From Escherichia phage ES12: a DNA stretch of 64,000 nucleotides. Shown piece by piece: positions 1-64,000 of the stretch (positions within the stretch are counted from its first letter, which is position 1; every line of letters begins with the position of its first letter). The notes below the pieces were generated by a model. That model did not search any database, was not told the origin of the DNA, and worked only from the letters and a program-made list of their open reading frames with translations. Location: sequence record MN508614.1; one strand, written 5' to 3'. Both the position numbers and the translations under genes were made by a program.

Positions 1-1011
1 CTTTTTATAAATTACCTTAGCTTCATCTAGGTTATTTACTACCTGGTTTTCAATTAAAATTACTTTATCATATCCCGATGTCATTTGTTCTAGTTTAGAA
101 AAACGTACATCATATTTTAAACGAAACGCTGGAAGACCGTATATTTCTACCAACGGGACATAATCCCAGACCTGAAACTTCATACATTGAGCTTCTTTTT
201 CAGAAATGGTTCCTTTTAAGGATTTATTGGCGATTCCATTAGAAGTAGTACGAGATTCCGCTACTTCGGCGAATTCTTTGGCTTTACTAATTTCAGGATA
301 AGCATCAAAAAGAAAATCTAGGCCTTCTGGTTCCTTTTTAACTTGCTCATGGTATACCAATTCGCCATCAATTAACACACCTTCTGGATGAATCTGGCGG
401 GCTTCAGCAGTCATTTTGATTAACTCTTCCTTAAGAAGATCTAATCCTAGATATTCATTACCAGCTCGTGATAAAAGACGAACATCATCTAATTCATCGC
501 CTCGGACTTCAGCAAAACACCGAGCTCCATCTGCTTTTAACTGCGCAAAGGCTGGAAACTTGATATTCTTATTAATGCCTTTTTCATCATAAGAACTTGC
601 AAGCATTTGAGGTTGTTCAGGAATTAAACCTGGCCAAACTTTATTTGCAATAGATACTGAAGCACCGCATTCAAGGTCTCGCATCATAACTCGACGCAAA
701 ACTTCAACATCATCCTTTTTACCATCAGTGATATATCCAGTTAATTCCTCAATTGCAGCATTTCCAGTCAATTTCCGAGTAGCTAACGTGAATTCAATGA
801 AGTCAAGCATATCGGTAATAGTCAGCATTCCAAAACTCTGGGTAGCAATACCCGGTTTAGGCCATTTCTTGATATAATACTGTAACCCACGAGAATAAGT
901 CAGACGATATACTCGTTTAAGCAATTCATTATCTTTATTCTTTTCAAGAATTGCTTGCTTCTGCTTAGTTGAACCAATAGATGCTATTTCGTTCAGAATT
1001 TTAAGAATCAT
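1..1011 (-). CDS. 30: ATP-dependent DNA ligase, N-terminal ~337 codons; 3' end lies beyond window start
   Basis: Minus-strand translation from ATG at 1011 reads MILKILNEIASIGSTKQKQAILEKNKDNELLKRVYRL..., recognised as the T4 DNA ligase N-terminus; absent from ORF track because no in-window stop. Confidence 0.9.
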   Translation of the reverse strand, partial: MILKILNEIASIGSTKQKQAILEKNKDNELLKRVYRLTYSRGLQYYIKKWPKPGIATQSFGMLTITDMLDFIEFTLATRKLTGNAAIEELTGYITDGKKDDVEVLRRVMMRDLECGASVSIANKVWPGLIPEQPQMLASSYDEKGINKNIKFPAFAQLKADGARCFAEVRGDELDDVRLLSRAGNEYLGLDLLKEELIKMTAEARQIHPEGVLIDGELVYHEQVKKEPEGLDFLFDAYPEISKAKEFAEVAESRTTSNGIANKSLKGTISEKEAQCMKFQVWDYVPLVEIYGLPAFRLKYDVRFSKLEQMTSGYDKVILIENQVVNNLDEAKVIYKK

Positions 1012-1277
1012 TGTTCATCCTTTAGAGTTTGGTTTACAGCTCTATTATAAATCAATTCATCATTAAGCTCAGTCAAAGACCTGTGGTACGTGGTTCTAAC
1101 TTTATTTCCTTGCATCCAGTGCTTGACGTAAATGAAACCTTGCTCTACACATTTTTTAAAAATTCGTTCGTCTTTTTGAGCTCGGAATTCTGGATTGCAT
1201 CTAAAAAATTGATTTACGTGACCGTAATCACGTGTAGTATTACCTTCATTTTCATAAATAGTGTGAACAACAAACAT
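1008..1277 (-). CDS. hypothetical protein, 89 aa
   Basis: ORF track; ATG start; its stop overlaps ligase start (ATGA). Confidence 0.55.
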   Translation of the reverse strand: MFVVHTIYENEGNTTRDYGHVNQFFRCNPEFRAQKDERIFKKCVEQGFIYVKHWMQGNKVRTTYHRSLTELNDELIYNRAVNQTLKDEQ

Positions 1278-2140
1278 TAGAATGCTCCTTGGAAAATATT
1301 ATCACCACTAGTAAATCTATTAAAATATCCTGCATCACCAGGCTTAGTATAACTCCACGTATGGAATGGATTCATATGATACGGGTGTGTATAATATGGA
1401 TTATATGGATGTGTATAATATGGATTATACGGATTAAATCCAGGAGTTCTCCAGGTAGTGTTCCAACGAAAAGAATCGTTTTTAACCATCTTCTCAATTA
1501 CATCTTTTATAGCTTTTTCACTATCAAAACTTTCTTTATTTTCCTTCGGTGAAAAAAGCTTATTTTCTACATCATTCCATGTATAAACTCGCTGCGCAGT
1601 TTTTGGAATATTGTCACGCTCTCCTCGAGCCATCCAATAAACAGGAACATTTAATATTTCACTCGCATGATCGCAGTGGTGGGCGAGATCGTCAATATAA
1701 CAAATTACATTATATTTCTCTTTTGCCTTTTTGAATAACTCTTCTTTTGAAGAATCATGACCACACATCATTACTTCTGAGAAGGCACCAGGAAAAAGAG
1801 CATTCAAATTAAATTGACGATTCAGCAGAGCGTCAATAGAATCACCCAATGCTGTAACAGCTACAAAATTATAATCTTCTTTTAGTTTGTTAATTACGCA
1901 CAGGGCATCTTTATATGGAGACAGGTAACGAATAAAATCTGATCGATTGTATTTTTCAATTAGCTTGACACCAAGTTCTTCATCACAATTAAAGAGTTTA
2001 CCCGGAGAAATAAATTTCTCATCTTGGATCATTTTTAAAATATGTTCTAACGGAAGATTATATTTCTGAGCAAAATAAGGAAGACCTGATTGCCAGCTTA
2101 AACATACTCCATCAATATCAGTTAAAATAGTAGGCTTCAT
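1277..2140 (-). CDS. HAD-superfamily hydrolase-like protein, 287 aa, with C-terminal NPYYTHPY repeats
   Basis: N-terminal TDIDGV resembles HAD motif I (DxDxT/V); ATG start; TAATG overlap with downstream ORF. Confidence 0.6.
   Translation of the reverse strand: MKPTILTDIDGVCLSWQSGLPYFAQKYNLPLEHILKMIQDEKFISPGKLFNCDEELGVKLIEKYNRSDFIRYLSPYKDALCVINKLKEDYNFVAVTALGDSIDALLNRQFNLNALFPGAFSEVMMCGHDSSKEELFKKAKEKYNVICYIDDLAHHCDHASEILNVPVYWMARGERDNIPKTAQRVYTWNDVENKLFSPKENKESFDSEKAIKDVIEKMVKNDSFRWNTTWRTPGFNPYNPYYTHPYNPYYTHPYHMNPFHTWSYTKPGDAGYFNRFTSGDNIFQGAF
1387..1434. repeat. 2 x 24-bp direct tandem repeat inside the HAD-like CDS
   Basis: gtgtataatatggattatatggat / gtgtataatatggattatacggat read directly; encodes the duplicated PYNPYYTH peptide. 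Confidence 0.8.
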
Positions 2141-2595
2141 AGAGAGTCTCTTAATAGGTTTAACACATCAATAAATTCAGCTTCGGTTAGTATTGTATCA
2201 TCTTTTGTTAGACCACTAGCCATGCTGTGCTTCAAAACTTTTCCTTTCGAGGCTTGTAATGCATCGCGAAAGCCCCTGTTTTGGAACGCTGCTTCAAAAT
2301 ATGCATTTGTGTATAATTCTTTCCACGCTGGAGAGTATCTTGAAAACGGAACTCCAAGCCAGAAGAGGGTCCCACGGTCCTGAGCTCTAGCATAAGACCT
2401 TCCAGCTTGTTGGGCGGCAAGCCCGGATAACCCAAATATACGACGTTGCTGTTCAATATTTTTCACCTTACACCCTTGGAGGAATCCTTCGAGACCTCCA
2501 AATTGGATACCATCCATAACAAAAGGCCATTGGGCGAAATTACTTAATGCGCATGATGGCCATCTAAAATTGCTTCTAATCTCTAACTCAGACAT
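2137..2595 (-). CDS. NADAR/YbiA-like domain protein, 152 aa
   Basis: SNFAQWPF...DG..F...EGFLQGCK resembles the NADAR (DUF1768) signature; ORF track start is TTG, trimmed to ATG at 2595. Confidence 0.55.
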   Translation of the reverse strand: MSELEIRSNFRWPSCALSNFAQWPFVMDGIQFGGLEGFLQGCKVKNIEQQRRIFGLSGLAAQQAGRSYARAQDRGTLFWLGVPFSRYSPAWKELYTNAYFEAAFQNRGFRDALQASKGKVLKHSMASGLTKDDTILTEAEFIDVLNLLRDSL

Positions 2596-2794
2596 TTTCA
2601 ATACTTATAATTTCAACATCAGCCCAATGACCATAGCAAGGAAGACGAAATTCAACTGGCCAGTTAGGGTCCTTTTCTAATATAATAGACTTAACTTGTG
2701 GTTCTTCGTGTTCATCAGTATATGGATTTTTATCTGTTACTTTATATGTGACCTTAATGTACTGAATTCCAAAAATCTTATTAATTATATTCAT
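2588..2794 (-). CDS. hypothetical protein, 68 aa
   Basis: ORF track; ATG start; overlaps neighbours in typical T-even fashion. Confidence 0.5.
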   Translation of the reverse strand: MNIINKIFGIQYIKVTYKVTDKNPYTDEHEEPQVKSIILEKDPNWPVEFRLPCYGHWADVEIISIENV

Positions 2795-2988
2795 ACTAAT
2801 TCCTTTAATCCGTAGATAGGAGATAATTCATCACCCATACGAAGGTCTTCATTTCCATCTACCCAGGAAACAATATAAGCCTCTTTTATTTGAATACCAC
2901 TCCATTTAAATGGAGGTAGAACCTTAGAAATTAATCCAGGTATACCAACTCCCTTTAATTCAACAGTTTGACCTAAAAAGAATTTCAT
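2791..2988 (-). CDS. hypothetical protein, 65 aa
   Basis: ORF track; ATG start. Confidence 0.5.
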   Translation of the reverse strand: MKFFLGQTVELKGVGIPGLISKVLPPFKWSGIQIKEAYIVSWVDGNEDLRMGDELSPIYGLKELV

Positions 2989-3275
2989 TAAAACCTCATC
3001 TGAAAACCGTGCGATTTAACATTACCGCCATTAATATCAGAACTATTAATTTCACGTGCAATTGAGGGATCAATGTCAATTTCGCGATTGAGTTTAGTGA
3101 TAGCTAAAGTATCGCGCCCATTTACAGTACGGAACTCTAAAGGGCAGACTACATTAACGTAGTTTTTAATCGATTCACTGGTAGGTTGCAAATGTGCAGG
3201 AAGGTCTTTAGGCGCCTTTGAGAAAACTACTTCGCAGAAGTTTTTACGGGTATCAAAATAAGTAGTCATAAACAT
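2988..3275 (-). CDS. hypothetical protein, ~95 aa
   Basis: ORF track ORF starts at TTG; trimmed to in-frame ATG at 3275 preceded by GAGGAAAA. Confidence 0.45.
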   Translation of the reverse strand: MFMTTYFDTRKNFCEVVFSKAPKDLPAHLQPTSESIKNYVNVVCPLEFRTVNGRDTLAITKLNREIDIDPSIAREINSSDINGGNVKSHGFQMRF

Positions 3276-3315
3276 AACATTTTCCTCAGTAAGGGGCCAA
3301 AGCCCCTCATTTATT

Positions 3316-3681
3316 TTAAATATCAAATTCGTTAAGAACTACATCAAAGATTGCTTCAAGATGCTCAGGTTTAGCTCTGTTACTCAGAATATGACGAATC
3401 CAAGTTTTAACCAAAAGCTTGCGATTAACGCCATTCCAGCAAGGATGAGTCCCTAAATCGCGTTCACGGAAATCATCATCCAGAGCGATTTTAAAGTTGG
3501 AACCTTCCATCGTGATTGAAACCGTGATACCGTTTTCAAATCGCATATAAACGTAATTAGGAGTCATATACTGCTCAATTTCGCATACTGATCCATTTTG
3601 ATGTTTCCAAAGGCAAATAGTATCAATAGAACCTGCAATACCATTAGAAACATATTTACGTTCAAAGTTGATGTAGTTCAT
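3316..3681 (-). CDS. hypothetical protein, 121 aa
   Basis: ORF track; ATG start. Confidence 0.55.
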   Translation of the reverse strand: MNYINFERKYVSNGIAGSIDTICLWKHQNGSVCEIEQYMTPNYVYMRFENGITVSITMEGSNFKIALDDDFRERDLGTHPCWNGVNRKLLVKTWIRHILSNRAKPEHLEAIFDVVLNEFDI

Positions 3682-3718
3682 TTTTATTCTCCAAGATGTT
3701 TAATTGCGGTACAGGTAT

Positions 3719-3747
3719 ATAATATCATATCCTGTACCAAAGTAAAC
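3719..3747 (-). promoter_or_regulatory. early sigma70-type promoter (GTTTAC -35, TATTAT -10)
   Basis: Reverse complement reads GTTTAC-N17-TATTAT just upstream of ORF 3316..3681. Confidence 0.5.
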
Positions 3748-3749
3748 AA

Positions 3750-4082
3750 TTATTTTACTACTTTCCAATGCTGCATGTCAAGTTTACCAACTTTTTTCAT
3801 CTTCTCAATTAAGCGTTCGGCACGTTGGCGAGCTGTAACATAATACCATTCACCTAATTCATTTTGTTCAATTTTTCCAACGATTACTGTATTCAATTCA
3901 TAAATCCAACCAGTAAAGAAATTATGAACTTGAATTGTAAAGGTGAAATCTGTTCCCATACCTTCTGTTGTTTCTACTTCAATAATATCACCTTCAACTG
4001 CCATTAAGAACCACATAGTTTCATCATATTTACCATTGAAGCATTTAGTTTTAACTGCAGCGTTCAGATTAATCGTTTTCAT
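3750..4082 (-). CDS. hypothetical protein, 110 aa
   Basis: ORF track; ATG start. Confidence 0.55.
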   Translation of the reverse strand: MKTINLNAAVKTKCFNGKYDETMWFLMAVEGDIIEVETTEGMGTDFTFTIQVHNFFTGWIYELNTVIVGKIEQNELGEWYYVTARQRAERLIEKMKKVGKLDMQHWKVVK

Positions 4083-4109
4083 TTTATTCTCCTTTGTTTG
4101 TGTAAGATA

Positions 4110-4139
4110 ATACTATCACAAAGGAACCATACTGTAAAC
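4110..4139 (-). promoter_or_regulatory. early promoter (GTTTAC -35, TAGTAT -10)
   Basis: Reverse complement GTTTAC-N18-TAGTAT upstream of ORF 3750..4082. Confidence 0.45.
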
Positions 4140-4160
4140 AACTTTATGCAATCTTTGGAA

Positions 4161-4189
4161 AATGAAAAAAGGACTCCCGAAGGAGTCCT
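4161..4189 (-). terminator. rho-independent terminator hairpin
   Basis: aggactcc-cgaa-ggagtcct stem-loop followed on minus strand by a U-run, immediately downstream of ORF 4194..4370. Confidence 0.6.
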
Positions 4190-4193
4190 CAAC

Positions 4194-4370
4194 TTATGCT
4201 TTCTGCTTACCAAAACGAGAAGCATCATCTCGAAGAACCGCACGTGCTCGGCGCATGATCTTCTCAACAGTTTGATTGATACGAGAGTTCGACCCACGCT
4301 TGTAGCCAGCGCGTTTAGAATCACCAACTTTCTTTTCAACTGCTTTCTTTGCTTTAGCTTGTTTTGCCAT
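4194..4370 (-). CDS. small highly basic protein, ~58 aa
   Basis: ORF track 4194..4412 trimmed to ATG at 4370 (MAKQAKAKKAVEKK...); Lys/Arg-rich. Confidence 0.45.
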   Translation of the reverse strand: MAKQAKAKKAVEKKVGDSKRAGYKRGSNSRINQTVEKIMRRARAVLRDDASRFGKQKA

Positions 4371-4768
4371 TATAAATTCTCTTTTAAATGAAAATGCAGG
4401 ACTTATTGGCATTGCCTGCGCAAGCCCTCAAGGGGAACATAAGTTTTTTGATATTTAACGACCAGGATAACCATAAACCCGTCATCATACCTTATAGCTC
4501 TTATCTGTTGCACACCGTTAGCTTAAAGGTTCCGGGTTCGATTTCTCGAGGATAAGATATATACTGATGGATATATAGGCCTTGAGGCGTACTCCCGATT
4601 GGCCATCACCTCGGGGTAGCATGCACTTGCCGCTATAAGAATAACATTCAAGAGGTACACCGTAAAACTGCCGGGGTCTTAAAACTATAATGATTCGCAA
4701 ATCATTAATCAGACAGTTCGACGGCTCCTCGTTTTAACTTCACACTAAGGCAGTGACTCTCCAATAAA

Positions 4769-5017
4769 TTACTTCAGTGTTACCACAAAGTGACGAACTG
4801 CTTTTCGTGCAGCAGAAGCCAGAGGCTTAGCATATTTAAGTTCATCTTTTTCCTGAAGCTCAGCAGCTAATGCAGTTTGAGCAGGATTCAGATGTTTGAA
4901 ATAACGCAGGATTTCAAGAGCTTCGGCTTCAACATCAATAGATGCGCCATAGTTTTCGTGACCATTATTCCATGCGTTTCGTTGCAGTTCAAGAGCGTGT
5001 TGTAATTGTTTAATCAT
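4769..5017 (-). CDS. rIII: rIII lysis-inhibition accessory protein, 82 aa
   Basis: 82-aa ORF immediately downstream of gene 31 as in T4; length and position match. Confidence 0.8.
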   Translation of the reverse strand: MIKQLQHALELQRNAWNNGHENYGASIDVEAEALEILRYFKHLNPAQTALAAELQEKDELKYAKPLASAARKAVRHFVVTLK

Positions 5018-5154
5018 TTAAAAATTCTCGTTAGAGATTAAAACTCGGTAGTCACGTTCTTCTGAATTTCATCTTCTTTCGACAGATCTCTCAGTTGTAG
5101 ACTACCACATAGAATTGTTCGGTTAACTTATTATTCCGACACCCAATTCATATT

Positions 5155-5162
5155 ATTATTTA
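5155..5162 (-). promoter_or_regulatory. late promoter core TATAAATA
   Basis: Plus strand tatttata = minus-strand TATAAATA between gene 31 stop and rIII. Confidence 0.5.
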
Positions 5163-5164
5163 TA

Positions 5165-5500
5165 TCACTTATAAAGACACGGAATAGCTTTATAGTGACA
5201 GGTAACGAATTTTTGTTTAATTTCTTTTGGCTGCTTAAGACCCAGAGCTACAAAAGGGTGTGGAACGTTTCGAATTTGACCAACTGGAAGAGAAGTCAAA
5301 TCACCAACTTCGCAGAAACCTTCAGGAACATCAGGACCGACAGAGTGAACTACACACAGTTCAGGAACTTCACCTTGAACACGTTTACCGATAATAAGTC
5401 CTGATTCTGTAACTTCTTCATCACCGGCTTGTGCGGGTTCAGAAACTAAAATAACATATTCACCGACAGCACGAATTGGTAGCTGTTGTACTTCAGACAT
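5165..5500 (-). CDS. 31: gp31 co-chaperonin (GroES analogue), 111 aa
   Basis: Translation [40 protein letters not shown]... matches T4 gp31 as recalled. Confidence 0.95.
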
Positions 5501-5556
5501 CGTTTTTCCTTTTTGTTAACAGATGAATTAATAATAACAAATAATTCTTAAAGCAT

Positions 5557-5865
5557 TTATTTACCAATAAATTGGAGCAAATGCTCAACTTTCATACCAT
5601 TAACGGAAATCAATTTGTCAATAGAAAAACCTCGCCATGCACCAAGTTCAACATCAAATACTGGAATCATATCAGTAGATTCTTTCCGAGTAGATTCAGT
5701 CAATTTACCAGTTTGCATGGTTGGCATAAAGTCAGCATCGCGAGTACCTTTCATAACACGAATAGTACCATCAGACTTTTCAAAAACTACGTTTGAAACA
5801 CCCATGGACAATTTAGTTTTCAAAATTTCACGAATTGCTACTTTTTGTTCAGTCGTCAGTTTCAT
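5557..5865 (-). CDS. hypothetical protein, 102 aa
   Basis: ORF track; position equivalent to T4 31.1. Confidence 0.55.
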   Translation of the reverse strand: MKLTTEQKVAIREILKTKLSMGVSNVVFEKSDGTIRVMKGTRDADFMPTMQTGKLTESTRKESTDMIPVFDVELGAWRGFSIDKLISVNGMKVEHLLQFIGK

Positions 5866-6102
5866 TTATTTACCTATTACAGTTTTAATATGAGTTGTTC
5901 CACGTTCTTTAAGAGTGGAAAGTAATTTTTGGCATTTTTCTAAATCAGATTTCCAACTATGTGGTCTATCAATACAAACCCAGTTTGACTTATAATACTG
6001 CTTCCATTTAGAGAAAAAATACTTCTTATACTCTACAGCAAATGAAATGTTCTCGTTGGAATAAGAACTAATTGCTGTGAGCTGTACCAAACGAAATTTC
6101 AT
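5866..6102 (-). CDS. hypothetical protein, 78 aa
   Basis: ORF track; ATG start; TAATG overlap with cd. Confidence 0.5.
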   Translation of the reverse strand: MKFRLVQLTAISSYSNENISFAVEYKKYFFSKWKQYYKSNWVCIDRPHSWKSDLEKCQKLLSTLKERGTTHIKTVIGK

Positions 6103-6683
6103 TATTCACCACAGAATTCGTTGATATTTTCCCAGTTTAACTTATTTAAGTTTTTCTTAGGAACATTAAACACTTCAATACCTGCATTTCGCAGAATATC
6201 ATCCCAACCAGGTTTATTTTTATCGTATGTTTCACAATAAACCAGCTTTTTAATTCCAGATTGAGCTATTGCTTTTGCACAATCTGGGCAAGGAGAAAGT
6301 GTTACATACATAGTAGCACCTTCAATTGAAGAACCGTTTCGTGCAGCAAACAAAATCGCATTTAGTTCAGCATGAATTTCATTTTTAGACGACCATTCAG
6401 AGTGCGCGCTACGATGTTCTTTCGCCAATACAAAACGATCAGTTGAACCAAACGATACACATTCAGGCTTATGACCTTGAATGATAGTATGTTTAGGCTT
6501 ATTCAGCAACCAACCTTGCTCAGCAGCATAATCACAGCAGTTCACACCACCTGCAGGTGAACCATTATATCCAGTAGAAATAATACGTCCATTCTTTTCA
6601 ATTACTGCTCCTACTTTCCAGGAGCAACATTTTGATTCTTGTGATACTAAATATGCAATTTGAAGCACTGTACTCGCTTTCAT
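6102..6683 (-). CDS. cd: dCMP deaminase, 193 aa
   Basis: Translation MKASTVLQIAYLVSQESKCCSWKVGAVIEKNGRIISTGYNGSPAGG... with zinc-binding HAE/PCxxC deaminase motifs; T4 cd length. Confidence 0.95.
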   Translation of the reverse strand: MKASTVLQIAYLVSQESKCCSWKVGAVIEKNGRIISTGYNGSPAGGVNCCDYAAEQGWLLNKPKHTIIQGHKPECVSFGSTDRFVLAKEHRSAHSEWSSKNEIHAELNAILFAARNGSSIEGATMYVTLSPCPDCAKAIAQSGIKKLVYCETYDKNKPGWDDILRNAGIEVFNVPKKNLNKLNWENINEFCGE

Positions 6684-7018
6684 TTCATAATCACCAGATA
6701 AGCAGATTTAGCAGTTTCAACACGATAAATTTCGTGACGAAGTTTAGTTATACTTTTAATAACAGAACTAATTATATTCTGCCCATCTTTAAAGCGGTTT
6801 TTCTTATCAATAAAAATTGCGCCAACCATCTTTTTGTGAAGCTCAACTGGATACTTCGTCACAATAATAGCATCATACACAGAAGGATGAATACTATTCA
6901 CTAGAGTGTCATTCATTAAAGTTATTCTAATGAACTGTGCTGTTTCAGAGTCAAGCGCTCTATGATCGCCAGTATCATTTTCAAGACAATTATCAATTAT
7001 ATCAGTTAAATTCATCAT
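6680..7018 (-). CDS. hypothetical protein, 112 aa
   Basis: ORF track; ATG start. Confidence 0.5.
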   Translation of the reverse strand: MMNLTDIIDNCLENDTGDHRALDSETAQFIRITLMNDTLVNSIHPSVYDAIIVTKYPVELHKKMVGAIFIDKKNRFKDGQNIISSVIKSITKLRHEIYRVETAKSAYLVIMK

Positions 7019-7251
7019 AGTACGCCATACACCCTTTGTGCTTCAACTAATCCATCAAAATCCAGTTTAAGATGCGATATTTGATCGCCATCACCTGGAT
7101 TCACAATTACTAATACTGAACGAGGAGTTTCGGTAATAACACGAACCGACGTTTCAGGAAATCGTTCAGAAACCTTATTTACCAATTCTTGAGCAAATAG
7201 TTTAACTTTTTCTTGGAATTCTTTAACAGTAATTGGTTTTTCGCTTAGCAT
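7015..7251 (-). CDS. hypothetical protein, 78 aa
   Basis: ORF track; ATG start. Confidence 0.5.
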   Translation of the reverse strand: MLSEKPITVKEFQEKVKLFAQELVNKVSERFPETSVRVITETPRSVLVIVNPGDGDQISHLKLDFDGLVEAQRVYGVL

Positions 7252-7772
7252 GTTGATCCTAGCTCCTTACTTTCAACATTTTTAACTAATTTGACAGAAA
7301 CTAATTCAGCATCTTGGGTAATCATTACCGGACCTTCTTCATGCTCTTCAAGATATTCTAGAGCTTTCTTTTTAGCTTCTTCCTTCGTATCAGTTTGAGC
7401 ATAGATATAGAACATACAACCAGTAATACCTACTACTTTCCACTTAATTTCTTTATCAGTTTTAATTTCAAATTTACTTACAGAATCATCTTTTTGAACT
7501 TCTTCGAAAAAAGAATATTCTAACATATAAGCAATTGAAAATAACGGGCTAACTTTATAGGATTCACCCATTACATCAACAGCTTTATACCAACAATCAT
7601 CAATTTCACGTTTAATGCTAATAACATTTTTCGCAGGATCTATTTTTACTTTAAATGAATTTTCCCCAATAAACTGGGCAATTCGTTTATTAGCCCCGCA
7701 AGTTTCATTAAAAATATCTTTATATCCAGCTTTAAAGCGATAAACCTTATCTTCTTCAAACCATTCGCTCAT
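7245..7772 (-). CDS. hypothetical protein, 175 aa
   Basis: ORF track; ATG start. Confidence 0.55.
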   Translation of the reverse strand: MSEWFEEDKVYRFKAGYKDIFNETCGANKRIAQFIGENSFKVKIDPAKNVISIKREIDDCWYKAVDVMGESYKVSPLFSIAYMLEYSFFEEVQKDDSVSKFEIKTDKEIKWKVVGITGCMFYIYAQTDTKEEAKKKALEYLEEHEEGPVMITQDAELVSVKLVKNVESKELGSTC

Positions 7773-7802
7773 TTCAATTTCCTCATTTGTTTTGGTAGAG
7801 CT

Positions 7803-7832
7803 ATAATATCACAACTCTACCGTAAAGTAAAC
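7803..7832 (-). promoter_or_regulatory. early promoter (GTTTAC -35, TATTAT -10)
   Basis: Reverse complement GTTTAC-N18-TATTAT upstream of ORF 7245..7772. Confidence 0.5.
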
Positions 7833-7834
7833 TA

Positions 7835-8110
7835 TTAAATTGCTTTGAATTCTGATGTCTGTGATTCAAAACGAATGTCGCCTTTGATAACTAGCTCAGC
7901 ATCAAGACCAAATACAACAATGATATGCGCGGAACCTGGATACAACGTAATGGCAATAGAATCCACCTGGTCTGGAAGCAAAGCGTTCAATACATGAGTC
8001 ACTTGAGCGTGGATTCGAAGTTCAGCTGCATTATCAAGCTTTTCAAACATGTTATTAGCGATAATTTGGCTAAACACTACTTCTACGATTTTAGAGTAAG
8101 TCGGAAACAT
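7835..8110 (-). CDS. hypothetical protein, ~91 aa
   Basis: ORF track ORF starts at TTG; trimmed to ATG at 8110 preceded by GAGGT. Confidence 0.45.
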   Translation of the reverse strand: MFPTYSKIVEVVFSQIIANNMFEKLDNAAELRIHAQVTHVLNALLPDQVDSIAITLYPGSAHIIVVFGLDAELVIKGDIRFESQTSEFKAI

Positions 8111-8112
8111 AT

Positions 8113-8305
8113 TTACCTCACATAATTTTCTTCGAGCCAATCAATAACATCCAAAGCGTTATCAAAAGTTGCGCCATCTACTTTGTCTTCTGTTTCATAA
8201 TCAAGAACATCTAGGCCTACTCTTCCGTCAACAATAGGCCATAGACAAAATAGATATTTCTTTTCTTTTTCAATTTTATCACAAAGACGATAAATCTTTT
8301 CTAGG

Positions 8306-8313
<8 letters not shown>
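8113..8313 (-). CDS. hypothetical protein, 66 aa
   Basis: ORF track; ATG start. Confidence 0.5.
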
Positions 8314-9721
<1,408 letters not shown>

Positions 9722-9725
<4 letters not shown>

Positions 9726-9952
9726 TTATTTTTCTCAACTAATGATTGAATATAATCATGCAGGTCTTTAGATGCTTTACCCCACTTATTTTGATATTCA
9801 TTTTTGAGATTAGCACGGGATTGAGCTAATAAAACATCATTAGTTGGAGGTAAAGATTCTAACCGCTGAATCTGGCGTCCATAAATCATTGCAGCCATCT
9901 CGGATTCATAAATCAATCCTTTGAGATGTTCAAATTGATGCCATGAAATCAT
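9722..9952 (-). CDS. hypothetical protein, 76 aa
   Basis: ORF track; ATG start. Confidence 0.5.
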
Positions 9953-10248
9953 TTACATTTATCCTCTTTTAACTCTTGACGATAATAACATATCATAGTT
10001 TTTTGGTCATGTACATATCGTTTTACATCATTAAGCCAAATACGAAATTCCTGGGAATCTTCAAATGGCATACCGACCCAAGCTTTACCATCAATAACTT
10101 TAACTTGCCAAGATAGTTTAGCTTCATCATATGACTTTATCTGTACAGGCCAATTAGGATGAACTGTTTCTTTCTTTACTTCTAGAGGCTTTGTCGAACA
10201 ACCAGCTAGAAGACCGATAGATAATATTACTGCTGATAGTCTAATCAT
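9949..10248 (-). CDS. predicted lipoprotein, 99 aa
   Basis: N-terminal signal peptide with lipobox LLAGC (MIRLSAVILSIGLLAGCS). Confidence 0.55.
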   Translation of the reverse strand: MIRLSAVILSIGLLAGCSTKPLEVKKETVHPNWPVQIKSYDEAKLSWQVKVIDGKAWVGMPFEDSQEFRIWLNDVKRYVHDQKTMICYYRQELKEDKCK

Positions 10249-10598
10249 TTAGAAAGGTCCTGGATGTCTTCTGCGAACTTGTTGAAGGAGTTGTTGATTT
10301 GTTTTTCAACCAATCCTGGCTTACGAGCCACCACATCCGCCTTCTTTGCATCTTTGCGCAGTTTTTCATTTTCACGCTCAATAGCAGCAATCGCCTCACG
10401 ATTTTTATTATTCATCGCATCAATATAATTATACTGAATTCGCAAATTATTTAATGCTAAGGCGTTTTCATTGGCCGTTTTTGTAATTTCTACAACAGAC
10501 GTTTCTAATCTTTCAATTTTATTTTTTAAAATTAAAGAAGTTCCGCCTAATGCAATTACAATTAATAGCAAACCTGCTGTCGTATTACTTAATTGCAT
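10245..10598 (-). CDS. membrane-anchored coiled-coil protein, 117 aa
   Basis: N-terminal hydrophobic helix then heptad-like charged region. Confidence 0.5.
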   Translation of the reverse strand: MQLSNTTAGLLLIVIALGGTSLILKNKIERLETSVVEITKTANENALALNNLRIQYNYIDAMNNKNREAIAAIERENEKLRKDAKKADVVARKPGLVEKQINNSFNKFAEDIQDLSK

Positions 10599-11095
10599 AA
10601 AGTTTTAATAACCTCTATAATATCGTCTTGAGAAAGACCGTTAATTAAAATATGATGTTCAGCCGGAGATTTAGAAATTTTAAAGCATGCCTCAACATCT
10701 TCTGCCATATCCGATGCGCTACGATTTGGATTACTAATTCCAAGACGATGTTTTCCCGTTAAAGGATTAACGATGATATAGCATTTACAGCTATTGATAT
10801 GAACATTAGGTTGAGTCTGATTAATAAACACTTCACAATCATACTTAGCGAGTTGATTTTCTAAAAAGACTTTCATCTCCTCAACCGCATCAGGAAGCAT
10901 ATCACGGGCTTGCTCAAGACGACGATTTCGATATTCTTTAATGGTCGTTTTCCGCTTGACTTGCTTAGCTAAATCTTTCTTAAGATCGGTGATATATCCA
11001 ACTCGACGATTTCCTTTGAATACAAAAATCCCATCTGTAGTATCACCGTATGCTTCAACGACCATTTCAGTAGTAATGAGCTGCAAATCCATCAT
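10589..11095 (-). CDS. alc: Alc transcription-termination protein (host unmodified-DNA transcription shutoff)
   Basis: 167/168-aa ORF between pseT region and rnlA as in T4; start may be second ATG at 11092. Confidence 0.7.
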   Translation of the reverse strand: MMDLQLITTEMVVEAYGDTTDGIFVFKGNRRVGYITDLKKDLAKQVKRKTTIKEYRNRRLEQARDMLPDAVEEMKVFLENQLAKYDCEVFINQTQPNVHINSCKCYIIVNPLTGKHRLGISNPNRSASDMAEDVEACFKISKSPAEHHILINGLSQDDIIEVIKTLCN

Positions 11096-11123
11096 AAAGT
11101 CCTCATGTTATGTCAGTAAGACT

Positions 11124-11153
11124 ACTGTAACACAACACGAGGGACTTGTAAAC
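11124..11153 (-). promoter_or_regulatory. early promoter (GTTTAC -35, TACAGT -10)
   Basis: Reverse complement GTTTAC-N18-TACAGT upstream of alc. Confidence 0.45.
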
Positions 11154-11156
11154 AGC

Positions 11157-12744
<1,588 letters not shown>

Positions 12745-12771
12745 AATAAAATGGGCCTTGCGGCCCACTCC

Positions 12772-13950
12772 TTAAAAGTATTTTTTAAAACTCATCATAA
12801 CTTTATCATCAACATCATTATCAATCTGTGCAACAAGATAAGATGACAGTTCTACTTCTTGTGGCGCTGATTGAACATTATCAGAATTAAGATATTCACG
12901 AATCCAAGGATATGGATGTTTAACCGGAGCATCGGTAATTGGGCATGGAAGACCACACTGTTTCATACGAGATACAGTTAAGTAATCAATAAAGCTCCAC
13001 ATGCTATTTGTATTTAATCCAGGAACATCGCCATCTTTAAATAAATGAACTGCCCAATCTTTTTCTTGGCGGTTAACTTCCATGAAAATATCAACTGCTT
13101 CTTGCTCGCACTCTTGAGCAATTTTAACCCATTCATCGCCATCAGTGCCAAGTTGAAGTTGACGAATAATATATTGGGTGCCTTTAAGGTGAAGCTGCTC
13201 ATCACGAGCAATGAACTTCATAATCTTGGCATTACCTTCCATGATTTCCATGTTCTTATGGAAGTTAAAGGTACATGCGAAAGATACATAAAAACGAATA
13301 GCTTCTAAGGCATTAATAACGTGCAAACAGAGGTAAAGAGATTTCATTAACTCACGCTTCCAATATGTCTCATGCTCAATAGCATCTTCAATAACGTCTT
13401 CGTCTGCATTAATTTCTTTTTGGTATTCGATATCAGCTTTAGCGTTTTCCCAATAACGAGTTTTAATCAGAACATCATCATAATAACGTCCAATGGATTC
13501 AGCACGTTTCATAATAGCTTCATCTAATACAATCTCATCAAATACCTTTGACGGATCAGTATAAAGATTTCGCATGATATGAGTGTATGAACGACTGTGA
13601 ATAGTTTCACTAAAAGTCCATGTAGCAACCCATGTATCAAGGCTTGGGTCTGAAATTAATGACATAAGTACAGCAGACGGCGCACGACCCTGAATGCTAT
13701 CCAAAAGTGATTGATACTTCAAGTTGTTAGTAAAAATATTTTGCTGATACTGAGGAAGCTTATTAAACTGTGCAGCATCCATCATTAAGTTTACTTCTTC
13801 CGGGCGCCAGAAAAATGATAAGGACTTTTCTGTAAGTTCTTCAAATACTCGATGCCGTTGAATATCATAACGCGCAATACCAAGACCTGAACCAAAAAAC
13901 ATAGGTTCTTTTAAAACATCAACTGGATTTGTATTAAAAACTGTGCTCAT
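12772..13950 (-). CDS. nrdB: ribonucleotide reductase small subunit, uninterrupted 392-aa ORF
   Basis: Continuous ORF with RNR R2 features; no intron in this phage. Confidence 0.95.
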   Translation of the reverse strand: MSTVFNTNPVDVLKEPMFFGSGLGIARYDIQRHRVFEELTEKSLSFFWRPEEVNLMMDAAQFNKLPQYQQNIFTNNLKYQSLLDSIQGRAPSAVLMSLISDPSLDTWVATWTFSETIHSRSYTHIMRNLYTDPSKVFDEIVLDEAIMKRAESIGRYYDDVLIKTRYWENAKADIEYQKEINADEDVIEDAIEHETYWKRELMKSLYLCLHVINALEAIRFYVSFACTFNFHKNMEIMEGNAKIMKFIARDEQLHLKGTQYIIRQLQLGTDGDEWVKIAQECEQEAVDIFMEVNRQEKDWAVHLFKDGDVPGLNTNSMWSFIDYLTVSRMKQCGLPCPITDAPVKHPYPWIREYLNSDNVQSAPQEVELSSYLVAQIDNDVDDKVMMSFKKYF

Positions 13951-14001
13951 AAATTTTCCGCTTAGTTAATAGTTGGTGACTCGTCCATGAGTCAAATTAT
14001 A

Positions 14002-16266
14002 TCATAATTTACAGGATGAACAATCTTCAGCTTTTGGAGTTTCTATTTCATAATCATCAGTACCAGAACCATCACGGGTATTATGATAATAGAAATTTTT
14101 AATGCCATAATACCATCCGTATAGCATGTCATCAATCATTATTGACATTGGAACCTTTCCTTTTGGAAAAATCTGCGGGTCATAGTATGTATTCGCTGAA
14201 GCTGATTGACATACCCATTTCAGCATAATAGCTACCTGCGTAAGATAAGGTTTATTACCTTTCTTAGCTAATTTCCATGTATAATCATAGAGGTCTATGT
14301 TATGCTCAATATTGGGCACGACTTGATTAAAGGAGCCCTCTTTTGATTCTTTAACAGAGACTGGTCCACGTGGAGGCTCGATACCGTTTGTACTGTTAGA
14401 AACTTGGGAAGATGACTCACATGGCATAAGTGCTGATAATGTGCTATTACGGATGCCAAAGAGCTTAAGGTCTTCCCGCAGCGACGACCAGTCACAAACG
14501 TATTTTGGAGCTGCGATTTGGTCAATCTTTTTATTGTACCAGTCGATAGGTAATTCGCCTCGAGACCAACGAGTGTCTGAATAATATTCGCAAGGTCCTT
14601 TTTCTTTGGCGAGCTTAATGGATGCTTTAATGAGCCCATACTGTAATCTCTCAAATAGTTCATGTGTTAAATCGTTAGCATCTTCATAAGAAGCAAAGTT
14701 ACTTGCCAGCCAAGCTGCATAGTTGGTAACACCTACACCGAGGTTACGGCGCTTTTTAGCTTTTTCTGCTTCAGGAACTGGATATCCTTGGTAATCCAAA
14801 AGATTATCAAGAGCACGAACTTGAACTTCTGCCAATTCATTAATTTTATCTTGGTCTTGCCAGTCAAAATTATCTAGTACGAATGCAGAGAGAGTACACA
14901 ATCCAATTTCAGCATCAGGACTATTCACATCATTTGTTGGAATAGCAATTTCACAACACAAGTTACTCTGACGAATAGGCGCCTTTTCACGAATAAACGG
15001 AGTATAGTTATTCGTATTATCAATGAACTGCACATAAATCCTTGCGGTTCCTGAACGTTCAGTCATGAGCAATTCAAATAGTTCACGGGCTTTAATACGC
15101 TTTTTACGAATATTAGGGTCTTTTTCTGCTGCTTCGTATAATTCACGGAAACGGTTTTGGTCTTTAAAATAAGAATAATAAAGCTCGCCACCCATTTCAT
15201 GTGGACTGAACAAAGTAATGTAATCGTTCTTTCCGAATCGTTCCATCATCAAATCATTCAGTTGAACACCATAATCCATATGACGAATGCGGTTTTCTTC
15301 TACGCCTTTGTTATTTTTCAAAACGAGAAGATTTTCAACTTCCAAATGCCAAATAGGATAATAAGCAGTAGCAGCGCCGCCACGAATTCCGCCCTGTGAG
15401 CATGATTTAACAGCAGTCTGAAAATGTTTCCAAAAAGGAATAACACCAGTATGACGCACTTCACCCATGCCAATCTTAGAACCTTCGGCACGAATCATAC
15501 CAACGTTAATACCAATTCCAGCACGTTTGGAGATATATTCAACAATTGAAGCAGAAGCCTTATTAATAGACTTTAATGAATCACCTGCCTCAATAACAAC
15601 GCATGAACTAAACTGCCGAGTTGGAGTACGGCAACCAGCCATAATAGGAGTTGGTAATGAAATCTGTCGAGTAGATACTGCTTCATAAAAACGAATAACA
15701 TGTTTTAATCTATCAACAGGTTCATCTTGATGCAATGCCATTCCAATAGTCATAAATGCAAACTGTGGAGTTTCATAAATTTGACCAGTGGTTTTATCTT
15801 TAACTAGATATTTTTCTTTTAATTGCATCGCCCCGGAATAAGTAAATTCCATATCCCGCTCGTGCTTAATTTTTGATTCTAAAAATGTAATTTCTTCTGC
15901 TGAATATTTTGACAATAATTCAGGGTCATATTTACCTTCATTTACACAGTAAGAAATATGGTCAATAAATGAACGTGGTTCATACTGCCCATAAACATGC
16001 TTACGAAGAGCAAACATTAAACAGCGTGCAGCTACATATTGATAATCAGGTTCTTCAACCGAAATAGAATTCGCAGCGGCCTTAATGACAATAGTCTGAA
16101 TATCATCAGTTGTCATTCCATCACGGAGATAAGATTTAATATTTTCATATAATTCATAAGGATCTACTGATGTTCCCTCAGCTGCCCAAGATAAAACTTT
16201 AATAATTTTTTGCGGGTCAAAGCTCTGAGAAACACCACTACTTTTGATAACATTAATTAATTGCAT
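14002..16266 (-). CDS. nrdA: ribonucleotide reductase large subunit, 754 aa
   Basis: 754-aa [34 protein letters not shown]... ATP-cone N-terminus, active-site Cys motifs, C-terminal CxxC. Confidence 0.95.
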   Translation of the reverse strand: MQLINVIKSSGVSQSFDPQKIIKVLSWAAEGTSVDPYELYENIKSYLRDGMTTDDIQTIVIKAAANSISVEEPDYQYVAARCLMFALRKHVYGQYEPRSFIDHISYCVNEGKYDPELLSKYSAEEITFLESKIKHERDMEFTYSGAMQLKEKYLVKDKTTGQIYETPQFAFMTIGMALHQDEPVDRLKHVIRFYEAVSTRQISLPTPIMAGCRTPTRQFSSCVVIEAGDSLKSINKASASIVEYISKRAGIGINVGMIRAEGSKIGMGEVRHTGVIPFWKHFQTAVKSCSQGGIRGGAATAYYPIWHLEVENLLVLKNNKGVEENRIRHMDYGVQLNDLMMERFGKNDYITLFSPHEMGGELYYSYFKDQNRFRELYEAAEKDPNIRKKRIKARELFELLMTERSGTARIYVQFIDNTNNYTPFIREKAPIRQSNLCCEIAIPTNDVNSPDAEIGLCTLSAFVLDNFDWQDQDKINELAEVQVRALDNLLDYQGYPVPEAEKAKKRRNLGVGVTNYAAWLASNFASYEDANDLTHELFERLQYGLIKASIKLAKEKGPCEYYSDTRWSRGELPIDWYNKKIDQIAAPKYVCDWSSLREDLKLFGIRNSTLSALMPCESSSQVSNSTNGIEPPRGPVSVKESKEGSFNQVVPNIEHNIDLYDYTWKLAKKGNKPYLTQVAIMLKWVCQSASANTYYDPQIFPKGKVPMSIMIDDMLYGWYYGIKNFYYHNTRDGSGTDDYEIETPKAEDCSSCKL

Positions 16267-16583
16267 AAGTCCTCAACTTGAAAATCGTCTTTAAACAATC
16301 GGTTAACTATATGAGCTATTATATCACCATGACACGGCTTTGGTTTACATGTGCATCCTAGCCTCATTCCACGTAAAGGCTCTAAATGTGCTTTAGTTAT
16401 TTCTCTGGATTTAATTCGACGTATAAAATCTTTTTTGAATAATTCAATGGCAGCCTCCCGGCTGCCAGCATCTTTACCGACGTAATTTCCCCAAAATGTA
16501 CCACGGTGAATATTAACATCAAAGTCGGATTTGTATTTATTCACTACCCGACATAGACGGCCCGCGCGGTGATAATTCGGCAT
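16257..16583 (-). CDS. hypothetical protein, 108 aa
   Basis: ORF track; ATG start; position of T4 nrdA.1. Confidence 0.55.
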
Positions 16584-16800
16584 ATTGTTTTTCCGTTAAA
16601 ACAGTAATATCGTAGTAACAGTCAGAAGAAGTTTTAACTGTGGAAATTTTATTATCAAAATACTCACGAGTCATTTTATGAGTATAATATTTTTTGCCAT
16701 AAATGATAATAGGCTGATTTGGTCCTGGAACTTCTAGCTCACTTGGATTAGGAAGTGTAAAAAGAACTACACCAGAAGTATCTTTAAATCGTAAAATCAT
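16537..16800 (-). CDS. hypothetical protein, 87 aa
   Basis: ORF track; ATG start; ATGA overlap with td stop. Confidence 0.5.
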
Positions 16801-17657
16801 ATTGCCATTTTCCCTTTAATTGCTGGATGCGATTCATAATTTTCAAGGATAAAATCTTTCGGTTTCATGTATTCAGTTAACCAGTAAAGCTGTGTTTCGG
16901 TGTCACAATTTCCAAACTCTATAGGCCAATCAATTTTAAGTTCACATAGTTCTTTAGGCTCACGACGTAAAATTTCTTTACATTGCTCAGTATGATTCAT
17001 ATAGATGTGAGTATTACCACCAGAAAATATCAAATCTCCTGGGATAAGATTACACATCTTAGCCACAATATGCGTCAAGGCAGCGTACGAGGCAATGTTG
17101 AATGGCAATCCCAAGAAAACATCTACACTTCTTTGGTACCATTGTAAATCAAGATAACCATTACGCACATTAAACTGATAGAACATATGACAGGGCGGTA
17201 ATGCCATTTGATTGATTTCAGCTGGATTCCATGCTGAAACGATTTGACGTCGATCAGTTGGTAATTTTTTAATACGATCAATAGTTTCAACTAATTGATC
17301 CACACCGCCGAAATCACGCCATTGTTTACCGTATATAGGACCAAGTTCACCACTATGATATCCTAGGTCTTTAGCCTGGTTTTCATAGTTATCGTCCCAA
17401 ATAGTTTTACCTTGAATAAGACTACCATGTGTGCGAAGACGTAAATCATTAACATTGGTAGAACCGGAAATAAACCATAGAAGCTCAGCAATGCATGCAT
17501 TCCATGCAAGCTTCTTAGTTGTTACCGCAGGAAAACCTTTAGTTAAATCCCAACGTAATTTAGTACCGAACAAAGCAATTGTTCCTGTGCCTGTTCGGTC
17601 ATCGGTTTCATAGCCATTTTCAAAAATGTCTTTAATTAAATCTTGGTATTGTTTCAT
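16797..17657 (-). CDS. td: thymidylate synthase, uninterrupted 286-aa ORF
   Basis: [26 protein letters not shown]... with active-site PPCH motif; continuous, no intron. Confidence 0.95.
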
Positions 17658-17673
17658 TTAGTACCTTATATAA

Positions 17674-17697
17674 ATTATAATACATTTTATGAAGCTA
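17674..17697 (-). promoter_or_regulatory. candidate MotA-dependent middle promoter for td
   Basis: Minus-strand TAGCTTCA (MotA-box-like) followed 11 nt later by TATAAT, ~20 nt upstream of td ATG. Confidence 0.45.
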
Positions 17698-17702
17698 AAT
17701 AA

Positions 17703-18062
17703 TCAATACGGTTTAGCATCAAATTTTCTCTCAATTTCAGGCGTGAAATATAATTCTTTACCGCGTTTGGAAAAGCGACCAATAATATGATAATTATTCT
17801 CATCAAACGTGATATTACCAATATCCATAGCTTTCAACCAAATATCGATATTTCTATCCAGCTTTATGTCAAAATTCCAATACAGAGAACTATTACCGAA
17901 AATACTGCAAGCGGATTCAGTGAAACAACTGCTATAAATCTTGTCTTTAGGAACTACTAATTGATAGACACCTTTAATAAACTGAGGACCCTGCCACTTT
18001 GGCTGTTTCGTGTCTTTTTCTAATAGAATAGGGTAATAATTAAAATTCATATTTTCCGCCAC
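17703..18062 (-). CDS. hypothetical protein, 115-119 aa, inserted between frd and td
   Basis: ORF track (GTG at 18062; first ATG at 18050); no recognisable motifs. Confidence 0.5.
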   Translation of the reverse strand: MAENMNFNYYPILLEKDTKQPKWQGPQFIKGVYQLVVPKDKIYSSCFTESACSIFGNSSLYWNFDIKLDRNIDIWLKAMDIGNITFDENNYHIIGRFSKRGKELYFTPEIERKFDAKPY

Positions 18063-18070
18063 GTGTTATT

Positions 18071-18900
<830 letters not shown>

Positions 18901-18910
18901 ATTATTTTCC

Positions 18911-19153
18911 TCAAACAGACTTTTTCACAATTTTCCAATCAGCTTTAAACTGATCAACATCAGAATGATAAATCCAGAATCCTGCGCTTTCTCCGTCTTC
19001 ATAAAGAGGACATCCATCACATTCATCTTCCCATCCCATGCCACGTAAAAGGTGTTCAGCTTTTTCAACAAGTTCAGAATCTTTACCGATGATATTAAAA
19101 TACCATTTACCTCTAACTTCTGAATCTTTGATGCTCTGGCGTTGTAATCTCAT
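18911..19153 (-). CDS. hypothetical protein, 80 aa
   Basis: ORF track; ATG start. Confidence 0.5.
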   Translation of the reverse strand: MRLQRQSIKDSEVRGKWYFNIIGKDSELVEKAEHLLRGMGWEDECDGCPLYEDGESAGFWIYHSDVDQFKADWKIVKKSV

Positions 19154-19262
19154 TTTATTCTCCTTAGCAAGCTTTAATCAAAAGATATAAACAGACCAAC
19201 ATAACTGCTGCCATAATATAAGGTGCGAACATTTTCTTTTCTCCATTAGTTTTGATAGGGTA

Positions 19263-19292
19263 ATAGTATCACACTACTACCCTTCTGTAAAC
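19263..19292 (-). promoter_or_regulatory. early promoter (GTTTAC -35, TACTAT -10)
   Basis: Reverse complement GTTTAC-N18-TACTAT. Confidence 0.45.
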
Positions 19293-19657
19293 TACTTTTT
19301 GAAAGTTTTTCGCAAAAGTTCAATGATTTCATCTACATTGTTTTCGTCAACAATGCAGTGAATTTTTGTTACGCCAGAAACTTTGTCTTTGACTTCATCT
19401 TCTTCAGAAGTCGGTTCTTTATACTCACGAAAACAATGAAATTCGTCTTCACAAACGTTAAAGTAAAAATGCTTTCCATTTGCGCATTCAATGTGTTTTA
19501 TTACTCTAAATCCATCAACAAAGAAAGCTTCTTTAACTTCAAACCATCCGCCATTTTCTTGAATAATTTTAACTATTGCTGAATTAGAACGTGGGCGATA
19601 ATTAATAAATGTATCAATAAGTCTTGGAACAAGTTCATACTTTTTACCGATATACAT
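19292..19657 (-). CDS. hypothetical protein, 121 aa
   Basis: ORF track; ATG start. Confidence 0.5.
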   Translation of the reverse strand: MYIGKKYELVPRLIDTFINYRPRSNSAIVKIIQENGGWFEVKEAFFVDGFRVIKHIECANGKHFYFNVCEDEFHCFREYKEPTSEEDEVKDKVSGVTKIHCIVDENNVDEIIELLRKTFKK

Positions 19658-19701
19658 TATGTTTTCCTCATTTTAACGGGGCTGTAATAGCCCCTTGATA
19701 A

Positions 19702-19929
19702 TTATTGTTCAATCAATCCCATGTAAAATTCTGCGTCTTCAGAATCCATACCATCACAATATTCATTAGCCATAAAGCGGGTGAGGTCTTCAAGAGGACC
19801 TTCAATAACGATTTGAATACTCCAAAACTTAGAATCTTGCACGCTTGTGATACTAAGTTCAGGATAACGATTACGAATAATTTCTTCGATATATTCAAAA
19901 TCAACGATGTCAATATCAACTTTAGCCAT
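19702..19929 (-). CDS. hypothetical acidic protein, ~75 aa
   Basis: ORF track ORF trimmed to ATG at 19929 preceded by AAAGAGGAAAA; the 5' extension would overlap the promoter. Confidence 0.45.
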
Positions 19930-19972
19930 ATTATTTTCCTCTTTAATCATCAGCAGTATTGCCGATAGTTGT

Positions 19973-20002
19973 ATAGTACCATGGAAGGACAAGGATGTAA
20001 AC
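19973..20002 (-). promoter_or_regulatory. early promoter (GTTTAC -35, TACTAT -10), part of a repeated promoter-terminator cassette
   Basis: Reverse complement GTTTAC-N18-TACTAT; flanking sequence nearly identical to 37245..37337. Confidence 0.5.
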
Positions 20003-20020
20003 CGTTTTGTGAAAAAATTT

Positions 20021-20051
20021 TTGAAATAAAAAGGGGACCTCTAGGGTCCCC
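20021..20051 (-). terminator. gene 32 rho-independent terminator
   Basis: ggggacc-tcta-gggtcccc hairpin followed on minus strand by a U-run, just downstream of gene 32 stop. Confidence 0.65.
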
Positions 20052-20073
20052 AATTAATTAGTAATATAATCTA

Positions 20074-20979
20074 TTAAAGGTCATTCAAAAGGTCATCCAG
20101 GTCTGTGTCATCAGCACTAGATGAACTGCCAGAGCTTGAGCTCATAAAATCATCTTCAGTTTTTGTATTGAAGTCATCAACATTGAATGCATCCAAATCA
20201 TCAGCAACTTTATCAGCTTTCTTAGCAGCAGTTGCAGCAGCACCGCCCATCACAGCAGTTCCCATAACTTGACCGAATTTAGTGCTCAGTTCTTCAAACG
20301 ATTTGAATTTATCTTTAGAAGTCATTTCAGAAAGGTCAACCATTTGTTCGAACAGTTCTTTCTGGAAAGATTCATCGTCAATGTTTGGAATCGCAGATTG
20401 ATTCAGGAATTTAGATTCGTCGTAGTTACTAAATCCAGAAACCTGTTTAACTTTCAGTACAAAGTTAGCACCTTCCCACGGACAAGTTACATCAACCGGA
20501 GTTTCACCCATTTCAACATCAACCGCAATCATCGCGTTGATTTTATCCCAGATTTTCTTACCGAAACGATATTTAAATACTTTACCTTCATTTTCTGGAG
20601 CAGCTGGGTCTTTTACAACAAGAATATTAGCCCAGTAAGAAGTTTTACGTTTAACAAGACTGTACTCTTTATTGTCAGTGTTGTACAGATCATTTTTACT
20701 GATGTACTGACATACTGGACAAGAATCGTAATCACCATGGGTAGATGAACATGTTTCAATATACCATTTACCATTTTTCTTGAAACCGTGATTTACAAGA
20801 ATTGCGAATGGTGCTTGTTCATCATTTTTAGACGGAAGAAAACGAATTACTGCTTGACCGTTACCCGCATTATCGAGTTTCAGTTTCCACTCGCCTTTAT
20901 CTTCAGAAGAAAAACCTTTATTGCCATTCAGTTTAGCCATTTGTGCAGCAAGTTCAGCAGTAGATTTACGTTTAAACAT
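20074..20979 (-). CDS. 32: single-stranded DNA-binding protein, 301 aa
   Basis: [49 protein letters not shown]... with acidic Ser/Asp-rich C-terminus = T4 gp32. Confidence 0.95.
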
Positions 20980-21038
20980 TTTATTTCCTTTTTAATTTAA
21001 TTTAATTTAATTAACAGTTGGTGCTATGACACTTTACC

Positions 21039-21671
21039 TCATAGCTGGCATAATTCGCAATACTCTGGGTCTTCGAGAGGTATCCAACCTGAGTTGAAAT
21101 ACTTTACCATCGATTTAGCAGTTGTATCAGTTATATTTATATTACCTTTAACTCTTCGCCATCCAGGAGTTTTACCGTACAGATTAGAGGATAATAATAA
21201 CACATAATTCTCGTAAGCAATATGAGATAATTTCCAAGACTCTATATTAGCTCGTGATGTTTTCCAAGGTCTAAAATCGTCACGGTTCATATAATTAGCC
21301 AATCTCATATGCTCTCTAACTTCCGGGTCTTTGGCTGGATGAGTTTCACCACTCACACCAAATCCACCACCAGCATATACCAGATTAAAATAGTCTGGAT
21401 TATCTCTGGCATTTACTTCAAGTTGGTATTTTCGTTCTGCTTCAATAACATCCAAGTCATCATCAATTTGAATTATTTTAACGCTCGGTTTTTGAAGCAT
21501 TAGCGCATTCAAAAATCTTTTTTGTTTACATGAGCTCCAGTATTCCTTTCCGGAAGAGTCATATATTATTCCATTCTCAAATGAGCAATTTAATTTACTA
21601 CCGATATAGTAGTATGGCGGAGTCTTATTTTTGACACGGTCTTCAAATGTAAACCAATATACTATATTCAT
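21039..21671 (-). CDS. segG: GIY-YIG family homing-endonuclease-like protein, 210 aa (segG-like position)
   Basis: N-terminal IVYWF...YYYIGS resembles GIY-YIG; located between 32 and 59 where T4 carries segG. Confidence 0.5.
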   Translation of the reverse strand: MNIVYWFTFEDRVKNKTPPYYYIGSKLNCSFENGIIYDSSGKEYWSSCKQKRFLNALMLQKPSVKIIQIDDDLDVIEAERKYQLEVNARDNPDYFNLVYAGGGFGVSGETHPAKDPEVREHMRLANYMNRDDFRPWKTSRANIESWKLSHIAYENYVLLLSSNLYGKTPGWRRVKGNINITDTTAKSMVKYFNSGWIPLEDPEYCELCQL

Positions 21672-21672
21672 A

Positions 21673-22326
21673 TCAATACTTACAAGATTTCACAGTTTCA
21701 ATGAAAACACTTTTAGCTTTCTGTGAATCAATATTTAAAATTTTTCTATAAGCCTTTAACTTTATAGAATAATTATTCCAGACTAAATTATCAGTCTGTT
21801 CATCATGTTTATCAATTATATTTAAAAACGAATCAAGCAAGATAAACGTTTCAAACGAAATTATATTCGATTGAAGTAGTTTAAAAATATAACTTGATTG
21901 AACTTTTGGATTATACTCAAAGATTTCTTTAAAAGCAGAAACTTCAACTTTTTTACTAAAATAATAAATGTTGCGAATATCTTCTTCAAACTTAAATTTA
22001 ATTTGCTTTAAGCGTCCGATATATTCACGATAAAACACAAGTGCATCAGCGTCAGAGATGTCACCAATCCAAGCATCCTGGTTGGCAACCAAATTGCTTA
22101 TAAAGATTAAAGCAAGTTCCTTTAATTTATATTTTTCTGATAACTTCTGGAAAAAATACTTATCCCTTCGCTTTTGATAAGCGGCATCAGACACCCGCAT
22201 GCACCAATTATACTTAATAACATCATACTTTCCATTCATATGTTGTTTTATCATTAAGTATAATTTATAAACTGATTTACCATCAATGTATCTTTCACCA
22301 CCAGCAGGCATGCGGAGTTTAATCAT
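21673..22326 (-). CDS. 59: helicase loader, 217 aa
   Basis: MIKLRMPAGGERYIDGKSVYKLYLMIKQHMNGKYDVIKYNW... = T4 gp59. Confidence 0.9.
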   Translation of the reverse strand: MIKLRMPAGGERYIDGKSVYKLYLMIKQHMNGKYDVIKYNWCMRVSDAAYQKRRDKYFFQKLSEKYKLKELALIFISNLVANQDAWIGDISDADALVFYREYIGRLKQIKFKFEEDIRNIYYFSKKVEVSAFKEIFEYNPKVQSSYIFKLLQSNIISFETFILLDSFLNIIDKHDEQTDNLVWNNYSIKLKAYRKILNIDSQKAKSVFIETVKSCKY

Positions 22327-22661
22327 AGTAGAAAATCTAATGTATTAGTTTTTTCACAACGAACAACAGAAGGACGTAAAAGATTTTCGTCAATAGCTTC
22401 TGACTGAATTTTTTCAATTATACCCGAAGGAATAAATTTAGCAAATTGAGTTTCAGGAATAGAATTTTCTTCTAAGAATGCTGTTGTAGCTTCGAGATAA
22501 CTCATTCCAAACTCTTCTACCATTTTTTCAATAATAAATCCATTTTCTTGGCGGTCAAGAAGCTTTGCTATTTCATCCTTTTCTTTCTTAATTGAAAGTT
22601 CTTTTTCTGAAAGACCGGTCTCATCGACCGGACGAATATCATTTAGAGAAAACTGTGTCAT
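22323..22661 (-). CDS. 33: late-transcription co-activator, 112 aa
   Basis: From ATG at 22661: MTQFSLNDIRPVDETGLSEKELSIKKEKDEIAKLLD...; ORF track start was TTG. Confidence 0.85.
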   Translation of the reverse strand: MTQFSLNDIRPVDETGLSEKELSIKKEKDEIAKLLDRQENGFIIEKMVEEFGMSYLEATTAFLEENSIPETQFAKFIPSGIIEKIQSEAIDENLLRPSVVRCEKTNTLDFLL

Positions 22662-22908
22662 AAAGTTCAACTACCTCTTCAGTTTCAGCTTCAAACACAT
22701 CACGGTTATCTTTATGATACAAAGCTAATAGACGATTAAACATCTTACCATCAACGCCAAGTTCATCTTTGGCACGAATTCGAATATCTTTAATCAGTTC
22801 ATTATAACCGGAAATTTTCAGTTTATGGTCAGATGCTTCTTTAATAAATTTAGCCAAGTCTTCGCCATGGATAGCTTCATCAAATTCAACTATTTCTTTT
22901 TTAGCCAT
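22639..22908 (-). CDS. dsbA: double-stranded DNA-binding protein, 89 aa
   Basis: 89-aa ORF MAKKEIVEFDEAIHGEDLAKFIKEASDHKL..., position and size of T4 dsbA. Confidence 0.8.
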   Translation of the reverse strand: MAKKEIVEFDEAIHGEDLAKFIKEASDHKLKISGYNELIKDIRIRAKDELGVDGKMFNRLLALYHKDNRDVFEAETEEVVELYDTVFSK

Positions 22909-22916
22909 TATTCACC

Positions 22917-23834
22917 TCAAAATTCATTAATGCTATTAGTTAATTTAGAAAGACCTGCTTTTACAAAATATGAATAAATTTTGCCACGCGGTGGTAATTT
23001 ATATGAATTATAGTAATTCACAATGTTTGAAGCAATATTATCAGGAATATAATCAAAATCAATTAGAACTAAATTTTCTTTATAACGATTATATTCAGAT
23101 TCTGTGAGAAGCACCTTAGCTTGCTCACGGTCATTAGCAATAGCTTCAACGATTGAAGTTTTCATTGAAGGAGTCCGTTCACCTTCAACTCTGGTAAACC
23201 AAAAGTCAGAACGTACTTTAACTGAAGCAACGTTATCCTTTTTGTCACCCTTAAGAATTTTAGTCATACAATCAATTTCAGCAGAACCGCTTTTAATTTT
23301 AACCCATTTCTTGTGCATCGGTGACCATTGCTTAACATTTGGGTATTTGTGAAGTTGAGTAAAGTCACCATCCGATGAAATGATTAAAATCTTATGCCCT
23401 TCTAAAGAGAACTTTTTAACAAGAACAGCAATATGGTCATCTGCTTCATACTTATCAATATCCATAACGATGTATGGCATATAAGCTTTCAATTCATCTA
23501 TAACTTTATGACTGGATTCAAAATAACCTTCCCAGTCCCAAGTAGATTCTTCTCGTGCTTTTCCACGGTTTTTCTTATAATAATAAGCGAAATCACGACG
23601 CCAGTATCCAGATTTCGCGTTATCAATACACAGTACAATTTTAGTGTATCCAAGCGTTTTTGCTTTTTTGACATTAAACTTAATTGAGTTCAATATCAAA
23701 TGACGAACCATTGATAAATTAATTTTTTCTTTATCTGGGAAGTTTACCAGAGCAGTTGAAAGAGCAATTTGACTAAAGTCAATAAAGCAAATTCCTTCTT
23801 TGTAATCTTCATCCAGCATCATTTCTAAATCCAT
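22917..23834 (-). CDS. rnh: RNase H / 5'-3' exonuclease (FEN family), 305 aa
   Basis: From ATG at 23834: MDLEMMLDEDYKEGICFIDFSQIAL...; ORF track TTG extension trimmed. Confidence 0.9.
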   Translation of the reverse strand: MDLEMMLDEDYKEGICFIDFSQIALSTALVNFPDKEKINLSMVRHLILNSIKFNVKKAKTLGYTKIVLCIDNAKSGYWRRDFAYYYKKNRGKAREESTWDWEGYFESSHKVIDELKAYMPYIVMDIDKYEADDHIAVLVKKFSLEGHKILIISSDGDFTQLHKYPNVKQWSPMHKKWVKIKSGSAEIDCMTKILKGDKKDNVASVKVRSDFWFTRVEGERTPSMKTSIVEAIANDREQAKVLLTESEYNRYKENLVLIDFDYIPDNIASNIVNYYNSYKLPPRGKIYSYFVKAGLSKLTNSINEF

Positions 23835-23863
23835 ATGAACCTCGTTCAATTAGTGAGATTTCT

Positions 23864-23893
23864 ATTATATACTATCTAAATCTTAAAGTAAAC
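23864..23893 (-). promoter_or_regulatory. early promoter for rnh (GTTTAC -35, TATAAT -10)
   Basis: Reverse complement GTTTAC-N18-TATAAT. Confidence 0.5.
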
Positions 23894-23896
23894 AGG

Positions 23897-23904
23897 TATA
23901 AATA
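23897..23904 (+). promoter_or_regulatory. late promoter TATAAATA for gene 34
   Basis: Exact TATAAATA ~35 nt upstream of gene 34 ATG with GGAG RBS. Confidence 0.7.
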
Positions 23905-23938
23905 CTTATTATTGAAAACACAATAGGAGCCCGGGAGA

Positions 23939-26900
23939 ATGGCCGAGATTAAAAGAAAGTTCAGAGCAGAAGATGGTCTGGACGCAGGTGGCGATAAAAT
24001 AATCAACGTAGCTTTAGCTGATCGTACCGTAGGAACTGACGGTGTTAACGTTGATTACTTAATTCAAGAAAACACAGTTCAGCAATATGATCCAACTCGT
24101 GGATATTTAAAAGATTTTGTAATCATTTATAATAATCGTTTTTGGGCAGCAACGGATAATATTCCAAAACCTGCTGGAAATTTTAATAGAATTCGTTGGA
24201 AAGCATTACGTACTGATGCCGTATATACAACCGTATCATCTGGACCATATCAATTAAAATCCGGAGAAGCAATTTCAGTAGATACATCAGTTGGCAATGA
24301 CATTGAGTTTACTTTACCACCTTCTCCGCTTGATGGAGAAACCGTAATAATTCAAGATATCGGTGGAAAACCTGGCATAAATCAGGTTAAAATAAATTCT
24401 TCAAATCAGAGTATTGTCAATTTTAGAGGTGAACAGGTACGTTCAGTTTTAATGACTCATCCAAAGTCACAGATGGTATTCATTTTTAATAATCGTTTGT
24501 GGCAAATGTATATTGCTGATTATAGCAGAGAAGCTGCGATTGTTACTCCATCGACTGCATATCAAGCACAATCTAATGATTTTATCGTACGTAGATTTAC
24601 TTCTGCCGCACCGATTAATGTTAAACTTCCAAGATTTGCCAATCATGGAGATATCATTAATTTCGTTGATTTAGATAAATTAAATCCACTTTATCATACA
24701 ATTGTCACGACATATGATGAAACAACTTCAGTACAAGAAGTTGGAACTCATTCCATTGAAGGCCGTACATCGATTGACGGTTTCTTGATGTTTGATGATA
24801 GTGAAAAATTATGGAGATTGTTTGACGGGGATAGTAAAGCACGTTTACGCATTATAACGACTAATTCAAACATTCGTCCAAATGAAGAAGTTATGGTATT
24901 TGGTGCGAATAATGGAACAACTCAAACGATTGAACTTCAGCTTCCAACTAATATTTCTGTTGGTGATACTGTTAAAATTTCCATGAATTACATGAGAAAA
25001 GGACAAACAGTTAAAATCAAAGCTGCCGGTGAAGATAAAATTGCTTCTTCAGTTCAATTGCTGCAATTCCCAAAACGCTCAGAATATCCACCTGAAGCTG
25101 AATGGGTGACTGTTCAAGAATTAGTTTTTAACGGTGAAACTAATTATGTTCCAGTTTTACAGCTTGCTTATATTGAAGATTCTGACGGAAAATACTGGGT
25201 AGTACAACAAAACGTTCCAACAGTTGAAAGAGTCGATTCTTTAAATAATTCTACTAGAGCAAGATTAGGCGTAATTGCTTTAGCTACACAAGCCCAAGCT
25301 AACGTCGATTTAGAAAATTCTCCACAAAAAGAATTAGCAATTACTCCAGAAACATTAGCTAACCGTACTGCTACAGAAACTCGTAGAGGTATCGCAAGAA
25401 TAGCAACTACTGCTCAAGTAAATCAGAACACTACATTCTCTTTTGCTGATGACCTTATCATCACTCCTAAAAAGCTGAATGAAAGAACTGCTACAGAAAC
25501 TCGTAGAGGTGTTGCTGAAATTGCTACGCAGCAGGAAACTAATACAGGTATCGATGATACTACAATCATCACTCCTAAAAAGCTTCAAGCTCGTCAAGGT
25601 TCTGAATCATTATCAGGTATTGTAACTTTTGTATCTACCGCAGGAGCTACCCCAGCTTCTAGTCGTGAATTAAATGGTACAAATGTTTACAATAAAAACA
25701 CTAATAATTTAGTTGTTTCGCCTAAAGCACTGGATCAGTATAAAGCTACTCCAACACAGCAAGGTGCAGTAATTTTAGCAGTTGAAAGTGAAGTAATTGC
25801 TGGACAAAGCCAAGAAGGATGGGCAAATGCGGTTGTAACGCCAGAAACGTTACATAAAAAGACATCAACTGATGGAAGAATTGGTTTAATTGAAATTGCT
25901 ACGCAAAGTGAAGTTAATACAGGAACTGATTATACTCGCGCAGTCACTCCTAAAACTTTAAATGACCGTAGAGCAACTGAAAGTTTAAGTGGTATAGCTG
26001 AAATTGCTACACAAGTTGAATTCGACGCAGGCGTCGACGATACTCGTATCTCTACACCATTAAAAATTAAAACTAGATTTAATAGTACTGATCGTACTTC
26101 TGTTGTTGCTCTATCTGGATTAGTTGAATCAGGAACTCTCTGGGACCATTATACCCTTAATATTCTTGAAGCAAATGAGACACAGCGTGGTACACTTCGT
26201 GTAGCTACACAAGTTGAAGCTGCTGCAGGAACATTAGATAATGTTTTAATAACTCCTAAAAAGCTTTTAGGTACTAAATCTACCGAATCGCAAGAAGGTG
26301 TTATTAAAGTTGCAACTCAGTCTGAAACCGTGACTGGAACGTCAGCAAATACTGCTGTATCTCCAAAAAATTTAAAATGGATTGTGCAGAGTGAACCTAC
26401 TTGGGCAGCTACTACTGCGATAAGAGGTTTTGTTAAAACCTCATCTGGTTCAATTACGTTCGTTGGTAATGATACAGCTGGTTCTACGCAGGACTTAGAA
26501 CTATATGAGAAAAATGGTTATGCAGTATCACCATATGAATTAAACCGTGTATTAGCAAATTATTTGCCGTTAAAAGCAAAAGCTGCTGACGCAAATTTAT
26601 TAGATGGTCTAGATTCATCTCAGTTCATTCGTAGGGATATTGCCCAGACAGTTAATGGTTCACTAACCTTAACCAAACAAACGAACCTGAGTGCCCCTCT
26701 TGTATCATCTAGTACTGCTACGTTTGGTGGATCAGTTTCAGCAAATAGTACATTAACTATTTCTAATACTGGAACGGCAACTCGTCTGATTTTTGAGAAA
26801 GGACCTCAAACTGGAACAAACCCAGCTCAAACGATGACAGTCAGAGTGTGGGGAAATCAATTTAGTGGGGAATCAGACACAACACGTTCTACCGTATTTG

Positions 26901-27808
26901 AAGTTAGTGATGAAACGTCTAGTCATTTTTATTCTCAGCGTAATAAAGCTGGAAATATAACATTTAATATCAACGGTACAGTAACACCGATAAATGTTAA
27001 TGCTTCAGGAACATTGAATGCAAATGGTGTAGCAACATTTGGTAATTCAGTCACTGCAACTGGTGAAATTATTTCTCGAAGCGCAAATGCTTTCCGTGCT
27101 ATTAGCGGAAATTATGGTTTCATTGTTCGCAATGACGGGTCAGTAACGAATTTTATGCTTACTGCATCGGGTGATCAGACTGGTGGATTTAATGGATTAC
27201 GTCCATTGTCCATTAATAATCAATCTGGGCAGGTCACAATTGGTGAAAGCTTGATCATTGCTAAAGGTGCTACTATAAATTCAGGTGGTTTAACTGTTAA
27301 CTCGAGAATTCGTTCTCAGGGTACTAAAACCTCTGATTTATATACCCGTGCGCCAACATCTGATACAGTAGGATTCTGGTCAATCGATATTAATGATTCA
27401 GCCACTTATAACCAGTTCCCGGGTTATTTTAAAATGGTTGAAAAAACTAATGAAGTGACTGGACTTCCATACTTAGAACGTGGTGAAGAAGTTAAATCTC
27501 CTGGTACATTGACTCAGTTTGGTAACACACTTGATTCACTTTACCAAGATTGGATTACTTATCCAACGACCCCAGAAGCACGTACCACTCGCTGGACACG
27601 TACATGGCAGAAAACCAAAAACTCTTGGTCAAGTTTTGTTCAGGTATTTGACGGAGGTAACCCTCCTCAACCTTCAGATATAGGAGCGATCCCATCTGAT
27701 AATGGAATAATAGGTAATCTTACTATTCGCGATTTCTTGCGAATTGGTAATGTTCGCATTATTCCTGACCCAGTGAATAAAACTGTTAAATTTGAGTGGA
27801 TTGAATAA
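23939..27808 (+). CDS. 34: long tail fibre proximal subunit, 1289 aa
   Basis: 1289-aa ORF with internal repeated TPKKL/ATETRRG motifs; first gene of the 34-35-36-37 block. Confidence 0.95.
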   Translation: MAEIKRKFRAEDGLDAGGDKIINVALADRTVGTDGVNVDYLIQENTVQQYDPTRGYLKDFVIIYNNRFWAATDNIPKPAGNFNRIRWKALRTDAVYTTVSSGPYQLKSGEAISVDTSVGNDIEFTLPPSPLDGETVIIQDIGGKPGINQVKINSSNQSIVNFRGEQVRSVLMTHPKSQMVFIFNNRLWQMYIADYSREAAIVTPSTAYQAQSNDFIVRRFTSAAPINVKLPRFANHGDIINFVDLDKLNPLYHTIVTTYDETTSVQEVGTHSIEGRTSIDGFLMFDDSEKLWRLFDGDSKARLRIITTNSNIRPNEEVMVFGANNGTTQTIELQLPTNISVGDTVKISMNYMRKGQTVKIKAAGEDKIASSVQLLQFPKRSEYPPEAEWVTVQELVFNGETNYVPVLQLAYIEDSDGKYWVVQQNVPTVERVDSLNNSTRARLGVIALATQAQANVDLENSPQKELAITPETLANRTATETRRGIARIATTAQVNQNTTFSFADDLIITPKKLNERTATETRRGVAEIATQQETNTGIDDTTIITPKKLQARQGSESLSGIVTFVSTAGATPASSRELNGTNVYNKNTNNLVVSPKALDQYKATPTQQGAVILAVESEVIAGQSQEGWANAVVTPETLHKKTSTDGRIGLIEIATQSEVNTGTDYTRAVTPKTLNDRRATESLSGIAEIATQVEFDAGVDDTRISTPLKIKTRFNSTDRTSVVALSGLVESGTLWDHYTLNILEANETQRGTLRVATQVEAAAGTLDNVLITPKKLLGTKSTESQEGVIKVATQSETVTGTSANTAVSPKNLKWIVQSEPTWAATTAIRGFVKTSSGSITFVGNDTAGSTQDLELYEKNGYAVSPYELNRVLANYLPLKAKAADANLLDGLDSSQFIRRDIAQTVNGSLTLTKQTNLSAPLVSSSTATFGGSVSANSTLTISNTGTATRLIFEKGPQTGTNPAQTMTVRVWGNQFSGESDTTRSTVFEVSDETSSHFYSQRNKAGNITFNINGTVTPINVNASGTLNANGVATFGNSVTATGEIISRSANAFRAISGNYGFIVRNDGSVTNFMLTASGDQTGGFNGLRPLSINNQSGQVTIGESLIIAKGATINSGGLTVNSRIRSQGTKTSDLYTRAPTSDTVGFWSIDINDSATYNQFPGYFKMVEKTNEVTGLPYLERGEEVKSPGTLTQFGNTLDSLYQDWITYPTTPEARTTRWTRTWQKTKNSWSSFVQVFDGGNPPQPSDIGAIPSDNGIIGNLTIRDFLRIGNVRIIPDPVNKTVKFEWIE

Positions 27809-27816
27809 GAGGTATT

Positions 27817-28932
27817 ATGGAAAAATTTATGGCAGAGTTTGGACAAGGATATGTCCAAACGCCATTTTTATCGGAAAGCAATTCAGTAAGATATAAAATA
27901 AGCATAGCGGGTTCTTGCCCGCTTTCTACTGCGGGACCATATGTTAAATTTCAGGATAATCCCGTTGGAAATCAAACATTTAGTGCAGGTCTTCATTTAA
28001 GAGTTTTTGACCCTTCTACGGGAGCATTAGTTGATAGCAAGTCATATGCTTTTTCTGCTTCAAACAATACAACATCTGCCGCTTTTGTCAGTTTCATGAA
28101 TTCTTTGTCAAACAATAGACTTGTTGCTATATTAACTAGCGGAAAGGTTAATTTTCCTCCTGAAGTGGTATCTTGGTTAAGGGGAGCAGGAACTTCAGTT
28201 TTTCCATCAGATTCAGTATTGTCAAGATTTGACGTGTCATATGCTGCTTTTTATACTTCTTCTAAAAGAGCTATTGCATTAGAGCATGTTAAACTAAGTA
28301 ATAGAAAAAGCACAGATGATTATCAAACTATTTTAGATGTTGTATTTGATAGTTTAGAAGACGTCGGAGCTACAGGATTTCCTAAAAGAACATATGAAAG
28401 TGTAGAGCAATTCATGTCAGCAGTTGGTGGAACTAATAACGAAATTGCGCGATTGCCAACTTCAGCTGCTATAAGTAAACTTTCTGACTACAATTTAATT
28501 CCTGGTGATGTTCTTTATCTTAAAGCACAACTATATGCTGATGCTGATTTACTTGATCTTGGAACTACAAATATATCTATTCGTTTTTATGATGCATCAA
28601 ATGGATATATTTCCTCGACCCAAGCTGAGTTTACTGGGCAAGCTGGGTCTTGGGAATTAAAAGAAGATTATGTAGTTGTTCCTGAAAATGCAGTAGGATT
28701 TACGATATATGCACAAAGAACTGCCCAAGCAGGTCAAGGCGGCATGAGAAATTTAAGCTTTTCTGAAGTATCAAGAAATGGCGGCATTTCAAAACCTGCC
28801 GAATTTGGCGTCAACGGTATTCGCGTTAATTATGTCTGCGAATCGGCTTCACCTCCAGATATAATGGTACTTCCTACACAAGCCTCTTCTAAAACTGGCA
28901 AAGTGTTTGGGCAAGAATTTAGAGAAGTTTAA
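27817..28932 (+). CDS. 35: long tail fibre hinge connector, 371 aa
   Basis: MEKFMAEF... 371 aa, immediately after gene 34. Confidence 0.9.
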   Translation: MEKFMAEFGQGYVQTPFLSESNSVRYKISIAGSCPLSTAGPYVKFQDNPVGNQTFSAGLHLRVFDPSTGALVDSKSYAFSASNNTTSAAFVSFMNSLSNNRLVAILTSGKVNFPPEVVSWLRGAGTSVFPSDSVLSRFDVSYAAFYTSSKRAIALEHVKLSNRKSTDDYQTILDVVFDSLEDVGATGFPKRTYESVEQFMSAVGGTNNEIARLPTSAAISKLSDYNLIPGDVLYLKAQLYADADLLDLGTTNISIRFYDASNGYISSTQAEFTGQAGSWELKEDYVVVPENAVGFTIYAQRTAQAGQGGMRNLSFSEVSRNGGISKPAEFGVNGIRVNYVCESASPPDIMVLPTQASSKTGKVFGQEFREV

Positions 28933-28935
28933 ACT

Positions 28936-28960
28936 GAGGGAGCCTTCGGGTTCCCTTTTT
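28936..28960 (+). terminator. hairpin terminator after gene 35
   Basis: gggagcc-ttcg-ggttccc stem-loop followed by TTTTT. Confidence 0.5.
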
Positions 28961-28963
28961 CTT

Positions 28964-28971
28964 TATAAATA
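28964..28971 (+). promoter_or_regulatory. late promoter TATAAATA for genes 36-37-38
   Basis: Exact TATAAATA ~25 nt upstream of gene 36 ATG. Confidence 0.7.
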
Positions 28972-28994
28972 ATATTAAAATAAAGGGGCATATA

Positions 28995-29645
28995 ATGGCT
29001 GATTTAAAAGTAGGTTCAACTGTAGGTGGATCTGTCATTTGGCATCAAGGAAATTTTCCATTGAATTCAGCCGGTGACGATGTACTCTACAAATCATTTA
29101 AAATATATTCAGAATATAATAAACCACAGGCAGCTGATAACGATTTCGTTTCTAAAGCTAATGGTGGTACTTACACCGGTCCAATTACTATTAATTACGG
29201 GGTAAATAGTTATCTTCAATTAAGTAATAATGAAACCCCCATTCGAATTCGTTCTGGTGGCGGTACCGGTAATACTCTTGTAGTTGGCGGCTCTTCCGGC
29301 GGTATTAGTTTTAGACCTGCAGGTAGTGAAATCACTACTGGACAAATTACTATTACACCAGAAGGTTTGACAACATTTACCAGGGCTGTAACGGCTCCAT
29401 CGGTAACTGTTACATCTACTCCTTCCGCAGCATCTGATGTTACTCGCAAAGATTATGTTGATGGAGCAATAAATACTGTTACAGCAAATGCAAACTCTAG
29501 GGTATTACGCTCTGGAGACACTATGACAGGAAATTTAACTGCGCCAAACCTTTTTTCACAGAATCCTGCATCTCAACCTTCACACGTTCCACGATTTGAC
29601 CAAATCGTAATTAAGGATTCTGTTCAAGATTTCGGCTATTATTAA
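28995..29645 (+). CDS. 36: long tail fibre distal connector, 216 aa
   Basis: [38 protein letters not shown]... gp36-like. Confidence 0.9.
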
Positions 29646-29653
29646 GAGGACTT

Positions 29654-32620
29654 ATGGCTACTTTAAAACAAATACAATTTAAAAGAAGCAAAATTGCAGG
29701 TCAACGTCCTGCAGCTTCAGTATTAGCCGAAGGTGAATTGGCTATAAACTTAAAAGATAAAACAATTTTCACAAAAGATGACTCAGGTAGTGTTATAGAA
29801 TTAGGTTTAAAATATGGAGGAACTATAAATGGATCTTTAGAGGTTACAGAAAATATAACTGGAACTTTAATTGGAAATTCTAGTACAGCTACTAAATTGC
29901 AAACACCTAGGAAAATTAATGGTATATCTTTTGATGGATCAAAGGACATTACACTAACTCCATCTGATATAAATGTAAATAGTACAACGTTTATAAAAAA
30001 TAACGGCGAATTACCTGTTGATGCTAATTTAGATGAGTATGGGCCTGTTGAAGAATATCTTGGAGTTTGGTCGAAAGCAACTTCAACCAACGCTCAACCA
30101 GCAAATAAATTTCCAGAAGAAAATGCTGTAGGTGTTCTAGAAGTATTTGTGGCCGGTCAATTTGCTGGTACTCAGAGATATACAACTAGATACGGAAATG
30201 TTTATATTCGTTCCTTGACTGCTACATGGAACGGAGTAAACGGTCCGTGGAGTGCGTGGCGAAATATTCAATCTGGTACTCGTCCACTGTCAACAACGAT
30301 TGATCTTAATGATCTAGGAGGCGCTGAACACCTTGGTTTGTGGCGAAATAGTTCAAATTCCATTGCTACCTTTGACAGAAATTTCCCAGAAGAAGGATCG
30401 TCCGCTCAAGGACTTTTAGAAGTATATGAAGGTGGAAACTATTCTCGCACACAGAGATATACGACCAGATTTGGTGTTGTTTATACTCGTTGTCTTGCTG
30501 CTGCGTGGGATGCTTCTGCGCCTAAATGGGGACCTTGGCAACAAGTCGGTAATGTCACACCGGCGACTTTCTATGACGGAGATCTGAATGATTTTAAAAC
30601 TCCTGGGTTATATAATATTTTAGGCACTGATGCCGTTATTAACTGTCCTACCGGTGAAGGTTTGCCGACTGTTATTGTTGGTTTGCTGGAAGTTAAACAG
30701 CGTGCTTCTGGCGGTGCTATTTTCCAAAAATTTACTACTGCCGGAACGGGTGCAACTACCCGCGATCGTATTTTTGAGCGCGCATATACCGGCGGTGTTT
30801 GGGGTGCATGGAACGAAGTATATACATCTTATTCTCTGCCAATTACTTTGGGTATGGGTGGTATTAAAGCTCAATTAGCGGAGTTAGATTGGCAAACCTT
30901 TGATTTTGTCCCTGGTAGTATGTTTAGCGTTCCTTTGAATAAAATAAAGAACATGCCAGCAAATATGGATTGGGGGACGATTGATGGAAACTTGGTTATG
31001 TTTTCTGTCGGTCCTAGTGAACATACTAGCACAGGGCGCACTGTTCAGGTTTGGCGCGGTACTGTATCCCAGACAAACTACCGTTATTTTGTCGTTCGTG
31101 TATTCGGTAATTCAGGAAATAGAACTTGCACAGTTCGTCGTGTTGTTCTTGAAGATGGTCGCCACAAATGGACAGCGCAGCAAGATTTTAATGGCGCAGT
31201 TAACTTCGGTGCTGCAACCACGTTTAAATCAACTACAACTTTTAATACAGAAGTTAAATTTCGCGCATTGAATGCGTTCCGCCTGTATGGCGGAAAATTT
31301 GGTACATTTTTACGTAATGATGGAGAGAGTCTTTATATTCTTTCCACCGACGAAGATGATCAAGATGGAAACTTTAATACAAATAGACCTTTCCGTTATG
31401 AATTAAGAACTGGTGATGTTACTTTGGGTGGTGCTAGTGGTGCTAACGTTTTAAAATTAAAACGTGATTCTCTCACCGCATTTTTTGGCGGTGATATTAA
31501 CATTAAAGGCACGATGACTTTTGACGCCGGACGTTTAGGATCACGAGATTATTTTAAATTTAACCATTGGGGTGATAGTAATAATGCGCGTGATAATATC
31601 ATCCAGTTAGAAGACAGCAAAGGCGCTCATTTTTCCACTGAACGTACTTTAGCGACTGGTGCAATTAAGACTAAATTTTTTGGTGAAATTGAATCCGATG
31701 GTAAATTGGTTATTAAACGTCCGGGTGATTCTATTGTATTATCAACAACTGCTAGTAATTCTTTGCATATTCGCGGTGATATAGACGGGACTGGTAACTG
31801 GTATATTGGTAAAGGTGATGCTGATAATGGATTAGCGTTCTATAGTTATGCTACTAATGCTGGTGTATACATTACAAACGCAGGAGATATCTCGCTAAGT
31901 CCAAAGGGTGCCGAAATGGCTCAGGTCAATAACGTTCGATTATATGTTCATGGTGAACGTTGGACCGCTAGTCAACCAGGTGATTGGGGTAGTCAGTGGC
32001 AAGTGGAAGCGCCAATATTCGTCGATCATGGTTATGTTGGACCAGATAGCTATTATCCAATTATTAAAGGAAGAAGTGTAATCACCAATCAAGGGTTTGT
32101 AACTGCCGTCGATCTTGGTATTCGTCGTGTCAATAACAATTGGGGACAAGCAATTATTCGTGTTGGATCTGCGGAGGCATCGCCAGCGGCTGGACACCCT
32201 AACGCGATATTTGAATTTCATTACGACGGTACTTTCTATTCTCCTGGTAATGGTAACTTTAACGATGTGTATATTCGTTCCGATGGTCGTCTTAAGATTA
32301 ATAAAAAAGAGCTAGAAAACGGAGCACTTGAAAAAGTATGCCGACTGAAAGTTTATATTTACGATAAGGTTAAGTCTATTAAAGACCGTAGTGTTATTAA
32401 ACGCGAAGTTGGTATTATTGCTCAGGACCTTGAAAAGGAATTACCGGAAGCTGTGTCTAAAGTTGAAGTTGATGGTTCTGATGTTCTGACAATTTCTAAC
32501 TCCGCTGTAAATGCTCTTTTAATTAAGGCTATCCAAGAAATGAGCGAAGAAATTAAAGAATTAAAAACGCCTTTCTTCACTAAAATTGCTCGCAAAATTA
32601 GTAATTATTTTAAATTCTAA
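29654..32620 (+). CDS. 37: long tail fibre distal subunit, 988 aa, with C-terminal chaperone-like domain
   Basis: N-terminus [35 protein letters not shown] = gp37; C-terminus (...[24 protein letters not shown]...) resembles an intramolecular chaperone domain. Confidence 0.9.
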
Positions 32621-32652
32621 CAACAAGGGGCTTTGCCCCTTTGGAGAAAATT

Positions 32653-33453
32653 ATGGCAGTAGTTGGTGTTCCTGGTTGGATTGGAAGTTCATCCGTAAAT
32701 GAAACAGGACAACGATGGATGAGTCAAGCGGCTGGTCAATTAAGATTGGGTATTCCTTGCTGGATGAGTCAATTTGCAGGTCGCTCAAGAGAAATTATTC
32801 ACACGCTTGGAGCAGACCATAACTTCAATGGTCAATGGTTCCGAGATAGATGTTTTGAGGCAGGTAGTGCACCTATAGTGTTTAATATCACAGGAAATTT
32901 GGTATCATATTCTAGAGATGTTCCTTTATTCTTCATGTATGGAGATACACCAAATGAATATGTTCAGTTGAATATTAGCGGTGGAGCTCATATGTGGGGC
33001 AGAGGTGGACAAGGTGGATGGACTCATTCTGGTGGAGATGGTAATGGTCAACAGGGTGGACATTGTATTCAAAATGACATTGGTGGTCGGTTAAGAATTA
33101 ATAATGGTGGAGTAATTTGTGGCGGAGGAGGCGGTGGCGGCGGTATCGCTTATCGTCCTCACTCTGGTGCAAACTGGCAAGATATTGGTGGCGGTGGAGG
33201 AAGACCGTTTGGCCCAGGAGGTGGCGGTGGTTATTCAGGAGGTGCTGCTTCTTATGATGGCCCAGGAGGTGGTTATAATTATGGTAATGCTCACTCTGGT
33301 CAAGGTGGCGATGCTGGAGGAAATGGACAAAATGCCTGGCATGATGGTGGTAAAGTTCTAAAAGTTGGCGCTGGCGGGGCGGCAGGTTATGCTGTAATAG
33401 GGTCTGCTCCAACATGGCAAAATGTTGGAATAATATATGGTCCAAGAGTATAA
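32653..33453 (+). CDS. 38: T2-type tail fibre adhesin with glycine-rich motifs, 266 aa
   Basis: From ATG at 32653 (ORF track start is TTG): [13 protein letters not shown]...; four poly-Gly islands separating variable segments. Confidence 0.85.
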
Positions 33454-33484
33454 TTTTGAATAAATACCCTTAAAAGGAGGGTCT

Positions 33485-34141
33485 ATGACAGCACCTAGAA
33501 TATCATTTTCGCCCTCTGGTATTCTGTTTGGTGTTCTAGATCGCTTGTTCAAAGATAACGCTACCGGGAAGGTTCTTGCTTCCCGGGTAGCTGTCGTAAT
33601 TCTTTTGTTTATAATGGCGATTGTTTGGTATAGGGGAGATAGTTTCTTTGAGTACTATAAGCAATCAAAGTATGAAACATACAGTGAAATTATTGAAAAG
33701 GAAAGAAATGCACGCTTTGAATCTGTCGCCCTGGAACAACTCCAGATAGTTCATATATCATCTGAGGCAGACTTTAGTGCGGTGTATTCTTTCCGCCCTA
33801 AAAACTTAAACTATTTTGTTGATATTATAGCATATGAAGGAAAATTACCTTCAACAATAAGTGAAAAATCACTTGGAGGATATCCTGTTGATAAAACTAT
33901 GGATGAATATGCAGTTCATTTAAATGGACGTCATTATTATTCAAACTCAAAATTTGCTTTTTTACCAACTAAAAAGCCTACTCCCGAAATAAATTACATG
34001 TACAGTTGTCCATATTTTAATTTGGATAATATCTATGCTGGAACAATAACCATGTACTGGTATAGAAATGATCATATAAGTAATGACCGCCTTGAATCAA
34101 TATGTGCTCAGGCGGCCAGAATATTAGGAAGGGCTAAATAA
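33485..34141 (+). CDS. t: holin, 218 aa
   Basis: MTAPRISFSPSGILFGVLDRLFKDNATGKVLASRVAVVILLFIMAIVWY... = T4 holin T. Confidence 0.95.
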   Translation: MTAPRISFSPSGILFGVLDRLFKDNATGKVLASRVAVVILLFIMAIVWYRGDSFFEYYKQSKYETYSEIIEKERNARFESVALEQLQIVHISSEADFSAVYSFRPKNLNYFVDIIAYEGKLPSTISEKSLGGYPVDKTMDEYAVHLNGRHYYSNSKFAFLPTKKPTPEINYMYSCPYFNLDNIYAGTITMYWYRNDHISNDRLESICAQAARILGRAK

Positions 34142-34414
34142 TTATTTGTTTGTATACATCTCTAGATATCGATATACACCCTCAAAACCCTCGTTGAATT
34201 CGTCGATGAGGGTTTTCTTATCTTCTTGAGTTAATTCAGAAACAATTTTACGGAATGAATTCTGATTTAACTTTCTACCTTCATGCGTTACTCCAATCTC
34301 ATTCAGAAATGCAATAAAATTAGCACGATTCTCAACAATATCTTCTCTGGAAAATTTAATCAAAATAGACGCAACAGTAATAATTTCACGAACTGTATCA
34401 ATATTTTTATTCAT
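34142..34414 (-). CDS. asiA: anti-sigma70 protein, 90 aa
   Basis: MNKNIDTVREIITVASILIKFSREDIVENRANFIAFLNEIGV... = AsiA. Confidence 0.9.
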   Translation of the reverse strand: MNKNIDTVREIITVASILIKFSREDIVENRANFIAFLNEIGVTHEGRKLNQNSFRKIVSELTQEDKKTLIDEFNEGFEGVYRYLEMYTNK

Positions 34415-34426
34415 TAACTATACCAC

Positions 34427-34579
34427 TCAATTAGTTGACTTTGCTATAATATCATCAGACGTTTGATTTGTAAACTGGTCTGTGGTATTTTCTTCAAAAA
34501 TTTTTTCTACGAATTCCTTGAACGACTTACGTTCCTGAGCTACATTATGCTCGATTACTTTTTCAAGATTATGACTCAT
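34427..34579 (-). CDS. small hypothetical protein, 50 aa
   Basis: Hand-translated (below ORF-track size cut-off): MSHNLEKVIEHNVAQERKSFKEFVEKIFEENTTDQF...; ATGA overlap with arn stop. Confidence 0.35.
   Translation of the reverse strand: MSHNLEKVIEHNVAQERKSFKEFVEKIFEENTTDQFTNQTSDDIIAKSTN
34446..34475 (-). promoter_or_regulatory. early promoter for asiA (GTTTAC -35, TATTAT -10)
   Basis: Reverse complement GTTTAC-N18-TATTAT ~30 nt upstream of asiA ATG. Confidence 0.5.
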
Positions 34580-34854
34580 TCGAAATAATCTTCAATTTCA
34601 TAATCAAGGACATAAATCATTATAGTTTTTAATACATCATCAATACTTTTTCCTGGAGCTGGAATTACGTAAAAATATCCTGCTTTTGAGTTATCTTTAT
34701 AAGTTCCAATCAAGAAATCATTATTCCCAAGATGTAGTTCTTCAACTAATTCATTAACAATTGAGTGATATAAATTTGGTAGAAACTTGTATAGCTTTTC
34801 TAGAATATCAATTTTGATTGTGTATTGAACCACAGATTGAGAATCAATAATCAT
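34576..34854 (-). CDS. arn: anti-restriction nuclease (McrBC inhibitor), 92 aa
   Basis: 92-aa acidic ORF adjacent to asiA as in T4. Confidence 0.7.
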   Translation of the reverse strand: MIIDSQSVVQYTIKIDILEKLYKFLPNLYHSIVNELVEELHLGNNDFLIGTYKDNSKAGYFYVIPAPGKSIDDVLKTIMIYVLDYEIEDYFE

Positions 34855-34937
34855 AGACCTTCCCCTTATGTTTCTGTTTGCGATTAGATTCTTTAAACGC
34901 TTTCTTCTTATCCTTATGGACAGAAGCTTGATTAAAA

Positions 34938-35156
34938 TTATGTTTTGCGACTAAATTGTTCATAGTGCTGAATTACCTCTCTTAAACAATTGCATGTGAA
35001 TGAAAACTTTTTAGCTACACCACATTCAAATATATGTTCTCTTAAATCACGTGTGTCAGTATATCCCATCTCAACGATAAAATGTCTTATTAAATTTTTA
35101 TCTTTATCATTAAGAGAATTAAAATAATCAGATTTTGAATTAATTTCCCTGGCCAA
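34938..35156 (-). CDS. hypothetical protein, up to 72 aa (start uncertain, TTG in ORF track)
   Basis: ORF track; no ATG at ORF start. Confidence 0.3.
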   Translation of the reverse strand: MAREINSKSDYFNSLNDKDKNLIRHFIVEMGYTDTRDLREHIFECGVAKKFSFTCNCLREVIQHYEQFSRKT

Positions 35157-35436
35157 ATTGAATCACCTTCAGTTGACGTTTTAATTCTTTTATCATTTCT
35201 TCGTTCATCGCAATATAAAGATCGCGTAAAGCAGGTTTTAACATTCCATTTACTGGAGAACTAAATGGACACACATAATCTTTTCCTACGAGCTTTTTGG
35301 CGAATTCCATATTACAGAACTTAAATCCCGGCTCATTGGTATAAATTCCCCAATTAGTTGACATCATTTTATTAGCATATTCCAGTGCCTGGATTTGATT
35401 CATAATTCCATCGATTTGAAACTTTTTAATATTCAT
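35140..35436 (-). CDS. hypothetical protein, 98 aa
   Basis: ORF track; ATG start. Confidence 0.5.
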   Translation of the reverse strand: MNIKKFQIDGIMNQIQALEYANKMMSTNWGIYTNEPGFKFCNMEFAKKLVGKDYVCPFSSPVNGMLKPALRDLYIAMNEEMIKELKRQLKVIQFGQGN

Positions 35437-35900
35437 TAGTAAAGGTCCTCAGAGTAAAGTTCTTTTTCACTACCACCACGTTCAATACGTACTTGTCCAG
35501 CGTAAGTTGCAATAATCATTGCTTCTTCACGCGTCCAATAATTACTATATTGGTCAATAAACCCTTGGTCATCATCACAAACTTGTTGAGTAACTAATTG
35601 AGGTTTAACTACATCTAAAACTTCTGCCATATCTTTAGAATAATGACGAGCACCTGGAATAATAAGAGTTCGTCCATCTTTTAATTTAAAACGGTTGGCT
35701 GCGCAAACAATTCGTCGTTGATACTTTTGGTTTTCATCCCAGTATGCAGACTGCCAGCAGATTTCAGGAACTTCTTTCAGAACATCTTCTTCCGTATAAT
35801 TAGTATAACCTGCTGATTTAAATTTTTCGGCTAAACTCTCTGGAGTCTCACGAGATAATGCAACGTTTAGCATTTCAAGTCTTTCTTCAAATGTTTTCAT
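35436..35900 (-). CDS. hypothetical protein, 154 aa
   Basis: ORF track; ATG start. Confidence 0.55.
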
Positions 35901-36226
35901 TTAAACCATCCTTTAATACGTTGCCATAAAGTTTTCTGTTGAGCTTTGTTAACACCAATTGAACGAATAACTGGTTGAGATTCCTGGAATTCTTTATAAT
36001 CAGCAAGGTAAATTTCGTAAGCTGCATCTGTAAATGAACTTATTGCTGCCATAAAATTATTGCGAATACCTACTGGAGCATCTTTACTTTCACGAATAAT
36101 CATGTATTTACCAGTCTTAATCTTTACAATAGTTCCAAGATAAGCTCCGTGGTACCAAATGTCCCAACCCTCTTGAGTAGGTTCTGCGCAACGACGAAGT
36201 TCATTAACAATTTCTAACTTGTTCAT
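35897..36226 (-). CDS. hypothetical protein, 109 aa
   Basis: ORF track; ATG start. Confidence 0.5.
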
Positions 36227-36236
36227 TATTTATTCC

Positions 36237-36872
36237 TCACAGTTCAGATGCTACAGTGATTACAGCTTCAATGTTTTCTGCCGAGCGTTTAATGTCAAGA
36301 TACACATTACCGTTTTTAGCGATTTTACATGACATTCCGATATCAGTAAATTTCTGAATATGATGTTCCATCATTTTGTATCCAAAAATTCGCATATTTC
36401 CATTATTGTTAATTTCAAAATTACGAATTCCGTGAGTGCGTTTTTCTAAAATAGCAAGATAGTTACTGCGGTAAGTTTCAACCTTTTTAAGAACAAATCC
36501 ATTTTCATCTAAAAGTTTTAGCATAAGGTCTTTATCTTCTTCCATATCGGAAGTAATCTCACGAGCTTTACGAGTTGCTCGTTTTTTCAGTAGTTCAGGA
36601 GCATTTTCCTGTGCGTATAAAGTTGCTGCATTTGAAATAATATCCTGAGCTTCACCAGTAATGATTAATCCATCACCAGATTTCTCCACCAGGCCTTTTT
36701 TAATCAATACCCCAATATTACTATTAACTACTGCGTTACCTAAATCTGGATGCACCTCACGAACTTCTGCGGCTGTAATGAAATCTTTCTTAGCAATGGT
36801 AATTAAAATCGCAGCAGTTTTTTCATTCAGAACATCGTTAGAAGCTTTGATGATGTAAGTTACTTTAGACAT
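36237..36872 (-). CDS. motA: middle-transcription activator, 211 aa
   Basis: MSKVTYIIKASNDVLNEKTAAILITIAKKDFITAAEVREVHPDLG... = T4 MotA. Confidence 0.9.
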   Translation of the reverse strand: MSKVTYIIKASNDVLNEKTAAILITIAKKDFITAAEVREVHPDLGNAVVNSNIGVLIKKGLVEKSGDGLIITGEAQDIISNAATLYAQENAPELLKKRATRKAREITSDMEEDKDLMLKLLDENGFVLKKVETYRSNYLAILEKRTHGIRNFEINNNGNMRIFGYKMMEHHIQKFTDIGMSCKIAKNGNVYLDIKRSAENIEAVITVASEL

Positions 36873-36977
36873 TTTAATCTCCGTTTCAGTTCATTTATTT
36901 GATAGGTCTATAGTATCATGTTTAAAGCAGAAGTAAACACTTTTTTGCACTCTTTTTCAAGAGCTCTAATAAAGTAC

Positions 36978-37205
36978 TTACTTAATGTTCAGATTACGAA
37001 CTTCGATTTCGTCTTCATGGGCAAAATCAAACTGTTTGAATTCTGTGTCACCTTTAAATTTAAAAATCATTGTGAAGAAAGTCAGAACACCAGGTTTTTC
37101 TTCACGAACTCCACAGATATCATATTCAATACCATCTACAACCAGTTTGTTAGCAGTCAGAGCATTTTTAGCTTTAACGATTTCGTTTTCGATTTTAAAT
37201 TTCAT
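36978..37205 (-). CDS. hypothetical protein, 75 aa
   Basis: ORF track; ATG start. Confidence 0.5.
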   Translation of the reverse strand: MKFKIENEIVKAKNALTANKLVVDGIEYDICGVREEKPGVLTFFTMIFKFKGDTEFKQFDFAHEDEIEVRNLNIK

Positions 37206-37254
37206 TTTTTGTATCTCCGGGTTGTTTGTTTCAGTTCATTTATTTGATAGTTGT

Positions 37255-37284
37255 ATAGTACCACAGTATGCTTTGGTTGTAAAC
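37255..37284 (-). promoter_or_regulatory. early promoter (GTTTAC -35, TACTAT -10), second copy of the repeated cassette
   Basis: Near-identical to 19973..20002 region. Confidence 0.5.
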
Positions 37285-37305
37285 CGTTTTGTGAAAAAAT
37301 TTTTG

Positions 37306-37335
37306 AAATAAAAAAGGGAGAGCCTCGGCTCTCCC
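37306..37335 (-). terminator. rho-independent terminator
   Basis: gggagagcc-tcg-gctctccc hairpin followed on minus strand by a U-run. Confidence 0.65.
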
Positions 37336-37340
37336 TAAAA

Positions 37341-37490
37341 TTACTGCATGACTGTGATAACTGTCATGATAACACGTTGAATTCCGAACGCAAGAAGACC
37401 TCCTGCTACGGCAGGAACAACACCTAAACCCGCCAGTAAAATGCCACCAGATACTAATGCAGCGCTTGTGATACCAATGAATGGACTCAT
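37341..37490 (-). CDS. small membrane protein, 49 aa
   Basis: Hand-translated MSPFIGITSAALVSGGILLAGLGVVPAVAGGLLAFGIQRVIMTVITVMQ; ATGA overlap with gene 52 stop. Confidence 0.45.
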   Translation of the reverse strand: MSPFIGITSAALVSGGILLAGLGVVPAVAGGLLAFGIQRVIMTVITVMQ

Positions 37491-38815
37491 TTGATTTCCT
37501 CTAAATCTTTGGTGTATTCTGTAACTACATCAGTAGTTTTCCAATATTCGTTTTCTTCTTTTTTGGCTTTAGCTTCTTCAGCAAGTTTCTTTGCTTCGTC
37601 GGAAGTCATATGAAAAATATTCATTCCGACTAGTTTATCAACATAAGAAGAATACATCTCAATTTTAGAAAGTTCTTCGGTCAGTTCTTTACGAGTTTTA
37701 CCCTGCACAACAATTTCACCTGAAATTACTTTCTTAATGAAATGTGCCTTGGCAAAAGCTAAACGAAAAGCTGACTCAGTTTCTTTAATTTTATTATCAA
37801 TTCGTTTTTGGACATAAGTTTTACGAACTTCAACGAAGTCTTTGATTAAATCAACTACATTATCGTAAACTTGTAGTTTTCCTTTCTCATTAATAACCGT
37901 AATATTCTGAGAACGACGCTCAATCAACCCGAAGTCTTTCATAATTTTTGCATGGCGTTCTTCTTCGTTATCGCTCAAAGAGTATTCTTTGCGGAATTTA
38001 ACTTTGAAGCCAAAGCCATGCTCACCACAAGCATCATCCCATGTAATGAAGCCTTTATCTTCAAGCGGGTCTAAGATTTTACTCACATAAGTTTCACGAT
38101 CATACTTATATGGAATCTCAGTGATATGCATTTGAGTTCGTGAAGTAAACTTATATGTTCCACGAATTTCATATTGCCCATCAATTTCAACGACTTCACC
38201 ACGAAATTCTGGGAATTCTACCTTCGGTTTAGTTACTTTCTTTCCTTGAAGAGCTTGCAGTACAGCTTTCTTGACAGAAGAAACACTATGAGGAAGAATG
38301 TAAGTTGCATAACCAGTTGCAATACCGGAAACGCCATTAAGAAGAACAGTAGGAATAATAGGCAAATAGAAAGCAGGCGGAATGTGTTCTTTATCTTGAT
38401 GTACCGGAGCATATTCAGTATCTTTATATACGTTATAGAAATTTTTACTTACACGAGCAAAAATATAACGACTTGCTGCTGCCTTTTGGACAGTACGAGA
38501 ACCAAAGTTTCCTTGACCGTCTAACAGAGGAAAGTTATTATTCCAAGTGTTAGCCATCAAAGCACCTGCGTCTTGCGCAGAGTTTTCACCATGATGATAT
38601 CCAAGGTCCGCTACACCGCCTGCGATAGAAGCGAGTTTGTGAAACTTATCTTTATTTCCTCGTGCCAAATCAAGAGCTCGAGCAATAACAAATCGTTGAA
38701 CTGGCTTAAATCCGTCAATCATATTTGGGATAGCACGATTTTCAACCGTGTACATAGCATAAGCCAATGCTTCATTATCAATGATACTTTTTAAATCACG
38801 ATTATTCAGTTGCAT
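37487..38815 (-). CDS. 52: DNA topoisomerase II medium subunit, 442 aa
   Basis: MQLNNRDLKSIIDNEALAYAMYTVENRAIPNMIDGFKPVQRFV... GyrA-like. Confidence 0.95.
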   Translation of the reverse strand: MQLNNRDLKSIIDNEALAYAMYTVENRAIPNMIDGFKPVQRFVIARALDLARGNKDKFHKLASIAGGVADLGYHHGENSAQDAGALMANTWNNNFPLLDGQGNFGSRTVQKAAASRYIFARVSKNFYNVYKDTEYAPVHQDKEHIPPAFYLPIIPTVLLNGVSGIATGYATYILPHSVSSVKKAVLQALQGKKVTKPKVEFPEFRGEVVEIDGQYEIRGTYKFTSRTQMHITEIPYKYDRETYVSKILDPLEDKGFITWDDACGEHGFGFKVKFRKEYSLSDNEEERHAKIMKDFGLIERRSQNITVINEKGKLQVYDNVVDLIKDFVEVRKTYVQKRIDNKIKETESAFRLAFAKAHFIKKVISGEIVVQGKTRKELTEELSKIEMYSSYVDKLVGMNIFHMTSDEAKKLAEEAKAKKEENEYWKTTDVVTEYTKDLEEIK

Positions 38816-38819
38816 AAAT

Positions 38820-38960
38820 TTACCATACTAGTGAATGTAGTGCCATAATAACATCAGAAATGAAAAGCACGACTTGAATTAATCCGAACATTATTCCGTA
38901 ATATAATGCTATCAATAAAATAGCAAGGGCTAATGAATAGCCCAAGATTTTCTTAATCAT
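38820..38960 (-). CDS. small membrane protein, 46 aa
   Basis: Hand-translated MIKKILGYSLALAILLIALYYGIMFGLIQVVLFISDVIMALHSLVW; overlaps ac stop (ATGATTAA). Confidence 0.4.
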   Translation of the reverse strand: MIKKILGYSLALAILLIALYYGIMFGLIQVVLFISDVIMALHSLVW

Positions 38961-39111
38961 TAGTAGATAACAACACAAATGTTAAATATGCACACATACC
39001 CTGAGCTAAAGCTTGCGAAAACACACTGCTGGCATCAATACAGATAGTTAAAACACATGCTACTATCCAACAAATAAATGAAATAACTCCTAATAATTTT
39101 GCAATATTCAT
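38953..39111 (-). CDS. ac: acriflavine-resistance membrane protein, 52 aa
   Basis: Hand-translated MNIAKLLGVISFICWIVACVLTICIDASSVFSQALAQGMCAYLTFVLLSTND; GAGGAAAA RBS; position between stp and 52 as in T4. Confidence 0.6.
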   Translation of the reverse strand: MNIAKLLGVISFICWIVACVLTICIDASSVFSQALAQGMCAYLTFVLLSTND

Positions 39112-39118
39112 ATTTTCC

Positions 39119-39199
39119 TCACTGGCGTCCGAAGACGCCTTTAGTTTTAAGATTATTACGATAGAACTGCATCACGTGTTCGTTGTGGAAATTACTCAT
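39119..39199 (-). CDS. stp: Stp peptide (suppressor of three-prime phosphatase), 26 aa
   Basis: Hand-translated [26 protein letters not shown], the 26-residue T4 Stp as recalled; TAATG overlap with ndd stop. Confidence 0.85.
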
Positions 39200-39657
39200 T
39201 AATATGCCTGCAAAACGAATTTAAAGTTATCAGCCAACATACGGTTCATTTCTTCAAGTGTTTGATACTCGGAATGATGATTACGGGTAAACGCCAAAGC
39301 TAACTGACCTTTACCAAATCCTGTCGTCAGAGGTTTCATCTTAGAAGCAGGCAGATAAAATACTGTGTATACCATATTGTTATTTGCAATAGTACGTGCA
39401 AGCTGAGACCGACGTTGACGAATATGACTTAGAACTGCACTGAATCCTTGCTTAGAACGCTGATTACCTACATAAAATCGTGCAGACACACATGGATTAC
39501 TAAATGGACGACCATCTAATTTACTTACTAAAAAGTAAAATCCAGGTTTAGATAAAATATCTTTATGCGGAGTTCCTAAAAACCACTCACCACCCTTGAT
39601 TGTACCAATAACAGTAGCGCCTGCGTTGTTCAGATCAGTAACAGTCATGTATTTCAT
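39199..39657 (-). CDS. ndd: nucleoid disruption protein, 152 aa
   Basis: From ATG at 39657: [28 protein letters not shown]...; ORF track 5' extension runs through an upstream hairpin and was trimmed. Confidence 0.8.
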
Positions 39658-39715
39658 ATTAATTTCCTCTAAATTATTTTCTACTCCAAGGCCGCATGAA
39701 TACGCGGCCATTAAA

Positions 39716-39931
39716 TTAATCGTCGCAGTCGACGCTCAATTCCCAAAACTCTTCTACAGTATAAGTTTCAGTATCATTTTCAATACAGAAACGTTCATTA
39801 CTGTTATTTGCTAAAGTAGCATTAACTGTCGGTTTCTCGCTAGTGCTCTTAAGAGGTGAAATACGAATTAACTGATCACCGTTATCTAAACAGAAAATTT
39901 CACCAACTTTTACATCTTTAAAACTTTTCAT
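39716..39931 (-). CDS. hypothetical protein, 71 aa
   Basis: ORF track; ATG start. Confidence 0.5.
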
Positions 39932-40046
39932 AATTCACCTCAAGGAGTATAAAATCCAAACGCAGTTGTTGACCATCCCATCCAATATGGAAAATTTGCA
40001 CCAATGTAAAACATAAGAATATAAAACCAACCGCTCAGCAAATTCA

Positions 40047-40244
40047 TCATTTTACACCATTCCAAATTGTTTCAACCACAGATTTTAAACCATTTTGATG
40101 AATATCAATTCCGACTACTGCCATCAAATAGATTCCAACTACAACTGAACCTAAGGCAAAAATCAGCATGAAAATGAATAAAGCCGGAAAAATATTATCG
40201 AAAAACCATTCAATAAATGTAAAAGCACTGCGTTTACGCTTCAT
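40047..40244 (-). CDS. small membrane protein, ~65 aa
   Basis: ORF track start TTG; trimmed to ATG at 40244 preceded by GAGGAAAA. Confidence 0.45.
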   Translation of the reverse strand: MKRKRSAFTFIEWFFDNIFPALFIFMLIFALGSVVVGIYLMAVVGIDIHQNGLKSVVETIWNGVK

Positions 40245-40251
40245 ATTTTCC

Positions 40252-40365
40252 TCACATAAATCCAAAGTAAACGTTTAATACATCAATCATTAAAACGATT
40301 GGGAATATACTCAAAACTATTAGTATTATAACTACATTCCATATAGCTTTAATAATCTTTTTCAT
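40252..40365 (-). CDS. small membrane protein, 37 aa
   Basis: ATG at 40365 preceded by GGAGG; MKKIIKAIWNVVIILIVLSIFPIVLMIDVLNVYFGFM. Confidence 0.4.
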   Translation of the reverse strand: MKKIIKAIWNVVIILIVLSIFPIVLMIDVLNVYFGFM

Positions 40366-40393
40366 TTTCTGTTCCTCCGTAGTTGATAGGGTA

Positions 40394-40423
40394 ATAGTAC
40401 CACGGAAGAACAGTCTTGTAAAC
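40394..40423 (-). promoter_or_regulatory. early promoter (GTTTAC -35, TACTAT -10)
   Basis: Reverse complement GTTTAC-N18-TACTAT. Confidence 0.45.
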
Positions 40424-40608
40424 AACTTTTTTAAAAATATTCGTAATAAATGTGAATACCAACTACTACCGCTGAAACCTGTGCAACCCACCACGCACAA
40501 GCAATAAGTACAGAATTCAAAATTTTCATAATAACCTCATTACAAAAGTAAATGTTAAACAAATTACTGGAATACTAATTAACCAAACAAAACACCACCA
40601 TAATGAAC

Positions 40609-40872
40609 TCATAGTTCAATCTCAACGATTTCCAAGTGTTTTTGTTTTATTGCCTTTTTAACACAATCATGGACTAAATATGACCATGAATCATTATATT
40701 CTCCATTAACTAATCGTTGGAGATCTTCACGTGATGATAAGTAAGGTTGATCTGATTCCCATTTTGATAAAAATACTGCAGTAAAAATATCTCCTTCATC
40801 TGTAGTTGAAGTCGTAAATGCAATAAATTCACCGGTAATTTTATGTTTAACGTAAAAGAACTTAAATTTCAT
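40609..40872 (-). CDS. hypothetical protein, 87 aa
   Basis: ORF track; ATG start; leader identical to that of the 37-aa ORF. Confidence 0.5.
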   Translation of the reverse strand: MKFKFFYVKHKITGEFIAFTTSTTDEGDIFTAVFLSKWESDQPYLSSREDLQRLVNGEYNDSWSYLVHDCVKKAIKQKHLEIVEIEL

Positions 40873-40900
40873 TTTCTGTTCCTCCGTAGTTGATAGTTGT

Positions 40901-40930
40901 ATAGTACCACGGTCCTTGTGATATGTAAAC
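40901..40930 (-). promoter_or_regulatory. early promoter (GTTTAC -35, TACTAT -10)
   Basis: Reverse complement GTTTAC-N18-TACTAT. Confidence 0.45.
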
Positions 40931-40947
40931 TGTTTTATGAAAATTTT

Positions 40948-41505
40948 TTAAATGGAAAGATACCATCCGCTGTAGTTGCTTTTTCTTACAACTTTACGAA
41001 GGTCTTCTCTGTCACCGATGAACTTCGGAGTGTACTGGATGACACCTGGATGAATTTCTTTAGTGTTGAATATAATTATACAGTCGGCGACTTGATAATT
41101 TAGAATGGGCCCTAGATTTATTCCAGAACCATATGGATACTCTCCGCTGCATCCTGTTGTTACAGAAATCCAACGTGAGTCAGTTTGATGTGTCTTAACT
41201 TCTACGCGAAGCCCACAGTATTTTGGATGTGCTAAAACATCCCATGCATATGTGTACGGATCATCGACATCTTCTTGGCCTTTATTGACATATCCGCTTA
41301 GCCAATCTGCCACAAAAAACTCTGCGTACACAGCGATACGGCATCTTTCGATAACTTCTGCCTTATCCTGATTTGGGTTTTGTTTTAAAGAGTATCTTGC
41401 AGTATCAGCAATTTTGACCTTCATTTCACTAGTCAAGTCACTGTTCGATAGGGTAAATGACGGAATCTGAAATAGTCTCTGCAAACCCGGATTCGTTTTC
41501 TGCAT
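40948..41505 (-). CDS. denB: endonuclease IV, 185 aa
   Basis: 185-aa ORF MQKTNPGLQRLFQIPSFTLSNSDL... between ndd cluster and rIIB as in T4. Confidence 0.8.
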   Translation of the reverse strand: MQKTNPGLQRLFQIPSFTLSNSDLTSEMKVKIADTARYSLKQNPNQDKAEVIERCRIAVYAEFFVADWLSGYVNKGQEDVDDPYTYAWDVLAHPKYCGLRVEVKTHQTDSRWISVTTGCSGEYPYGSGINLGPILNYQVADCIIIFNTKEIHPGVIQYTPKFIGDREDLRKVVRKSNYSGWYLSI

Positions 41506-41560
41506 TTAAACTTTCCTTTTATGTCTGAATCACTGGTATTCATATAATAAATCATAATTT

Positions 41561-41587
41561 CTCTTAAAACAAAAGGGCCGAAGCCCT
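41561..41587 (-). terminator. hairpin terminator downstream of rIIB-distal ORF
   Basis: agggc-cgaa-gccct hairpin with U-rich tract on minus strand; identical hairpin repeated at ~41797. Confidence 0.45.
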
Positions 41588-41591
41588 TATT

Positions 41592-41786
41592 TTATTTGAA
41601 TTGTGCAATTCTTTTCTCTAGACATTCAGCATAAGATTTCATTGAGATGAACTGTGAAAGTAGCAGTTCTTGCTCAACTGCACTAACTGTTAGAAACTTT
41701 GCGCTTTCTAAAAATTTGCTCAGTGCATTAATTTTGAGCATTAATTGATCGTATTCTTCTTTTACTCGTGCTTGATAACCTAACAT
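41592..41786 (-). CDS. hypothetical protein, 64 aa
   Basis: ORF track; ATG start. Confidence 0.5.
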   Translation of the reverse strand: MLGYQARVKEEYDQLMLKINALSKFLESAKFLTVSAVEQELLLSQFISMKSYAECLEKRIAQFK

Positions 41787-41814
41787 AATTTTCCTTAGTT
41801 AAGGGCCGAAGCCC

Positions 41815-42753
41815 TTATTTAAATTGTTCAGTAACGTCTTCAACTACTTCGTATTGGCAGGTACGCATTTTAGCATCGTTGTAATCAATCGGAATTGATA
41901 CTACATCGCGAGGATGAACCTTAACTTTTACAACTCGGCTGGTTGAACTGCCAAAGTGACGAATATAAGATTTAGAACACACATGCAGACCACGAGAACA
42001 AGTTTGTGTATCATCGTCATTCACACGAGTACGTGGCATTTTAACTACTTTACCCGGACTGTTATCAAAGGTGTTTGAGTGACAGTCAAAGTAATTGCTG
42101 CGAACTACTTTCCAAGCATAGAAGTAGCCATCTTCTGTAATTTCAATATCATTTGCTACCAAGAAATCAAAGAGTCGAGATACCGCTTTTTGGCTTGGGT
42201 TTTCCAGCAGATTTTCCAAGAACGGAAAATAAAATTCAAAGTTTTCACCTTTTTCCATCGAGTCGAGAATACGATCAACCAAACCAGATCGCAATTCAAT
42301 ATTTTGATAGAACAAGCTTCCACCTTCAATTCGAACATCACCGGAAATATATTTTTCAACAGCGCGACGAACATTAATTTTTTGTGCCGCTTCTTCCAAC
42401 TTATCCGCTACAAGCAGATTAAGAATTTCCTGGAAGTTTGAATGAGTATTAGGAGTTGCGTTATAAGTTACACCATCAACAGTAATTGAAATGAATTTTT
42501 TAGATGCATTCCAAATAATGTCAGATTTAGCAACTGGAGCAATAACTGCATCGCTATTAACTTTAACTGTAATATCACCACTAATAGTAACTTTAGGGCG
42601 TTTAGCTTCTTCAGCATTTTTCAAAACACGACGGATTGTGTCAACCGATACATCCTTCCAATAAGCTAATTCCTGCTGAGTGTAATTACCACTTGAATAC
42701 AGTTTAACAATTTCAGCTTGTTCGTTTTTGGTCAGGCATTTAATATTGTACAT
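41815..42753 (-). CDS. rIIB: rIIB membrane-associated rapid-lysis protein, 312 aa
   Basis: MYNIKCLTKNEQAEIVKLYSSGNYTQQELAYWKDVSVDTIRR... = T4 rIIB. Confidence 0.95.
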   Translation of the reverse strand: MYNIKCLTKNEQAEIVKLYSSGNYTQQELAYWKDVSVDTIRRVLKNAEEAKRPKVTISGDITVKVNSDAVIAPVAKSDIIWNASKKFISITVDGVTYNATPNTHSNFQEILNLLVADKLEEAAQKINVRRAVEKYISGDVRIEGGSLFYQNIELRSGLVDRILDSMEKGENFEFYFPFLENLLENPSQKAVSRLFDFLVANDIEITEDGYFYAWKVVRSNYFDCHSNTFDNSPGKVVKMPRTRVNDDDTQTCSRGLHVCSKSYIRHFGSSTSRVVKVKVHPRDVVSIPIDYNDAKMRTCQYEVVEDVTEQFK

Positions 42754-42764
42754 AATTTTCCTTA

Positions 42765-44942
42765 TTAGGCCGCAAGGGCCTTCATAGTTTTAGCGATTTG
42801 AGAAACTTCATCATCACTTAAAGAGTTGCGATATCCGATGAAGTCGGAAACAATACGGAATTTCTTGGTAAACTCAGCAACCATTTTATCACTGTTTTTT
42901 GAAGCATTATGTGATAATTCATCAAAAAGATTAGTTACTGTCCAGATGTCATGACCGATGGTATCTTTTCCACCATTAAAATATACACCCTGTAATGAAC
43001 TAACCATATTAGCGAGTCGTGTATATTCTTCAGAAACTTCATCTACACTGAAGTACTTCATCATAAAATCTAACTCAGGATACTTGATAATTTTATCAAT
43101 ATATCGTTTAGCTGAACTTGAATAACCTACATACTTATCATAATCTACATCATCAAAAGCATCTACATATAAATCACGCAAAGCTTCAAAAATACATTGG
43201 CACTGACCGAGTTCTTTTACCTTTTTCTGTAAAAGCGGACGAATAACATAAAATTCATTAATGCCAATAAGATTAGCCATACGAATCAAAATATTCATAG
43301 ATGGATGACAAAGCGATGTAGTACCATCCATAGAGAAAATATCAGAACGATGCATATACGCTACATAACCAGTAATTTCATCTGCTTCTGATGTGAGCGT
43401 AAATAATTCCTCTTTTTCCCAGCGTCCGTCTTTAATTTCAAACTTAAATGCTGTAGCAGCTTTAGGACGAGGAGCTTTACTTTTAACTACCTTTGGAATA
43501 TAGCTTTTAACTAAAGCTTCAATTTCTGACAAATAATGAATGTTAACTTCATCACTTTCAAACATCGCCATAATATCAGGAAGTAAATCAATCTGTGATT
43601 CTACTTCTGGGTTAATAAACAGAAGGCGTTCGTTATGATGAATATTCAAAGTGTTATTAAATTCACTATCATCTAACGCACGTGCTAATCCACGGACAAT
43701 ATTAACACGATTTTTAATATTATCAATAACGATATTAATTTTTGTTGCATTAATACCAAACAGACGATAACTTGATGCAACGGCCGAAGTTTCATGGCTT
43801 TGTTTAATTCGTTTCAGTCGAGGGTCAAGATTTACTTCATACACAACCCCCGCGTTGCATAACTTACTATCAGGTTCAAACATGCTTTGCATCTTTTTAT
43901 ATGACAGATTTTTAGTCGTAAATTTGACTGAATTACTAATCATATAATCTCGAGCAGAATACCCCATCTTCATCAATTCACGATATGTGTGACGAGGAGA
44001 TGTAGATTCTTTAAATCGTTTTACATCTTCATTAAATGCTTTCTCACTGAGTTCTTTAACTCGTTCAATGATATTTTTACGAGTGCGATCATCTAGTGAA
44101 AGAGCCTCGCGAGATGGAGCAATATCAAGTGAACCCATTGGAAATTTAATGTAATTCACTTCATTGCGAATGCTTAGCCAGTTACGGTCTCTAATAACAC
44201 CATCGATAGGATAAACAATACCGCCATAGATAGCATATAATCCACCACGATCTGGCCAGTATCTTTCTGGATTTACACCGTAATAGTCATCAAAATCCGG
44301 AAAATAATCAATTTCGCGGTCAAGACCATTAATGATAGCCAAATCTTTGAATGGTCGCATGATATAAGAAACTTCATAAGCAAAGTTTCTAAAGTCTTTT
44401 TCTTCAACTGGAACTACGATTTCAATACCAGTTTTATCATTTGGACCCATTTCTTTTACGAATGTAGGTTTAATCTGTGGACCATCACCATCCATGTAAG
44501 CTACATAACCACGAATTTCACCTTTATGATACGAAGTAATACTAAACGTATCAGTATAACTAAACGGAGATTTAGAACCTAAACCAAATCCGCCAATGAA
44601 ATCGTTAGATTCAGCCTTAGATGAACTGAAGTATGAATTATACAGACCAGGAGAATTATCATCACCTTGAATATCAAAATCACTCATACCCGGACCAAAA
44701 TCTCGACAAACAAATCGTGGGTCTAAACGTCCTGGAACTTGTATGATAAATTTTTCAGGATTTCCATTGAGAGCATGGGCATCAATCATGTTAGTAATCA
44801 ATTCACGGACTACTGCGCGAATCTTGTTTGTATACAAATCAGATGATAGAATTTTAAATACTTTAGGAGATGCTGTGATGCTAAATGCTTTTGATTTAGA
44901 ACCATTGCCAAGAATTGTTTCTTTTTCAGTGGTGATAATCAT
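42765..44942 (-). CDS. rIIA: rIIA rapid-lysis protein, 725 aa (GHKL-type ATPase fold N-terminus)
   Basis: 725-aa [59 protein letters not shown]... Confidence 0.95.
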
Positions 44943-44952
44943 AATTTCCTCA

Positions 44953-45156
44953 TTAATTCATATTACGTTTAATAACTTCGGCAACTTCTAGTAGTTCATC
45001 TTTAGTTGCGGTGTCGGATTGAATTTTATCTCTAATATCCTTAAAGCGGTTTTTAAATTCTTCGGCTTCTCCCATATCGAAAAAGCGTTGAATGATTCTA
45101 TATTCTCGATGAACTGCTTTATCAAAAAGTTCTAAATTTACTTTATATGATTTCAT
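44953..45156 (-). CDS. hypothetical protein, 67 aa
   Basis: ORF track; ATG start. Confidence 0.55.
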
Positions 45157-45181
45157 TTCAATATCCTCATTTGCCCAATTA

Positions 45182-45211
45182 ATTATACCACATCCTTGTG
45201 GTAAAGTAAAC
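45182..45211 (-). promoter_or_regulatory. early promoter upstream of the rIIA operon (GTTTAC -35, TATAAT -10)
   Basis: Reverse complement GTTTAC-N18-TATAAT. Confidence 0.5.
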
Positions 45212-47028
45212 TACTGGCTCATCCATTCTTTACGAAGGTCAGCATTATCTCCCATGAGCATTTCAAAAAGCTCTTTCCAATTCTCAGGAAGTTTAACAAC
45301 ATCATATACTGGGTTTTGAATCATCTCACGATATTCAGATTTTTCCAAAGAGCCAAGTCCCTTAATATAACGGATGCTATGTTTAGGTAGAGCATCTTTA
45401 GCACTCTCATATTCAGCGACTGTATAAAACCATTCTTGTTTTTTACCGACCTGAGCGATGATTACAGGAGTTTTGACGAAGCGAATTCTTCCTTGTTCAA
45501 ACAGTTCTGGCCAATTACTAAAAAATCCGAGCAGAGAAGGATAAATGCTTCCTAGACCATCATGGTCAGCATCAGTCATAATAGCGATATTATGATAATT
45601 CAAGTTTTCAGCTTTTTCACCGAGAACTAATCCAGTGATTGCGCAAATATCAAACAGTTCTTTGTTTTTAAGCATGTCAGCATATGACATACCCCAACTG
45701 TTGAGAACTTTACCACGTAATGGATAACCACCGTGAAGTTCTTTATCACGAACATCAATAAGATATCCGATAGCCGAATCACCCTCAGTCAAGAAAAGAG
45801 TAGTATCAGCATCTTTACCACAAAGATTCGCTTTAATATGTTTATGAACCTTAGCTTTAGAAGCCTTTTTAGCTGCTTTAGTTTCTGCTGCTTTTTCTGC
45901 CGCTAATTTACGAGCCAAAGCAGCTTCAATAATCGGCATTAGAATTGCTTCATTATTTAGAATAGCACGTGAAATCTTTTTAGCATCAAGTTGAATATGA
46001 CTACGGATTTCGCCAAATGGAGAAGTCAAACGCTCTTTAGTTTGAGAATCAAATCGCATGTTTTTCATATCACGGACAAACATAACGATAGTCAAACATT
46101 CTTTAACGCGTGCTTTAGTCACATCAATTTTGAACTTACGTTTGATTTGTGGAATAAGGTCTTCACAAATATCATCCATAACACAGTCAATGTGATGGCC
46201 ACCATTCTTAGTGTGAATGTTATTCACATAAGTTAATTGACGAAAACCATCCGGTGAACGACCAACCGCAATAGAGCAATTTTCTTGTTCTTGAACAATA
46301 GCATGCTCATCATATTGGCGTGCATATTTCTTAAAATTGCCCTGAACCTTTTTACCATTAAAGGTAAATTGAATATCAGGATAAACTACTGCAAGTGTCT
46401 GGAGACGATCTAGTGTAATGTCAAGATAAACTTGGGACAGCTCATTAGTTTCAAATGACATAAAATCAGGAATGAAAGTAACACGAGTTCCTTTCCATTT
46501 TCCAGGAATAGTTTCCCATGATTTATTTTCCATGCCATTTGAACAACGAACTACAATATTATTTTGACCATCACCAGTTTCACCAACAAACATCACAGAA
46601 AAAATGTTTGTCAAACTAGAACCAACACCATTCATACCGCCAGTGACACGTTCTTTATCATCGCCAAAGTTACCACCTGCTTTTGGAATAGTCCATGCAG
46701 CAACAGGACCAGGAATTTCTTCACCGGTAGGTGTTTTAACCATCGCCTGCGGAATACCACGACCGTTATCTTCAACTGTTACTTGATTGTTTTTAATAGT
46801 AACATTAATTTTATTTGCGAATTTAAACTTAGTACGAATACCTTCATCTACTGAGTTATCGATAATTTCATCAATAAGCTTAACAAGACCAGGTACATAC
46901 TGAACACTTTCCCATTTACCAAACAGAAAGCGCTCATGCATTTCATTAGCAGAAGAGCCAATATACATGCCGCTACGCTTTTTGATATGTTCAATATCGC
47001 TCAGAATTTTAATTTCATTCTTAATCAT
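45211..47028 (-). CDS. 39: DNA topoisomerase II large (GyrB-like) subunit, unsplit 605 aa
   Basis: From ATG at 47028: MIKNEIKILSDIEHIKKRSGMYIGSS...; C-terminal part (...NIAIMTDADHDGLGSIYPSLLGFFSNWPELFEQGRIRFVKTP...) is the segment encoded separately as gene 60 in T4. Confidence 0.95.
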   Translation of the reverse strand: MIKNEIKILSDIEHIKKRSGMYIGSSANEMHERFLFGKWESVQYVPGLVKLIDEIIDNSVDEGIRTKFKFANKINVTIKNNQVTVEDNGRGIPQAMVKTPTGEEIPGPVAAWTIPKAGGNFGDDKERVTGGMNGVGSSLTNIFSVMFVGETGDGQNNIVVRCSNGMENKSWETIPGKWKGTRVTFIPDFMSFETNELSQVYLDITLDRLQTLAVVYPDIQFTFNGKKVQGNFKKYARQYDEHAIVQEQENCSIAVGRSPDGFRQLTYVNNIHTKNGGHHIDCVMDDICEDLIPQIKRKFKIDVTKARVKECLTIVMFVRDMKNMRFDSQTKERLTSPFGEIRSHIQLDAKKISRAILNNEAILMPIIEAALARKLAAEKAAETKAAKKASKAKVHKHIKANLCGKDADTTLFLTEGDSAIGYLIDVRDKELHGGYPLRGKVLNSWGMSYADMLKNKELFDICAITGLVLGEKAENLNYHNIAIMTDADHDGLGSIYPSLLGFFSNWPELFEQGRIRFVKTPVIIAQVGKKQEWFYTVAEYESAKDALPKHSIRYIKGLGSLEKSEYREMIQNPVYDVVKLPENWKELFEMLMGDNADLRKEWMSQ

Positions 47029-47097
47029 CACTTATCCTCGTTTGGTTTCGGGAATATTATACTCCGGTAATCATAAAGCTAAAGGCCCGAAGGCCTT

Positions 47098-47358
47098 TTA
47101 TTTAAAACGGATAGTCGAATCTTTGAAGAATAGACCAGAACATACTGTTCCTTCTACTTTCTGCCCGGTAGGTCCAATAGCACGAAATCCAGTATGCTGG
47201 AAATCATTTTCAGAGCAACCGAACCAATTATATCCAGTGATTTCAATATTAGTAAAACCGCTTGATGACAAAATTTTGGTTGCATTATCAGTATCAGTAC
47301 ATCCTGCTAAAGACACTGCTAATACTAATGCTGCGATAGAACGATTAATATATTTCAT
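47098..47358 (-). CDS. predicted lipoprotein, ~86 aa
   Basis: Signal peptide + lipobox LAGC (MKYINRSIAALVLAVSLAGCTD); ORF track GTG extension trimmed. Confidence 0.5.
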   Translation of the reverse strand: MKYINRSIAALVLAVSLAGCTDTDNATKILSSSGFTNIEITGYNWFGCSENDFQHTGFRAIGPTGQKVEGTVCSGLFFKDSTIRFK

Positions 47359-47363
47359 AATTT

Positions 47364-47735
47364 TCACTCAAATTTAATGGCTTGAAGGAGACTAATAACT
47401 CTCAAGCGACTTCTTTCATCTTTAACTGTAAAAGAAAGAGGGTCACCAGATTTCATAGTAATAGTACATTCAAAATCAAAATCTTCGGAAACTTCTTTGA
47501 AGAAGTCAAATTCTTCATCATAAATTAGAACATTACTCTGACAACTATGAAGAATTTTTCCATCATTTCCAGATGCTGTACTAATCATTGTAACATTATG
47601 ACCTTTCATATCTTCAACGATAAATTCACTAGTCAATATTACAGCATTAATAGAACTATTCCTATTACTAGCAGAAAGTAGATATTTCTGTTCTTCACCT
47701 TCACGAATGCGATATTTCTTACCGATTTTAAACAT
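47364..47735 (-). CDS. hypothetical protein, 123 aa
   Basis: ORF track; ATG start. Confidence 0.5.
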   Translation of the reverse strand: MFKIGKKYRIREGEEQKYLLSASNRNSSINAVILTSEFIVEDMKGHNVTMISTASGNDGKILHSCQSNVLIYDEEFDFFKEVSEDFDFECTITMKSGDPLSFTVKDERSRLRVISLLQAIKFE

Positions 47736-47737
47736 AA

Positions 47738-47914
47738 TTACCCTTTAAGTAAGTCGTAAAATCCACCATTCACATGCTTAGGAGCGGAAACTAACCGAAT
47801 AGCAATCCGATGACAATCAGGACATACATCAGTATCTCTTTCAGAAATTTTCTTGATTTTTTCGTATTCTTTTGCACAGTCTTCGGATTGGCATTTATAA
47901 TCATAAAGCGGCAT
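47738..47914 (-). CDS. zinc-ribbon small protein, 58 aa
   Basis: Hand-translated MPLYDYKCQSEDCAKEYEKIKKISERDTDVCPDCHRIAIRLVSAPKHVNGGFYDLLKG; two CxxC pairs. Confidence 0.45.
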   Translation of the reverse strand: MPLYDYKCQSEDCAKEYEKIKKISERDTDVCPDCHRIAIRLVSAPKHVNGGFYDLLKG

Positions 47915-47916
47915 AA

Positions 47917-48336
47917 TTATTCCTTAAAGTGAGCTTTCAACATCTGATACAAGGACCATGCTTGTTCATTATTTTCAATAGTAACTTTCATGATCGGGAA
48001 TTCTGTGAAATCTTCTATTTGTTCTTGCTCTTCCTGCTCTTGTTCTTCAGCTGCCTGATATGGATTTTCCACTTCATTAAAGAACTCAGCTTCGCTCGTT
48101 GAAAGCCAAATAAAATCTTCATCCAAAATATCTTTACCGGAGGATAACGCCAATCTTCCAGTAGATGTCACAATTTTAGTAGGACGACCAAGATGGTCAA
48201 TATCTATAACTTTAAAAGGTTCCATACCTAAACGCCGCGCATAGATTCCGTTATCAGTATGGTCTTTAATAAAATTTTCTTGAGCTTGTTTATTTTTAAA
48301 TTGATACCATTTATTAACTTCGAATTTAATAGCCAT
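47917..48336 (-). CDS. hypothetical acidic protein, 139 aa
   Basis: ORF track; ATG start. Confidence 0.5.
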
Positions 48337-48551
48337 TAATAAATTTCCTTCCAGTAAGTTGTGCCGTCTTCAGTAATTTCACGAAATACACCGTAAATTG
48401 GTTGTTTATCACCGACTTTCTCATACACATAAACTGAAGTCAAGTGAGTAAACTTGACAGTGTGTTCCTTTTGAACTACTACCAAATTTGGATCAAATAA
48501 TACATCTTCAAATTCATCATTAGTGCAGTTCTGAACAATTTTGTGTTTCAT
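48336..48551 (-). CDS. hypothetical protein, ~71 aa
   Basis: ORF track TTG start trimmed to ATG at 48551 preceded by GGAG. Confidence 0.45.
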
Positions 48552-48644
48552 TACATTCTCCAAGTTTCTGTATCAGTAGTTGATATTGATATAGTACCAT
48601 AATCAACTACTGATGTATATAGTTTTATGAAAAAATTTTAAACT

Positions 48645-49136
48645 TTATGCATAGCGAGCTTTGCTGTAGTGTTTAATCCAGCTTTCAGGAATGACTTTGT
48701 ATGTTCCTAAAAATACAACGTTGTACAACTTAACGCCATCTTCTACCCATTGATCAGTAATGTATGCACACATAGCGCGAGTACGGCGAGGAAGGGGTTG
48801 TCCACCTTCGGTAAATTCAAACTCATAAGGAGCAACGAACTTAATAGCTTGACCGAGTTTCCACTTAAAGTCTACACCTACATGCGAAGTATCAATCGTT
48901 TCAATTCCTTTAGCGGGAACAGCTTTCAAAAACGCAGGCTCAAGAAATTTCCATCGAACATAACCAAACTGAGGTTTAGACATTCCATCTTTAGGAATGA
49001 TACGCACTTTTACTTCAGAATCTTCATCTTTAACACCGTGTTTAAGCTGAATGCTTACGACTTCAACCAATTTTCCTGCTGCTTTAGAACGGGATTTATC
49101 AGATACACGAGCCAATTCACCAATATTAATAATCAT
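48645..49136 (-). CDS. hypothetical protein, 163 aa (paralogue A)
   Basis: ORF track; shares C-terminal TDQWVEDGVKLYNVV motif with next ORF. Confidence 0.55.
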   Translation of the reverse strand: MIINIGELARVSDKSRSKAAGKLVEVVSIQLKHGVKDEDSEVKVRIIPKDGMSKPQFGYVRWKFLEPAFLKAVPAKGIETIDTSHVGVDFKWKLGQAIKFVAPYEFEFTEGGQPLPRRTRAMCAYITDQWVEDGVKLYNVVFLGTYKVIPESWIKHYSKARYA

Positions 49137-49212
49137 AGTTATCTCTCACTTGTTAAAAAGATTTTATACTCCACAGGACCATTATACTCTGGTCCCAAGA
49201 GTTTGTAAACTA

Positions 49213-49758
49213 TTAATTCAAAATAGCTACCACCGCACTACGAGGTACTACGCTAAAATCACCTGCATGAACAACGTTCAGAAGTTCAACACCATCTTCA
49301 ATCCACTGGTCTGTTACCCAACCACAGATAGGATTATCAAAAGGACGATGGATAGACACAGCAGCACACAACAGGTCTGTAGGGTCTTGTTCTTCAACTT
49401 CTTGGAACAGGATGAACTCATCTTCATAAACCAGGTTTTTCTTTATTTTGTTATTATCTAACCGGCGACCGTGGATGACGTAAGATTTATCAAACCACTC
49501 ACTTTTGGCAAATTCTTCAACAATAAATTCGCCTTCGCCAAAAACATCAGTCAGAGTTTTATGACCAGAAATCAAGGCATTAGTTTTAATTTTAGGTTCA
49601 ACCAGTTTGTAGGTTTTGCCGATTTCAATAGCGGTAGTCATAGTAGGTTCCTTAATTTCCAGTGGTTTAACAGGGCATACATAAGTGCTTACAACATCAA
49701 AATCAATCAGTTTAGCTACCGGATTTGGTATGTATTCAGGATTATAATTAAATTTCAT
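49213..49758 (-). CDS. hypothetical protein, 181 aa (paralogue B)
   Basis: ORF track; C-terminal TDQWIEDGVELLNVV motif. Confidence 0.55.
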   Translation of the reverse strand: MKFNYNPEYIPNPVAKLIDFDVVSTYVCPVKPLEIKEPTMTTAIEIGKTYKLVEPKIKTNALISGHKTLTDVFGEGEFIVEEFAKSEWFDKSYVIHGRRLDNNKIKKNLVYEDEFILFQEVEEQDPTDLLCAAVSIHRPFDNPICGWVTDQWIEDGVELLNVVHAGDFSVVPRSAVVAILN

Positions 49759-49760
49759 AA

Positions 49761-50261
49761 TTATCTCATTTCAATAAAATCTACGAGTTCAGCATGCGAT
49801 TTGCGGAACATTACTTGGTGCCCACCAATGATAACTTCATCTTCAGGAACTTCGTATACAGCGAGATAAAATCCTTTAGAAGATAATTCTTCCCGCTCTT
49901 CTCGTGTGAACCATCTCATCATATCATACTCACTAGCGAAAGCAAAATGATAAAGAGCTATAAACCATCCTGGAATATGATATTCTACTCCAACATAATC
50001 TTTCTTGAACTTAGTATTAATTACTATATTAGCGTTTTTAACTAATAGTTTATCTTCGTGTGGTAAAGGAATTCTTTTATTATTATCGCTATGATGCATA
50101 AAATTAGGTCTGTCATAACCTACGTGTAATAGCCACTCTTCGCTCCATGAATCTATTATACTCCTGTACGGCGTTATTTGAACACAAAGATTTCGACGTA
50201 TTGTTATAGCATCTTCATAATCAAGAATACTAAACGATGATTCAACACGATAAATTTTCAT
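49761..50261 (-). CDS. hypothetical protein, 166 aa
   Basis: ORF track; ATG start with GAGG RBS. Confidence 0.55.
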   Translation of the reverse strand: MKIYRVESSFSILDYEDAITIRRNLCVQITPYRSIIDSWSEEWLLHVGYDRPNFMHHSDNNKRIPLPHEDKLLVKNANIVINTKFKKDYVGVEYHIPGWFIALYHFAFASEYDMMRWFTREEREELSSKGFYLAVYEVPEDEVIIGGHQVMFRKSHAELVDFIEMR

Positions 50262-50288
50262 TTTATTATCCTCAGTAGCTATGGTGTT

Positions 50289-50318
50289 ATAATACCATAA
50301 CTAACCGAGGAAGTAAAC
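50289..50318 (-). promoter_or_regulatory. early promoter (GTTTAC -35, TATTAT -10)
   Basis: Reverse complement GTTTAC-N18-TATTAT. Confidence 0.45.
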
Positions 50319-50323
50319 AACTT

Positions 50324-51007
50324 TTATCGTTTTGTTGGAAGAGATAGAGGATCGCACTCTTCCTCTGATGGAGCGTCTTCAAGACCCATAGCATATCGCA
50401 AAGCATACTTCATCATCAGAATGTCTTTCGCACAGTCATGAATAGAATCATGCGCAACGAATCCATCTAAAGTTCCCTTTGGAAGAGGACATGTGGTCAT
50501 ATCACGAACAAGCAGAAGTGCTTCAATTCTGGTACGAATATCACGCTGATTCCAAAATTTACATGGTTCTAACTTAAATGTGTCAAGCTCATTCTCAGAT
50601 ACACCATTAAGACGCTGAATATCACGAATGAGATCGACTAAAATTGGAAAATCAAATGACATTCCACGACACCAGCCTTGAGATTTCCAAGGATCGATAT
50701 TATGTGCATTAATGTAATCATTAAATTTTGCAATACCATCGATAGTGCTTACATCTTCATCGGATGGTGCAATATTTTTTCTAGCTTCAGGAGATTGATT
50801 CTTCCACCATTCGATAGTGCTTTTAGTAAAAAGACGATGTCCTTTTTGGCTTTTTAAATCAAACTTGATTTTAATGCCGCGTGAAACTAATTCATCAAAT
50901 GTTTCAACTACTTCTGGATTAGGGTCAAAGGCAATAACAGCCAAATCAATAACAGCTGCCTTTTCACCGCTTCCCATTGTTTCAAAATCTATAATAAAAT
51001 CAAACAT
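50324..51007 (-). CDS. dexA: exonuclease A (DEDD 3'-5' exonuclease), 227 aa
   Basis: MFDFIIDFETMGSGEKAAVIDLAVIAF... DEDD-type motif. Confidence 0.85.
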   Translation of the reverse strand: MFDFIIDFETMGSGEKAAVIDLAVIAFDPNPEVVETFDELVSRGIKIKFDLKSQKGHRLFTKSTIEWWKNQSPEARKNIAPSDEDVSTIDGIAKFNDYINAHNIDPWKSQGWCRGMSFDFPILVDLIRDIQRLNGVSENELDTFKLEPCKFWNQRDIRTRIEALLLVRDMTTCPLPKGTLDGFVAHDSIHDCAKDILMMKYALRYAMGLEDAPSEEECDPLSLPTKR

Positions 51008-51249
51008 TAAATTTTCCTCGCTAAATCGCGAATTTGGCCTACAGTATAGTCTTGAATATAAACTTTATTAATAGGTTCATCAATAAATTTTGCCATAGAT
51101 TCAATATCTTTTTGCATCTCTTCAAGACTGTATATTATCTTTAAAGCTTTTTCGCGAATAGTAATATTTTCAGGACCAGAATTTTTCTCAATGACAGCTT
51201 TAACATTTGTCATAAGAGATTTAAACTGACACCAACTTAATTCAATCAT
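51007..51249 (-). CDS. hypothetical protein, 80 aa
   Basis: ORF track; ATG start. Confidence 0.5.
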   Translation of the reverse strand: MIELSWCQFKSLMTNVKAVIEKNSGPENITIREKALKIIYSLEEMQKDIESMAKFIDEPINKVYIQDYTVGQIRDLARKI

Positions 51250-51502
51250 TAATAATCGCCTTATAAAGATAGCTAATTTCGCCTAAAATATAATCATTGA
51301 TTGTAACAGTTTTCACTTCACCGCAAAAGAATTCTAACGCAATCAAATCTCGTTCAATTTCTTCCAATTGAAGCATTAACTTGCCTGATTCAATTTTCAC
51401 GTTTTTGCGATTTTTACTATAAGCTATTTCATAAATTTCGCTCACTTTATCTTGAAGCAGATAAAACTGGTCTTTAGTTATTTCCACGAATAGCTTCCTC
51501 AA
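51242..51502 (-). CDS. hypothetical protein, 81-86 aa (start uncertain; likely GTG at 51487 after GAGGAA)
   Basis: ORF track start is TTG; no early ATG. Confidence 0.35.
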   Translation of the reverse strand: MRKLFVEITKDQFYLLQDKVSEIYEIAYSKNRKNVKIESGKLMLQLEEIERDLIALEFFCGEVKTVTINDYILGEISYLYKAIIND

Positions 51503-51734
51503 ATTTAATCAGCAGCTTACAGACACTTTCATCTAATGTAATTACCGTGTCTGTATTACTATGATATGATTGTTTTTCAATTCGTTTAATTGCTAGTATA
51601 GTATCACTTATAAGATTAAGTTTATAAAGGAGCTCAGCTCCTGTTACCATAACACTGAGGTTATCTTGCTTATCAGTATGCTTCTTTATACCATCTATTA
51701 GACGATTTAAATATTTTGAATTGATGTTAATCAT
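51474..51734 (-). CDS. hypothetical protein, 86 aa
   Basis: ORF track; ATG start. Confidence 0.5.
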   Translation of the reverse strand: MININSKYLNRLIDGIKKHTDKQDNLSVMVTGAELLYKLNLISDTILAIKRIEKQSYHSNTDTVITLDESVCKLLIKFEEAIRGNN

Positions 51735-51740
51735 ATATCC

Positions 51741-53060
51741 TCACACATAAAACACATCATAACGACCACGAGTAACACCAACATAAAGAAGCTGCTGAGC
51801 TAGTTCAGCGTCTGCATAATGAATACAAGGCGTATAAATGAAAGCACGGTCTACAGACATACCTTGAGCTTTATGGAATGTTGATGCAGGAAGTGCTTTC
51901 ACTTTACTAAACTGTGATTTAGCATCCCAAAAATCACTCCATGGAGCTTTTCCGCCTTTGTTCCAATTTTTATAAGTTTCTGCCGTTTTACCTAAAAATA
52001 GGTTAAACTTATATAACTCTTCATCAGATGAAATTATTTTAATCTTTTCACGATAATATTCATCATCGCCGTAAGTTTCTACTGTTAAATCCCAATGACG
52101 AATTAAGTATTCTCCAGGAACACCACGAGCTTTAACAAACGTCGATGTATACTCTGCTTCTATAATACGAACTAATTGTCCGTTATTAAAAATAATTTCT
52201 GACACAGGCTTTCCATCAATTTTATATGTTTTAATTAATGGTTCCTGCATTACAATAATTTCACCGACAATAAAATCTTTATCAGTTTCAAAAATCTTTT
52301 TACGAATAATGCTATTTAACTTGTCAACAGATTTATTTGTAAATGCCATTACGCGATTTTCAAACAAATCGTCTAGTGATTTTACGATTGAAAAATAATT
52401 TACCATAAAATCGCGTAAAGCGGTATCACCAGTAAATCCACGTACTCCATGGCCGTCAACAACTTTATCATAAATCCACTTACCGTTGCGAACATCAGTA
52501 GCTACATCAATAATAGGAGCATTACTGCGTTTAACTTCAGTGAGTTCACACTGATAAAAATCTTTATGTGTAAAGAATGGACTGATATAAGCAGTATTTT
52601 CTCCTGGGTCAACAGGTCTAATTTGCTTATTATCACCTATTCCAATTATAGTACACCACGGCGGGATAGTTGAAAGCAGAATTTTAAATAGCTTTCTATC
52701 ATACATTGACACTTCATCGCAGATTAATACTCTGCATTTAGCTAAATCCGGTACTTCCTTCTGCTCAAAGAGGACATTTTCTTCATATGTTACTGGGTTA
52801 ATTTTAAGAATGCTATGAATAGTACTTGCTTCTTTCCCTGATAGTTTTGAAAGAATCTTTTTAGCTGCATGAGTAGGAGCTGCTAAAATAATACCAGTTT
52901 CACCCGTAGATATTAAAGCTTCAATGATGAACTTAGTAAGAGTAGTCTTACCGGTACCAGCAGGTCCATTAATAGTTACATGATGTTTCTTTTCTTTAAT
53001 AGCCCTCATAACGATGTTAAAGGCATTTTTCTGGCCTTCTGTCAAATCATCAAATGTCAT
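51741..53060 (-). CDS. dda: Dda DNA helicase (SF1B), 439 aa
   Basis: MTFDDLTEGQKNAFNIVMRAIKEKKHHVTINGPAGTGKTT... Walker A; T4 Dda length. Confidence 0.95.
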   Translation of the reverse strand: MTFDDLTEGQKNAFNIVMRAIKEKKHHVTINGPAGTGKTTLTKFIIEALISTGETGIILAAPTHAAKKILSKLSGKEASTIHSILKINPVTYEENVLFEQKEVPDLAKCRVLICDEVSMYDRKLFKILLSTIPPWCTIIGIGDNKQIRPVDPGENTAYISPFFTHKDFYQCELTEVKRSNAPIIDVATDVRNGKWIYDKVVDGHGVRGFTGDTALRDFMVNYFSIVKSLDDLFENRVMAFTNKSVDKLNSIIRKKIFETDKDFIVGEIIVMQEPLIKTYKIDGKPVSEIIFNNGQLVRIIEAEYTSTFVKARGVPGEYLIRHWDLTVETYGDDEYYREKIKIISSDEELYKFNLFLGKTAETYKNWNKGGKAPWSDFWDAKSQFSKVKALPASTFHKAQGMSVDRAFIYTPCIHYADAELAQQLLYVGVTRGRYDVFYV

Positions 53061-53368
53061 CGGAAAGTCCCTGCAATTGGAATACTAACAATACGCCCAG
53101 TATCTAGAATTCGTTGATATAATCTTTGTGTATCTACATCAGGCTTAACATGTTTAACTTCTATTTTATTAAACCAAAATTTACGTGGAGTCTCAACTAA
53201 TCTTGGAATTCCTTTACCTAAAGCTAGTCGATACTGCTCTTTAAGAGTGGTAAATACTTTATCAGCAATCTTCCATTCAAAAAATACAGCAGGACGATGT
53301 TCATCAAGCGGAACTGGCGCCGTAAATCCGTCTTTGTCTCGGTAAACTATCGCATATACATAAACCAT
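53057..53368 (-). CDS. hypothetical protein, 103 aa
   Basis: ORF track; ATG start. Confidence 0.5.
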   Translation of the reverse strand: MVYVYAIVYRDKDGFTAPVPLDEHRPAVFFEWKIADKVFTTLKEQYRLALGKGIPRLVETPRKFWFNKIEVKHVKPDVDTQRLYQRILDTGRIVSIPIAGTFR

Positions 53369-53369
53369 A

Positions 53370-54116
53370 TTATCCTCGGATAAGTTTAAAAATTGAACAA
53401 TTTAGCGGGTATCCTCTTTTCAGTTTAAGTTTATCAATAAAAGACAAATTTTGATACCGCTCTACACCTTGAATAATTTTATCACACATATCATATTGCA
53501 TTTCTGCTTCTGACAGCTTTTTCACAATTTTCCAATCCGAGCCTTTAAGAAGAACGTTCAATTTAACAACTTCAGCGCCTTCTGCTATGCGAGAACCATC
53601 AATACGTGCTTTAAGTGCTATAATCCTTAGCTTAATGTCAGAGGTCTGTTTTGATTTAGAAAGCTGAGAAATGTGTTCAATTCGGTTTTCACGTTTTTTC
53701 TGTATAGCTTTAATTTGATTATAAGTCTTTTTGATTTTAGCCCATTTCTTTTCATCTAAATTTAGTTTATGAACTTTTTTCGCAGATGAACGACCAATTC
53801 GCAAAGCAAATAAATCACGCTTTTCAATCAACTCTTCTAAAGTATAATCAGAACGAAATGTATTATACTTTTTCTTTACTGCAATAACATTCCCTTTAAT
53901 GTATCCAACGTTATTATCAAAACGTTCTAATGATAATTTCTCTCCTTCAATACGATTATCAAAAGGTTCTCCCGAGTAAGCACAAACTTTTTGATCTAAA
54001 ATGTTCTTAATGTAATTGAAGTCTAAGTTAAAATCTTTAGAACGTCTTTTTGCAGATGCCTGAGTATGCTCTAGACGACGTTTAATTTTACGAATTTGGT
54101 TATTAGACAGCTTCAT
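53370..54116 (-). CDS. srd: Srd-like protein (sigma-factor-resembling decoy), 248 aa
   Basis: Position between dda and modA and size fit T4 srd; sequence identity not independently recalled. Confidence 0.5.
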   Translation of the reverse strand: MKLSNNQIRKIKRRLEHTQASAKRRSKDFNLDFNYIKNILDQKVCAYSGEPFDNRIEGEKLSLERFDNNVGYIKGNVIAVKKKYNTFRSDYTLEELIEKRDLFALRIGRSSAKKVHKLNLDEKKWAKIKKTYNQIKAIQKKRENRIEHISQLSKSKQTSDIKLRIIALKARIDGSRIAEGAEVVKLNVLLKGSDWKIVKKLSEAEMQYDMCDKIIQGVERYQNLSFIDKLKLKRGYPLNCSIFKLIRG

Positions 54117-54152
54117 ATTTTTCTCACATCTTACGGACGGTTAACTACTTAT

Positions 54153-54182
54153 ACTATAACATTTTTACCTTAACTTGTAAAC
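54153..54182 (-). promoter_or_regulatory. early promoter (GTTTAC -35, TATAGT -10)
   Basis: Reverse complement GTTTAC-N18-TATAGT. Confidence 0.4.
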
Positions 54183-54238
54183 AACTTTATGAAAAATGCT
54201 TTAAAACTTTCATGGTATAATGAATCTAAGTCCTTCCA

Positions 54239-54841
54239 TTATAGATTAAATCCTTCAAAATCAAGAGTATAGATAGTGTATGTTGAATACTTTTTATACT
54301 CGTATCTATCCGCAATTCTAAATACACTTCCAGCTGGTATCATTACTTCTTGTTCATCTGAAACTAATTCCATATTACGATAGCGATGGCTATCCGGAAA
54401 CTTAAAGTTTGGATTGTATTCTTTACAGCGTAGAGCTTTTATAGCATACTCCTGGAAATTAAACACCATAGGAGCTTTGAATTCAAAAATAACTTGTGTG
54501 TTGTATTCTAATCCAGAAGCAAAATGTAGAGCTATATTTTTATCATATGAAGCTGATACTACTTTATCAAATGTAATAATATCAATTCCTTGATTTAACA
54601 CCTGTTTAGTCTCAACTGGAACACCTCTCCAAAGAGGTTTATCGTTTGGAACCAAACGAGATTTGACTATTTCATTTAACCAAGAATGATCGTCTGGTTT
54701 ATTAGTAATACAATGAATTAAAAGTTCAATTTCAGATAAATTAAATCCTTCAGAAAGTAATTCTTCACGAATAGAAGCACGCACCGATGCATCCATTGAT
54801 TTGATTTTAAAATCTTTTAATTGCATTGCTGAATATTTCAT
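54239..54841 (-). CDS. modA: ADP-ribosyltransferase ModA, 200 aa
   Basis: 200-aa ORF upstream-adjacent to dda/srd as in T4; paralogous to next ORF. Confidence 0.8.
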   Translation of the reverse strand: MKYSAMQLKDFKIKSMDASVRASIREELLSEGFNLSEIELLIHCITNKPDDHSWLNEIVKSRLVPNDKPLWRGVPVETKQVLNQGIDIITFDKVVSASYDKNIALHFASGLEYNTQVIFEFKAPMVFNFQEYAIKALRCKEYNPNFKFPDSHRYRNMELVSDEQEVMIPAGSVFRIADRYEYKKYSTYTIYTLDFEGFNL

Positions 54842-55461
54842 TCAACTACCTCAATATCATACACTTTAAATGTTCCAAATGAATCGTGTAATTTTTCTTT
54901 TGAAATAGAAGTTATTCTATACTTTCCAATTGGAATCATCCATTCTTGTTCACGCACAATCATCATTAAGTTATCAGTACGCTCTGAATCTAATCCATCA
55001 GTATCTTCATATGTATACTTAAATTCAGTATTAGGAGAAGAAAGTATAATATCGCTGATATGGTCAGAATAATTAAAAGCTTTATCAGTTTTTAAGCGAA
55101 ATATTATTTCAGTGAAATACTCAACATAAGAAAAACCACATGCTGTGTGCAAACTAGTAGTAAATGAATCTACTCTGTTCGTTGAAAACACTTCTCCGAC
55201 TTGTAAATCTTTAATGAGTTCTTTTGTCGATTTTGATATACCACGATATAGCTGATAAGGCGATTTAGTTAAATGCTTTTTAACGATTTTATTCAACTGC
55301 CGATGAAGAGCTTCATTCTTTTTGGCTTCTATACACTGCCAAAGAACTGACTGTTCAAAGTCAGTAAATTTTTCACAGACCTTTTTATACATATCATATT
55401 GAAAATCAACGCTTTCAGCTTTTATAGATAACTGTTCAACATCTGCAGGATTAATAATCAT
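54838..55461 (-). CDS. modB: ADP-ribosyltransferase ModB, 207 aa
   Basis: 207-aa paralogue in tandem with modA. Confidence 0.8.
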   Translation of the reverse strand: MIINPADVEQLSIKAESVDFQYDMYKKVCEKFTDFEQSVLWQCIEAKKNEALHRQLNKIVKKHLTKSPYQLYRGISKSTKELIKDLQVGEVFSTNRVDSFTTSLHTACGFSYVEYFTEIIFRLKTDKAFNYSDHISDIILSSPNTEFKYTYEDTDGLDSERTDNLMMIVREQEWMIPIGKYRITSISKEKLHDSFGTFKVYDIEVVE

Positions 55462-55487
55462 GATAGCCTCCGTATACTTCAGAAGCT

Positions 55488-55517
55488 ATCATATCATCGT
55501 TAGAAAGGAAAGTAAAC
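55488..55517 (-). promoter_or_regulatory. early promoter for modB-modA (GTTTAC -35, TATGAT -10)
   Basis: Reverse complement GTTTAC-N18-TATGAT. Confidence 0.4.
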
Positions 55518-55528
55518 AACTTTTTGAA

Positions 55529-55711
55529 TTATTTTGTCCAGGGAGCCCAAGGCGGAGGGTCAAGATGGTATGAAGCTAGTTCTTCTAGAAGAGCATCTGG
55601 GGCTTCAATTCCATAATTCTGTAATACTATACGGTACTCTTTCTTATAATCACTAGAATCATTCTGGATATTCGTAGAATGATTATCTTCTAACATCTCA
55701 AATAAATCCAT
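55529..55711 (-). CDS. hypothetical protein, 60 aa
   Basis: ORF track; ATG start. Confidence 0.45.
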   Translation of the reverse strand: MDLFEMLEDNHSTNIQNDSSDYKKEYRIVLQNYGIEAPDALLEELASYHLDPPPWAPWTK

Positions 55712-55719
55712 ATTAATTC

Positions 55720-56190
55720 CTAGCGATAAAAACCAAATTGACGATTAGCTTCAATAATCTTTCTTTCTTCTTCGGACATTCTCCAGCGTAGTCCAACATC
55801 AAAATGAGCCCAGACCATCCTAACAAATGCATTTATATCTTTAATATCTTCAATAATGAATGTTTTACTTTTAGAAGGTTGACTCGCTAATTTAACTTTA
55901 TCGTCTTCAAACATGTCAAAAAGACCATATTCATGAGCTCTTTTATAGCCTTTAATAGTTAAAGCTTCAGAAGAAGAAAATGGTGAATCTGTATTCTGCA
56001 AAATATCTTCAGTATGCTTTATAATTAGAATAACATTTTCTGGATATTTTCTTTCTTTTATATCTTTAATTAAAATATCCGGATTTTCTGCTAAAGGAAT
56101 AATTAACGAGCATTTTTTATCAAGTGTATTTACTGATTTACCTTCTTTAGACATAAATCCTATTGAATACAGTTTTGCTACTTCAATCAT
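55720..56190 (-). CDS. hypothetical protein, 156 aa
   Basis: ORF track; ATG start. Confidence 0.55.
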
Positions 56191-56347
56191 GTGATTTCCT
56201 CTTGCCTACTAATGGACCATCAGGAATTTTGTTTTCCTGGATATATTTCTCATTTTCTTCCATCATTTTACTACCAATTTTAAGAAGCAAATCCATTGCT
56301 TCATTTGCTTTTGCTTTGGCCTCTTCTAACGTCATATCTTTGCTCAT
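56183..56347 (-). CDS. small hypothetical protein, 54 aa
   Basis: Hand-translated [54 protein letters not shown]; ATGA overlap with upstream ORF stop. Confidence 0.35.
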
Positions 56348-56547
56348 GATTTATCACCGTAAATATCTCTCATTAATTTAAGAGCTGAGCGCTCTAATTT
56401 CTTTTCTTTCTCAGCACTAATCATTGATTTCATCCATTCTTCCGATTCGTTCTGCATTTCTTTATTTGCCTGTTCAACCCAACCATCATCAATATACATT
56501 GAGTTTGGTCTATTGAACCATTCAAGCATTTTCTTCAGAACTTTCAT
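56344..56547 (-). CDS. hypothetical protein, 67 aa
   Basis: ORF track; ATG start. Confidence 0.45.
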
Positions 56548-57007
56548 TTGTTTTACCTAAAACAATAGTAGGAGCATCGTCAAATTCATGAATTTTTAGC
56601 AATTTTGGATTTAAATTATTCCATACATAATAAATAAAGTATGATAAAGCATCTTCACTCGCAATTATAAATTTATTTCCTTCATTTATTTTCCAGTCAT
56701 ATACTGAATCGTACGAATAAAAAGATAAAGGATTACCATTATATTGTTCTGCGCTAACATTAATGTATTCGGATTTAGTAAATGCTTCAATTGCTCTAAA
56801 CGGACTATTTGGCACAGTTTCAATAATTCCGATCTTTTTAAGTTTTATTTCAACATCTTCTGGAACTGGCATTGAAACGAAATTTTCTACGAGATACATA
56901 GGGTTACAATAACCCTTATCAATCACTACGGCTACAGTAATTGGAACATCTTTAGCAAACGACATGCTATTACTGCTAATATACATTTCAAACAAAATCG
57001 CTTCCAT
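56522..57007 (-). CDS. hypothetical protein, ~161 aa
   Basis: ORF track TTG start trimmed to ATG at 57007 preceded by TGAGGAAAA. Confidence 0.5.
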
Positions 57008-57015
57008 AATTTTCC

Positions 57016-57357
57016 TCAATCACAAGATGTAGATGAACAACTAGAATCACAAGAACTTCCACATGAATCACCTGCCCATACATGAACAGGAACATTGGTG
57101 TCATATGAATCAGAACTAGACTGTGTATTCTGTGCATTAGATGATGTAGTAGGTACTGACCAGCGCCAAGGATTTTTATAATATTCTTGGGCTTCTTCAT
57201 AAGTCATAGTAACTGCTTCTACTGTTCCATCTCCCATATAAACATATTCAACTACAGTTAAAGGAAGATAGTCATTTGAAATAGGAACTACACCTTCTCC
57301 CGGAGTTGTAGAGAAAAAATCTGTAAAGAAATTTTTAAACCAATTAAAGATAAACAT
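57016..57357 (-). CDS. hypothetical protein, 113 aa, Cys/Ser-rich C-terminal tail
   Basis: ORF track; C-terminus [18 protein letters not shown]. Confidence 0.5.
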
Positions 57358-57569
57358 TACAAAAAGCCTCTTTGAAATTCGACTCTTTGAAATCCACCCC
57401 AGTCAGTATATCGCATTTCAGCATTGAACTCGACTGAACCATCTGCATGCATCATGAATGAATGCGTGACGACATCACAATCCCAGCTTTTCATACCCCA
57501 TTTATCAGAGATAGCTTTATCAAGAACCTTCTGAAGGTCTTCATTTGGTTTAATCCAACGATTTAACAT
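57357..57569 (-). CDS. hypothetical protein, 70 aa
   Basis: ORF track; ATG start. Confidence 0.5.
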   Translation of the reverse strand: MLNRWIKPNEDLQKVLDKAISDKWGMKSWDCDVVTHSFMMHADGSVEFNAEMRYTDWGGFQRVEFQRGFL

Positions 57570-57595
57570 AGTGTTCTCCTCTATAAGATATTTTT

Positions 57596-57625
57596 ATTAT
57601 ACCACACTCATTTTGACATGTAAAC
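57596..57625 (-). promoter_or_regulatory. early promoter (GTTTAC -35, TATAAT -10)
   Basis: Reverse complement GTTTAC-N18-TATAAT. Confidence 0.45.
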
Positions 57626-57629
57626 CATA

Positions 57630-57658
57630 AAATGAAAAAAGGAATCCCGAAGGATTCC
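57630..57658 (-). terminator. soc rho-independent terminator
   Basis: ggaatcc-cgaa-ggattcc hairpin followed on minus strand by a U-run, directly after soc stop. Confidence 0.65.
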
Positions 57659-57667
57659 TTAAATTAT

Positions 57668-57925
57668 TTAACCACCTACACCAGGTGTAGGTGTAACAGT
57701 CCAAAGACCTTCATTAGCAGTGATCCATTCAGTACGCTGATTTTCTTCATATACTGTAGAATATGCTGCTTTTTCAGAAGGGAATGTCTGATAATGAGCA
57801 CCAGAAATTTTGTGAACATCAGAATAAAGAGGGAAAGCTACAGAAATTTCTTTACCCTGAATTGTACCACCATCAACTGCTTGGTCAAATGTTTTGATAT
57901 TAACATAACCGCGAGTACTAGCCAT
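57668..57925 (-). CDS. soc: small outer capsid protein, 85 aa
   Basis: MASTRGYVNIKTF...KEISVAFPLYSDVHKISGAHYQTFPSEKAAYSTVYEENQRTEWI... = Soc, with a slightly longer C-terminus than recalled for T4. Confidence 0.85.
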   Translation of the reverse strand: MASTRGYVNIKTFDQAVDGGTIQGKEISVAFPLYSDVHKISGAHYQTFPSEKAAYSTVYEENQRTEWITANEGLWTVTPTPGVGG

Positions 57926-57941
57926 GTAATTCTCCTTTTAT

Positions 57942-58151
57942 TTAAATTACATGATTATTTATAATAAATTCTCGCGGAACGTTAAAATACCCGATTTTAG
58001 TTAATATAACAACATCGCCGTTAATAATTACCGGAGAATAATCTTCTGGAGCATTAAATTTCCAATGGGCTCTAATATTATATCCATCAGAACCAAATGC
58101 TCGCGTAGCTGGTCTCCCAGCTTTTTGCCATGCGTAGAAATCAAATTTCAT
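57942..58151 (-). CDS. hypothetical protein, 69 aa
   Basis: ORF track; ATG start. Confidence 0.5.
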   Translation of the reverse strand: MKFDFYAWQKAGRPATRAFGSDGYNIRAHWKFNAPEDYSPVIINGDVVILTKIGYFNVPREFIINNHVI

Positions 58152-58342
58152 TTTGAATGCTCTATAATTAATTTTAAAGCTTCTTCACTGACAAAAATTT
58201 CGTCAGGACCTTCTATAACTTCAACCATACGAAGTTGATTAGTTAAGAGCTCACATACGAGCTCCTTGTTATAATCTTTAAATAGCTGGTCAATACGTTT
58301 CTTGTGGGCTTTCTTAAGCTGGCGTTTATTTAAACGAGCCAT
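58148..58342 (-). CDS. hypothetical protein, 64 aa
   Basis: ORF track; ATG start. Confidence 0.5.
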   Translation of the reverse strand: MARLNKRQLKKAHKKRIDQLFKDYNKELVCELLTNQLRMVEVIEGPDEIFVSEEALKLIIEHSK

Positions 58343-58860
58343 TAATAACCTCGGTCTTGACGAGCGAAGTTTTCAGCATTTTTCAGATAATAAAGTTTAA
58401 AGATTTCTTCAGCCGTAAGACCGAGGCCTTGGAACATGTTCAGAACGAAATGAAGAATATCAATCATTTCGAATTTAATTTCCAACTGGTCTTGTGGAGA
58501 CAAATCAGTAATCAGAGTTTCACGTCGTTCACCATGTTGAGCTTTCCAAGGCTTCCATACAGCAGATGCATCTTTTTCACCATTGCTCATACCACCAAGA
58601 GAAGTCAATAGTTCGCGGAATTCATCATCAATATAATCTTTCTGATTACGCAGCCAATCAACAACTTCACCCGCAGTAGCCAAATCATCAGGATGACGGT
58701 TATATTCAGGTTTATCTTTAGCTAAACGAACCTGCAGAGATTTCTGCATATCAAGCATAACTTGCAACGGGTCTTTTTCATCACCGAGAATATCCCAGTA
58801 TTCATTTTGAGCTTTATCAGCGCCTTCAATCAGTTGTGAACATTCATTAAAGTATGCCAT
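58342..58860 (-). CDS. 56: dCTP pyrophosphatase (dCTPase-dUTPase), 172 aa
   Basis: From ATG at 58860: MAYFNECSQLIEGADKAQNEYWDILGDEKDPLQVMLDMQ...; ORF track 5' extension would run through the promoter. Confidence 0.85.
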   Translation of the reverse strand: MAYFNECSQLIEGADKAQNEYWDILGDEKDPLQVMLDMQKSLQVRLAKDKPEYNRHPDDLATAGEVVDWLRNQKDYIDDEFRELLTSLGGMSNGEKDASAVWKPWKAQHGERRETLITDLSPQDQLEIKFEMIDILHFVLNMFQGLGLTAEEIFKLYYLKNAENFARQDRGY

Positions 58861-58894
58861 TATTTTTCCTTTCAATTCATGGGTTAGTAGATTA

Positions 58895-58918
58895 ATTATA
58901 CAATAAATATATAAAGCA
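58895..58918 (-). promoter_or_regulatory. MotA-dependent middle promoter for gene 56
   Basis: Minus-strand TTGCTTTA (MotA box) followed 11 nt later by TATAAT, ~35 nt upstream of gene 56 ATG. Confidence 0.55.
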
Positions 58919-58931
58919 ATAAGGAGGACAT

Positions 58932-59132
58932 ATGGTACAAAAATTAATGGCACTTGTTAATGCCATCAAAGGTAATAAAAAGCGTATAGCTTTTACTATT
59001 TCTGCTATGGTAGGAATTTTACTCTGGAACTTTATTTTATCACCTGTTGCAATTGCACATGGTATTAATATTCCAGTAGTTACTCTTGATACATTCGTAG
59101 ATTTAGCATTTGCTTTGGTTGGGTTAATTTAA
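58932..59132 (+). CDS. small two-helix membrane protein, 66 aa, plus strand
   Basis: ATG preceded by AAGGAGG at ideal spacing; MVQKLMALVNAIKGNKKRIAFTISAMVGILLWNFILSPVAIAHG... hydrophobic; convergent with gene 61. Confidence 0.5.
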   Translation: MVQKLMALVNAIKGNKKRIAFTISAMVGILLWNFILSPVAIAHGINIPVVTLDTFVDLAFALVGLI

Positions 59133-60157
59133 ATCTTAGCATATTTAGATAGCCGCATTTTAGCCATCAACCCTTGGGCAATATTATTTTTCATATATTC
59201 CATAATTTGTTTAGGGGTTGCACCTTCCTTTCTAATCATATCATTAACATCTTTTGATTTCCAGGGAGATTTGTCCCAAAACATAACCCTTTCTCCTGCA
59301 TCAACCAATTTAGTCATTCGTTTAATAGTGTCAGGGTGACGAGGTTCATTATCTAAAACCCATACACGTCTATCTTTAAATGGAACAATTTCTAGGTCTA
59401 ATTGACCACCCGTAATAGCTATACCATTTTCAATAAAAAGTGAATCTATAGGTCCTTCTAGAACATATACATCACCATCTTTAACTCGTTCGACTCCATA
59501 GATTTTTGTTGCCTCAGGATAAGCTTTAATGGTGATATATTTTTGAGGAGCATTTTTCTTTAATGCACGTCCTTGAAAAGACTCAGCTTTTCCATTAGCA
59601 TTATAAATTGGAATAACAAGACGAGGCTCAGATATTTCCTTTTTATATGTTCCCGGTGCTATGCTATTAACCAATTTAGGCCATTCGGTTGTAAACCAAA
59701 GATATTTCCATTTATCCTTTGGAATACAACGAGCTTTTACATATTTTATAATTGGATGGTCTTCCGCCAGTTTATCTAATCTAACACATGACGGAAGAGA
59801 TTTAATTATTTTCTTCTCAGGTTGTTTAGGAAGTTCTTTAGGTTTTTCTACTGGACGACTTTTACCTTTTTCTTTTCTTATTTCAAAGATATACTCACGA
59901 TATAAATCGGGTTCAAACTCCTTTAAATATATTCCGATTGGTGCATGATAGTTACAGTTATAACAATGAATATTTCCTTCATTATTATCACCATAATACC
60001 ATCCACGGGCTTTATTCTGGTCGGTTTTTGAATCTCCACACACTGGGCATCTAAACCGTAATTTAAAAGTTGAACTATTATTTACTTGTGTGAATTTAGG
60101 TAAATGAGCTAATGCACGATACGCAAACTCATTATCAATCCAAGGTATTGATGACAT
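59129..60157 (-). CDS. 61: DNA primase, 342 aa
   Basis: MSSIPWIDNEFAYRALAHLPKFTQVNNSSTFKLRFRCPVCGDS... zinc ribbon + TOPRIM. Confidence 0.95.
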   Translation of the reverse strand: MSSIPWIDNEFAYRALAHLPKFTQVNNSSTFKLRFRCPVCGDSKTDQNKARGWYYGDNNEGNIHCYNCNYHAPIGIYLKEFEPDLYREYIFEIRKEKGKSRPVEKPKELPKQPEKKIIKSLPSCVRLDKLAEDHPIIKYVKARCIPKDKWKYLWFTTEWPKLVNSIAPGTYKKEISEPRLVIPIYNANGKAESFQGRALKKNAPQKYITIKAYPEATKIYGVERVKDGDVYVLEGPIDSLFIENGIAITGGQLDLEIVPFKDRRVWVLDNEPRHPDTIKRMTKLVDAGERVMFWDKSPWKSKDVNDMIRKEGATPKQIMEYMKNNIAQGLMAKMRLSKYAKI

Positions 60158-60159
60158 TT

Positions 60160-60324
60160 TTACTCTTCTTTTTCTTTAGATTCCTCTTTTTTCTTTTTAG
60201 AAATCTGTTCAGGGCCTTTATTTACTACAGCGCCTGACGCTGTTCCAGTAGAGATATTTTCAGGATTACCACCTGAATCTCCAGCAACCATATCTTCTTT
60301 GATAAATTCTTTATATGTTTTCAT
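60160..60324 (-). CDS. small hypothetical protein, 54 aa
   Basis: Hand-translated MKTYKEFIKEDMVAGDSGGNPENISTGTASGAVVNKGPEQISKKKKEESKEKEE; GAGG RBS. Confidence 0.4.
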   Translation of the reverse strand: MKTYKEFIKEDMVAGDSGGNPENISTGTASGAVVNKGPEQISKKKKEESKEKEE

Positions 60325-60325
60325 A

Positions 60326-60682
60326 TTAACCTCTATTCATAAAAGCATTAAAAATTTGGTCATCAATAGATGGAATAGCAACTTTTTCTGCATCATTTAG
60401 CAAATCATTAATTTCATCAGATAGCATAACACATGTACCTTTATTTCCTGTAATTGTTACTGCGCAATTACGAACGTTTTCTTTATTAAATTTTAGGTTA
60501 ATATTTTCGTAATGAAAATCCTTTAATGCTGAATATATTTTTAAAATAAAATTGTCTTTTACTACAATAAACCCAACCTCACTATTAAAACGTGGTTCAT
60601 GGAAACTGTAATAAACCTTTTCATCTATAAAATCGTATGAAATTTTTTCCATTTTTAAATATGAAAATTCAGAACTATACAT
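60326..60682 (-). CDS. hypothetical protein, 118 aa
   Basis: ORF track; ATG start. Confidence 0.5.
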   Translation of the reverse strand: MYSSEFSYLKMEKISYDFIDEKVYYSFHEPRFNSEVGFIVVKDNFILKIYSALKDFHYENINLKFNKENVRNCAVTITGNKGTCVMLSDEINDLLNDAEKVAIPSIDDQIFNAFMNRG

Positions 60683-60694
60683 ATTAACCTCTAA

Positions 60695-60988
60695 TTACTC
60701 ACCTACCACTTCAGCGATGATATTTTTATTATTAAAGTTTTTATCGCAATACAGAACATAATTATACTGCATTACACCACCAGACTTAAGCTGTTTTTGC
60801 ACTTCAGCTTTCATTTCAGGGCGATCGCGCTCAACGATATTCATAATATCTGCTTCAATTTGAGTTTCAACCTCGGTTTGATCAGCAGTCATAGACCATT
60901 CGCACAAATCTTTATCATAACCTGCCATAGCAGGCTGAGCAGCACAAGAAGCTAAAGCAAAAATTGTGGCAAAGATAAATTTTTTCAT
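60695..60988 (-). CDS. sp: Spackle periplasmic protein (superinfection exclusion / lysozyme inhibitor), 97 aa
   Basis: 97-aa ORF with signal peptide MKKFIFATIFALASCAAQPAMA; position between 61 and dmd. Confidence 0.75.
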   Translation of the reverse strand: MKKFIFATIFALASCAAQPAMAGYDKDLCEWSMTADQTEVETQIEADIMNIVERDRPEMKAEVQKQLKSGGVMQYNYVLYCDKNFNNKNIIAEVVGE

Positions 60989-61048
60989 GATAATCTCCTC
61001 GGTAGTTTATGTTTATATAGTATCTCAATTTCCAACAAAAGTAAATAG

Positions 61049-61345
61049 TTATTTTAAAACTTCTGCGTAATCACATGTTACAAACTGTTTCTCTAGCTTG
61101 ACGATTTTACGAAAGTATCTTTTGCATTGGCGAATCTGCCTCTTCGTAGGACGTACAGCAAACTTAATAAATTCCACTCGACCAAATGGAGGACTTTCTT
61201 CTGCTGGAATATCTAACACCAATTCCCATGTATCTGCAATAAGTGCTTTGAATTGCGTATTTTTCCTGACGTTATACGGAGTAGGTTTAAATAAAACAAT
61301 ATGCATATTATCCTCGGCAATCCACTTCACATACTTTCTTGTCAT
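61049..61345 (-). CDS. hypothetical basic protein, ~98 aa
   Basis: ORF track TTG start trimmed to adjacent ATG; 5' end overlaps dmd 3' end by ~38 nt. Confidence 0.45.
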   Translation of the reverse strand: MTRKYVKWIAEDNMHIVLFKPTPYNVRKNTQFKALIADTWELVLDIPAEESPPFGRVEFIKFAVRPTKRQIRQCKRYFRKIVKLEKQFVTCDYAEVLK

Positions 61346-61490
61346 CAATGAAAGCTTTAACTAGTGCTTTATTAACTTCAGCATATTGAGTAGTAGCCCA
61401 TTGAACGTCATCTTTCATCATTGTGATCTCTTTAGTAAACATGCTTTCATTCTTAAACCACCCCATAAAAACTACCTTTACCAATTCCAT
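61308..61490 (-). CDS. dmd: Dmd (antitoxin against host RnlA/LsoA RNases), 60 aa
   Basis: 60-aa ORF immediately upstream of gene 41 as in T4. Confidence 0.75.
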   Translation of the reverse strand: MELVKVVFMGWFKNESMFTKEITMMKDDVQWATTQYAEVNKALVKAFIDDKKVCEVDCRG

Positions 61491-61548
61491 AACAATCTCC
61501 TCATTTAACCAACAAGACTACTATACCATAGTCTTGTCAGCTTGTAAA

Positions 61549-62976
61549 CTAAAATTTTAATTCATTTGCCAAAGCATCTAACTGAGCTCGAGTCGATTCG
61601 TTTCTTTGATAGCGATTCTGCTCAGCTTGTATCTGTTGTGAACCTGCTACCTCACTCACTTCAGTTGGAGTAGAATCTTGTTCAATTTCTACCCATTTCT
61701 GATTTCCTTTTTGAACACCCATCAAAAACTTATTCCATTTGTTCTTATCGCCATATCGTGATTTGATTTGCTTAATGAGTTGCTGTTCAGCAGCTGCTAA
61801 CTCCTCGGTTTCAATGACCGCAAGCATAAAATCGGCTGTTGCTGGAAGACCGGCAGATTCTGCGATATCACTCATGTTAACATCAGAAGAATCCCAAGCT
61901 TGTTTACCAACCTGTGCTGCGGTCCAAAGAACAGTTTCGGTTTCAACAGCCAGAGCACGCAATTCCTCTGCGATAGCTTTAACAGTTGTGTAACTATTTT
62001 CTGAATAAACTCTAATGCGGCAAGATTTACAAATACCCAGATAGTCAACAATAATGATTGTTGGAACAAAATTCTTCTTGAGCTTTAATTCATTTAAAAG
62101 TGATCGAAATGTATTAGCGTCTGCTCCACCAGTAGGATACTGTTTAACGATTAAACGACCAAGAGTAGATTTCTCACGCCATTTTTCCATTTTTCCTTTA
62201 TACTCAGCGTAAGAAATATGCCCATCATCAATGTCATCAAGAGAAACATCAAGCATATTAGCATCAATACGCTTAGCACAGACTTCTTCTGCCATTTCCA
62301 TGGAAATGTAAAGAACATTATGTCCGAGCTGCAAATAATCTGCTGCCAATGAACACAGACCTAATGACTTACCAACGTTAACGCCAGCCATTAAAACGTT
62401 CAGTGTTCCTGTCTCAGCTCCGCCTTTAGTAATTTTGTTTAGAATTCTGAGTTTAAATGGAACTTTACGAGCTTTATTCATATAAGATAGCCAGCGTGCT
62501 TCGTAGTCATCCATCCAATCATGACCAACGTAGCTATCAAATGAAATTGATAATGCTTGACGCATGATATCAGGAATAGCACCTACATCTGGCATTTTCT
62601 TATTTCGTTTTTCCGGAGGAAGTTCAGCATTAGTTTGGATTTCAATTATTTTAGACGTAGCATTAAACATCGCCCTTTGCTGAACATATTTTTCTGTTTC
62701 TTTTACTAACCAACTGTGGTCTTCCGGAGAATCAGCCAGTTTTGAAATAAGTGTTTTTACACCAGAATATTCTGTTTCAGTAAATGAACTATTTTCTAAT
62801 GCAACATTTAACGCATTAATAGATGGAACGCTATGATACTCATTAACATGAGATTTAATTAATTTGAATGTATTTTTAGCTGGACCACTTTCAAAATATT
62901 CTGAATCCATATATGGCCAAACTTTTGAAAAATAAGCTTGATCAAATATAAGATGAGAAAGAATAATTTCTACCAC
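61549..62976 (-). CDS. 41: replicative DNA helicase (DnaB-like), 475 aa
   Basis: MVEIILSHLIFDQAYFSKVWPYMDSEYFESGP... Walker A GVNVGKS; start codon at 62976 is GTG. Confidence 0.95.
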   Translation of the reverse strand: MVEIILSHLIFDQAYFSKVWPYMDSEYFESGPAKNTFKLIKSHVNEYHSVPSINALNVALENSSFTETEYSGVKTLISKLADSPEDHSWLVKETEKYVQQRAMFNATSKIIEIQTNAELPPEKRNKKMPDVGAIPDIMRQALSISFDSYVGHDWMDDYEARWLSYMNKARKVPFKLRILNKITKGGAETGTLNVLMAGVNVGKSLGLCSLAADYLQLGHNVLYISMEMAEEVCAKRIDANMLDVSLDDIDDGHISYAEYKGKMEKWREKSTLGRLIVKQYPTGGADANTFRSLLNELKLKKNFVPTIIIVDYLGICKSCRIRVYSENSYTTVKAIAEELRALAVETETVLWTAAQVGKQAWDSSDVNMSDIAESAGLPATADFMLAVIETEELAAAEQQLIKQIKSRYGDKNKWNKFLMGVQKGNQKWVEIEQDSTPTEVSEVAGSQQIQAEQNRYQRNESTRAQLDALANELKF

Positions 62977-62985
62977 ACTTACTCC

Positions 62986-63342
62986 TTAAAAGAATTTAAA
63001 CTTTTTCTTTGACCTTTTATTAAATGCATCTTGTAGTTGCATTGTAATACATTTTTCTACATGAGGAGCTAACTCAGCTTTTCTTTCTTGGTCAAGAACA
63101 GCAAAGTCCATTACGACTTTTCCATCAACCCAATCTAATTTTGTCACATACACAATGTGTGTAGAACCATCTTCTAGTTTAATGACAATCTCCTGGATAA
63201 CATTTTCCATAGCGGATTTAATTATCTTAAGAGACTTATTAAAAAGACGTTCTTTTCTTTCTTCTTCCCCCTCCGAAGAGGGGGATTCATCGATAATTTC
63301 TAAATCTAAATCATCTTTACTCATTAAATTCTTCCATATCAC
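62986..63342 (-). CDS. 40: gp40-position protein (head assembly accessory), 112-118 aa
   Basis: ORF between uvsX and 41 as in T4; ORF track start is GTG, first ATG at 63324. Confidence 0.5.
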   Translation of the reverse strand: MIWKNLMSKDDLDLEIIDESPSSEGEEERKERLFNKSLKIIKSAMENVIQEIVIKLEDGSTHIVYVTKLDWVDGKVVMDFAVLDQERKAELAPHVEKCITMQLQDAFNKRSKKKFKFF

Positions 63343-64000
63343 TTAACTGCTCGAGGTCAGTTTCTAAATCAGCTGCTGATTTACTTTTACTTTCTGGAGA
63401 TTTAAATTTTTCAACCTTTGAGTTAATCAATTCATCAACTTCAGCTTCAACAATTTCATTACTATCAATAGCACCTAACTGATAAGCACGTTTAATAGCA
63501 TCTCGGAATGGTTGATGCTTAAATAAAGGACCCCAGAATGTAGTGCAGTTGGTATCTTTTGCACGCCAAGATTTTTCTTCGCGAATCATCTCGCCGGTTT
63601 CTTCATCAAGAAATTCACGAGCATACCAACCATTTTTAGGTTTTACTACAAATCCTAATTCTAGAGCCATATCTAACAATCCAGAATAAGGATCAATACC
63701 ACCGTCAAATTTAACATCAATAAAGAATTTACTTTTTTCTTTAACGGTACGAGATTTTTCTACATTTAGAACAAATTGATACCCCTGAAGATCAGAACCA
63801 TCTTTAATCTGACGCTTACCGATAATGAATACAGTATCAGCCGAATACATTACGCCTGTACCACCTGTCATCACGGTTTTACTAAACATTTCAATTGTTT
63901 CAATTGTATGGTTAACCGCAACACATGGAATATTTTTAATGCTAAAGTAAGGAGTAACAATACGGAATAATGACTTCAGTGATTTAGCACGAGTCATATC
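63317..64000 (-). CDS. uvsX: UvsX recombinase (RecA-like), C-terminal ~227 codons; 5' end beyond window
   Basis: ...GTGVMYSADTVFIIGKRQIKDGSDLQGYQFVLNVEKSRTVKEKSKFFIDVKFDGGIDPYSGLLDMALELGF... with acidic C-terminus. Confidence 0.9.
   Translation of the reverse strand, partial: DMTRAKSLKSLFRIVTPYFSIKNIPCVAVNHTIETIEMFSKTVMTGGTGVMYSADTVFIIGKRQIKDGSDLQGYQFVLNVEKSRTVKEKSKFFIDVKFDGGIDPYSGLLDMALELGFVVKPKNGWYAREFLDEETGEMIREEKSWRAKDTNCTTFWGPLFKHQPFRDAIKRAYQLGAIDSNEIVEAEVDELINSKVEKFKSPESKSKSAADLETDLEQLSDMEEFNE

Follow-up and report, generated by a model that had tools for sequence, protein, structure and literature searches.

Genes 37 and 38 of a T-even phage matching Escherichia phage ES26 encode a probable adhesin-type tail fiber tip with OmpA as its likely receptor

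We analyzed a 64,000-nucleotide stretch of DNA (the window) that matches Escherichia phage ES26 (MN508618.1) with 100% identity, and we conclude that positions 29654 to 33453 very probably constitute the module for receptor recognition at the distal end of a long tail fiber, of the adhesin (T2/T6/S16) type, in a Tequatrovirus. Gene structure, family membership, a catalytic motif, predicted folds, near-identity to typed adhesins and conservation of an intercistronic hairpin give direct support, and nothing contradicts the module architecture. The whole tip module is already known and published, including the gp37 of ES26, to which the gp37 of the window is 100% identical.

All features described here are on the + strand. 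Open reading frames (ORFs), Pfam matches and comparison with T4 gave the gene order 34-35-36-37-38-t-asiA, the same as in T4. Gene 37 (29654..32620) is an ORF for a long tail fiber distal subunit precursor (988 aa, 108.3 kDa), and gene 38 (32653..33453) is an ORF for a tail fiber tip adhesin (266 aa); both lie exactly where an earlier note on this DNA had placed them, with a spacer of 32 nt between them. Since the annotated relatives of gp38 all begin MAVVG, we set the start of gene 38 at ATG 32653 and not at the upstream TTG (32641) chosen by the ORF lister. A Shine-Dalgarno sequence, GGAG (32643..32646), was read 6 nt before this ATG. An exact match to the T4-type late promoter motif, TATAAATA, is located upstream of gene 36 (28964..28971); its promoter function is deduced from the known T4 late-promoter consensus. 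Elsewhere on the + strand, TATAAATA occurs only at 11693 and, shortly before gene 34, at 23897, and an exact-match scan found no copy between 28972 and 33453. By analogy with T4, the motif at 28964 is likely to be the start of a 36-37-38(-t) late transcript.

The gp38 protein matches PF21721 (Gp38_N; 72 bits; cutoff, 25) at aa 1 to 42, PF05268 (GP38; 229 bits; cutoff, 25) at aa 47 to 266, and phrog_2056 (E value, 2.4e-112). The PF21721 segment (32653..32778) is the N-terminal attachment domain and contains Trp9, Trp22 and Trp37. In 63 homologues, W9 and W22 are invariant and W37 is nearly so; in S16, the tryptophans have been likened to “prongs” entering the tip of gp37 (PMC7917993). The glycine-rich receptor-binding domain, defined by Gly runs and invariant Gly columns, spans aa 116 to 266 (32998..33450), where glycine accounts for 38% of residues versus 12% at aa 1 to 115. 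Conserved Gly clusters lie at approximately aa 116 to 122, 135 to 136, 157 to 164, 179 to 190, 205 to 207, 216 to 225 and 241 to 245, and across alignments of gp38 homologues these clusters do not change, unlike the variable segments that lie between them. The four poly-Gly islands reported earlier exist as literal runs of at least three glycines (exactly four, at aa 157 to 164, 179 to 183, 189 to 193 and 205 to 207), but in the published architecture there are five glycine-rich motifs, with four hypervariable segments between them (PMC3157838, PMC12032242). Another publication describes five distal loops, flanked by ten polyglycine motifs (PMC7917993).

Comparison of gp38 with PDB sequences identified 9v85 (6.6e-72) and 6f45_D (1.2e-49). 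The same two entries, from PP01 and S16, were the only structural matches of an AF2 model of gp38 (pLDDT, 86). Gene 38 lies immediately 3′ of a chaperone-bearing gene 37, as it does in 12 of 12 adhesin-type comparison phages. We conclude from sequence and model that gp38 is an adhesin of the PF21721 + PF05268 family with a predicted polyglycine sandwich fold. Both Pfam models and the S16/PP01 fold bear out the earlier description of a 266-aa gp38 with T2-type architecture. The term “T2-type” applies to the architecture only, since the adhesin itself is an RB32 allele (97%) and is ~46 to 49% identical to T2-like gp38.

In tblastn searches with gp38, the low-complexity filter masks the Gly-rich half of the protein, and coverage ends at ~aa 150 for diverged matches. 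Hence, we used a DNA search of the C-terminal half together with explicit alignments. The protein is identical to RB32 gp38 at 259 of 266 positions (97%). Its residues 116 to 266 are 95 to 99% identical to those of SH7, KIT03, FL08 and AV119 (95 to 96% for the last two), and 44 to 57% identical to those of M1, T6, Ac3, T2-like slur07, FL18 and Bp7; its hypervariable segments are of the RB32/FL08/AV119 type (“type 1” OmpA adhesins). RB32 needs OmpA and is LPS sensitive, and recognition of OmpA/LPS is acquired when the RB32/33 hypervariable block is transferred (PMC3157838). FL08 and AV119 fail to infect an ompA deletion strain, and the OmpA-contact residues modeled in the same study are R165, R181, D217 and R262 (PMC12032242); these are conserved in the gp38 of the window as R168, R184, D220 and R265. 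Given the 97% identity to the OmpA-requiring RB32 and the 95 to 96% identity of the binding half to FL08 and AV119, the primary receptor of the window phage is likely to be OmpA, with recognition possibly modulated by LPS. The alignment with typed adhesins that the earlier note had proposed as a route to the receptor thus points to OmpA. A literature search for the receptor of ES26 found no paper reporting one.

Retargeting by a few loop substitutions, such that gp38 would recognize Tsx, OmpC, OmpF, FadL or LPS alone, is unlikely. [quoted passage not shown] In the binding region, the gp38 of the window differs from that of RB32 at two positions, N174K and G223A (residue 174 is N here and K in RB32), and it differs from FL08 and AV119 at five or six loop positions (P169, D202, G203, N209, H230). 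Moreover, OmpF/LPS is the receptor of Yersinia phages whose gp37 tips are similar. However, the whole protein remains 97% identical to RB32 gp38, the binding domain falls within a coherent OmpA “type 1” clade (95 to 99%), and the modeled OmpA-contact residues are conserved, whereas T6, which uses Tsx, is only 54% identical over aa 116 to 266 and the receptor-binding domain of PP01, which uses OmpC, is 63 to 64% identical in structural alignment. OmpA is therefore retained as the likely receptor.

The small hairpin that had been noticed between genes 37 and 38 proved to be real, with compensatory changes across T-even phages. The RNA hairpin AAGGGGC-UUU-GCCCCUU (32625..32641), between the stop codon of gene 37 and the Shine-Dalgarno sequence of gene 38, has a perfect 7-bp stem (−11 kcal/mol); the window contains 10 hairpins of that strength, versus 0.7 expected from block shuffles. 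A hairpin is found at the same position in 13 other phages, T4 included. Across the 14 phages, pairs 1 to 5 always pair, and double-sided changes occur at pairs 1, 2, 4, 5 and 6. The fold z-score of the 71-nt hairpin context was not significant (−0.51), and the significance of the hairpin therefore rests on cross-phage conservation and the window-wide shuffle. An Rfam scan of 28800 to 34600 assigned the hairpin to no family. We conclude that it belongs to the numerous conserved GC-rich hairpins that T-even mRNAs typically carry between cistrons. The Shine-Dalgarno sequence of gene 38 follows 1 to 2 nt after it, and this closeness suggests that the hairpin acts in the stability, processing or translation of the mRNA.

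The hairpin loop varies. It is UUU in the window phage, ESh25 and G9062, and AAAUG in fFiEco06; among the remaining ten phages, it is UUCG in nine and UACG in STML-198. For comparison, we used the UUCG hairpins of T4 reportedly described by Tuerk et al. in 1988. The UUCG (UNCG) tetraloop closed by C-G is absent from the 37-38 hairpin of the window. An IMG/VR pattern scan for the window's hairpin variant picked up just two contigs; these are unrelated, and each has the canonical UUCG loop. Conceivably, but improbably, the loop differences in gp38 and the lost UUCG tetraloop give an altered OmpA-allele/LPS range or an altered gp38:gp37 expression ratio relative to RB32, FL08 and AV119. In that case, the phage would represent a naturally occurring variant in host range that could serve adhesin engineering.

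A GC-rich 7-bp stem directly after a stop codon could also be an intrinsic transcription terminator separating genes 37 and 38, but this is quite unlikely. Only three U residues lie downstream, and a terminator scan does not report 32625 to 32641. In addition, the equivalents in T4, T2 and Merlin lack a U-tract, and no late promoter lies downstream that could restart gene 38. We therefore rejected the terminator and regard the structure as an intercistronic hairpin of the common T-even kind.

The gp37 protein matches phrog_1699 (“long tail fiber protein distal subunit”) over aa 1 to 983 (E value, 2.7e-223). Its conserved N-terminal segment (aa 1 to 64; 29654..29845) is 77% identical to aa 1 to 64 of T4 gp37 (1e-26) and, by analogy with T4 fiber anatomy, is presumed to be the junction with gp36. 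Two tandem copies of an ~85-aa domain occupy aa 118 to 300 (30005..30553); they are 39% identical to each other (BLASTP; 3e-20) and lie within a match to phrog_4618 (aa 106 to 325). There may be a third, more divergent copy at aa 305 to 395, which did not reach significance by BLASTP. A published study reported “three pyocin knob domains” in ES26 gp37 (PMC9127763). The “pyocin knob” label rests on the literature and the internal repeat; the region containing the repeats (aa 100 to 400) matched no PDB sequence. Residues 512 to 624 (31187..31525) form a shaft segment homologous to the C-terminal trimerization region of gp34, as judged by a match to PF21446 (Gp34_trimer; 46 bits), similarity to the T4 gp34 structures 4uxe and 5nxf (4e-8), and 36% identity to aa 1023 to 1102 of the window phage's own gp34. 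Residues 454 to 864 retain weak homology to T4 gp37 (21 to 25% identity). The earlier statement that gp37 matches T4 only at its N terminus is therefore slightly overstated, although the match is strong solely at aa 1 to 64. No NCBIfam model matches gp37 or gp38.

The last 113 of the 988 residues of gp37 (aa 876 to 988; 32279..32617; 12.8 kDa), at the extreme C terminus of the fiber subunit, form a predicted intramolecular chaperone (Peptidase_S74) domain. Residues 876 to 934 match PF13884 (Peptidase_S74, “chaperone of endosialidase”; 43 bits; cutoff, 22), with model positions 1 to 57 of 58 aligned and position 1 at S876. The conserved pair Ser876 (32279-32281) and Lys881 (32294-32296) lies in the motif DVYIR^SDGRLK, and the lysine is five residues downstream of the cleavage-site serine, as expected of the catalytic pair. 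The pattern S-D-x-x-L/I/V-K is kept in every homologue that covers the gp37 site (18 to 23 proteins), down to 36% identity; the 129-aa chaperone fragment used as the query returned 29 proteins, mostly fragments. A related motif, R/S-S-D-x-R-x-K, is present in the gp37 tail of all 12 sampled phages with an adhesin-type gene 38 directly downstream and is absent from T4 gp37. From the motif, DVYIR (aa 871 to 875; 32264..32278) is predicted to form the new C terminus once gp37 has matured and to serve as the surface on which gp38 docks. The site DVYIR^SDGRLKI has been discussed for fPS-2/65/90 on the basis of an alignment with the S16 cleavage site (PMC7917993).

An AF2 model of the chaperone domain had a pLDDT of 82; it represents a monomer of a trimeric domain and is hence an approximation. 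The only significant Foldseek match was the MyRF ICA domain (7dc3; E value, 1.4e-5; TM, 0.68; probability, 1.00), and the next-ranked structures, GA-1 3gud, endoNF 3gw6 and the T5 fiber 4uw8, are all intramolecular chaperones. A profile search identified S16 gp37 (6f45_A; 1.3e-18), as well as 7dc3 and 3gud. We conclude from sequence and model that gp37 ends in a Peptidase_S74 intramolecular chaperone with a predicted released fragment of 113 residues; autocleavage would occur at R875-S876. The resemblance to auto-cleaved chaperones suggested in the earlier note agrees with PF13884, the Ser/Lys motif and the predicted fold, and the peptide quoted there is present. The C-terminal location also stands, but the domain has 113 residues (S876 to F988) and not ~100.

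The presence of this domain has led to a different proposal, that gp37 is a depolymerase or endosialidase-like enzyme degrading capsule or biofilm polysaccharide. “Putative endosialidase activity” was proposed for the gp37 of ES26 and its sister phages from its S74 and pyocin-knob annotations (PMC9127763). We regard this as very unlikely and rejected it. PF13884 is a folding and cleavage module only, common to fibers without enzymatic activity, and the remainder of gp37 matches long tail fiber shaft families. No endosialidase catalytic, beta-propeller or tail spike Pfam family was found in gp37 at an E value of ≤0.01, the only families being PF21446 and PF13884, and a search of PDB sequences with gp37 gave no endosialidase matches. 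Thus, the folding domain is present, but no catalytic domain was found.

We also rejected, as extremely unlikely, a gp38 acting solely as an assembly chaperone, as in T4, with the gp37 tip itself binding the receptor: some database entries still give homologues the name “distal long tail fiber assembly catalyst,” but gp38 has no similarity to T4 gp38 (BLASTP; best E value, 0.72), gp37 does not have a C-terminal tip sequence of the T4 type (its alignment to T4 is confined to aa 1 to 64 and the shaft), and the fold of gp38 is the one found in the adhesins of S16 and PP01, crystallized as a fiber tip complex and a receptor-binding domain, respectively. Neither of the two outcomes named in the earlier note as refuting its reading, a gp38 aligning with the T4 chaperone or a gp37 C terminus lacking the chaperone fold, was observed.

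With gp37 as a chaperone-bearing fiber subunit and gp38 as its adhesin, assembly of the tip would proceed as follows. Transcription of genes 36, 37 and 38 would be late, with TATAAATA at 28964 as the probable promoter. The gp37 protein would be made as a 988-aa precursor whose C-terminal 113 aa (876 to 988) aid the register and folding of three chains, after which the chaperone would cut itself off at the R875-S876 bond by means of Ser876/Lys881. The final strand, DVYIR, of mature gp37 (875 aa, ~95.5 kDa) would then form the tip, on which one gp38 monomer would dock through its N-terminal domain (Trp9, Trp22, Trp37). We infer a 3:1 gp37:gp38 assembly in which the loops of the gp38 polyglycine sandwich are displayed to the host; loops of the RB32/FL08/AV119 type would bind OmpA, possibly in an LPS-modulated manner.

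The importance of these assignments is practical only, and they touch no open biological question. ES26 has been included in phage cocktails for therapy (PMC9127763), and predicting OmpA from the sequence helps in choosing cocktail partners with nonoverlapping receptors. The published suggestion of an endosialidase in the ES26 fiber is corrected to a folding domain only.

Among known systems, RB32 (NC_008515.1) resembles the window phage in gene order and gp38 length (266 aa). The last 40 chaperone residues of its gp37 are identical to those of the window, whereas the middle of the chaperone is only ~73% identical; its gp38 differs by seven substitutions, two of them in the binding region. The tip complex of Salmonella phage S16 (PDB 6F45) shares the architecture of a chaperone-bearing gp37 with a monomeric polyglycine sandwich adhesin. 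S16 gp38 aligns with that of the window at 1.2e-49, with a TM of 0.76 to 0.81 and 43% identity in structural alignment, and its released gp37 fragment is 113 aa, equal to our prediction. In contrast, the receptor of S16 is OmpC, and its gp37 before the cleavage site is unrelated to that of the window, except for the last few residues. The best solved relative of the binding domain is PP01 gp38 (PDB 9V85; 6.6e-72; 63 to 64% identity; target-normalized TM, 0.87), but its hypervariable segments differ throughout, and PP01 binds OmpC (PMC12892980). The Yersinia phages fPS-2/65/90 have a cleavage motif identical to that of the window, DVYIR^SDGRLKI, and a model of chaperone action followed by gp38 docking has been published for them (PMC7917993); their receptors on Yersinia are OmpF together with LPS, or the inner core of LPS, and their gp38 loops differ.

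T4 shares the locus, the gene order, aa 1 to 64 of gp37 (77%) and the position of the hairpin. However, in T4 the receptor-binding tip is part of gp37 itself, which has no S74 domain, and gp38, at 183 aa, is an unrelated chaperone. The gp37 of T2 is 1341 aa long, versus 988 aa in the window. The K1F endosialidase (3GW6), the GA-1 neck appendage (3GUD), the T5 L-shaped fiber (4UW8) and MyRF (7DC3) belong to the same Pfam family as the gp37 chaperone. They share with it the Ser/Lys motif at the start of the domain and the predicted fold with a long C-terminal helix, although identity is only 10 to 22%. Unlike in these four proteins, removal of the gp37 chaperone would also create a docking site for a separate adhesin.

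The 3.8-kb interval at 29654-33453 (plus strand) is 100% identical to that of Escherichia phage ES26 (MN508618.1), the name that we use here for the phage of the window, and about a hundred other Tequatrovirus genomes are 90-96% identical to it. An ORF map and family scans recovered the canonical T-even late fibre cluster in the gene order of T4: gene 34 (23939-27808), gene 35 (27817-28932), gene 36 (28995-29645), gene 37 (29654-32620; 988 aa), gene 38 (32653-33453; 266 aa), and holin gene t (33485-34141). The coordinates, lengths, and quoted peptide of the earlier note, made from the sequence alone, were all correct by the ORF map. Between genes 35 and 36, a 9-bp C(UUCG)G hairpin (28936-28957, plus strand) with a trailing U-run resembles a terminator, and the late-promoter motif TATAAATA (28964-28971) comes directly after it; together (28936-28971), these look like a transcription stop/restart point preceding the 36-37-38 unit. 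The gene asiA (34142-34414) is on the minus strand, convergent with the fibre cluster. The late fibre/holin transcript may end at a 14-bp terminator-like hairpin (34184-34216, plus strand) that lies 43 nt past the stop codon of holin gene t, within the 3′ end of asiA.

Sequence comparison of gp38 with the gp38 chaperone of T4 revealed no similarity. Instead, both adhesin Pfam models matched gp38 (72 and 229 bits), as did the crystal structures of the PP01 gp38 RBD (9V85; 6.6e-72) and S16 gp38 (6F45_D; 1.2e-49), which were also the sole matches across the whole PDB for the AlphaFold model of gp38 (pLDDT, 86). Tryptophans W9, W22, and W37 of the attachment domain are conserved. Glycine is concentrated in the C-terminal binding half (aa 116-266; 32998-33450), where it makes up 38% of residues. 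The earlier note had therefore been right about the adhesin architecture. Its four poly-Gly islands presumably correspond to the four literal poly-G runs; however, the published scheme has four hypervariable segments separated by five glycine-rich motifs (PMC3157838; PMC12032242).

We then considered the receptor. ES26 gp38 is identical to RB32 gp38 at 259 of 266 positions. Trojet et al. (PMC3157838) reported that RB32 requires OmpA and is affected by LPS composition, and that other phages given the hypervariable block of RB32/33 gained OmpA/LPS recognition. As an independent line of evidence, the binding half is 95-96% identical to those of FL08 and AV119, the phages by which the broad-range class of “type 1” OmpA adhesins is defined and which lose infectivity on MG1655 when ompA is deleted (PMC12032242). 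Contacts modelled in that study (R165, R181, D217, and R262) are kept in ES26 as R168, R184, D220, and R265. In contrast, the T6 adhesin (Tsx) shared only 54% identity over aa 116-266, that of M1 57%, a T2-like one 50%, and a “type 2” OmpA adhesin 48%. On the basis of these comparisons, the primary receptor of ES26 is probably OmpA, a prediction tempered by the fact that gp38 adhesins can be retargeted by very few changes in their loops (PMC3157838).

In ES26 and RB32, a T6-like N terminus is joined to the OmpA type 1 C terminus, and FL08 and AV119 carry another N terminus with the same C terminus. The two halves (32653-32790 and 32998-33450) thus assort independently, as already described for modular gp38. 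A 303-aa database match outside the window (P0079), on a 25.7-kb contig labelled E. coli, has the N-terminal ~157 residues of a gp38 adhesin fused to a fibre tip and S74 chaperone; recombination, misassembly, or a chimeric gene call could account for it. In phage JSE (Krischvirus), the gp38 homologue is preceded by three small hypothetical genes rather than gene 37; therefore, 37-38 linkage is not universal outside Tevenvirinae.

The last 113 residues of gp37 are a Peptidase_S74 intramolecular chaperone, as the earlier note had proposed from resemblance to other fibres. PF13884 scored 43 bits (cutoff, 22), with the profile beginning exactly at Ser876, and every homologue spanning the site, down to 36% identity, retains the Ser...Lys pattern (Ser876 and Lys881). 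When aa 860-988 were modelled with AlphaFold (pLDDT, 82), the top PDB matches were exclusively solved chaperone domains of the Peptidase_S74 class: MyRF (7dc3; E, 1.4e-5; TM, 0.68), followed by GA-1 (3gud), endosialidase (3gw6), and the T5 fibre (4uw8). A profile of chaperone homologues also matched the S16 gp37 construct (6f45_A; 1.3e-18). The motif DVYIR^SDGRLKI is the same as that of Yersinia phages fPS-2/65/90, where it was aligned with the cleavage site of S16, which had been defined by experiment; S16 releases 113 residues (PMC7917993). Cleavage before Ser876 would yield a mature fibre of 875 aa (95.5 kDa) and a released fragment of 12.8 kDa. One useful correction concerns the “endosialidase activity” suggested for ES26 gp37 (PMC9127763), which lacks support: the domain is a folding module only, and no catalytic domain was detected in gp37 by Pfam scan or PDB sequence searches.

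Only aa 1-64 of gp37 are strongly conserved relative to T4 gp37 (77% identity), and the C-terminal tip of T4 gp37 has no counterpart in the window's gp37. The match to T4 is not confined to the N terminus, as had been claimed, since the shaft (aa 454-864) retains weak similarity (21-25% identity). Two clear tandem copies of an ~85-aa domain occupy aa 118-205 and 218-300 (39% identity; E, 3e-20), with a third, divergent copy possible within 30005-30838 (aa 118-395). This region, which matched no solved structure by sequence, has been named “three pyocin knob domains” in ES26 (PMC9127763). Residues 512-624 are homologous to the C-terminal trimerisation region of gp34.

The small hairpin noted between genes 37 and 38 (AAGGGGC-UUU-GCCCCUU; 32625-32641, plus strand) is separated by 4 nt from the preceding gene 37 stop and by 1 nt from the GGAG of gene 38 that follows. 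Hairpins are found at the equivalent position in T4, T2, VR20, RB69, AR1, AV119, STML-198, Merlin, CHI14, Ursula, ESh25, G9062, and fFiEco06. Across phages, the five loop-proximal pairs are always paired, and pairs 1, 2, 4, 5, and 6 show compensatory changes on both sides. Given this positional conservation and covariation, we conclude that the hairpin is a selected RNA structure. Its presence does not depend on which type of gene 38 follows, adhesin or T4 chaperone. Outside the ES26 group, the loop is a C(UUCG)G tetraloop in 9 of 10 phages and UACG in STML-198; ES26-group loops are UUU or AAAUG. In fFiEco06, the loop-closing pair is G-C rather than C-G and the loop is AAAUG, so that relative to 32625-32641 the stem is retained and the loop is free to vary. 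A function as a terminator is disfavoured, since the hairpin lacks a U-tract and went unreported in the terminator scan, and a motif search found no late promoter between the hairpin and gene 38; it seems more likely to act in mRNA stability, mRNA processing, or the translation of gene 38. Hairpins of this strength number 10 in the window versus 0.7 expected from block shuffles (~15-fold enrichment), and many strong ones have UUCG loops on the coding strand. Members of a family of GC-rich UUCG-tetraloop hairpins are at 4169-4190, 39124-39139, 41573-41588, 41800-41817, 47081-47098, 57639-57660, and 63266-63285 on the minus strand, and at 28936-28957 on the plus strand. We take the 37-38 hairpin and its kin to be the T4 intercistronic hairpin class described by Tuerk et al. 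(1988).

Overall, the observation is confirmed and its interpretation supported, with minor corrections. The feature is already known, and each element of the 37-38 module has been published: the division of gene 38 products into adhesins and chaperones, with the layout of motifs and segments (PMC3157838), the S16 polyglycine sandwich and the model in which the chaperone acts before docking (PDB 6F45; PMC7917993), receptor prediction by gp38 phylogeny (PMC12032242), and the annotation of ES26 gp37 itself with S74 and knob domains (PMC9127763).

Follow-up and report, generated by a model that had tools for sequence, protein, structure and literature searches.

Genes and features between ndd and denB

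Five ATG-initiated open reading frames of 36, 65, 37, 32, and 28 amino acids lie head to tail on the minus strand of the window (the whole 64,000-nucleotide stretch of Escherichia phage ES12, record MN508614.1), where they span 39940-40612 and occupy 88% of the interval 39932-40612. The window belongs to a Tequatrovirus and is here 100% identical to the record of phage ES26, which carries no annotation. The genes that flank the cluster, ndd and denB, were identified from the T4 annotation on the basis of 98% nucleotide identity, and alignment places ndd, the cluster, and denB in the same order and position on the early strand as in T4, T6, ECO4, and others. The features of the locus are as follows.

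39690..39709, minus strand: GC-rich 8-bp hairpin (GGCCGCGU/GCGCGGCC type), located between ndd.1 and ndd and not followed by a U-run
39716..39931, minus strand: ndd.1, 71 amino acids, acidic and soluble, last of its unit before ndd
39940..40050, minus strand: ndd.2 orthologue, 36 amino acids (MMNLLSGW...FYTP), phrog_4135
40047..40244, minus strand: 65-amino-acid gene (T4 "ndd.3" and "ndd.2a" as one frame), Pfam DUF7248, phrog_2401
40252..40365, minus strand: ndd.4 orthologue, 37 amino acids (MKKIIKAIW...GFM), phrog_3098
40366..40430, minus strand: PeSL-type cassette between ndd.5 and ndd.4, -35 at 40422-40417 and -10 at 40399-40394
40431..40529, minus strand: ndd.5 orthologue, 32 amino acids, phrog_5011, start overlapping the ndd.6 stop
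40526..40612, minus strand: ndd.6 orthologue, 28 amino acids (MSSLWWCF...RLL), identical to the T4 protein, phrog_8851
40609..40872, minus strand: 87-amino-acid soluble protein, not hydrophobic, phrog_2390, stop overlapping the ndd.6 start (ATGA)
40901..40929, minus strand: early promoter of sigma-70 type (TTTACA-N17-TACTAT, from a promoter scan), heading the unit of the 87-amino-acid ORF, ndd.6, and ndd.5

The preliminary description had reported very small hydrophobic ORFs with ribosome binding sites between ndd and denB, and we confirm it: there are five, of 28-65 amino acids, all on the minus strand, and the three peptides it quoted are encoded exactly as given (39940-40050, 40252-40365, and 40526-40612). 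The best 19-residue Kyte-Doolittle window scores 2.2-3.1 in four of the peptides and 1.2 in ndd.2. When the 681 bases were shuffled 2000 times with dinucleotides preserved, a shuffle held on average 1.6 ATG ORFs of 28 or more amino acids, five hydrophobic ORFs occurred together in 0.05% of the shuffles, and four ORFs with a Kyte-Doolittle score of at least 2.0 occurred in none of the 2000. The plus strand of the same bases holds one ORF of at least 28 amino acids, and it is not hydrophobic.

T4 carries ndd.2, ndd.2a, ndd.3, ndd.4, ndd.5, and ndd.6 (NC_000866, T4p270-T4p275) in identical order between ndd and denB, encoding proteins 97-100% identical to those described here, and it shares the early promoter cassette before ndd.4. 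The five ORFs are genuine phage genes, orthologues of ndd.2, ndd.2a/ndd.3 (one gene), ndd.4, ndd.5, and ndd.6. Whole peptides match their PHROG families with E-values of 1.7e-24 (4135), 2.1e-29 (2401), 5.2e-21 (3098), 3.6e-26 (5011), and 1.6e-17 (8851). The cluster is the T4-like ndd.2-ndd.6 set of tiny early membrane-peptide genes and is not new. The genes were named decades ago and stand in family databases, so that as a discovery the cluster has little weight. The suggestion that the region is under-annotated does not hold for the field, where all five genes have T4 names and PHROG families and two have Pfam families; it does hold for the ES26 record and for many automatic annotations of T4-like genomes, which regularly omit one to four of the five ORFs.

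The T4 reference departs from the arrangement seen here in three respects. It splits the 65-amino-acid gene into ndd.3 (26 amino acids) and ndd.2a (40 amino acids) because of a one-base gap, a single G missing after the ATG; since this gap is found neither in three other T4 assemblies nor in approximately 490 relatives, the alignment indicates that the two are one 65-amino-acid gene, and the reference entries merit merging. Its ndd.4 is annotated with 42 amino acids, from an ATG created by a T4-specific C>T change inside the Shine-Dalgarno sequence. Finally, T4 lacks the 87-amino-acid gene, of which an 8-codon remnant, MKIAEIEL, overlaps the start of ndd.6.

Each of the five products has its own pattern of charges. 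The ndd.6 peptide has one predicted transmembrane helix and a sole charged residue, R26, which implies an N-out/C-in orientation. The ndd.5 gene, with GAGG 5 nt upstream of its start, encodes one predicted helix with K2 toward the N terminus and E30 toward the C terminus, a placement that implies N-in/C-out. The same orientation is implied for ndd.4 (GGAGG 8 nt upstream of the ATG) by K2, K3, and K6, which precede one predicted helix with a mid-helix proline (SIFPIV), and by D28. The 65-amino-acid gene has GAGG 5 nt upstream, beginning within the ndd.4 stop codon (TGAGG); its product matches Pfam DUF7248 (PF23906) over residues 6-63 at 68.9 bits (gathering cut-off 27; E 3.6e-19) and is predicted to consist of an N-terminal KRKR, an interfacial helix, one long transmembrane helix, and a C-terminal amphipathic helix, the AF2 model placing helices at 5-17, 19-51, and 53-64 (pLDDT 80). 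The ndd.2 peptide, which would be 35 amino acids long with translation from the second ATG (40047), is 33% aromatic, carries a PYWMGWS motif, and has no charged residue, and may for the last reason sit at the membrane interface instead.

The names "outer membrane protein" and "periplasmic protein" attached to some of these products are unsupported predictions. As ndd.5 and ndd.6 carry the former label, a lipoprotein reading was considered and rejected for both. A lipobox cysteine is expected after a signal peptide of approximately 15-25 residues; the L-I-A-C of ndd.5 lies at residues 8-11, so that its cysteine comes too early, and the remainder of the peptide is the transmembrane helix, while ndd.6 has no lipobox. 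Both labels have spread to hundreds of genomes and merit dropping.

Conservation and selection

The frames are intact in 19-22 of 22 Tequatrovirus sequences, a sample that includes T4, ECO4, and 16 further GenBank regions. More widely, four of them are retained in 493-595 of 50,697 phage records, ndd.5 not being countable in this way: its "No match" by tblastn is an artefact of low-complexity masking, and a DNA search does detect the gene (22/22). Conservation of the frames across T-even genomes, which the preliminary description had proposed as a check, is found in approximately 490-600 phage records per frame, ndd.5 excepted. An IMG/VR scan with Ndd returned only five loci.

Within the annotated frames pN/pS is 0.07-0.15 for four of the genes, whereas most shifted frames give approximately 1 or more (one shifted frame of ndd.6 gives 0.39), and variable sites show a strong excess at third positions. 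The value is 0.07 for the 65-amino-acid gene (493 records at 80% coverage or more), whose variable sites fall 2/6/23 by codon position and whose product conserves the flanks FIEWFFDNIFP and NGLKSV.ET.WNG.K around a variable helix core. For ndd.5 it is 0.10, with variable sites at 1/1/9, no more than 9 differences in 99 nt, and at most two amino-acid changes, all conservative. The figure for ndd.6 is 0.12, with at least 80% of the frame retained in 493 records. For ndd.2 it is 0.15; this gene is retained in 509 records at 80% coverage or more and also occurs, at about 44% identity, in approximately 25 Klebsiella phages, its first ATG reads ATA in 5 of the 22 sequences, and ECO4 and EC121 carry it with a frameshift. 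In a few natural phages (ECO4, EC121, and T2), ndd.2 or the 65-amino-acid gene is disrupted. This purifying selection means that the genes of the cluster are not annotation noise. The neighboring ndd.1, which is not a membrane peptide, has a pN/pS of 0.08.

The broadest conservation of the five belongs to ndd.4, intact in 22/22 sequences and present in 595 records at 80% coverage or more, approximately 100 of which, at 60-80% identity, are from other genera. Homologues occur in JS10, RZ, and Pectobacterium phage PM2, whose annotation shows no other gene between denB and ndd; Klebsiella phage P545 has one that is recognizable by motif only. A local Pfam search left the 37-residue protein unmatched; its close homologues in a large protein database, for which the query was the 37 residues plus five upstream, all carry a precomputed PF26889. 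The two families searched in that database, ndd.4 being one, are narrow, with 7-8 clusters each. Within the genus, the pN/pS of ndd.4 is approximately 2, but this is calculated from only six variable sites.

The ndd.4 gene is also almost without synonymous variation. An RNA structure behind this deficit was considered and is not established, as the 73-nt hairpin formed by the Tequatrovirus coding sequence has a z of -2.3 and the homologous sequences of four other genera give a z of approximately 0.

Homologues of ndd.4, ndd.6, and ndd.2 in other T4-like genera are 44-61% identical and retain motifs inside or beside the helices: IPVIC in ndd.6, KAIWN...SIFPIV.MID in ndd.4, and PYW[ML]GWS in ndd.2. 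The ndd.6 homologues, of 29 amino acids, are found in Dhakavirus JS10 and Gaprivervirus RZ and keep the pattern W-C...W...IPVIC, and the P545 homologue of ndd.2 (MNAVLGW...VPYWLGWS) adjoins ndd. Survival of such motifs between genera points to hydrophobicity of a specific rather than a generic kind.

Promoter cassettes and the ndd.4 hairpin

Two promoters, at 40422-40394 and 40929-40901, read TTTACA-17-TACTAT and fit the consensus TTTACW-N17-TAYWAT of PST/T4 early promoters in PeSLs (PMC4122927). The second lies within a 46-nt repeat, D1, which is 91% identical to the copy before ndd.4; the 34-nt core of D1 occurs twice in the window and not at all in shuffled sequence. A PeSL is defined by a stem-loop between the -35 and -10 or over the -10, with a Shine-Dalgarno sequence and ATG at its 3′ end (PMC2839356). 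The cassette before ndd.4 has the promoter, the stem-loop, and the variable flanking ORFs that characterize this class, and the T4 ndd.4/ndd.5 site is itself the example of promoter-cassette shuffling by PeSLs in Figure 6A of PMC4122927. The cassette before the 87-amino-acid gene fits the stem-loop part of this definition only weakly, with a 7-bp stem (z -0.9).

[quoted passage not shown] The stem is kept in 22/22 Tequatrovirus sequences, and in JS10 (z -5.1) and RZ (z -6.1) it is rebuilt from other sequence with the Shine-Dalgarno paired again. The cassette resembles published PeSLs in its early promoter, stem-loop, 3′ Shine-Dalgarno and ATG, and small flanking ORFs that vary from one close relative to the next: the 87-amino-acid gene is a variable cassette that exists as three alleles approximately 70% mutually identical or is missing, as in T4, and an extra 68-amino-acid ORF is present in T2, LYE-01, G50, and G28. 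It differs from them in that the Shine-Dalgarno sequence itself forms the 3′ arm of the stem and in that the pairing is re-formed from different bases in two more genera. The papers describing PeSLs go no further than a proposed function as terminator or attenuator (Arbiol 2010, PMC2839356; Comeau 2014, PMC4122927). A Shine-Dalgarno sequence held inside a stem, with the pairing rebuilt in other genera, suggests that translation from read-through RNA is masked, a function for which the ndd.4 hairpin would be a candidate.

Starts of ndd.6, ndd.5, and ndd.2 overlap the stop codon of the preceding gene (ATGA or TGATG), which on the face of the sequence is the arrangement of translational coupling. 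Downstream, the interval 39660-39735 folds at -22.2 kcal/mol (z -2.9), and its 8-bp hairpin is conserved in T4 and ECO4.

Possible roles in the infected cell

Bacteria make peptides of approximately 30-50 amino acids, such as AcrZ, MgrB, MgtS, KdpF, and CydX, that have one transmembrane helix and act by binding a larger membrane protein. The products of ndd.2-ndd.6 resemble regulators of the AcrZ/MgrB/MgtS type in being short single-transmembrane peptides (by hydropathy, and by AF2 for the 65-amino-acid protein), and binding of a larger membrane protein in the AcrZ/MgrB manner serves as our working model. They are unlike them in having no sequence relationship (NCBIfam, Pfam) and in being phage-encoded and expressed only during infection. 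Closer to hand, Stp (26 amino acids), Ac (approximately 51 amino acids), and gp52.1 (46 amino acids) are also tiny, immediate-early, non-essential products of the same deletable region of T4. Ac and 52.1 are single hydrophobic helices, as are ndd.2-ndd.6; Stp, by contrast, is soluble with a defined target and Ac has a phenotype (acridine sensitivity), whereas ndd.2-ndd.6 have neither.

We consider it probable, on balance, that these genes encode early-expressed, single-pass inner-membrane peptides that serve as accessory host take-over factors by adjusting host membrane functions. Host RNA polymerase would transcribe the cluster immediately after infection from the two sigma-70-type early cassettes, one unit comprising the 87-amino-acid ORF, ndd.6, and ndd.5, and the other ndd.4, the 65-amino-acid gene, ndd.2, and ndd.1, with transcription probably continuing into ndd. 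Within each unit translation would be chained through the stop/start overlaps. Each product is expected to insert into the host inner membrane as a single-pass peptide, with a predicted N-in topology for ndd.4, ndd.5, and the 65-amino-acid protein and C-in for ndd.6, and there it may bind a particular host inner-membrane protein or alter the lipid machinery. Any benefit to the phage would presumably be felt under some conditions only.

In T4, transcripts of ndd.2-ndd.6 are classed as "early" (PMC9697503 Table S2), and ndd.1 was found as an early protein in the same table. The ndd.2-ndd.6 peptides were undetected in that proteome study (Class_P = NA; PMC9697503), which is weak negative evidence because peptides so small and hydrophobic lend themselves poorly to tryptic digestion. 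A literature search found no T4 ribosome profiling and no functional study of ndd.2-ndd.6. In a CRISPRi-ART screen all were "Not Fit," with no fitness effect of knock-down (PMC11879866), and a 340-bp deletion spanning ndd.5 to ndd.2a left one T4 clone viable; the genes are dispensable in the laboratory, consistent with an accessory role. The T4 mutant saDelta9, deleted from 52.1 through denB, still reaches 50% of wild-type yield but no longer stimulates phospholipid and phosphatidylglycerol synthesis, and the authors of that work raise the question of the genes behind this (PMC6071114). Because the 3.4-kb deletion takes out 52.1, ac, stp, ndd, ndd.1, and denB as well, the lipid phenotype may not involve the peptides at all; nevertheless we suggest them as the main candidates for the genes of the 52-rIIB interval that stimulate host phosphatidylglycerol synthesis, and the cluster narrows the list for the question, raised in the literature, of which genes of that interval reprogram host lipid synthesis.

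A bolder form of the take-over proposal can be imagined, although we regard it as distinctly unlikely in its entirety. Each peptide would inhibit or activate a different host inner-membrane machine; at least one would be the T4 factor that, upon infection, shifts the phospholipid synthesis of the host toward phosphatidylglycerol, the prime suspect being Ndd.4, which is conserved in at least five T4-like genera; and its expression would be gated by the promoter-embedded hairpin, such that only promoter-proximal transcripts are translated.

The peptides might instead neutralize membrane-acting defenses of the host or its prophages, or block superinfecting phages, and so matter only on matching hosts; the preliminary description had named host take-over and superinfection exclusion as frequent functions of small phage membrane peptides. 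We think this unlikely, but it is the alternative that we take most seriously. The neighborhood is rich in such functions (stp against PrrC, ac, ndd, and rIIA/rIIB against RexAB; 10.1101/2025.11.20.689424), the locus is a hyperplastic region whose cassettes are exchanged between related phages (PMC4122927), the absence of a fitness effect was recorded on a laboratory strain (PMC11879866), and the adjacent 87-amino-acid gene, with its divergent alleles or its absence, shows a pattern typical of an arms race. The peptides themselves, however, are under strong purifying rather than diversifying selection and are near-invariant in approximately 500 phages of many hosts. They resemble neither Imm nor Sp of T4, and no named family of PHROGs, Pfam, NCBIfam, or PADLOC is similar to them (with all seven small proteins as queries, NCBIfam and PADLOC gave no match). 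No conditional phenotype has been reported.

That they are membrane-damaging toxins, which like type I toxins or small holins would depolarize or permeabilize the inner membrane early and aid host shut-down, seems to us improbable. In length and hydrophobicity they are similar to the Hok, TisB, Ibs, and Ldr peptides, and many small T4 immediate-early genes are lethal to the host once cloned (PMC6071114). Early depolarization would, on the other hand, deprive the phage of energy, and the conserved motifs and soluble flanks favor specific binding over bulk membrane damage. They are also unlike type I toxins in matching no known toxin family and in having no detectable antisense RNA partner, a search of 38800-41800 against Rfam on both strands (E ≤1) having matched no family. 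The view that the ORFs are non-functional by-products of T-rich sequence carried between mobile promoter cassettes is scarcely credible and already contradicted by the selection signal: dispensability in T4, the proteomic result (PMC9697503), and the occasional natural frameshifts and one premature stop speak for it, but low pN/pS and third-position excess coincide exactly with the annotated frames, some 500 genomes keep those frames, homologues persist in other genera, and shuffled sequence yields no such cluster.

Composition of the ndd-denB interval

The cluster of small hydrophobic ORFs between ndd and denB is correctly observed and non-random. The preliminary description counted at least five such ORFs; all five are present, and the peptides it quoted are encoded exactly. 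Every gene of the region lies on the minus strand, and the order along the coding strand was read from an alignment with the annotated T4 reference:

40948-41505, minus strand: denB
40609-40872, minus strand: 87-aa ORF, not in T4
40526-40612, minus strand: ndd.6
40431-40529, minus strand: ndd.5
40252-40365, minus strand: ndd.4
40047-40244, minus strand: 65-aa ORF
39940-40050, minus strand: ndd.2
39716-39931, minus strand: ndd.1
after ndd.1, minus strand: ndd, then stp, ac and 52.1

Across 39100-41600 the sequence shows 100% identity to the unannotated record of Escherichia phage ES26 (MN508618.1) and 94-97% identity to hundreds of Tequatrovirus genomes. Of 2000 shuffles that preserved dinucleotides, 0.05% contained five hydrophobic ATG ORFs of at least 28 aa and none contained four strongly hydrophobic ones; the opposite strand of the cluster lacks any hydrophobic ATG ORF of that length. 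When all 64 kb were scanned loosely, only 12 Shine-Dalgarno (SD)-preceded hydrophobic small ORFs emerged, 3 of them inside this 0.6-kb stretch; two further cluster ORFs are absent from that list solely because they are translationally coupled. Ribosome-binding sites, initially ascribed to the ORFs generally, stand at suitable spacing before the ATG of ndd.4 and of the 65-aa ORF (GGAGG or GAGG). The start codons of ndd.6, ndd.5 and ndd.2 overlap the stop codon of the gene before, as ATGA or TGATG. The best 19-residue hydropathy is 2.2-3.1 in four of the five peptides; the ndd.2 peptide has no charge and is one-third aromatic.

Selection and conservation

Conservation of the reading frames was followed in 22 Tequatrovirus sequences (the window, three T4 assemblies, T2, T6, eleven other isolates and five IMG/VR contigs) and, by tblastn, in 50,697 phage records, with ndd.5 outside the latter counts because its query was masked as low-complexity. 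The frames persist across T-even genomes in both sets.

Intact frames among 22 sequences, and phage records with at least 80% of the frame
ndd.4: 22/22, no exceptions; 595 records
ndd.5: 22/22, no exceptions
ndd.6: 20/22 (one terminal frameshift, one extra in-frame Trp codon); 493 records
65-aa gene: 20/22 (T4 reference frameshift, T2 premature stop); 493 records
ndd.2: 19/22 (ECO4 and EC121 frameshifts, ECP52 N-terminal deletion); 509 records

In the annotated frame, pN/pS (Nei-Gojobori) is 0.15 for ndd.2, 0.07 for the 65-aa gene, 0.10 for ndd.5 and 0.12 for ndd.6; in shifted frames it is mostly about 1 or more, the exception being 0.39 in one ndd.6 shifted frame. Variable sites are concentrated at third codon positions (e.g., 2/6/23 and 1/1/9). 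Judged by these patterns, the ndd.2-ndd.6 orthologues are real genes.

Outside Tequatrovirus, JS10 (Dhakavirus) and RZ (Gaprivervirus) carry a module ordered 87-aa homologue, ndd.6 homologue (29 aa, MSSKxWCLIW..CIPVICVCF...), promoter cassette and ndd.4 homologue (MK.LLKAIWNMFVL..VLSIFPIVFMID...); ndd.5, the 65-aa gene and ndd.2 are absent from both modules. In Pectobacterium phage PM2, ndd.4 is the sole annotated gene between denB and ndd, and in Klebsiella phage P545 an ndd.2 homologue and an ndd.4-like peptide, assigned by motif only, adjoin ndd. Between ES26 and RZ, ndd.4 retains 64% amino-acid identity, with pS at 0.71 (near saturation) and pN at 0.23. The residues conserved across genera form specific motifs (IPVIC, SIFPIV.MID, PYW[ML]GWS), and in the 65-aa protein the juxtamembrane FIEWFFDNIFP and C-terminal NGLKSV.ET.WNG.K are conserved around a variable helix core, a pattern that argues for specific contacts and not bulk hydrophobicity.

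Within Tequatrovirus, ndd.4 (40252-40365) is nearly without synonymous variation: 2 of 38 third-position sites vary, compared with 68 of 208 for the four neighbouring genes (Fisher P = 3e-4), and third-position diversity is 0.005 versus 0.08-0.12. Three amino-acid polymorphisms (I5V, I16V, V32A), all conservative, occur in almost every combination. The deficit might stem from a Tequatrovirus-specific 73-nt hairpin (z -2.3) formed by the coding sequence, but other genera do not conserve it.

Promoters, RNA structure and function

Two near-identical early promoters (TTTACA-N17-TACTAT; 40929-40901 and 40422-40394) are each enclosed by a 46-nt repeat that also provides the leader and GGAGG. This arrangement is the promoter-early stem-loop (PeSL) cassette of Arbiol (PMC2839356) and Comeau (PMC4122927), in which T4 ndd.4/ndd.5 serves as the cassette-exchange example (Figure 6A, PMC4122927). 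The ndd.5-ndd.4 spacer (40366-40430) holds a 15-bp hairpin (40369-40413, minus strand; -22.7 kcal/mol, z -4.9) situated inside the ndd.4 promoter. Its 5' arm falls between the -35 and -10 boxes, and the ndd.4 SD region forms its 3' arm. The stem is kept in 22/22 Tequatrovirus sequences via wobble and Watson-Crick changes and rebuilt with different bases in JS10 (z -5.1) and RZ (z -6.1); counterparts lie at 2578-2649 and 2627-2698 of two homologous loci (L022 and L023, respectively). Since RNA begun at the ndd.4 promoter lacks the 5' arm, the SD would be masked solely on read-through transcripts from upstream. The PeSL papers give the stem-loop the role of terminator or attenuator, not that of an SD mask. 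Between ndd.1 and ndd, an 8-bp GC-rich hairpin (39690-39709, minus strand) with no U-run behind it, kept in T4 and ECO4, could serve in RNA processing or stability rather than as a terminator.

In T4, ndd.2-ndd.6 transcripts are early; at the protein level Ndd and Ndd.1 were detected but the ndd.2-ndd.6 products were not (PMC9697503 Table S2). CRISPRi-ART knock-downs of ndd.1 to ndd.6 were every one 'Not Fit' (PMC11879866). T4 clone T4_583L (MZ375356.1, L026) is viable without about 340 bp (T4 166507-166846) that run from the 3' part of ndd.5 through ndd.4 and ndd.3 into the 5' part of ndd.2a, and is independent evidence that the deleted genes are dispensable. T4 saDelta9, deleted from 52.1 through denB, retains 50% of the wild-type phage yield but loses the post-infection stimulation of phospholipid, especially phosphatidylglycerol, synthesis; its authors left the responsible genes unnamed and remarked that the region encodes several predicted membrane proteins (PMC6071114). 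By the positive-inside rule, ndd.4, ndd.5 and the 65-aa protein (AF2 helices 5-17, 19-51 and 53-64) are predicted to cross the membrane once as N-in/C-out, and ndd.6 is predicted to be C-in. On the best reading, the peptides play an accessory, condition-dependent part in modulating host inner-membrane proteins or lipid synthesis. They might instead be counter-defence or exclusion factors, or membrane toxins; that the ORFs are non-functional is effectively excluded by the selection data.

Annotation

The feature is already known, and its earlier interpretation was right in part. The T4 reference lists ndd.2 (36 aa), ndd.2a (40), ndd.3 (26), ndd.4 (42), ndd.5 (32) and ndd.6 (28), each window ORF matches its own PHROG at full length, the 65-aa protein is Pfam DUF7248, and ndd.4 relatives carry PF26889; the term "under-annotated" is thus confined to this record and automatic annotations. 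ndd.4 is the sole cluster gene listed in T2 AP018813, and ndd.4 and ndd.6 are left out of two re-sequenced T4 genomes.

The T4 reference (NC_000866, L001) lacks one G just after the 65-aa gene start (ATGAA-CGT versus ATGAAGCGT), which splits the counterpart of window 40047-40244 into "ndd.3" (4049-4129 of L001), a PHROG singleton, and "ndd.2a" (3933-4055). Since the frame is intact in three other T4 assemblies (OZ209023, OL964745, OZ209057), as in nearly all relatives, the split reflects either an error in the reference or a frameshift specific to that stock. T4 ndd.4 owes its 42-aa form to an ATG that arose inside the SD by a T4-specific C>T change; from the conserved start the peptide has 37 aa. 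In 5/22 sequences ATA stands in place of the first ATG of ndd.2, and translation therefore probably begins at the second Met. Neither of the labels "outer membrane protein" and "periplasmic protein" has support. Residues 8-11 of ndd.5 (40431-40529) form a lipobox-like L-I-A-C, conserved in 22/22 sequences and probably the source of the former label; a normal lipoprotein signal peptide would place the Cys farther from the N terminus than position 11. Shigella phage Sf25 gp120 (P0007, 62 aa) bears both PF26889 (ndd.4) and PF23906 (DUF7248), and, from its domains, looks like a naturally occurring fusion between ndd.4 and the 65-aa gene.

Follow-up and report, generated by a model that had tools for sequence, protein, structure and literature searches.

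The 64-kb window, by which the whole analysed stretch of 64,000 nt from Escherichia phage ES12 (MN508614.1) is meant, contains a run of minus-strand genes between 45.2 and 53.1 kb. Two adjacent reading frames in this run, at 48645..49136 and 49213..49758, were found on the minus strand with the peptides quoted in the preliminary description. The 4.1-kb stretch around them has 100% DNA identity to Escherichia phage ES26 and 95-96% identity to many Tequatrovirus genomes, and at least 80% of it is covered in 411 phage records; by this sequence likeness the genome is assigned to Tequatrovirus. In T4 (NC_000866) and in the annotation of DalCa the gene order is 39, 39.1, 39.2 (encoding an FmdB-like zinc ribbon), goF, cef, motB, motB.1, motB.2, dexA, dexA.1, dexA.2 and dda, and in the window it is 39, 39.1, an extra ORF, 39.2, goF, cef, motB, motB.1, motB.2, dexA and dda. 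The synteny is the same except for the extra ORF between 39.1 and 39.2, and the earlier guess that the locus corresponds to the T4 motB/dexA region was correct.

The extra ORF (47364-47735, minus strand, 123 aa), located between 39.1 and the FmdB-like 39.2, is present in DalCa and has no T4 counterpart. Its first 82 residues match the N-terminal barrel of MotB.1 (hhalign E 5.7e-5), and BLASTP gives E 0.004 to the MotB.1 proteins of the window and of T4 alike; it probably encodes a further member of the GoF/MotB.1 LSm-like family, paralogous to the MotB.1 N-terminal barrel. The product of motB.2 (49761-50261, minus strand, 166 aa) shares 91% identity with T4 MotB.2; phrog_1106 is its PHROG family, and its single Pfam match is a sub-threshold SRA (SET and RING associated) domain (E 0.09). 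The spacer between cef and motB (48564-48644) has 81 nt, about 90 nt fewer than the approximately 170 nt of T4 and DalCa, and holds a 20-nt imperfect inverted repeat (48572-48591 / 48595-48614, 85% complementary, 3 nt apart). No Rfam family reached its gathering score in the region or the window, this inverted repeat included. The plus-strand ORFs 48750-49208, 49051-49461 and 49471-49869 were taken as antisense artefacts, the sequence being explained by the minus-strand genes.

The frame at 48645..49136 (stop codon included) encodes a basic two-domain early protein of 163 aa with a pI of 9.4. The Pfam family PF17613 (motB) aligns from residues 1-163 to profile positions 1-162 of 162 with 321.6 bits (1.1e-96; curated cut-off 25), phrog_1671 (MotB) matches with E 7.7e-76, the product is 88% identical to T4 MotB over its full length, and the gene sits between cef and motB.1 as in T4. 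It is identified on these matches as motB, encoding a full-length member of the MotB family. The AlphaFold2 model (mean pLDDT 79) consists of two beta domains with a disordered linker (aa 70-83) between them. The N-terminal one is a KOW-like/SH3-like barrel (aa 1-68; 48933..49136, minus strand), in which the conserved basic stretch 'VSxxSRSKAAGK' was located at aa 11-22 by alignment and model; this domain with its stretch is absent from ORF 49213-49758. The C-terminal domain (pLDDT 77-93) has five strands (97-108, 117-132, 135-142, 145-150 and 154-157), of which the last is preceded by a 3-10 turn at 151-153. Both domains are basic (pI 9.6 for the KOW domain and 9.1 for the C-terminal domain).

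The frame at 49213..49758 (stop codon included) encodes an acidic early protein of 181 aa (pI 4.8), a variant of the T6/RB14/ime09 type. It is matched over its full length by phrog_2333 (MotB.1) with E 1.3e-88, 232 homologues were found, and tblastn gave matches in 739 phage records. It lies directly upstream of motB and combines a non-KOW N-terminal domain with a MotB.1-type C-terminal domain, 'DPTDLL...GWVTDQWIEDGVELLNVVH...VVPRS', and is assigned to MotB.1 (phrog_2333; categories 2-4 of Son et al. 2021). PF17613 covers only profile positions 120-153 on this protein, indicating that it shares a domain with MotB and is no full-length member of that family. The AlphaFold2 model is poor (mean pLDDT 56.7), with values of 29-35 for aa 1-40 and 45-64 for the C-terminal domain, and is unfit for detailed structural claims on the latter; the C-terminal strands it gives at low confidence are 133-136, 144-154, 157-164 and 167-172, followed by a 3-10 turn and 176-178.

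The N-terminal domain of MotB.1 (aa 41-122; 49393..49638, minus strand) is modelled as a small barrel with pLDDT 70-81, a bent five-stranded antiparallel beta-sheet of SH3-like topology, as defines the GoF/MotB.1/Frd.2 family, and probably represents a beta-barrel of the GoF/MotB.1 'LSm-like' type. The GoF family profile phrog_622 matches aa 44-125 (E 3e-4), and hhalign connects the domain to P0240 and to domain 2 of P0234 with E about 1e-7; against the N-terminal domain of T4 type it aligned end to end but weakly (E 0.009, probability 4.5%), and against the GoF of the window no match was obtained. By BLASTP the N-terminal domains of the window and T4 MotB.1 were not linked, the T4 protein matching only aa 103-181.

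The barrel is preceded by an N-terminal extension (aa 1-40), predicted to be disordered, which contains the conserved short motif AKLIDFDVVSTYVCPVKPLEIKEP (aa 15-38; 49645..49716, minus strand). The motif has the form 'hhDxD(V/I)x(S/H)MY..P..P(L)', its window copy reads 'LIDFDVVSTYVCPVKPLEIKE', and it recurs in distant relatives between a KOW N-terminal and the C-terminal domain, e.g., 'VVDTDVASMYLTPGLPLVIDP'. The sole match of the motif profile in the window is ORF 49213-49758 (E 1.5e-11). Since the motif is conserved at the protein level within aa 1-40, M1 rather than M40 is supported as the start of MotB.1, and a start at Met40, although preceded by a good AAGGA Shine-Dalgarno sequence, was rejected. 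The motif may be a docking peptide; it goes unmentioned in the papers discussing MotB.1 (PMC7827196, PMC12152347).

The start codon of motB.1 lies 2 nt past the motB.2 stop, and from this distance the two genes are probably translated from one transcript. For motB, an early-type sigma-70 promoter is predicted at 49181..49209 (minus strand), within the 76 nt that separate motB.1 from motB (TTTACA-17-TATAAT, 11/12). It is the best-scoring site of the region, a promoter is annotated at the corresponding position of DalCa, and the segment from the promoter to the motB start is nearly invariant among the window, T4, T6 and DalCa.

The C-termini of the two proteins had been described as homologous, and this similarity proved significant. 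BLASTP aligns MotB aa 120-152 with MotB.1 aa 142-174 without gaps (17/33 identical, 24/33 positives, E 2e-11), excluding the outcome that it is not significant; these residues form the best conserved core of the module (48681-48779 in motB and 49237-49335 in motB.1, both minus strand). The Pfam motB model matches MotB.1 at aa 143-176 only, with 34.1 bits against the curated cut-off of 25, and the PHROG profiles cross-match (phrog_1671 on MotB.1 aa 121-179, E 1.3e-16; phrog_2333 on MotB aa 120-153, E 7.9e-10). An hhalign comparison of 112 MotB with 121 MotB.1 sequences gave 98.2% probability and E 3.8e-14, and a chance similarity of the C-termini is ruled out by the BLASTP, Pfam and hhalign results. 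For the N-terminal regions of MotB and MotB.1 hhalign sees no sequence relation (probability 0.2%).

The shared unit had been put at about 30 residues; the homology stands, and the length does not, since about 60-75 aa, making up a complete beta-barrel, are shared. An extra first strand aligns ('WKLGQAIKF' in MotB, 'DLLCAAVSI' in MotB.1, and 'WKLCKGVEF' in many MotB homologues), and the predicted strand order is equal over MotB aa 88-163 and MotB.1 aa 123-181, indicating that the module is the complete barrel in these limits. The MotB copy (aa 88-163; 48648..48875, minus strand), supported by BLASTP, hhalign and the module profile (114 bits), has a longer loop before the core than the MotB.1 copy (aa 123-181; 49216..49392, minus strand; profile 75.5 bits), which is acidic with a net charge of -7 and a pI of 4.1. 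The core follows the pattern 'C-G-(W/Y)-(V/I)-T-D-Q-W-(V/I)-E-D-G-V-x-L-x-N-V-V', then V(V/I)P; the positions that do not vary in either family hold D, W, E, G, L, N or V, none of them basic, and both families have a semi-conserved Cys ahead of the core. In a six-frame search of the window the module profile found exactly these two copies and no third one (next best E 0.59), and it had no match in the window to proteins of the GoF/Frd.2 type, which have no MotB C-terminal domain. Comparison by hhalign of the KOW N-terminal, LSm-like N-terminal and shared C-terminal barrels gave no relation, so an internal duplication is unsupported.

Over the 33-residue core the DNA of motB and motB.1 is 55.6% identical, with third codon positions matching in 11/33 cases, which is saturation, and there is no DNA repeat between the genes as a sign of recent duplication. 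The module core is invariant in 22 diverse MotB.1 sequences that are 75-92% identical overall. The saturated third positions, the missing repeat and the invariant protein core together indicate that the duplication is old and that both copies are under purifying selection.

In the T4 reference sequence (NC_000866.4/AF158101.6; positions 3792-3870, minus strand, of the extracted locus L002, compare window 49213-49300), motB.1 carries one extra G, reading 'ATTGGAAGATGG' where the window, T6 and DalCa have 'ATTGAAGATGG'. MotB.1 is annotated there with 119 aa, ending '...GGWVTDQWIGRWR', and the next frame continues 'EDGVELLNVVHAGEYSVVPRSAVVAILN' to a stop; the extra G thus frameshifts motB.1 inside the conserved module, and the intact T4 protein has 143 aa. 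The version without the G is found with 101/101 bases in 13 other T4-type records (T4T, RB55, RB59, three KJ4776xx, MT984581, MZ375356, two OL9647xx, two OZ209xxx and OZ035787), which encode the 143-aa protein with its C-terminal domain complete, and the insertion only in AF158101.6 and NC_000866.4, where it appears to be a one-base error or a stock-specific mutation. Kim et al. (PMC12152347) expressed motB.1 from pBAD33, with gene synthesis and plasmid by GenScript, gave NC_000866.4 coordinates for other constructs and obtained a mostly insoluble MotB.1 product of 13.8 kDa. The size of this product and the use of NC_000866.4 suggest that the functional tests were performed with MotB.1 truncated in its C-terminal domain. 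The truncation of the reference falls in the best-conserved domain of MotB.1, and functional tests have made use of a synthetic gene matching the annotated size.

The T6 record (NC_054907; positions 1501-2040 of the extracted locus L003) has an in-frame stop at motB.1 codon 56 (LVD*IKT), and motB.1 is annotated there as two ORFs; the stop reflects a mutation of the laboratory stock or an error in sequencing, and it fits a gene that is dispensable, at least in laboratory conditions. In the 43-aa protein P0251, the first 17 residues of MotB.2 (MKIYRVESSFSILDYED) are fused to the last 26 of MotB.1 (GVELLNVVHAGDFSVVPRSAVVAILN); this is a natural deletion of most of motB.2 and motB.1 and recalls the 'category 3' peptide of 29 aa described in RB69.

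That the similarity is due to chance or composition, or that motB.1 is no more than a non-functional relic decaying after a duplication of motB, is hardly credible. Decay would agree with the T6 stop, with the deletion fusion P0251 and with the finding of Kim et al. 2025 (PMC12152347) that neither deletion nor amber mutation of T4 motB.1 produced a phenotype in the laboratory. However, motB.1 is intact in hundreds of phage records, most natural isolates being undisrupted, no sequence other than the T4 reference shows its apparent truncation, and the C-terminal core is invariant despite saturated synonymous positions; chance is already refuted by the pairwise and profile-profile E values given above (2e-11 and 3.8e-14).

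To describe the distribution of the module, its profile was run in an exhaustive search against 1.84 billion representative proteins, and 34 clusters were obtained at E <= 0.001. Five long matches, each made up of 4-6 short aligned stretches, were discounted because they look spurious, P0253 because its sequence is that of a low-complexity repeat protein and P0252, P0256, P0258 and P0259 by their length and stretches. In the phage-type matches the module stands at the C-terminus or within about 15 residues of it, except in P0254, a frameshifted fragment, and the module cluster sequences that were examined are small proteins like MotB or MotB.1. The protein library carries no source names; among the viral structures of BFVD, those that match the MotB model belong to T4-like phages of enterobacteria, and by the searches done here the module barrel is confined to T4-like phages.

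Six architectures were observed: KOW with a MotB-type C-terminal domain; KOW with a MotB.1-type C-terminal domain (P0236, P0238, P0241, P0245-P0250); a T4-type LSm-like N-terminal domain with the C-terminal domain (P0239, 144 aa); the window type with N-terminal peptide, LSm-like domain and C-terminal domain; two LSm-like domains with the C-terminal domain (P0234, 251 aa); and an extra N-terminal domain followed by peptide, LSm-like domain and C-terminal domain (P0037 and P0243, about 248 aa). Judged from these sequences, the architectures represent domain shuffling around a constant C-terminal barrel, and the N-terminal region is not one diverged domain. The preliminary description had proposed duplication followed by N-terminal diversification. 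Its duplication is retained; the N-termini, a KOW barrel in MotB and a GoF/MotB.1-type LSm-like barrel in MotB.1, differ by exchange of whole domains and not by divergence of one domain. Its further idea, that the proteins might reach different host partners by way of a common effector or anchoring part, is speculative, the experimental facts being confined to T4 MotB. With high confidence, motB and motB.1 are regarded as old tandem paralogues that arose by duplication of the gene or of its 3' part and exchange of the N-terminal domain.

The strand order of the module, four strands, a 3-10 turn and a fifth strand, is that of SH3-like barrels, strands 3 and 4 being separated by no more than a tight turn; in an OB-fold a helix would lie there. 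The C-terminal domain, whose conserved face is acidic, resembles an SH3-type barrel more than an OB-fold. The published proposal for this domain is an OB-fold of the cold-shock DNA-binding type. A search of PDB sequences with the module found no relative at E <= 10. On the SH3-type reading, protein contact gains over DNA binding as a working hypothesis for the role of the module.

On the favoured explanation, each protein consists of two small beta-barrels with a flexible linker between them, and the C-terminal barrel is the shared unit. In MotB this unit is preceded by the basic KOW-like barrel, and in MotB.1 by the disordered N-terminal peptide and an acidic LSm-like barrel of the GoF/Frd.2 type. 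Our tentative proposal is that the shared barrel may give a common protein contact, to a host or phage partner or in self-association, and the N-terminal barrel the specificity for nucleic acid or another target. For MotB the target would be DNA, bound mainly through the KOW domain and the 'SRSKAAGK' stretch, and for the acidic MotB.1 it would be something else, perhaps RNA. Kim et al. (PMC12152347) saw no RNA effect of MotB.1. The proposal draws on the charge contrast between MotB (pI 9.4) and MotB.1 (pI 4.8, with pI 4.1 and net charge -7 in its C-terminal domain): since MotB.1 is acidic and the module has no invariant basic residue, the hairpin of strands 2 and 3 fits protein contact better than DNA binding. 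The basic C-terminal domain of MotB (pI 9.1) counts against it. It would be compatible with a somewhat doubtful alternative, in which the shared barrel itself binds nucleic acid, as in the published OB-fold/cold-shock-like proposal, so that both proteins would be nucleic-acid-binding and their N-terminal domains would modulate this activity. Son et al. 2021 (PMC7827196) proposed that either domain of MotB could bind DNA.

It is also conceivable, though unlikely, that the shared barrel is an oligomerisation module, forming homo-oligomers or mixed MotB-MotB.1 complexes with which the N-terminal domains would act jointly on the nucleoid. Such a role would suit the adjacency and co-conservation of the genes (40 other genomes have both motB and motB.1; PMC7827196), the semi-conserved Cys ahead of the core in both families and the nonspecific covering of DNA along its length by MotB (abstract of Patterson-West et al. 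2018, PMC6070864). T4 MotB.1 was partly dimeric in non-reducing SDS-PAGE (PMC12152347), but this dimer came from the 119-aa version, which is without the last three predicted barrel strands, indicating that the intact module is not needed for it, and AlphaFold3 gave no confident homomultimers in the same study.

Returning to the protein-contact proposal, a more specific form of it is distinctly speculative: the shared barrel would be an adaptor of T4-like phages on a common partner, most plausibly H-NS/StpA, MotB.1 would be a second, acidic factor on that partner, and 'DxDVxSMY' would be a further docking motif. On this adaptor reading, the function of MotB.1 was maybe missed because the heterologous experiments used the 119-aa product lacking the last three strands.

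The observation that MotB and MotB.1 have a conserved C-terminal domain and different N-terminal domains, and its reading as a probable duplication, are already published (Son et al. 2021, PMC7827196, section 3.2), and Table S4 of that paper lists close homologues of the window MotB.1 (RB14/RB32 ORF010c, ime09, HY03_0194 and UFV13 g011). The shared domain in itself therefore changes little. What is added here is the extent of the shared unit as a whole C-terminal small beta-barrel, its distribution over 34 clusters and the contrast of a basic MotB with an acidic MotB.1; two by-products, the truncated T4 reference gene and the SH3-type reading of the module, are useful to workers on T4 early genes.

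Among known systems, the small SH3-like barrels of KOW, Tudor, chromo and PWWP domains (Spt5 KOW6-KOW7, 5ohq; NusG, 2xhc; ERCC6-L2 Tudor, 6hq9) resemble those of MotB and MotB.1 in fold only; no sequence relation to them was found, with no Pfam match other than motB and no PDB match, and the likeness is no evidence of a common function. The LSm-like fold family in which Kim et al. 2025 (PMC12152347) placed the N-terminal domain of T4 MotB.1 together with GoF and Frd.2 is defined by that domain and is silent on the module common to MotB. T4 MotB.1 (NP_049627) has the same module and the same position immediately upstream of motB as the window protein, with BLASTP identity to the reference protein of 58% from window aa 103 to the truncated reference end at aa 153, and tblastn identity to the intact T4 motB.1 of 70% over aa 103-181. 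It differs in its length (143 aa, 119 as annotated, compared with 181 aa), in the absence of the 40-aa N-terminal peptide and in an N-terminal barrel from which that of the window is too diverged for BLASTP, hhalign giving E 0.009.

The closest comparison is with T4 MotB (NP_049626; PF17613 'Modifier of transcription'). The window orthologue has its genomic position and its succession of a KOW-like N-terminal and a C-terminal domain, agrees with it in length to 1 aa, and differs from it at the sequence level only, in the loop aa 107-119. T4 MotB binds unmodified and glucosyl-hydroxymethylated DNA tightly and without specificity, co-purifies with H-NS and StpA, is toxic on overproduction and doubles burst size (PMC6070864). 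It also alters the DNase I footprint of H-NS, and its overproduction de-represses host genes silenced by H-NS, with 75 host genes up-regulated, roughly one third of them H-NS targets (PMC7827196). At 88% identity, the DNA binding, the co-purification with H-NS/StpA and the toxicity on overexpression would be expected to carry over to the MotB of the window.

What the first reader, a model, noticed from the sequence alone, without database searches (positions are those of the whole stretch)
58861..59132. The 56-61 interval contains no methyltransferase gene, only a plus-strand 66-aa membrane ORF overlapping the gene 56 middle promoter
As I recall the T4 map, dam (DNA adenine methyltransferase) lies between genes 56 and 61. 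Here that interval is only ~270 bp and encodes, on the opposite strand, a 66-aa two-helix hydrophobic protein with a strong AAGGAGG RBS. Its 5' end overlaps the MotA-box/-10 promoter of gene 56 and its stop overlaps the gene 61 stop. An opposite-strand gene in a long minus-strand early block implies separate, possibly late or antisense, regulation. No dam-like ORF was seen anywhere in the window.
Basis: partly seen in the sequence, partly recalled or inferred. Interest (0 to 1): 0.5.

Follow-up and report, generated by a model that had tools for sequence, protein, structure and literature searches.

The report
Common dam-less T-even layout, conserved small gene
This T4-like phage (ES26) really has no Dam methylase gene, but that is the usual state of its relatives, and the small membrane-protein gene in the gap is a conserved gene that T4 itself also carries next to dam, so the finding is real but ordinary.

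Summary
The window is Escherichia phage ES26 (Tequatrovirus, 100% match). Gene 56 (58342-58860, -) and primase gene 61 (59129-60157, -) are 268 bp apart. That gap holds a plus-strand 66-aa ORF (58932-59132) with an AAGGAGG ribosome-binding site, and its stop overlaps the gene 61 stop. No Dam homologue exists in the window or in the whole 166,756-bp ES26 genome.

It is not unusual. T4 carries the same ORF (64/66 identical, unannotated in the T4 RefSeq and GenBank records) between dam and 61. T6 lacks dam at this locus and names the ORF dam.1. About 293 phage records have the contiguous dam-less junction, against about 182 with T4-type dam. Mosigvirus, Gaprivervirus and Kanagawavirus also have 56 | ORF | 61 with no dam there. 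So dam is an accessory insertion, and the ORF does not replace it.

The ORF is a real gene. Within-genus pN/pS is 0.08-0.29, and variable sites by codon position are 16/3/35. It is PHROG 2024, function unknown. A conserved NATAAATA late-promoter-like motif lies 15-22 nt before the ATG, the same layout as holin gene t in this window. It is predicted to be a small membrane protein. Late expression and function are inferred, not shown.

The parts
58342..58860 (-). Gene 56 (dCTP/dUTP pyrophosphatase), T2/T6-type allele.
   Evidence: Translation homologous to T4 gp56. Annotated as dCTP pyrophosphatase in the matching records.
58895..58900 (-). -10 element (TATAAT) of the gene 56 middle promoter. 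This is the oriA primer promoter in T4.
   Evidence: Aligns with the -10 of P(M)16.53 annotated in T4 record X01416.
58912..58920 (-). MotA box (ATTGCTTTA) of the gene 56 middle promoter.
   Evidence: Aligns with the 'mot-box' annotated in X01416. The element is also present, with one change (ACGCTTTA), in Mosigvirus.
58902..58909 (+). Late-promoter-like motif AATAAATA (7 of 8 of T4 TATAAATA), lying between the -10 and the MotA box of the opposite-strand promoter.
   Evidence: ATAAATA is kept 15-22 nt before the ATG in all four genera although the flanks have diverged, and it is a perfect TATAAATA in Kanagawavirus. There are only 13 ATAAATA in the 128 kb of both strands of the window. Others precede soc and holin t. 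Function is inferred.
58921..58927 (+). Shine-Dalgarno AAGGAGG of the small ORF.
   Evidence: Read directly. A purine-rich GGAG-containing Shine-Dalgarno stretch is present at the same place in the orthologues.
58932..59132 (+). dam.1-family gene (PHROG 2024), 66 aa, predicted small membrane protein.
   Evidence: PHROG hit with E 1.4e-31 over the full length. Orthologues lie at the same place in T4, T6, Mosigvirus, Gaprivervirus and Kanagawavirus. Within-genus pN/pS is 0.08-0.29, with a third-position excess of variable sites. The AF2 model has helices 2-12, 16-42 and 52-62.
58934..58969 (-). Terminator-like hairpin (11 pairs) plus T-run on the minus strand, inside codons 1-13 of the small ORF. 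It probably ends the transcript coming out of gene 61.
   Evidence: Found by the consensus scan. It is annotated as a terminator in Yersinia phage fPS-65. It is present in all Tequatrovirus copies examined and absent from the other genera.
59129..60157 (-). Gene 61 (DNA primase). Its last 4 nt are shared with the small ORF.
   Evidence: 342 aa, near-identical to T4 gp61.
58903..58922 (.). The stretch within which T4-type phages carry the roughly 0.9-kb dam insert. In fPS-65 the insert is a roughly 1.5-kb nuclease-like ORF plus dam.
   Evidence: Homology to the T4 56-side junction runs up to about 58922. Homology to the T4 ORF-side junction starts at about 58903. The exact breakpoint cannot be resolved.

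Best explanation
This is the ordinary dam-less allele of the 56-61 region of T-even phages.

Dam is an accessory, horizontally shuffled gene. In some phages it is a two-gene cassette of a nuclease-like ORF plus dam. A minority of Tequatroviruses (T4 and relatives) carry it, inserted between the gene 56 middle promoter and a conserved small gene. ES26, like T6 at this locus and like most of the genus, never had it or lost it. ES26 encodes no Dam at all, so any GATC methylation of its DNA would depend on the host enzyme.

The 66-aa ORF is that conserved small gene, called dam.1 in T6 and classed as PHROG 2024. It is a genuine protein-coding gene under purifying selection, and it is fixed tail-to-tail against the primase gene.

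The following steps are inferred, not shown:
- It is transcribed late, from a gp55-type promoter (AATAAATA) that sits back-to-back inside the gene 56 middle promoter.
- It is translated from a strong SD.
- It inserts in the inner membrane through one long helix (residues about 16-42), with the basic N-terminus in the cytoplasm.
- It acts there as a non-essential accessory factor of late infection. Its molecular job is unknown.
For: **Identity and absence of dam**
- ES26 identity at 100%.
- No Dam homologue anywhere in the genome.
- T4 map: 56, dam, an unannotated + strand 66-aa ORF (64/66 identical), 61.
- T6: 56, 'dam.1', 61, with no dam at this locus.

**Counts across phage records**
- Contiguous dam-less junction in 293 records.
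- T4-type Dam at 90% identity or more in 182 records.
- The ORF at 90% identity or more in 502 records.
- Same layout without dam in Mosigvirus, Gaprivervirus and Kanagawavirus.
- Dam homologues sit at other loci in a Klebsiella T4-like phage and in a Krischvirus.
- A published remark notes that a Dam-like gene is present in only some Tequatroviruses (PMC13390438).

**The ORF is a coding gene**
- pN/pS is 0.08 within Tequatrovirus, 0.16 within Mosigvirus and 0.29 within Gaprivervirus.
- Variable sites by codon position are 5/0/9, 6/1/17 and 5/2/9.
- Length and hydrophobic pattern are kept at 33-55% identity although synonymous sites are saturated.

**Late promoter**
- ATAAATA is conserved 15-22 nt before the ATG in every lineage, including T4, where the upstream DNA is otherwise unrelated to that of ES26.
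- The motif is rare in the window (13 in 128 kb), and the same AATAAATA-AAGGAGG-ATG layout precedes holin gene t.

**Membrane protein**
- GRAVY is 1.25, with a basic N-terminal segment (K4, K13, K16, K17, R18).
- AF2 mean pLDDT is 80.6, with a 27-residue helix.
Against: - There are no expression data of any kind. The papers searched gave nothing on this ORF.
- The promoter motif departs from TATAAATA at its first base in three of the four genera.
- T6 has ATT in place of the ATG. One phage has a 3-aa deletion in the membrane helix and one metagenomic copy is frameshifted. The gene is therefore dispensable, at least sometimes.
- The family is narrow, restricted to enterobacterial Tevenvirinae. 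It matches no family of known function, so the function is a guess.
- The direction of the dam event, gain in the T4 lineage or repeated loss, rests on parsimony only.
Confidence: 0.75

Rival explanations
1. The ORF is not a gene. The interval would be conserved only as the 3' untranslated end and terminator of the gene 61 transcript, plus promoter DNA for gene 56 or dam, and the open frame would be accidental.
For: A terminator-like hairpin for the minus strand lies inside the ORF's first codons. The ORF is not annotated in the two T4 reference records. About 1% of shuffles give an ORF this long.
Against: Substitutions show the codon periodicity and the low pN/pS of a translated gene. The frame, length and residue pattern (WNF, P38, G44, P48 invariant) persist in four genera whose DNA is saturated at synonymous sites. 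The hairpin is confined to Tequatrovirus while the ORF is not. A strong SD is conserved.
Confidence: 0.04
2. The small ORF functionally replaces dam in dam-less phages, for example as another way to escape restriction or to mark DNA.
For: It occupies the interval where T4 has dam.
Against: It co-occurs with dam in T4, in fPS-65 and, by the counts, in the roughly 180 dam-carrying Tequatrovirus records. It is a 66-aa hydrophobic protein with no enzyme-like features.
Confidence: 0.02
3. The ORF is a holin-like or pinholin-like lysis protein. One submitter labelled an orthologue 'Holin'.
For: It is small and hydrophobic, and it has the same promoter-like motif and SD layout as holin gene t in this window. 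The label 'Holin' is attached to the vB_EcoM_OE5505 orthologue.
Against: It has no charged hydrophilic C-terminal tail; the protein ends in ALVGLI. It lies between the dCTPase gene (56) and the primase gene (61), with no lysozyme gene among the annotated neighbours. The phage already has the T4 holin t. No holin family is matched in Pfam, NCBIfam or PHROGs. The label carries no evidence.
Confidence: 0.1
4. The main product is the late plus-strand RNA rather than the protein. Transcription from the AATAAATA motif would run antisense into primase gene 61, and its initiation complex would sit inside the gene 56 / oriA middle promoter. This would help shut off primase and origin-primer transcription late in infection.
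For: The late-promoter-like motif lies between the -10 and the MotA box of the opposite-strand promoter. No plus-strand terminator-like site was found in the 2.4 kb after the ORF. The tail-to-tail overlap with gene 61 is conserved.
Against: In T4 and other dam-carrying phages the motif is about 0.9 kb away from the gene 56 promoter, yet it is still conserved. Interleaving is therefore not required. Purifying selection on the amino-acid sequence shows that the protein matters. Nothing here measures RNA.
Confidence: 0.1

Closest known systems
T6 'dam.1' (AXN58073.1) and the unannotated T4 ORF at NC_000866 17738-17938 (+); PHROG 2024.
   Same: 64/66 identical to the T4 copy and identical to the T6 reading frame. 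It has the same position, the same strand and the same 4-nt overlap with gene 61, and it gives a full-length PHROG match.
   Different: In T4 the neighbour on the other side is dam rather than gene 56. T6 has ATT where ES26 has the ATG start.
T4 Dam DNA-(adenine-N6)-methyltransferase (NP_049647).
   Same: Only the map position. It lies in the same 56-61 interval in T4.
   Different: It is absent from ES26 altogether. It is present in about 182 phage records at 90% identity or more, and it sits at other loci in other T4-like genera.
Small T4 membrane proteins of accessory function (Imm, Ac, RI) and holin T. This comparison comes from general knowledge of T4, not from a test here.
   Same: It is a short protein with a membrane-length helix and a basic cytoplasmic end. 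It shares the AATAAATA-SD-ATG layout with gene t in this window.
   Different: There is no sequence or fold relationship to any of them. It differs in genomic place, and no phenotype is known.

Membership tests
Dam-family GATC adenine methyltransferase (T4 Dam type) | A protein homologous to T4 Dam encoded in the 56-61 interval or elsewhere in the genome. | tested here: not met
   tblastn gives a best E of 1.5 in the window and 1.0 in the whole ES26 genome. blastn gives noise only.
Dam-family GATC adenine methyltransferase (T4 Dam type) | A catalytic (D/N/S)PP(Y/F/W/H) motif in a methyltransferase-like ORF. | tested here: not met
   Only two ORFs of at least 120 aa carry the motif. One is a 309-aa protein that looks structural. 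The other has a GIY-YIG-type endonuclease motif.
dam.1 / PHROG 2024 small protein | A full-length profile match. | tested here: met
   E 1.4e-31 over residues 2-66 against profile positions 1-65 of 65.
dam.1 / PHROG 2024 small protein | Conserved place: plus strand, tail-to-tail with the primase gene, on the gene 56 side. | tested here: met
   T4, T6, moskry, TH57, Q7622 and fPS-65 all show this arrangement.
dam.1 / PHROG 2024 small protein | Evolves as a protein-coding sequence. | tested here: met
   pN/pS is 0.08-0.29 within genera. Variable sites by codon position sum to 16/3/35.
T4 late gene (gp55/gp33-dependent promoter) | TATAAATA about 20-35 nt before the start codon. | tested here: inconclusive
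   The motif is AATAAATA (7 of 8), ending 22 nt before the ATG. It is 8 of 8 in Kanagawavirus and its ATAAATA core is conserved in all lineages. The same variant precedes gene t.
T4 late gene (gp55/gp33-dependent promoter) | A transcript that appears late and depends on gp55, gp33 and replication. | not testable with these tools
   No RNA data were available. The literature searches found nothing.
T4 middle promoter (MotA/AsiA-dependent) of gene 56 | A MotA box ((a/t)(a/t)TGCTT(t/c)A) about 12 bp upstream of a -10 TAnnnT. | tested here: met
   ATTGCTTTA at 58920..58912 and TATAAT at 58900..58895 are collinear with P(M)16.53 annotated in X01416. Activity was not tested.
Holin | At least one transmembrane segment in a small protein. 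| tested here: met
   Hydropathy and the AF2 helix at residues 16-42.
Holin | A charged, hydrophilic C-terminal tail. | tested here: not met
   The C-terminus is hydrophobic (…DLAFALVGLI), with no basic residues after position 18.
Holin | A gene within or beside a lysis cassette (endolysin, spanin). | tested here: not met
   It lies between the dCTPase and primase genes. The T4-type holin t is elsewhere, at 33485-34141.
Holin | Causes timed membrane permeabilisation. | not testable with these tools
   This needs an experiment.

The most novel reading that the evidence does not exclude
The small gene's late promoter is built into the gene 56 / oriA middle promoter on the opposite strand. Its transcript runs antisense into the primase gene. 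The locus could therefore act as a timing switch. Once late transcription starts, it would block origin-primer and gene 56 transcription and damp primase mRNA, while delivering a small membrane protein with a late role of its own.
Probability: 0.08. Interest if true: 0.5.

Novelty: already known. Interest (0 to 1): 0.12.

Why it matters
It matters little beyond housekeeping.

- **Methylation.** ES26 and most Tequatroviruses encode no Dam. Their GATC methylation state should therefore differ from that of T4 and T2. This could matter for defence systems that sense methylated adenine and for nanopore or SMRT base-modification calls.
- **Annotation gap.** The T4 reference records (NC_000866 and AF158101) leave a well-conserved 66-aa gene unannotated between dam and 61.
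- **Unknown function.** The function of that gene is unknown. It is a tractable small target, with a deletion, a tag and late RNA mapping all feasible, but nothing here suggests a new kind of system.

Tried and rejected
- **Family searches for the ORF.** Pfam, NCBIfam and PADLOC gave no hit.
- **Fold search.** The search of the AF2 model against viral structures returned only its own family. One member carries an unsupported 'Holin' label.
- **Exhaustive HMMER search of 1.84 billion representatives.** It gave only about five true clusters, plus three long proteins (1,255-1,822 aa) hit in many separate stretches, which I judged spurious without checking them. No wider family exists.
- **IMG/VR and metagenome scans.** Each added only 8 loci, all from the genera already seen.
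- **Literature.** Searches for 'dam.1', for T4 transcription start maps and for T4 ribosome profiling found nothing on this ORF. The Miller et al. 2003 T4 review is not held.
- **Sigma-70 promoter scan.** The count in the interval was no higher than in shuffles, and no plus-strand hit lies upstream of the ORF.
- **Minus-strand hairpin as a conserved dual-use element.** Rejected, because it exists only in Tequatrovirus.
- **Counting dam-less genomes.** My first attempts, were unreliable, because dam-carrying phages also cover at least 80% of those queries. I replaced them with the junction-specific query.

Full report
**What the window is.** The 56-61 segment (58342-60157) is 100% identical to Escherichia phage ES26 (MN508618.1, Tequatrovirus). 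It is 97-98% identical to several hundred other Tequatrovirus genomes. The whole 64-kb window maps exactly to ES26 from position 64352.

**Checking the observation.**
- Gene 56 (dCTPase) is 58342-58860 on the minus strand. Primase gene 61 is 59129-60157 on the minus strand.
- The 268 bases between them hold one plus-strand ORF, 58932-59132, of 66 aa. AAGGAGG lies at 58921-58927.
- The ORF and gene 61 share four bases, so their stop codons overlap.
- The gene 56 middle promoter was placed by aligning ES26 to the T4 sequence X01416, in which Macdonald and Mosig's promoter P(M)16.53 is annotated. The -10 is TATAAT at 58900..58895 and the MotA box is ATTGCTTTA at 58920..58912.
- This promoter overlaps the ORF's upstream control region, not its coding part.
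- T4 Dam finds nothing in the window (best E 1.5) or in the complete 166,756-bp ES26 genome (best E 1.0).
- A motif scan for (D/N/S)PP(Y/F/W/H) turned up only a protein that looks structural and one with a GIY-YIG-type motif.

**What T4 and T6 have at this locus.**
T4 has 56, dam, 61.
- T4 also has about 310 bp between dam and 61, unannotated in both NC_000866 and AF158101. That stretch contains the same plus-strand 66-aa ORF, 64/66 identical, with the same AAGGAGG and the same 4-nt overlap with gene 61.
- T6 has no dam between 56 and 61, and its record names the ORF 'Dam.1; dam.1'.
- The ORF is therefore not a substitute for dam. It is dam's constant neighbour.

**How common the dam-less layout is.**
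- A 120-nt query across the 56/ORF junction is found contiguous in 293 phage records.
- T4-type Dam at 90% identity or more occurs in 182 records.
- The ORF at 90% identity or more occurs in 502 records.
- Mosigvirus (moskry), Gaprivervirus (TH57) and Kanagawavirus (Q7622) all have 56, the small ORF, then primase, with no dam there.
- More distant Dam homologues sit at quite different places. One lies beside rIIB/denB in a Klebsiella T4-like phage and one lies near nrdC/49 in a Krischvirus.
- The parsimonious reading is that dam is an accessory insertion in part of the genus. The flanks are homologous, so recombination between co-infecting phages can add or remove it.
- The insertion point lies within 58903-58922 and cannot be narrowed further, because both T4 junctions resemble that stretch.

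**Is the ORF a gene?** Yes.
- I used twenty distinct coding sequences from four genera.
- Within genera the ratio of non-synonymous to synonymous differences is 0.08 (Tequatrovirus), 0.16 (Mosigvirus) and 0.29 (Gaprivervirus).
- Variable sites by codon position are 5/0/9, 6/1/17 and 5/2/9.
- Between genera synonymous sites are saturated (pS about 0.64-0.88). Even so, the length (65-69 aa), the basic N-terminal stretch, the WNF motif, P38, G44, P48 and the hydrophobic pattern persist at 33-55% identity.
- It matches PHROG 2024 (unknown function) over its full length and nothing in Pfam, NCBIfam or PADLOC.
- The family is confined to enterobacterial Tevenvirinae.

**Expression (inferred).**
- In every lineage the ATG is preceded by a strong SD and, 15-22 nt upstream of the ATG, by ATAAATA. 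The eight-base motif is AATAAATA in ES26 and Mosigvirus, GATAAATA in T4, CATAAATA in Gaprivervirus and the perfect late consensus TATAAATA in Kanagawavirus.
- In T4 the DNA further upstream is the 5' flank of dam and is unrelated to the ES26 sequence. The motif is kept all the same, so it belongs to the ORF and not to the gene 56 promoter.
- ATAAATA occurs only 13 times on both strands of the 64-kb window. Other copies precede soc and, as AATAAATA followed by AAGGAGG and ATG, the holin gene t at 33485.
- This fits a gp55-type late promoter. No RNA or protein data were found.
- On the minus strand an 11-pair hairpin with a T-run (58969-58934) lies inside the ORF's first codons. It probably ends the transcript leaving gene 61. 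It is annotated as a terminator in fPS-65 and is specific to Tequatrovirus.
- No plus-strand terminator-like site follows the ORF. A late transcript could therefore run antisense into gene 61, but this is untested.

**The protein.**
- GRAVY is 1.25. The N-terminal segment is basic (K4, K13, K16, K17, R18), and two conserved acidic residues lie near the C-terminus.
- AlphaFold (14 sequences, mean pLDDT 80.6) gives a short N-terminal helix (2-12), a 27-residue helix (16-42), a loop around the conserved HG…P, and a short helix (52-62).
- The likeliest topology is N-terminus inside with one membrane span. The C-terminal hydrophobic helix would lie outside or be half-buried.
- The fold search found only its own family.
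- A 'Holin' label on one orthologue has no support. There is no charged C-terminal tail, there is no lysis-gene neighbourhood, and the phage has the normal holin t.
- The gene seems dispensable at times. T6 has ATT for ATG, one phage lacks three residues of the helix, and one metagenomic copy is frameshifted.

**Verdict.** The layout, however, is the common, already catalogued dam-less form of the locus. The ORF is a conserved hypothetical gene that T4 shares. The only loose ends are the unknown role of this small, probably late, membrane protein and its missing annotation in the T4 reference. Interest is low.

Noticed in passing
L011 (Yersinia phage fPS-65) 1062-2401; L028 (Klebsiella phage SmallBear) 1935-3286: In some phages dam comes with a 186-190-aa ORF directly upstream of it. 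The two copies are 42% identical (E 2e-44). The ORF carries a D…E-I-K motif of the PD-(D/E)XK kind and gives a weak, sub-threshold Pfam hit to the GATC enzyme DpnII (E 0.0045). The pair sits at different loci in the two phages, which suggests that Dam travels as the remnant of a two-gene restriction-modification-like cassette. T4 has only dam and ES26 has neither. PMC13390438 already mentions a 'restriction enzyme-like gene' beside the Dam-like gene.
   Followed up: partly
window 60326-60682 (-): The gene in the place of T4 61.2 (AdfA, the anti-DarT factor, 208 aa in T4) is only 118 aa. It matches just the C-terminal half of the Pfam AdfA model (positions 113-211 of 211, E 1.8e-8). ES26 may have a truncated or alternative anti-DarT factor.
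   Followed up: partly
window 57942-58342 (-): Two small ORFs (69 aa, DUF7422; and 64 aa, of the soc.1/soc.2 type) occupy the place where T4 has the homing endonuclease gene segF. This is the T2/T6-type arrangement.
   Followed up: partly
L001 (T6) 2572-2574: The T6 copy of the small ORF has ATT where the other phages have the ATG start. The T6 record therefore starts the CDS at the next ATG (61 aa), far from the SD.
   Followed up: no
whole ES26 genome (L004-L007): GATC is under-represented in this Dam-less phage. There are 206 sites against 543 expected from base composition (ratio 0.38). I did not compare this with dam-carrying relatives.
   Followed up: no
window 33459-33487 (+): Holin gene t (33485-34141) is preceded by AATAAATA, ten bases, AAGGAGG and then ATG. 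This is the same off-consensus late-promoter-like layout as the small ORF.
   Followed up: partly
NC_000866 17738-17938 (+) = L002 3239-3439: The T4 RefSeq and GenBank records (and KJ477684) carry no annotation for this conserved 66-aa gene, although most other Tequatrovirus records annotate it as a hypothetical protein.
   Followed up: yes
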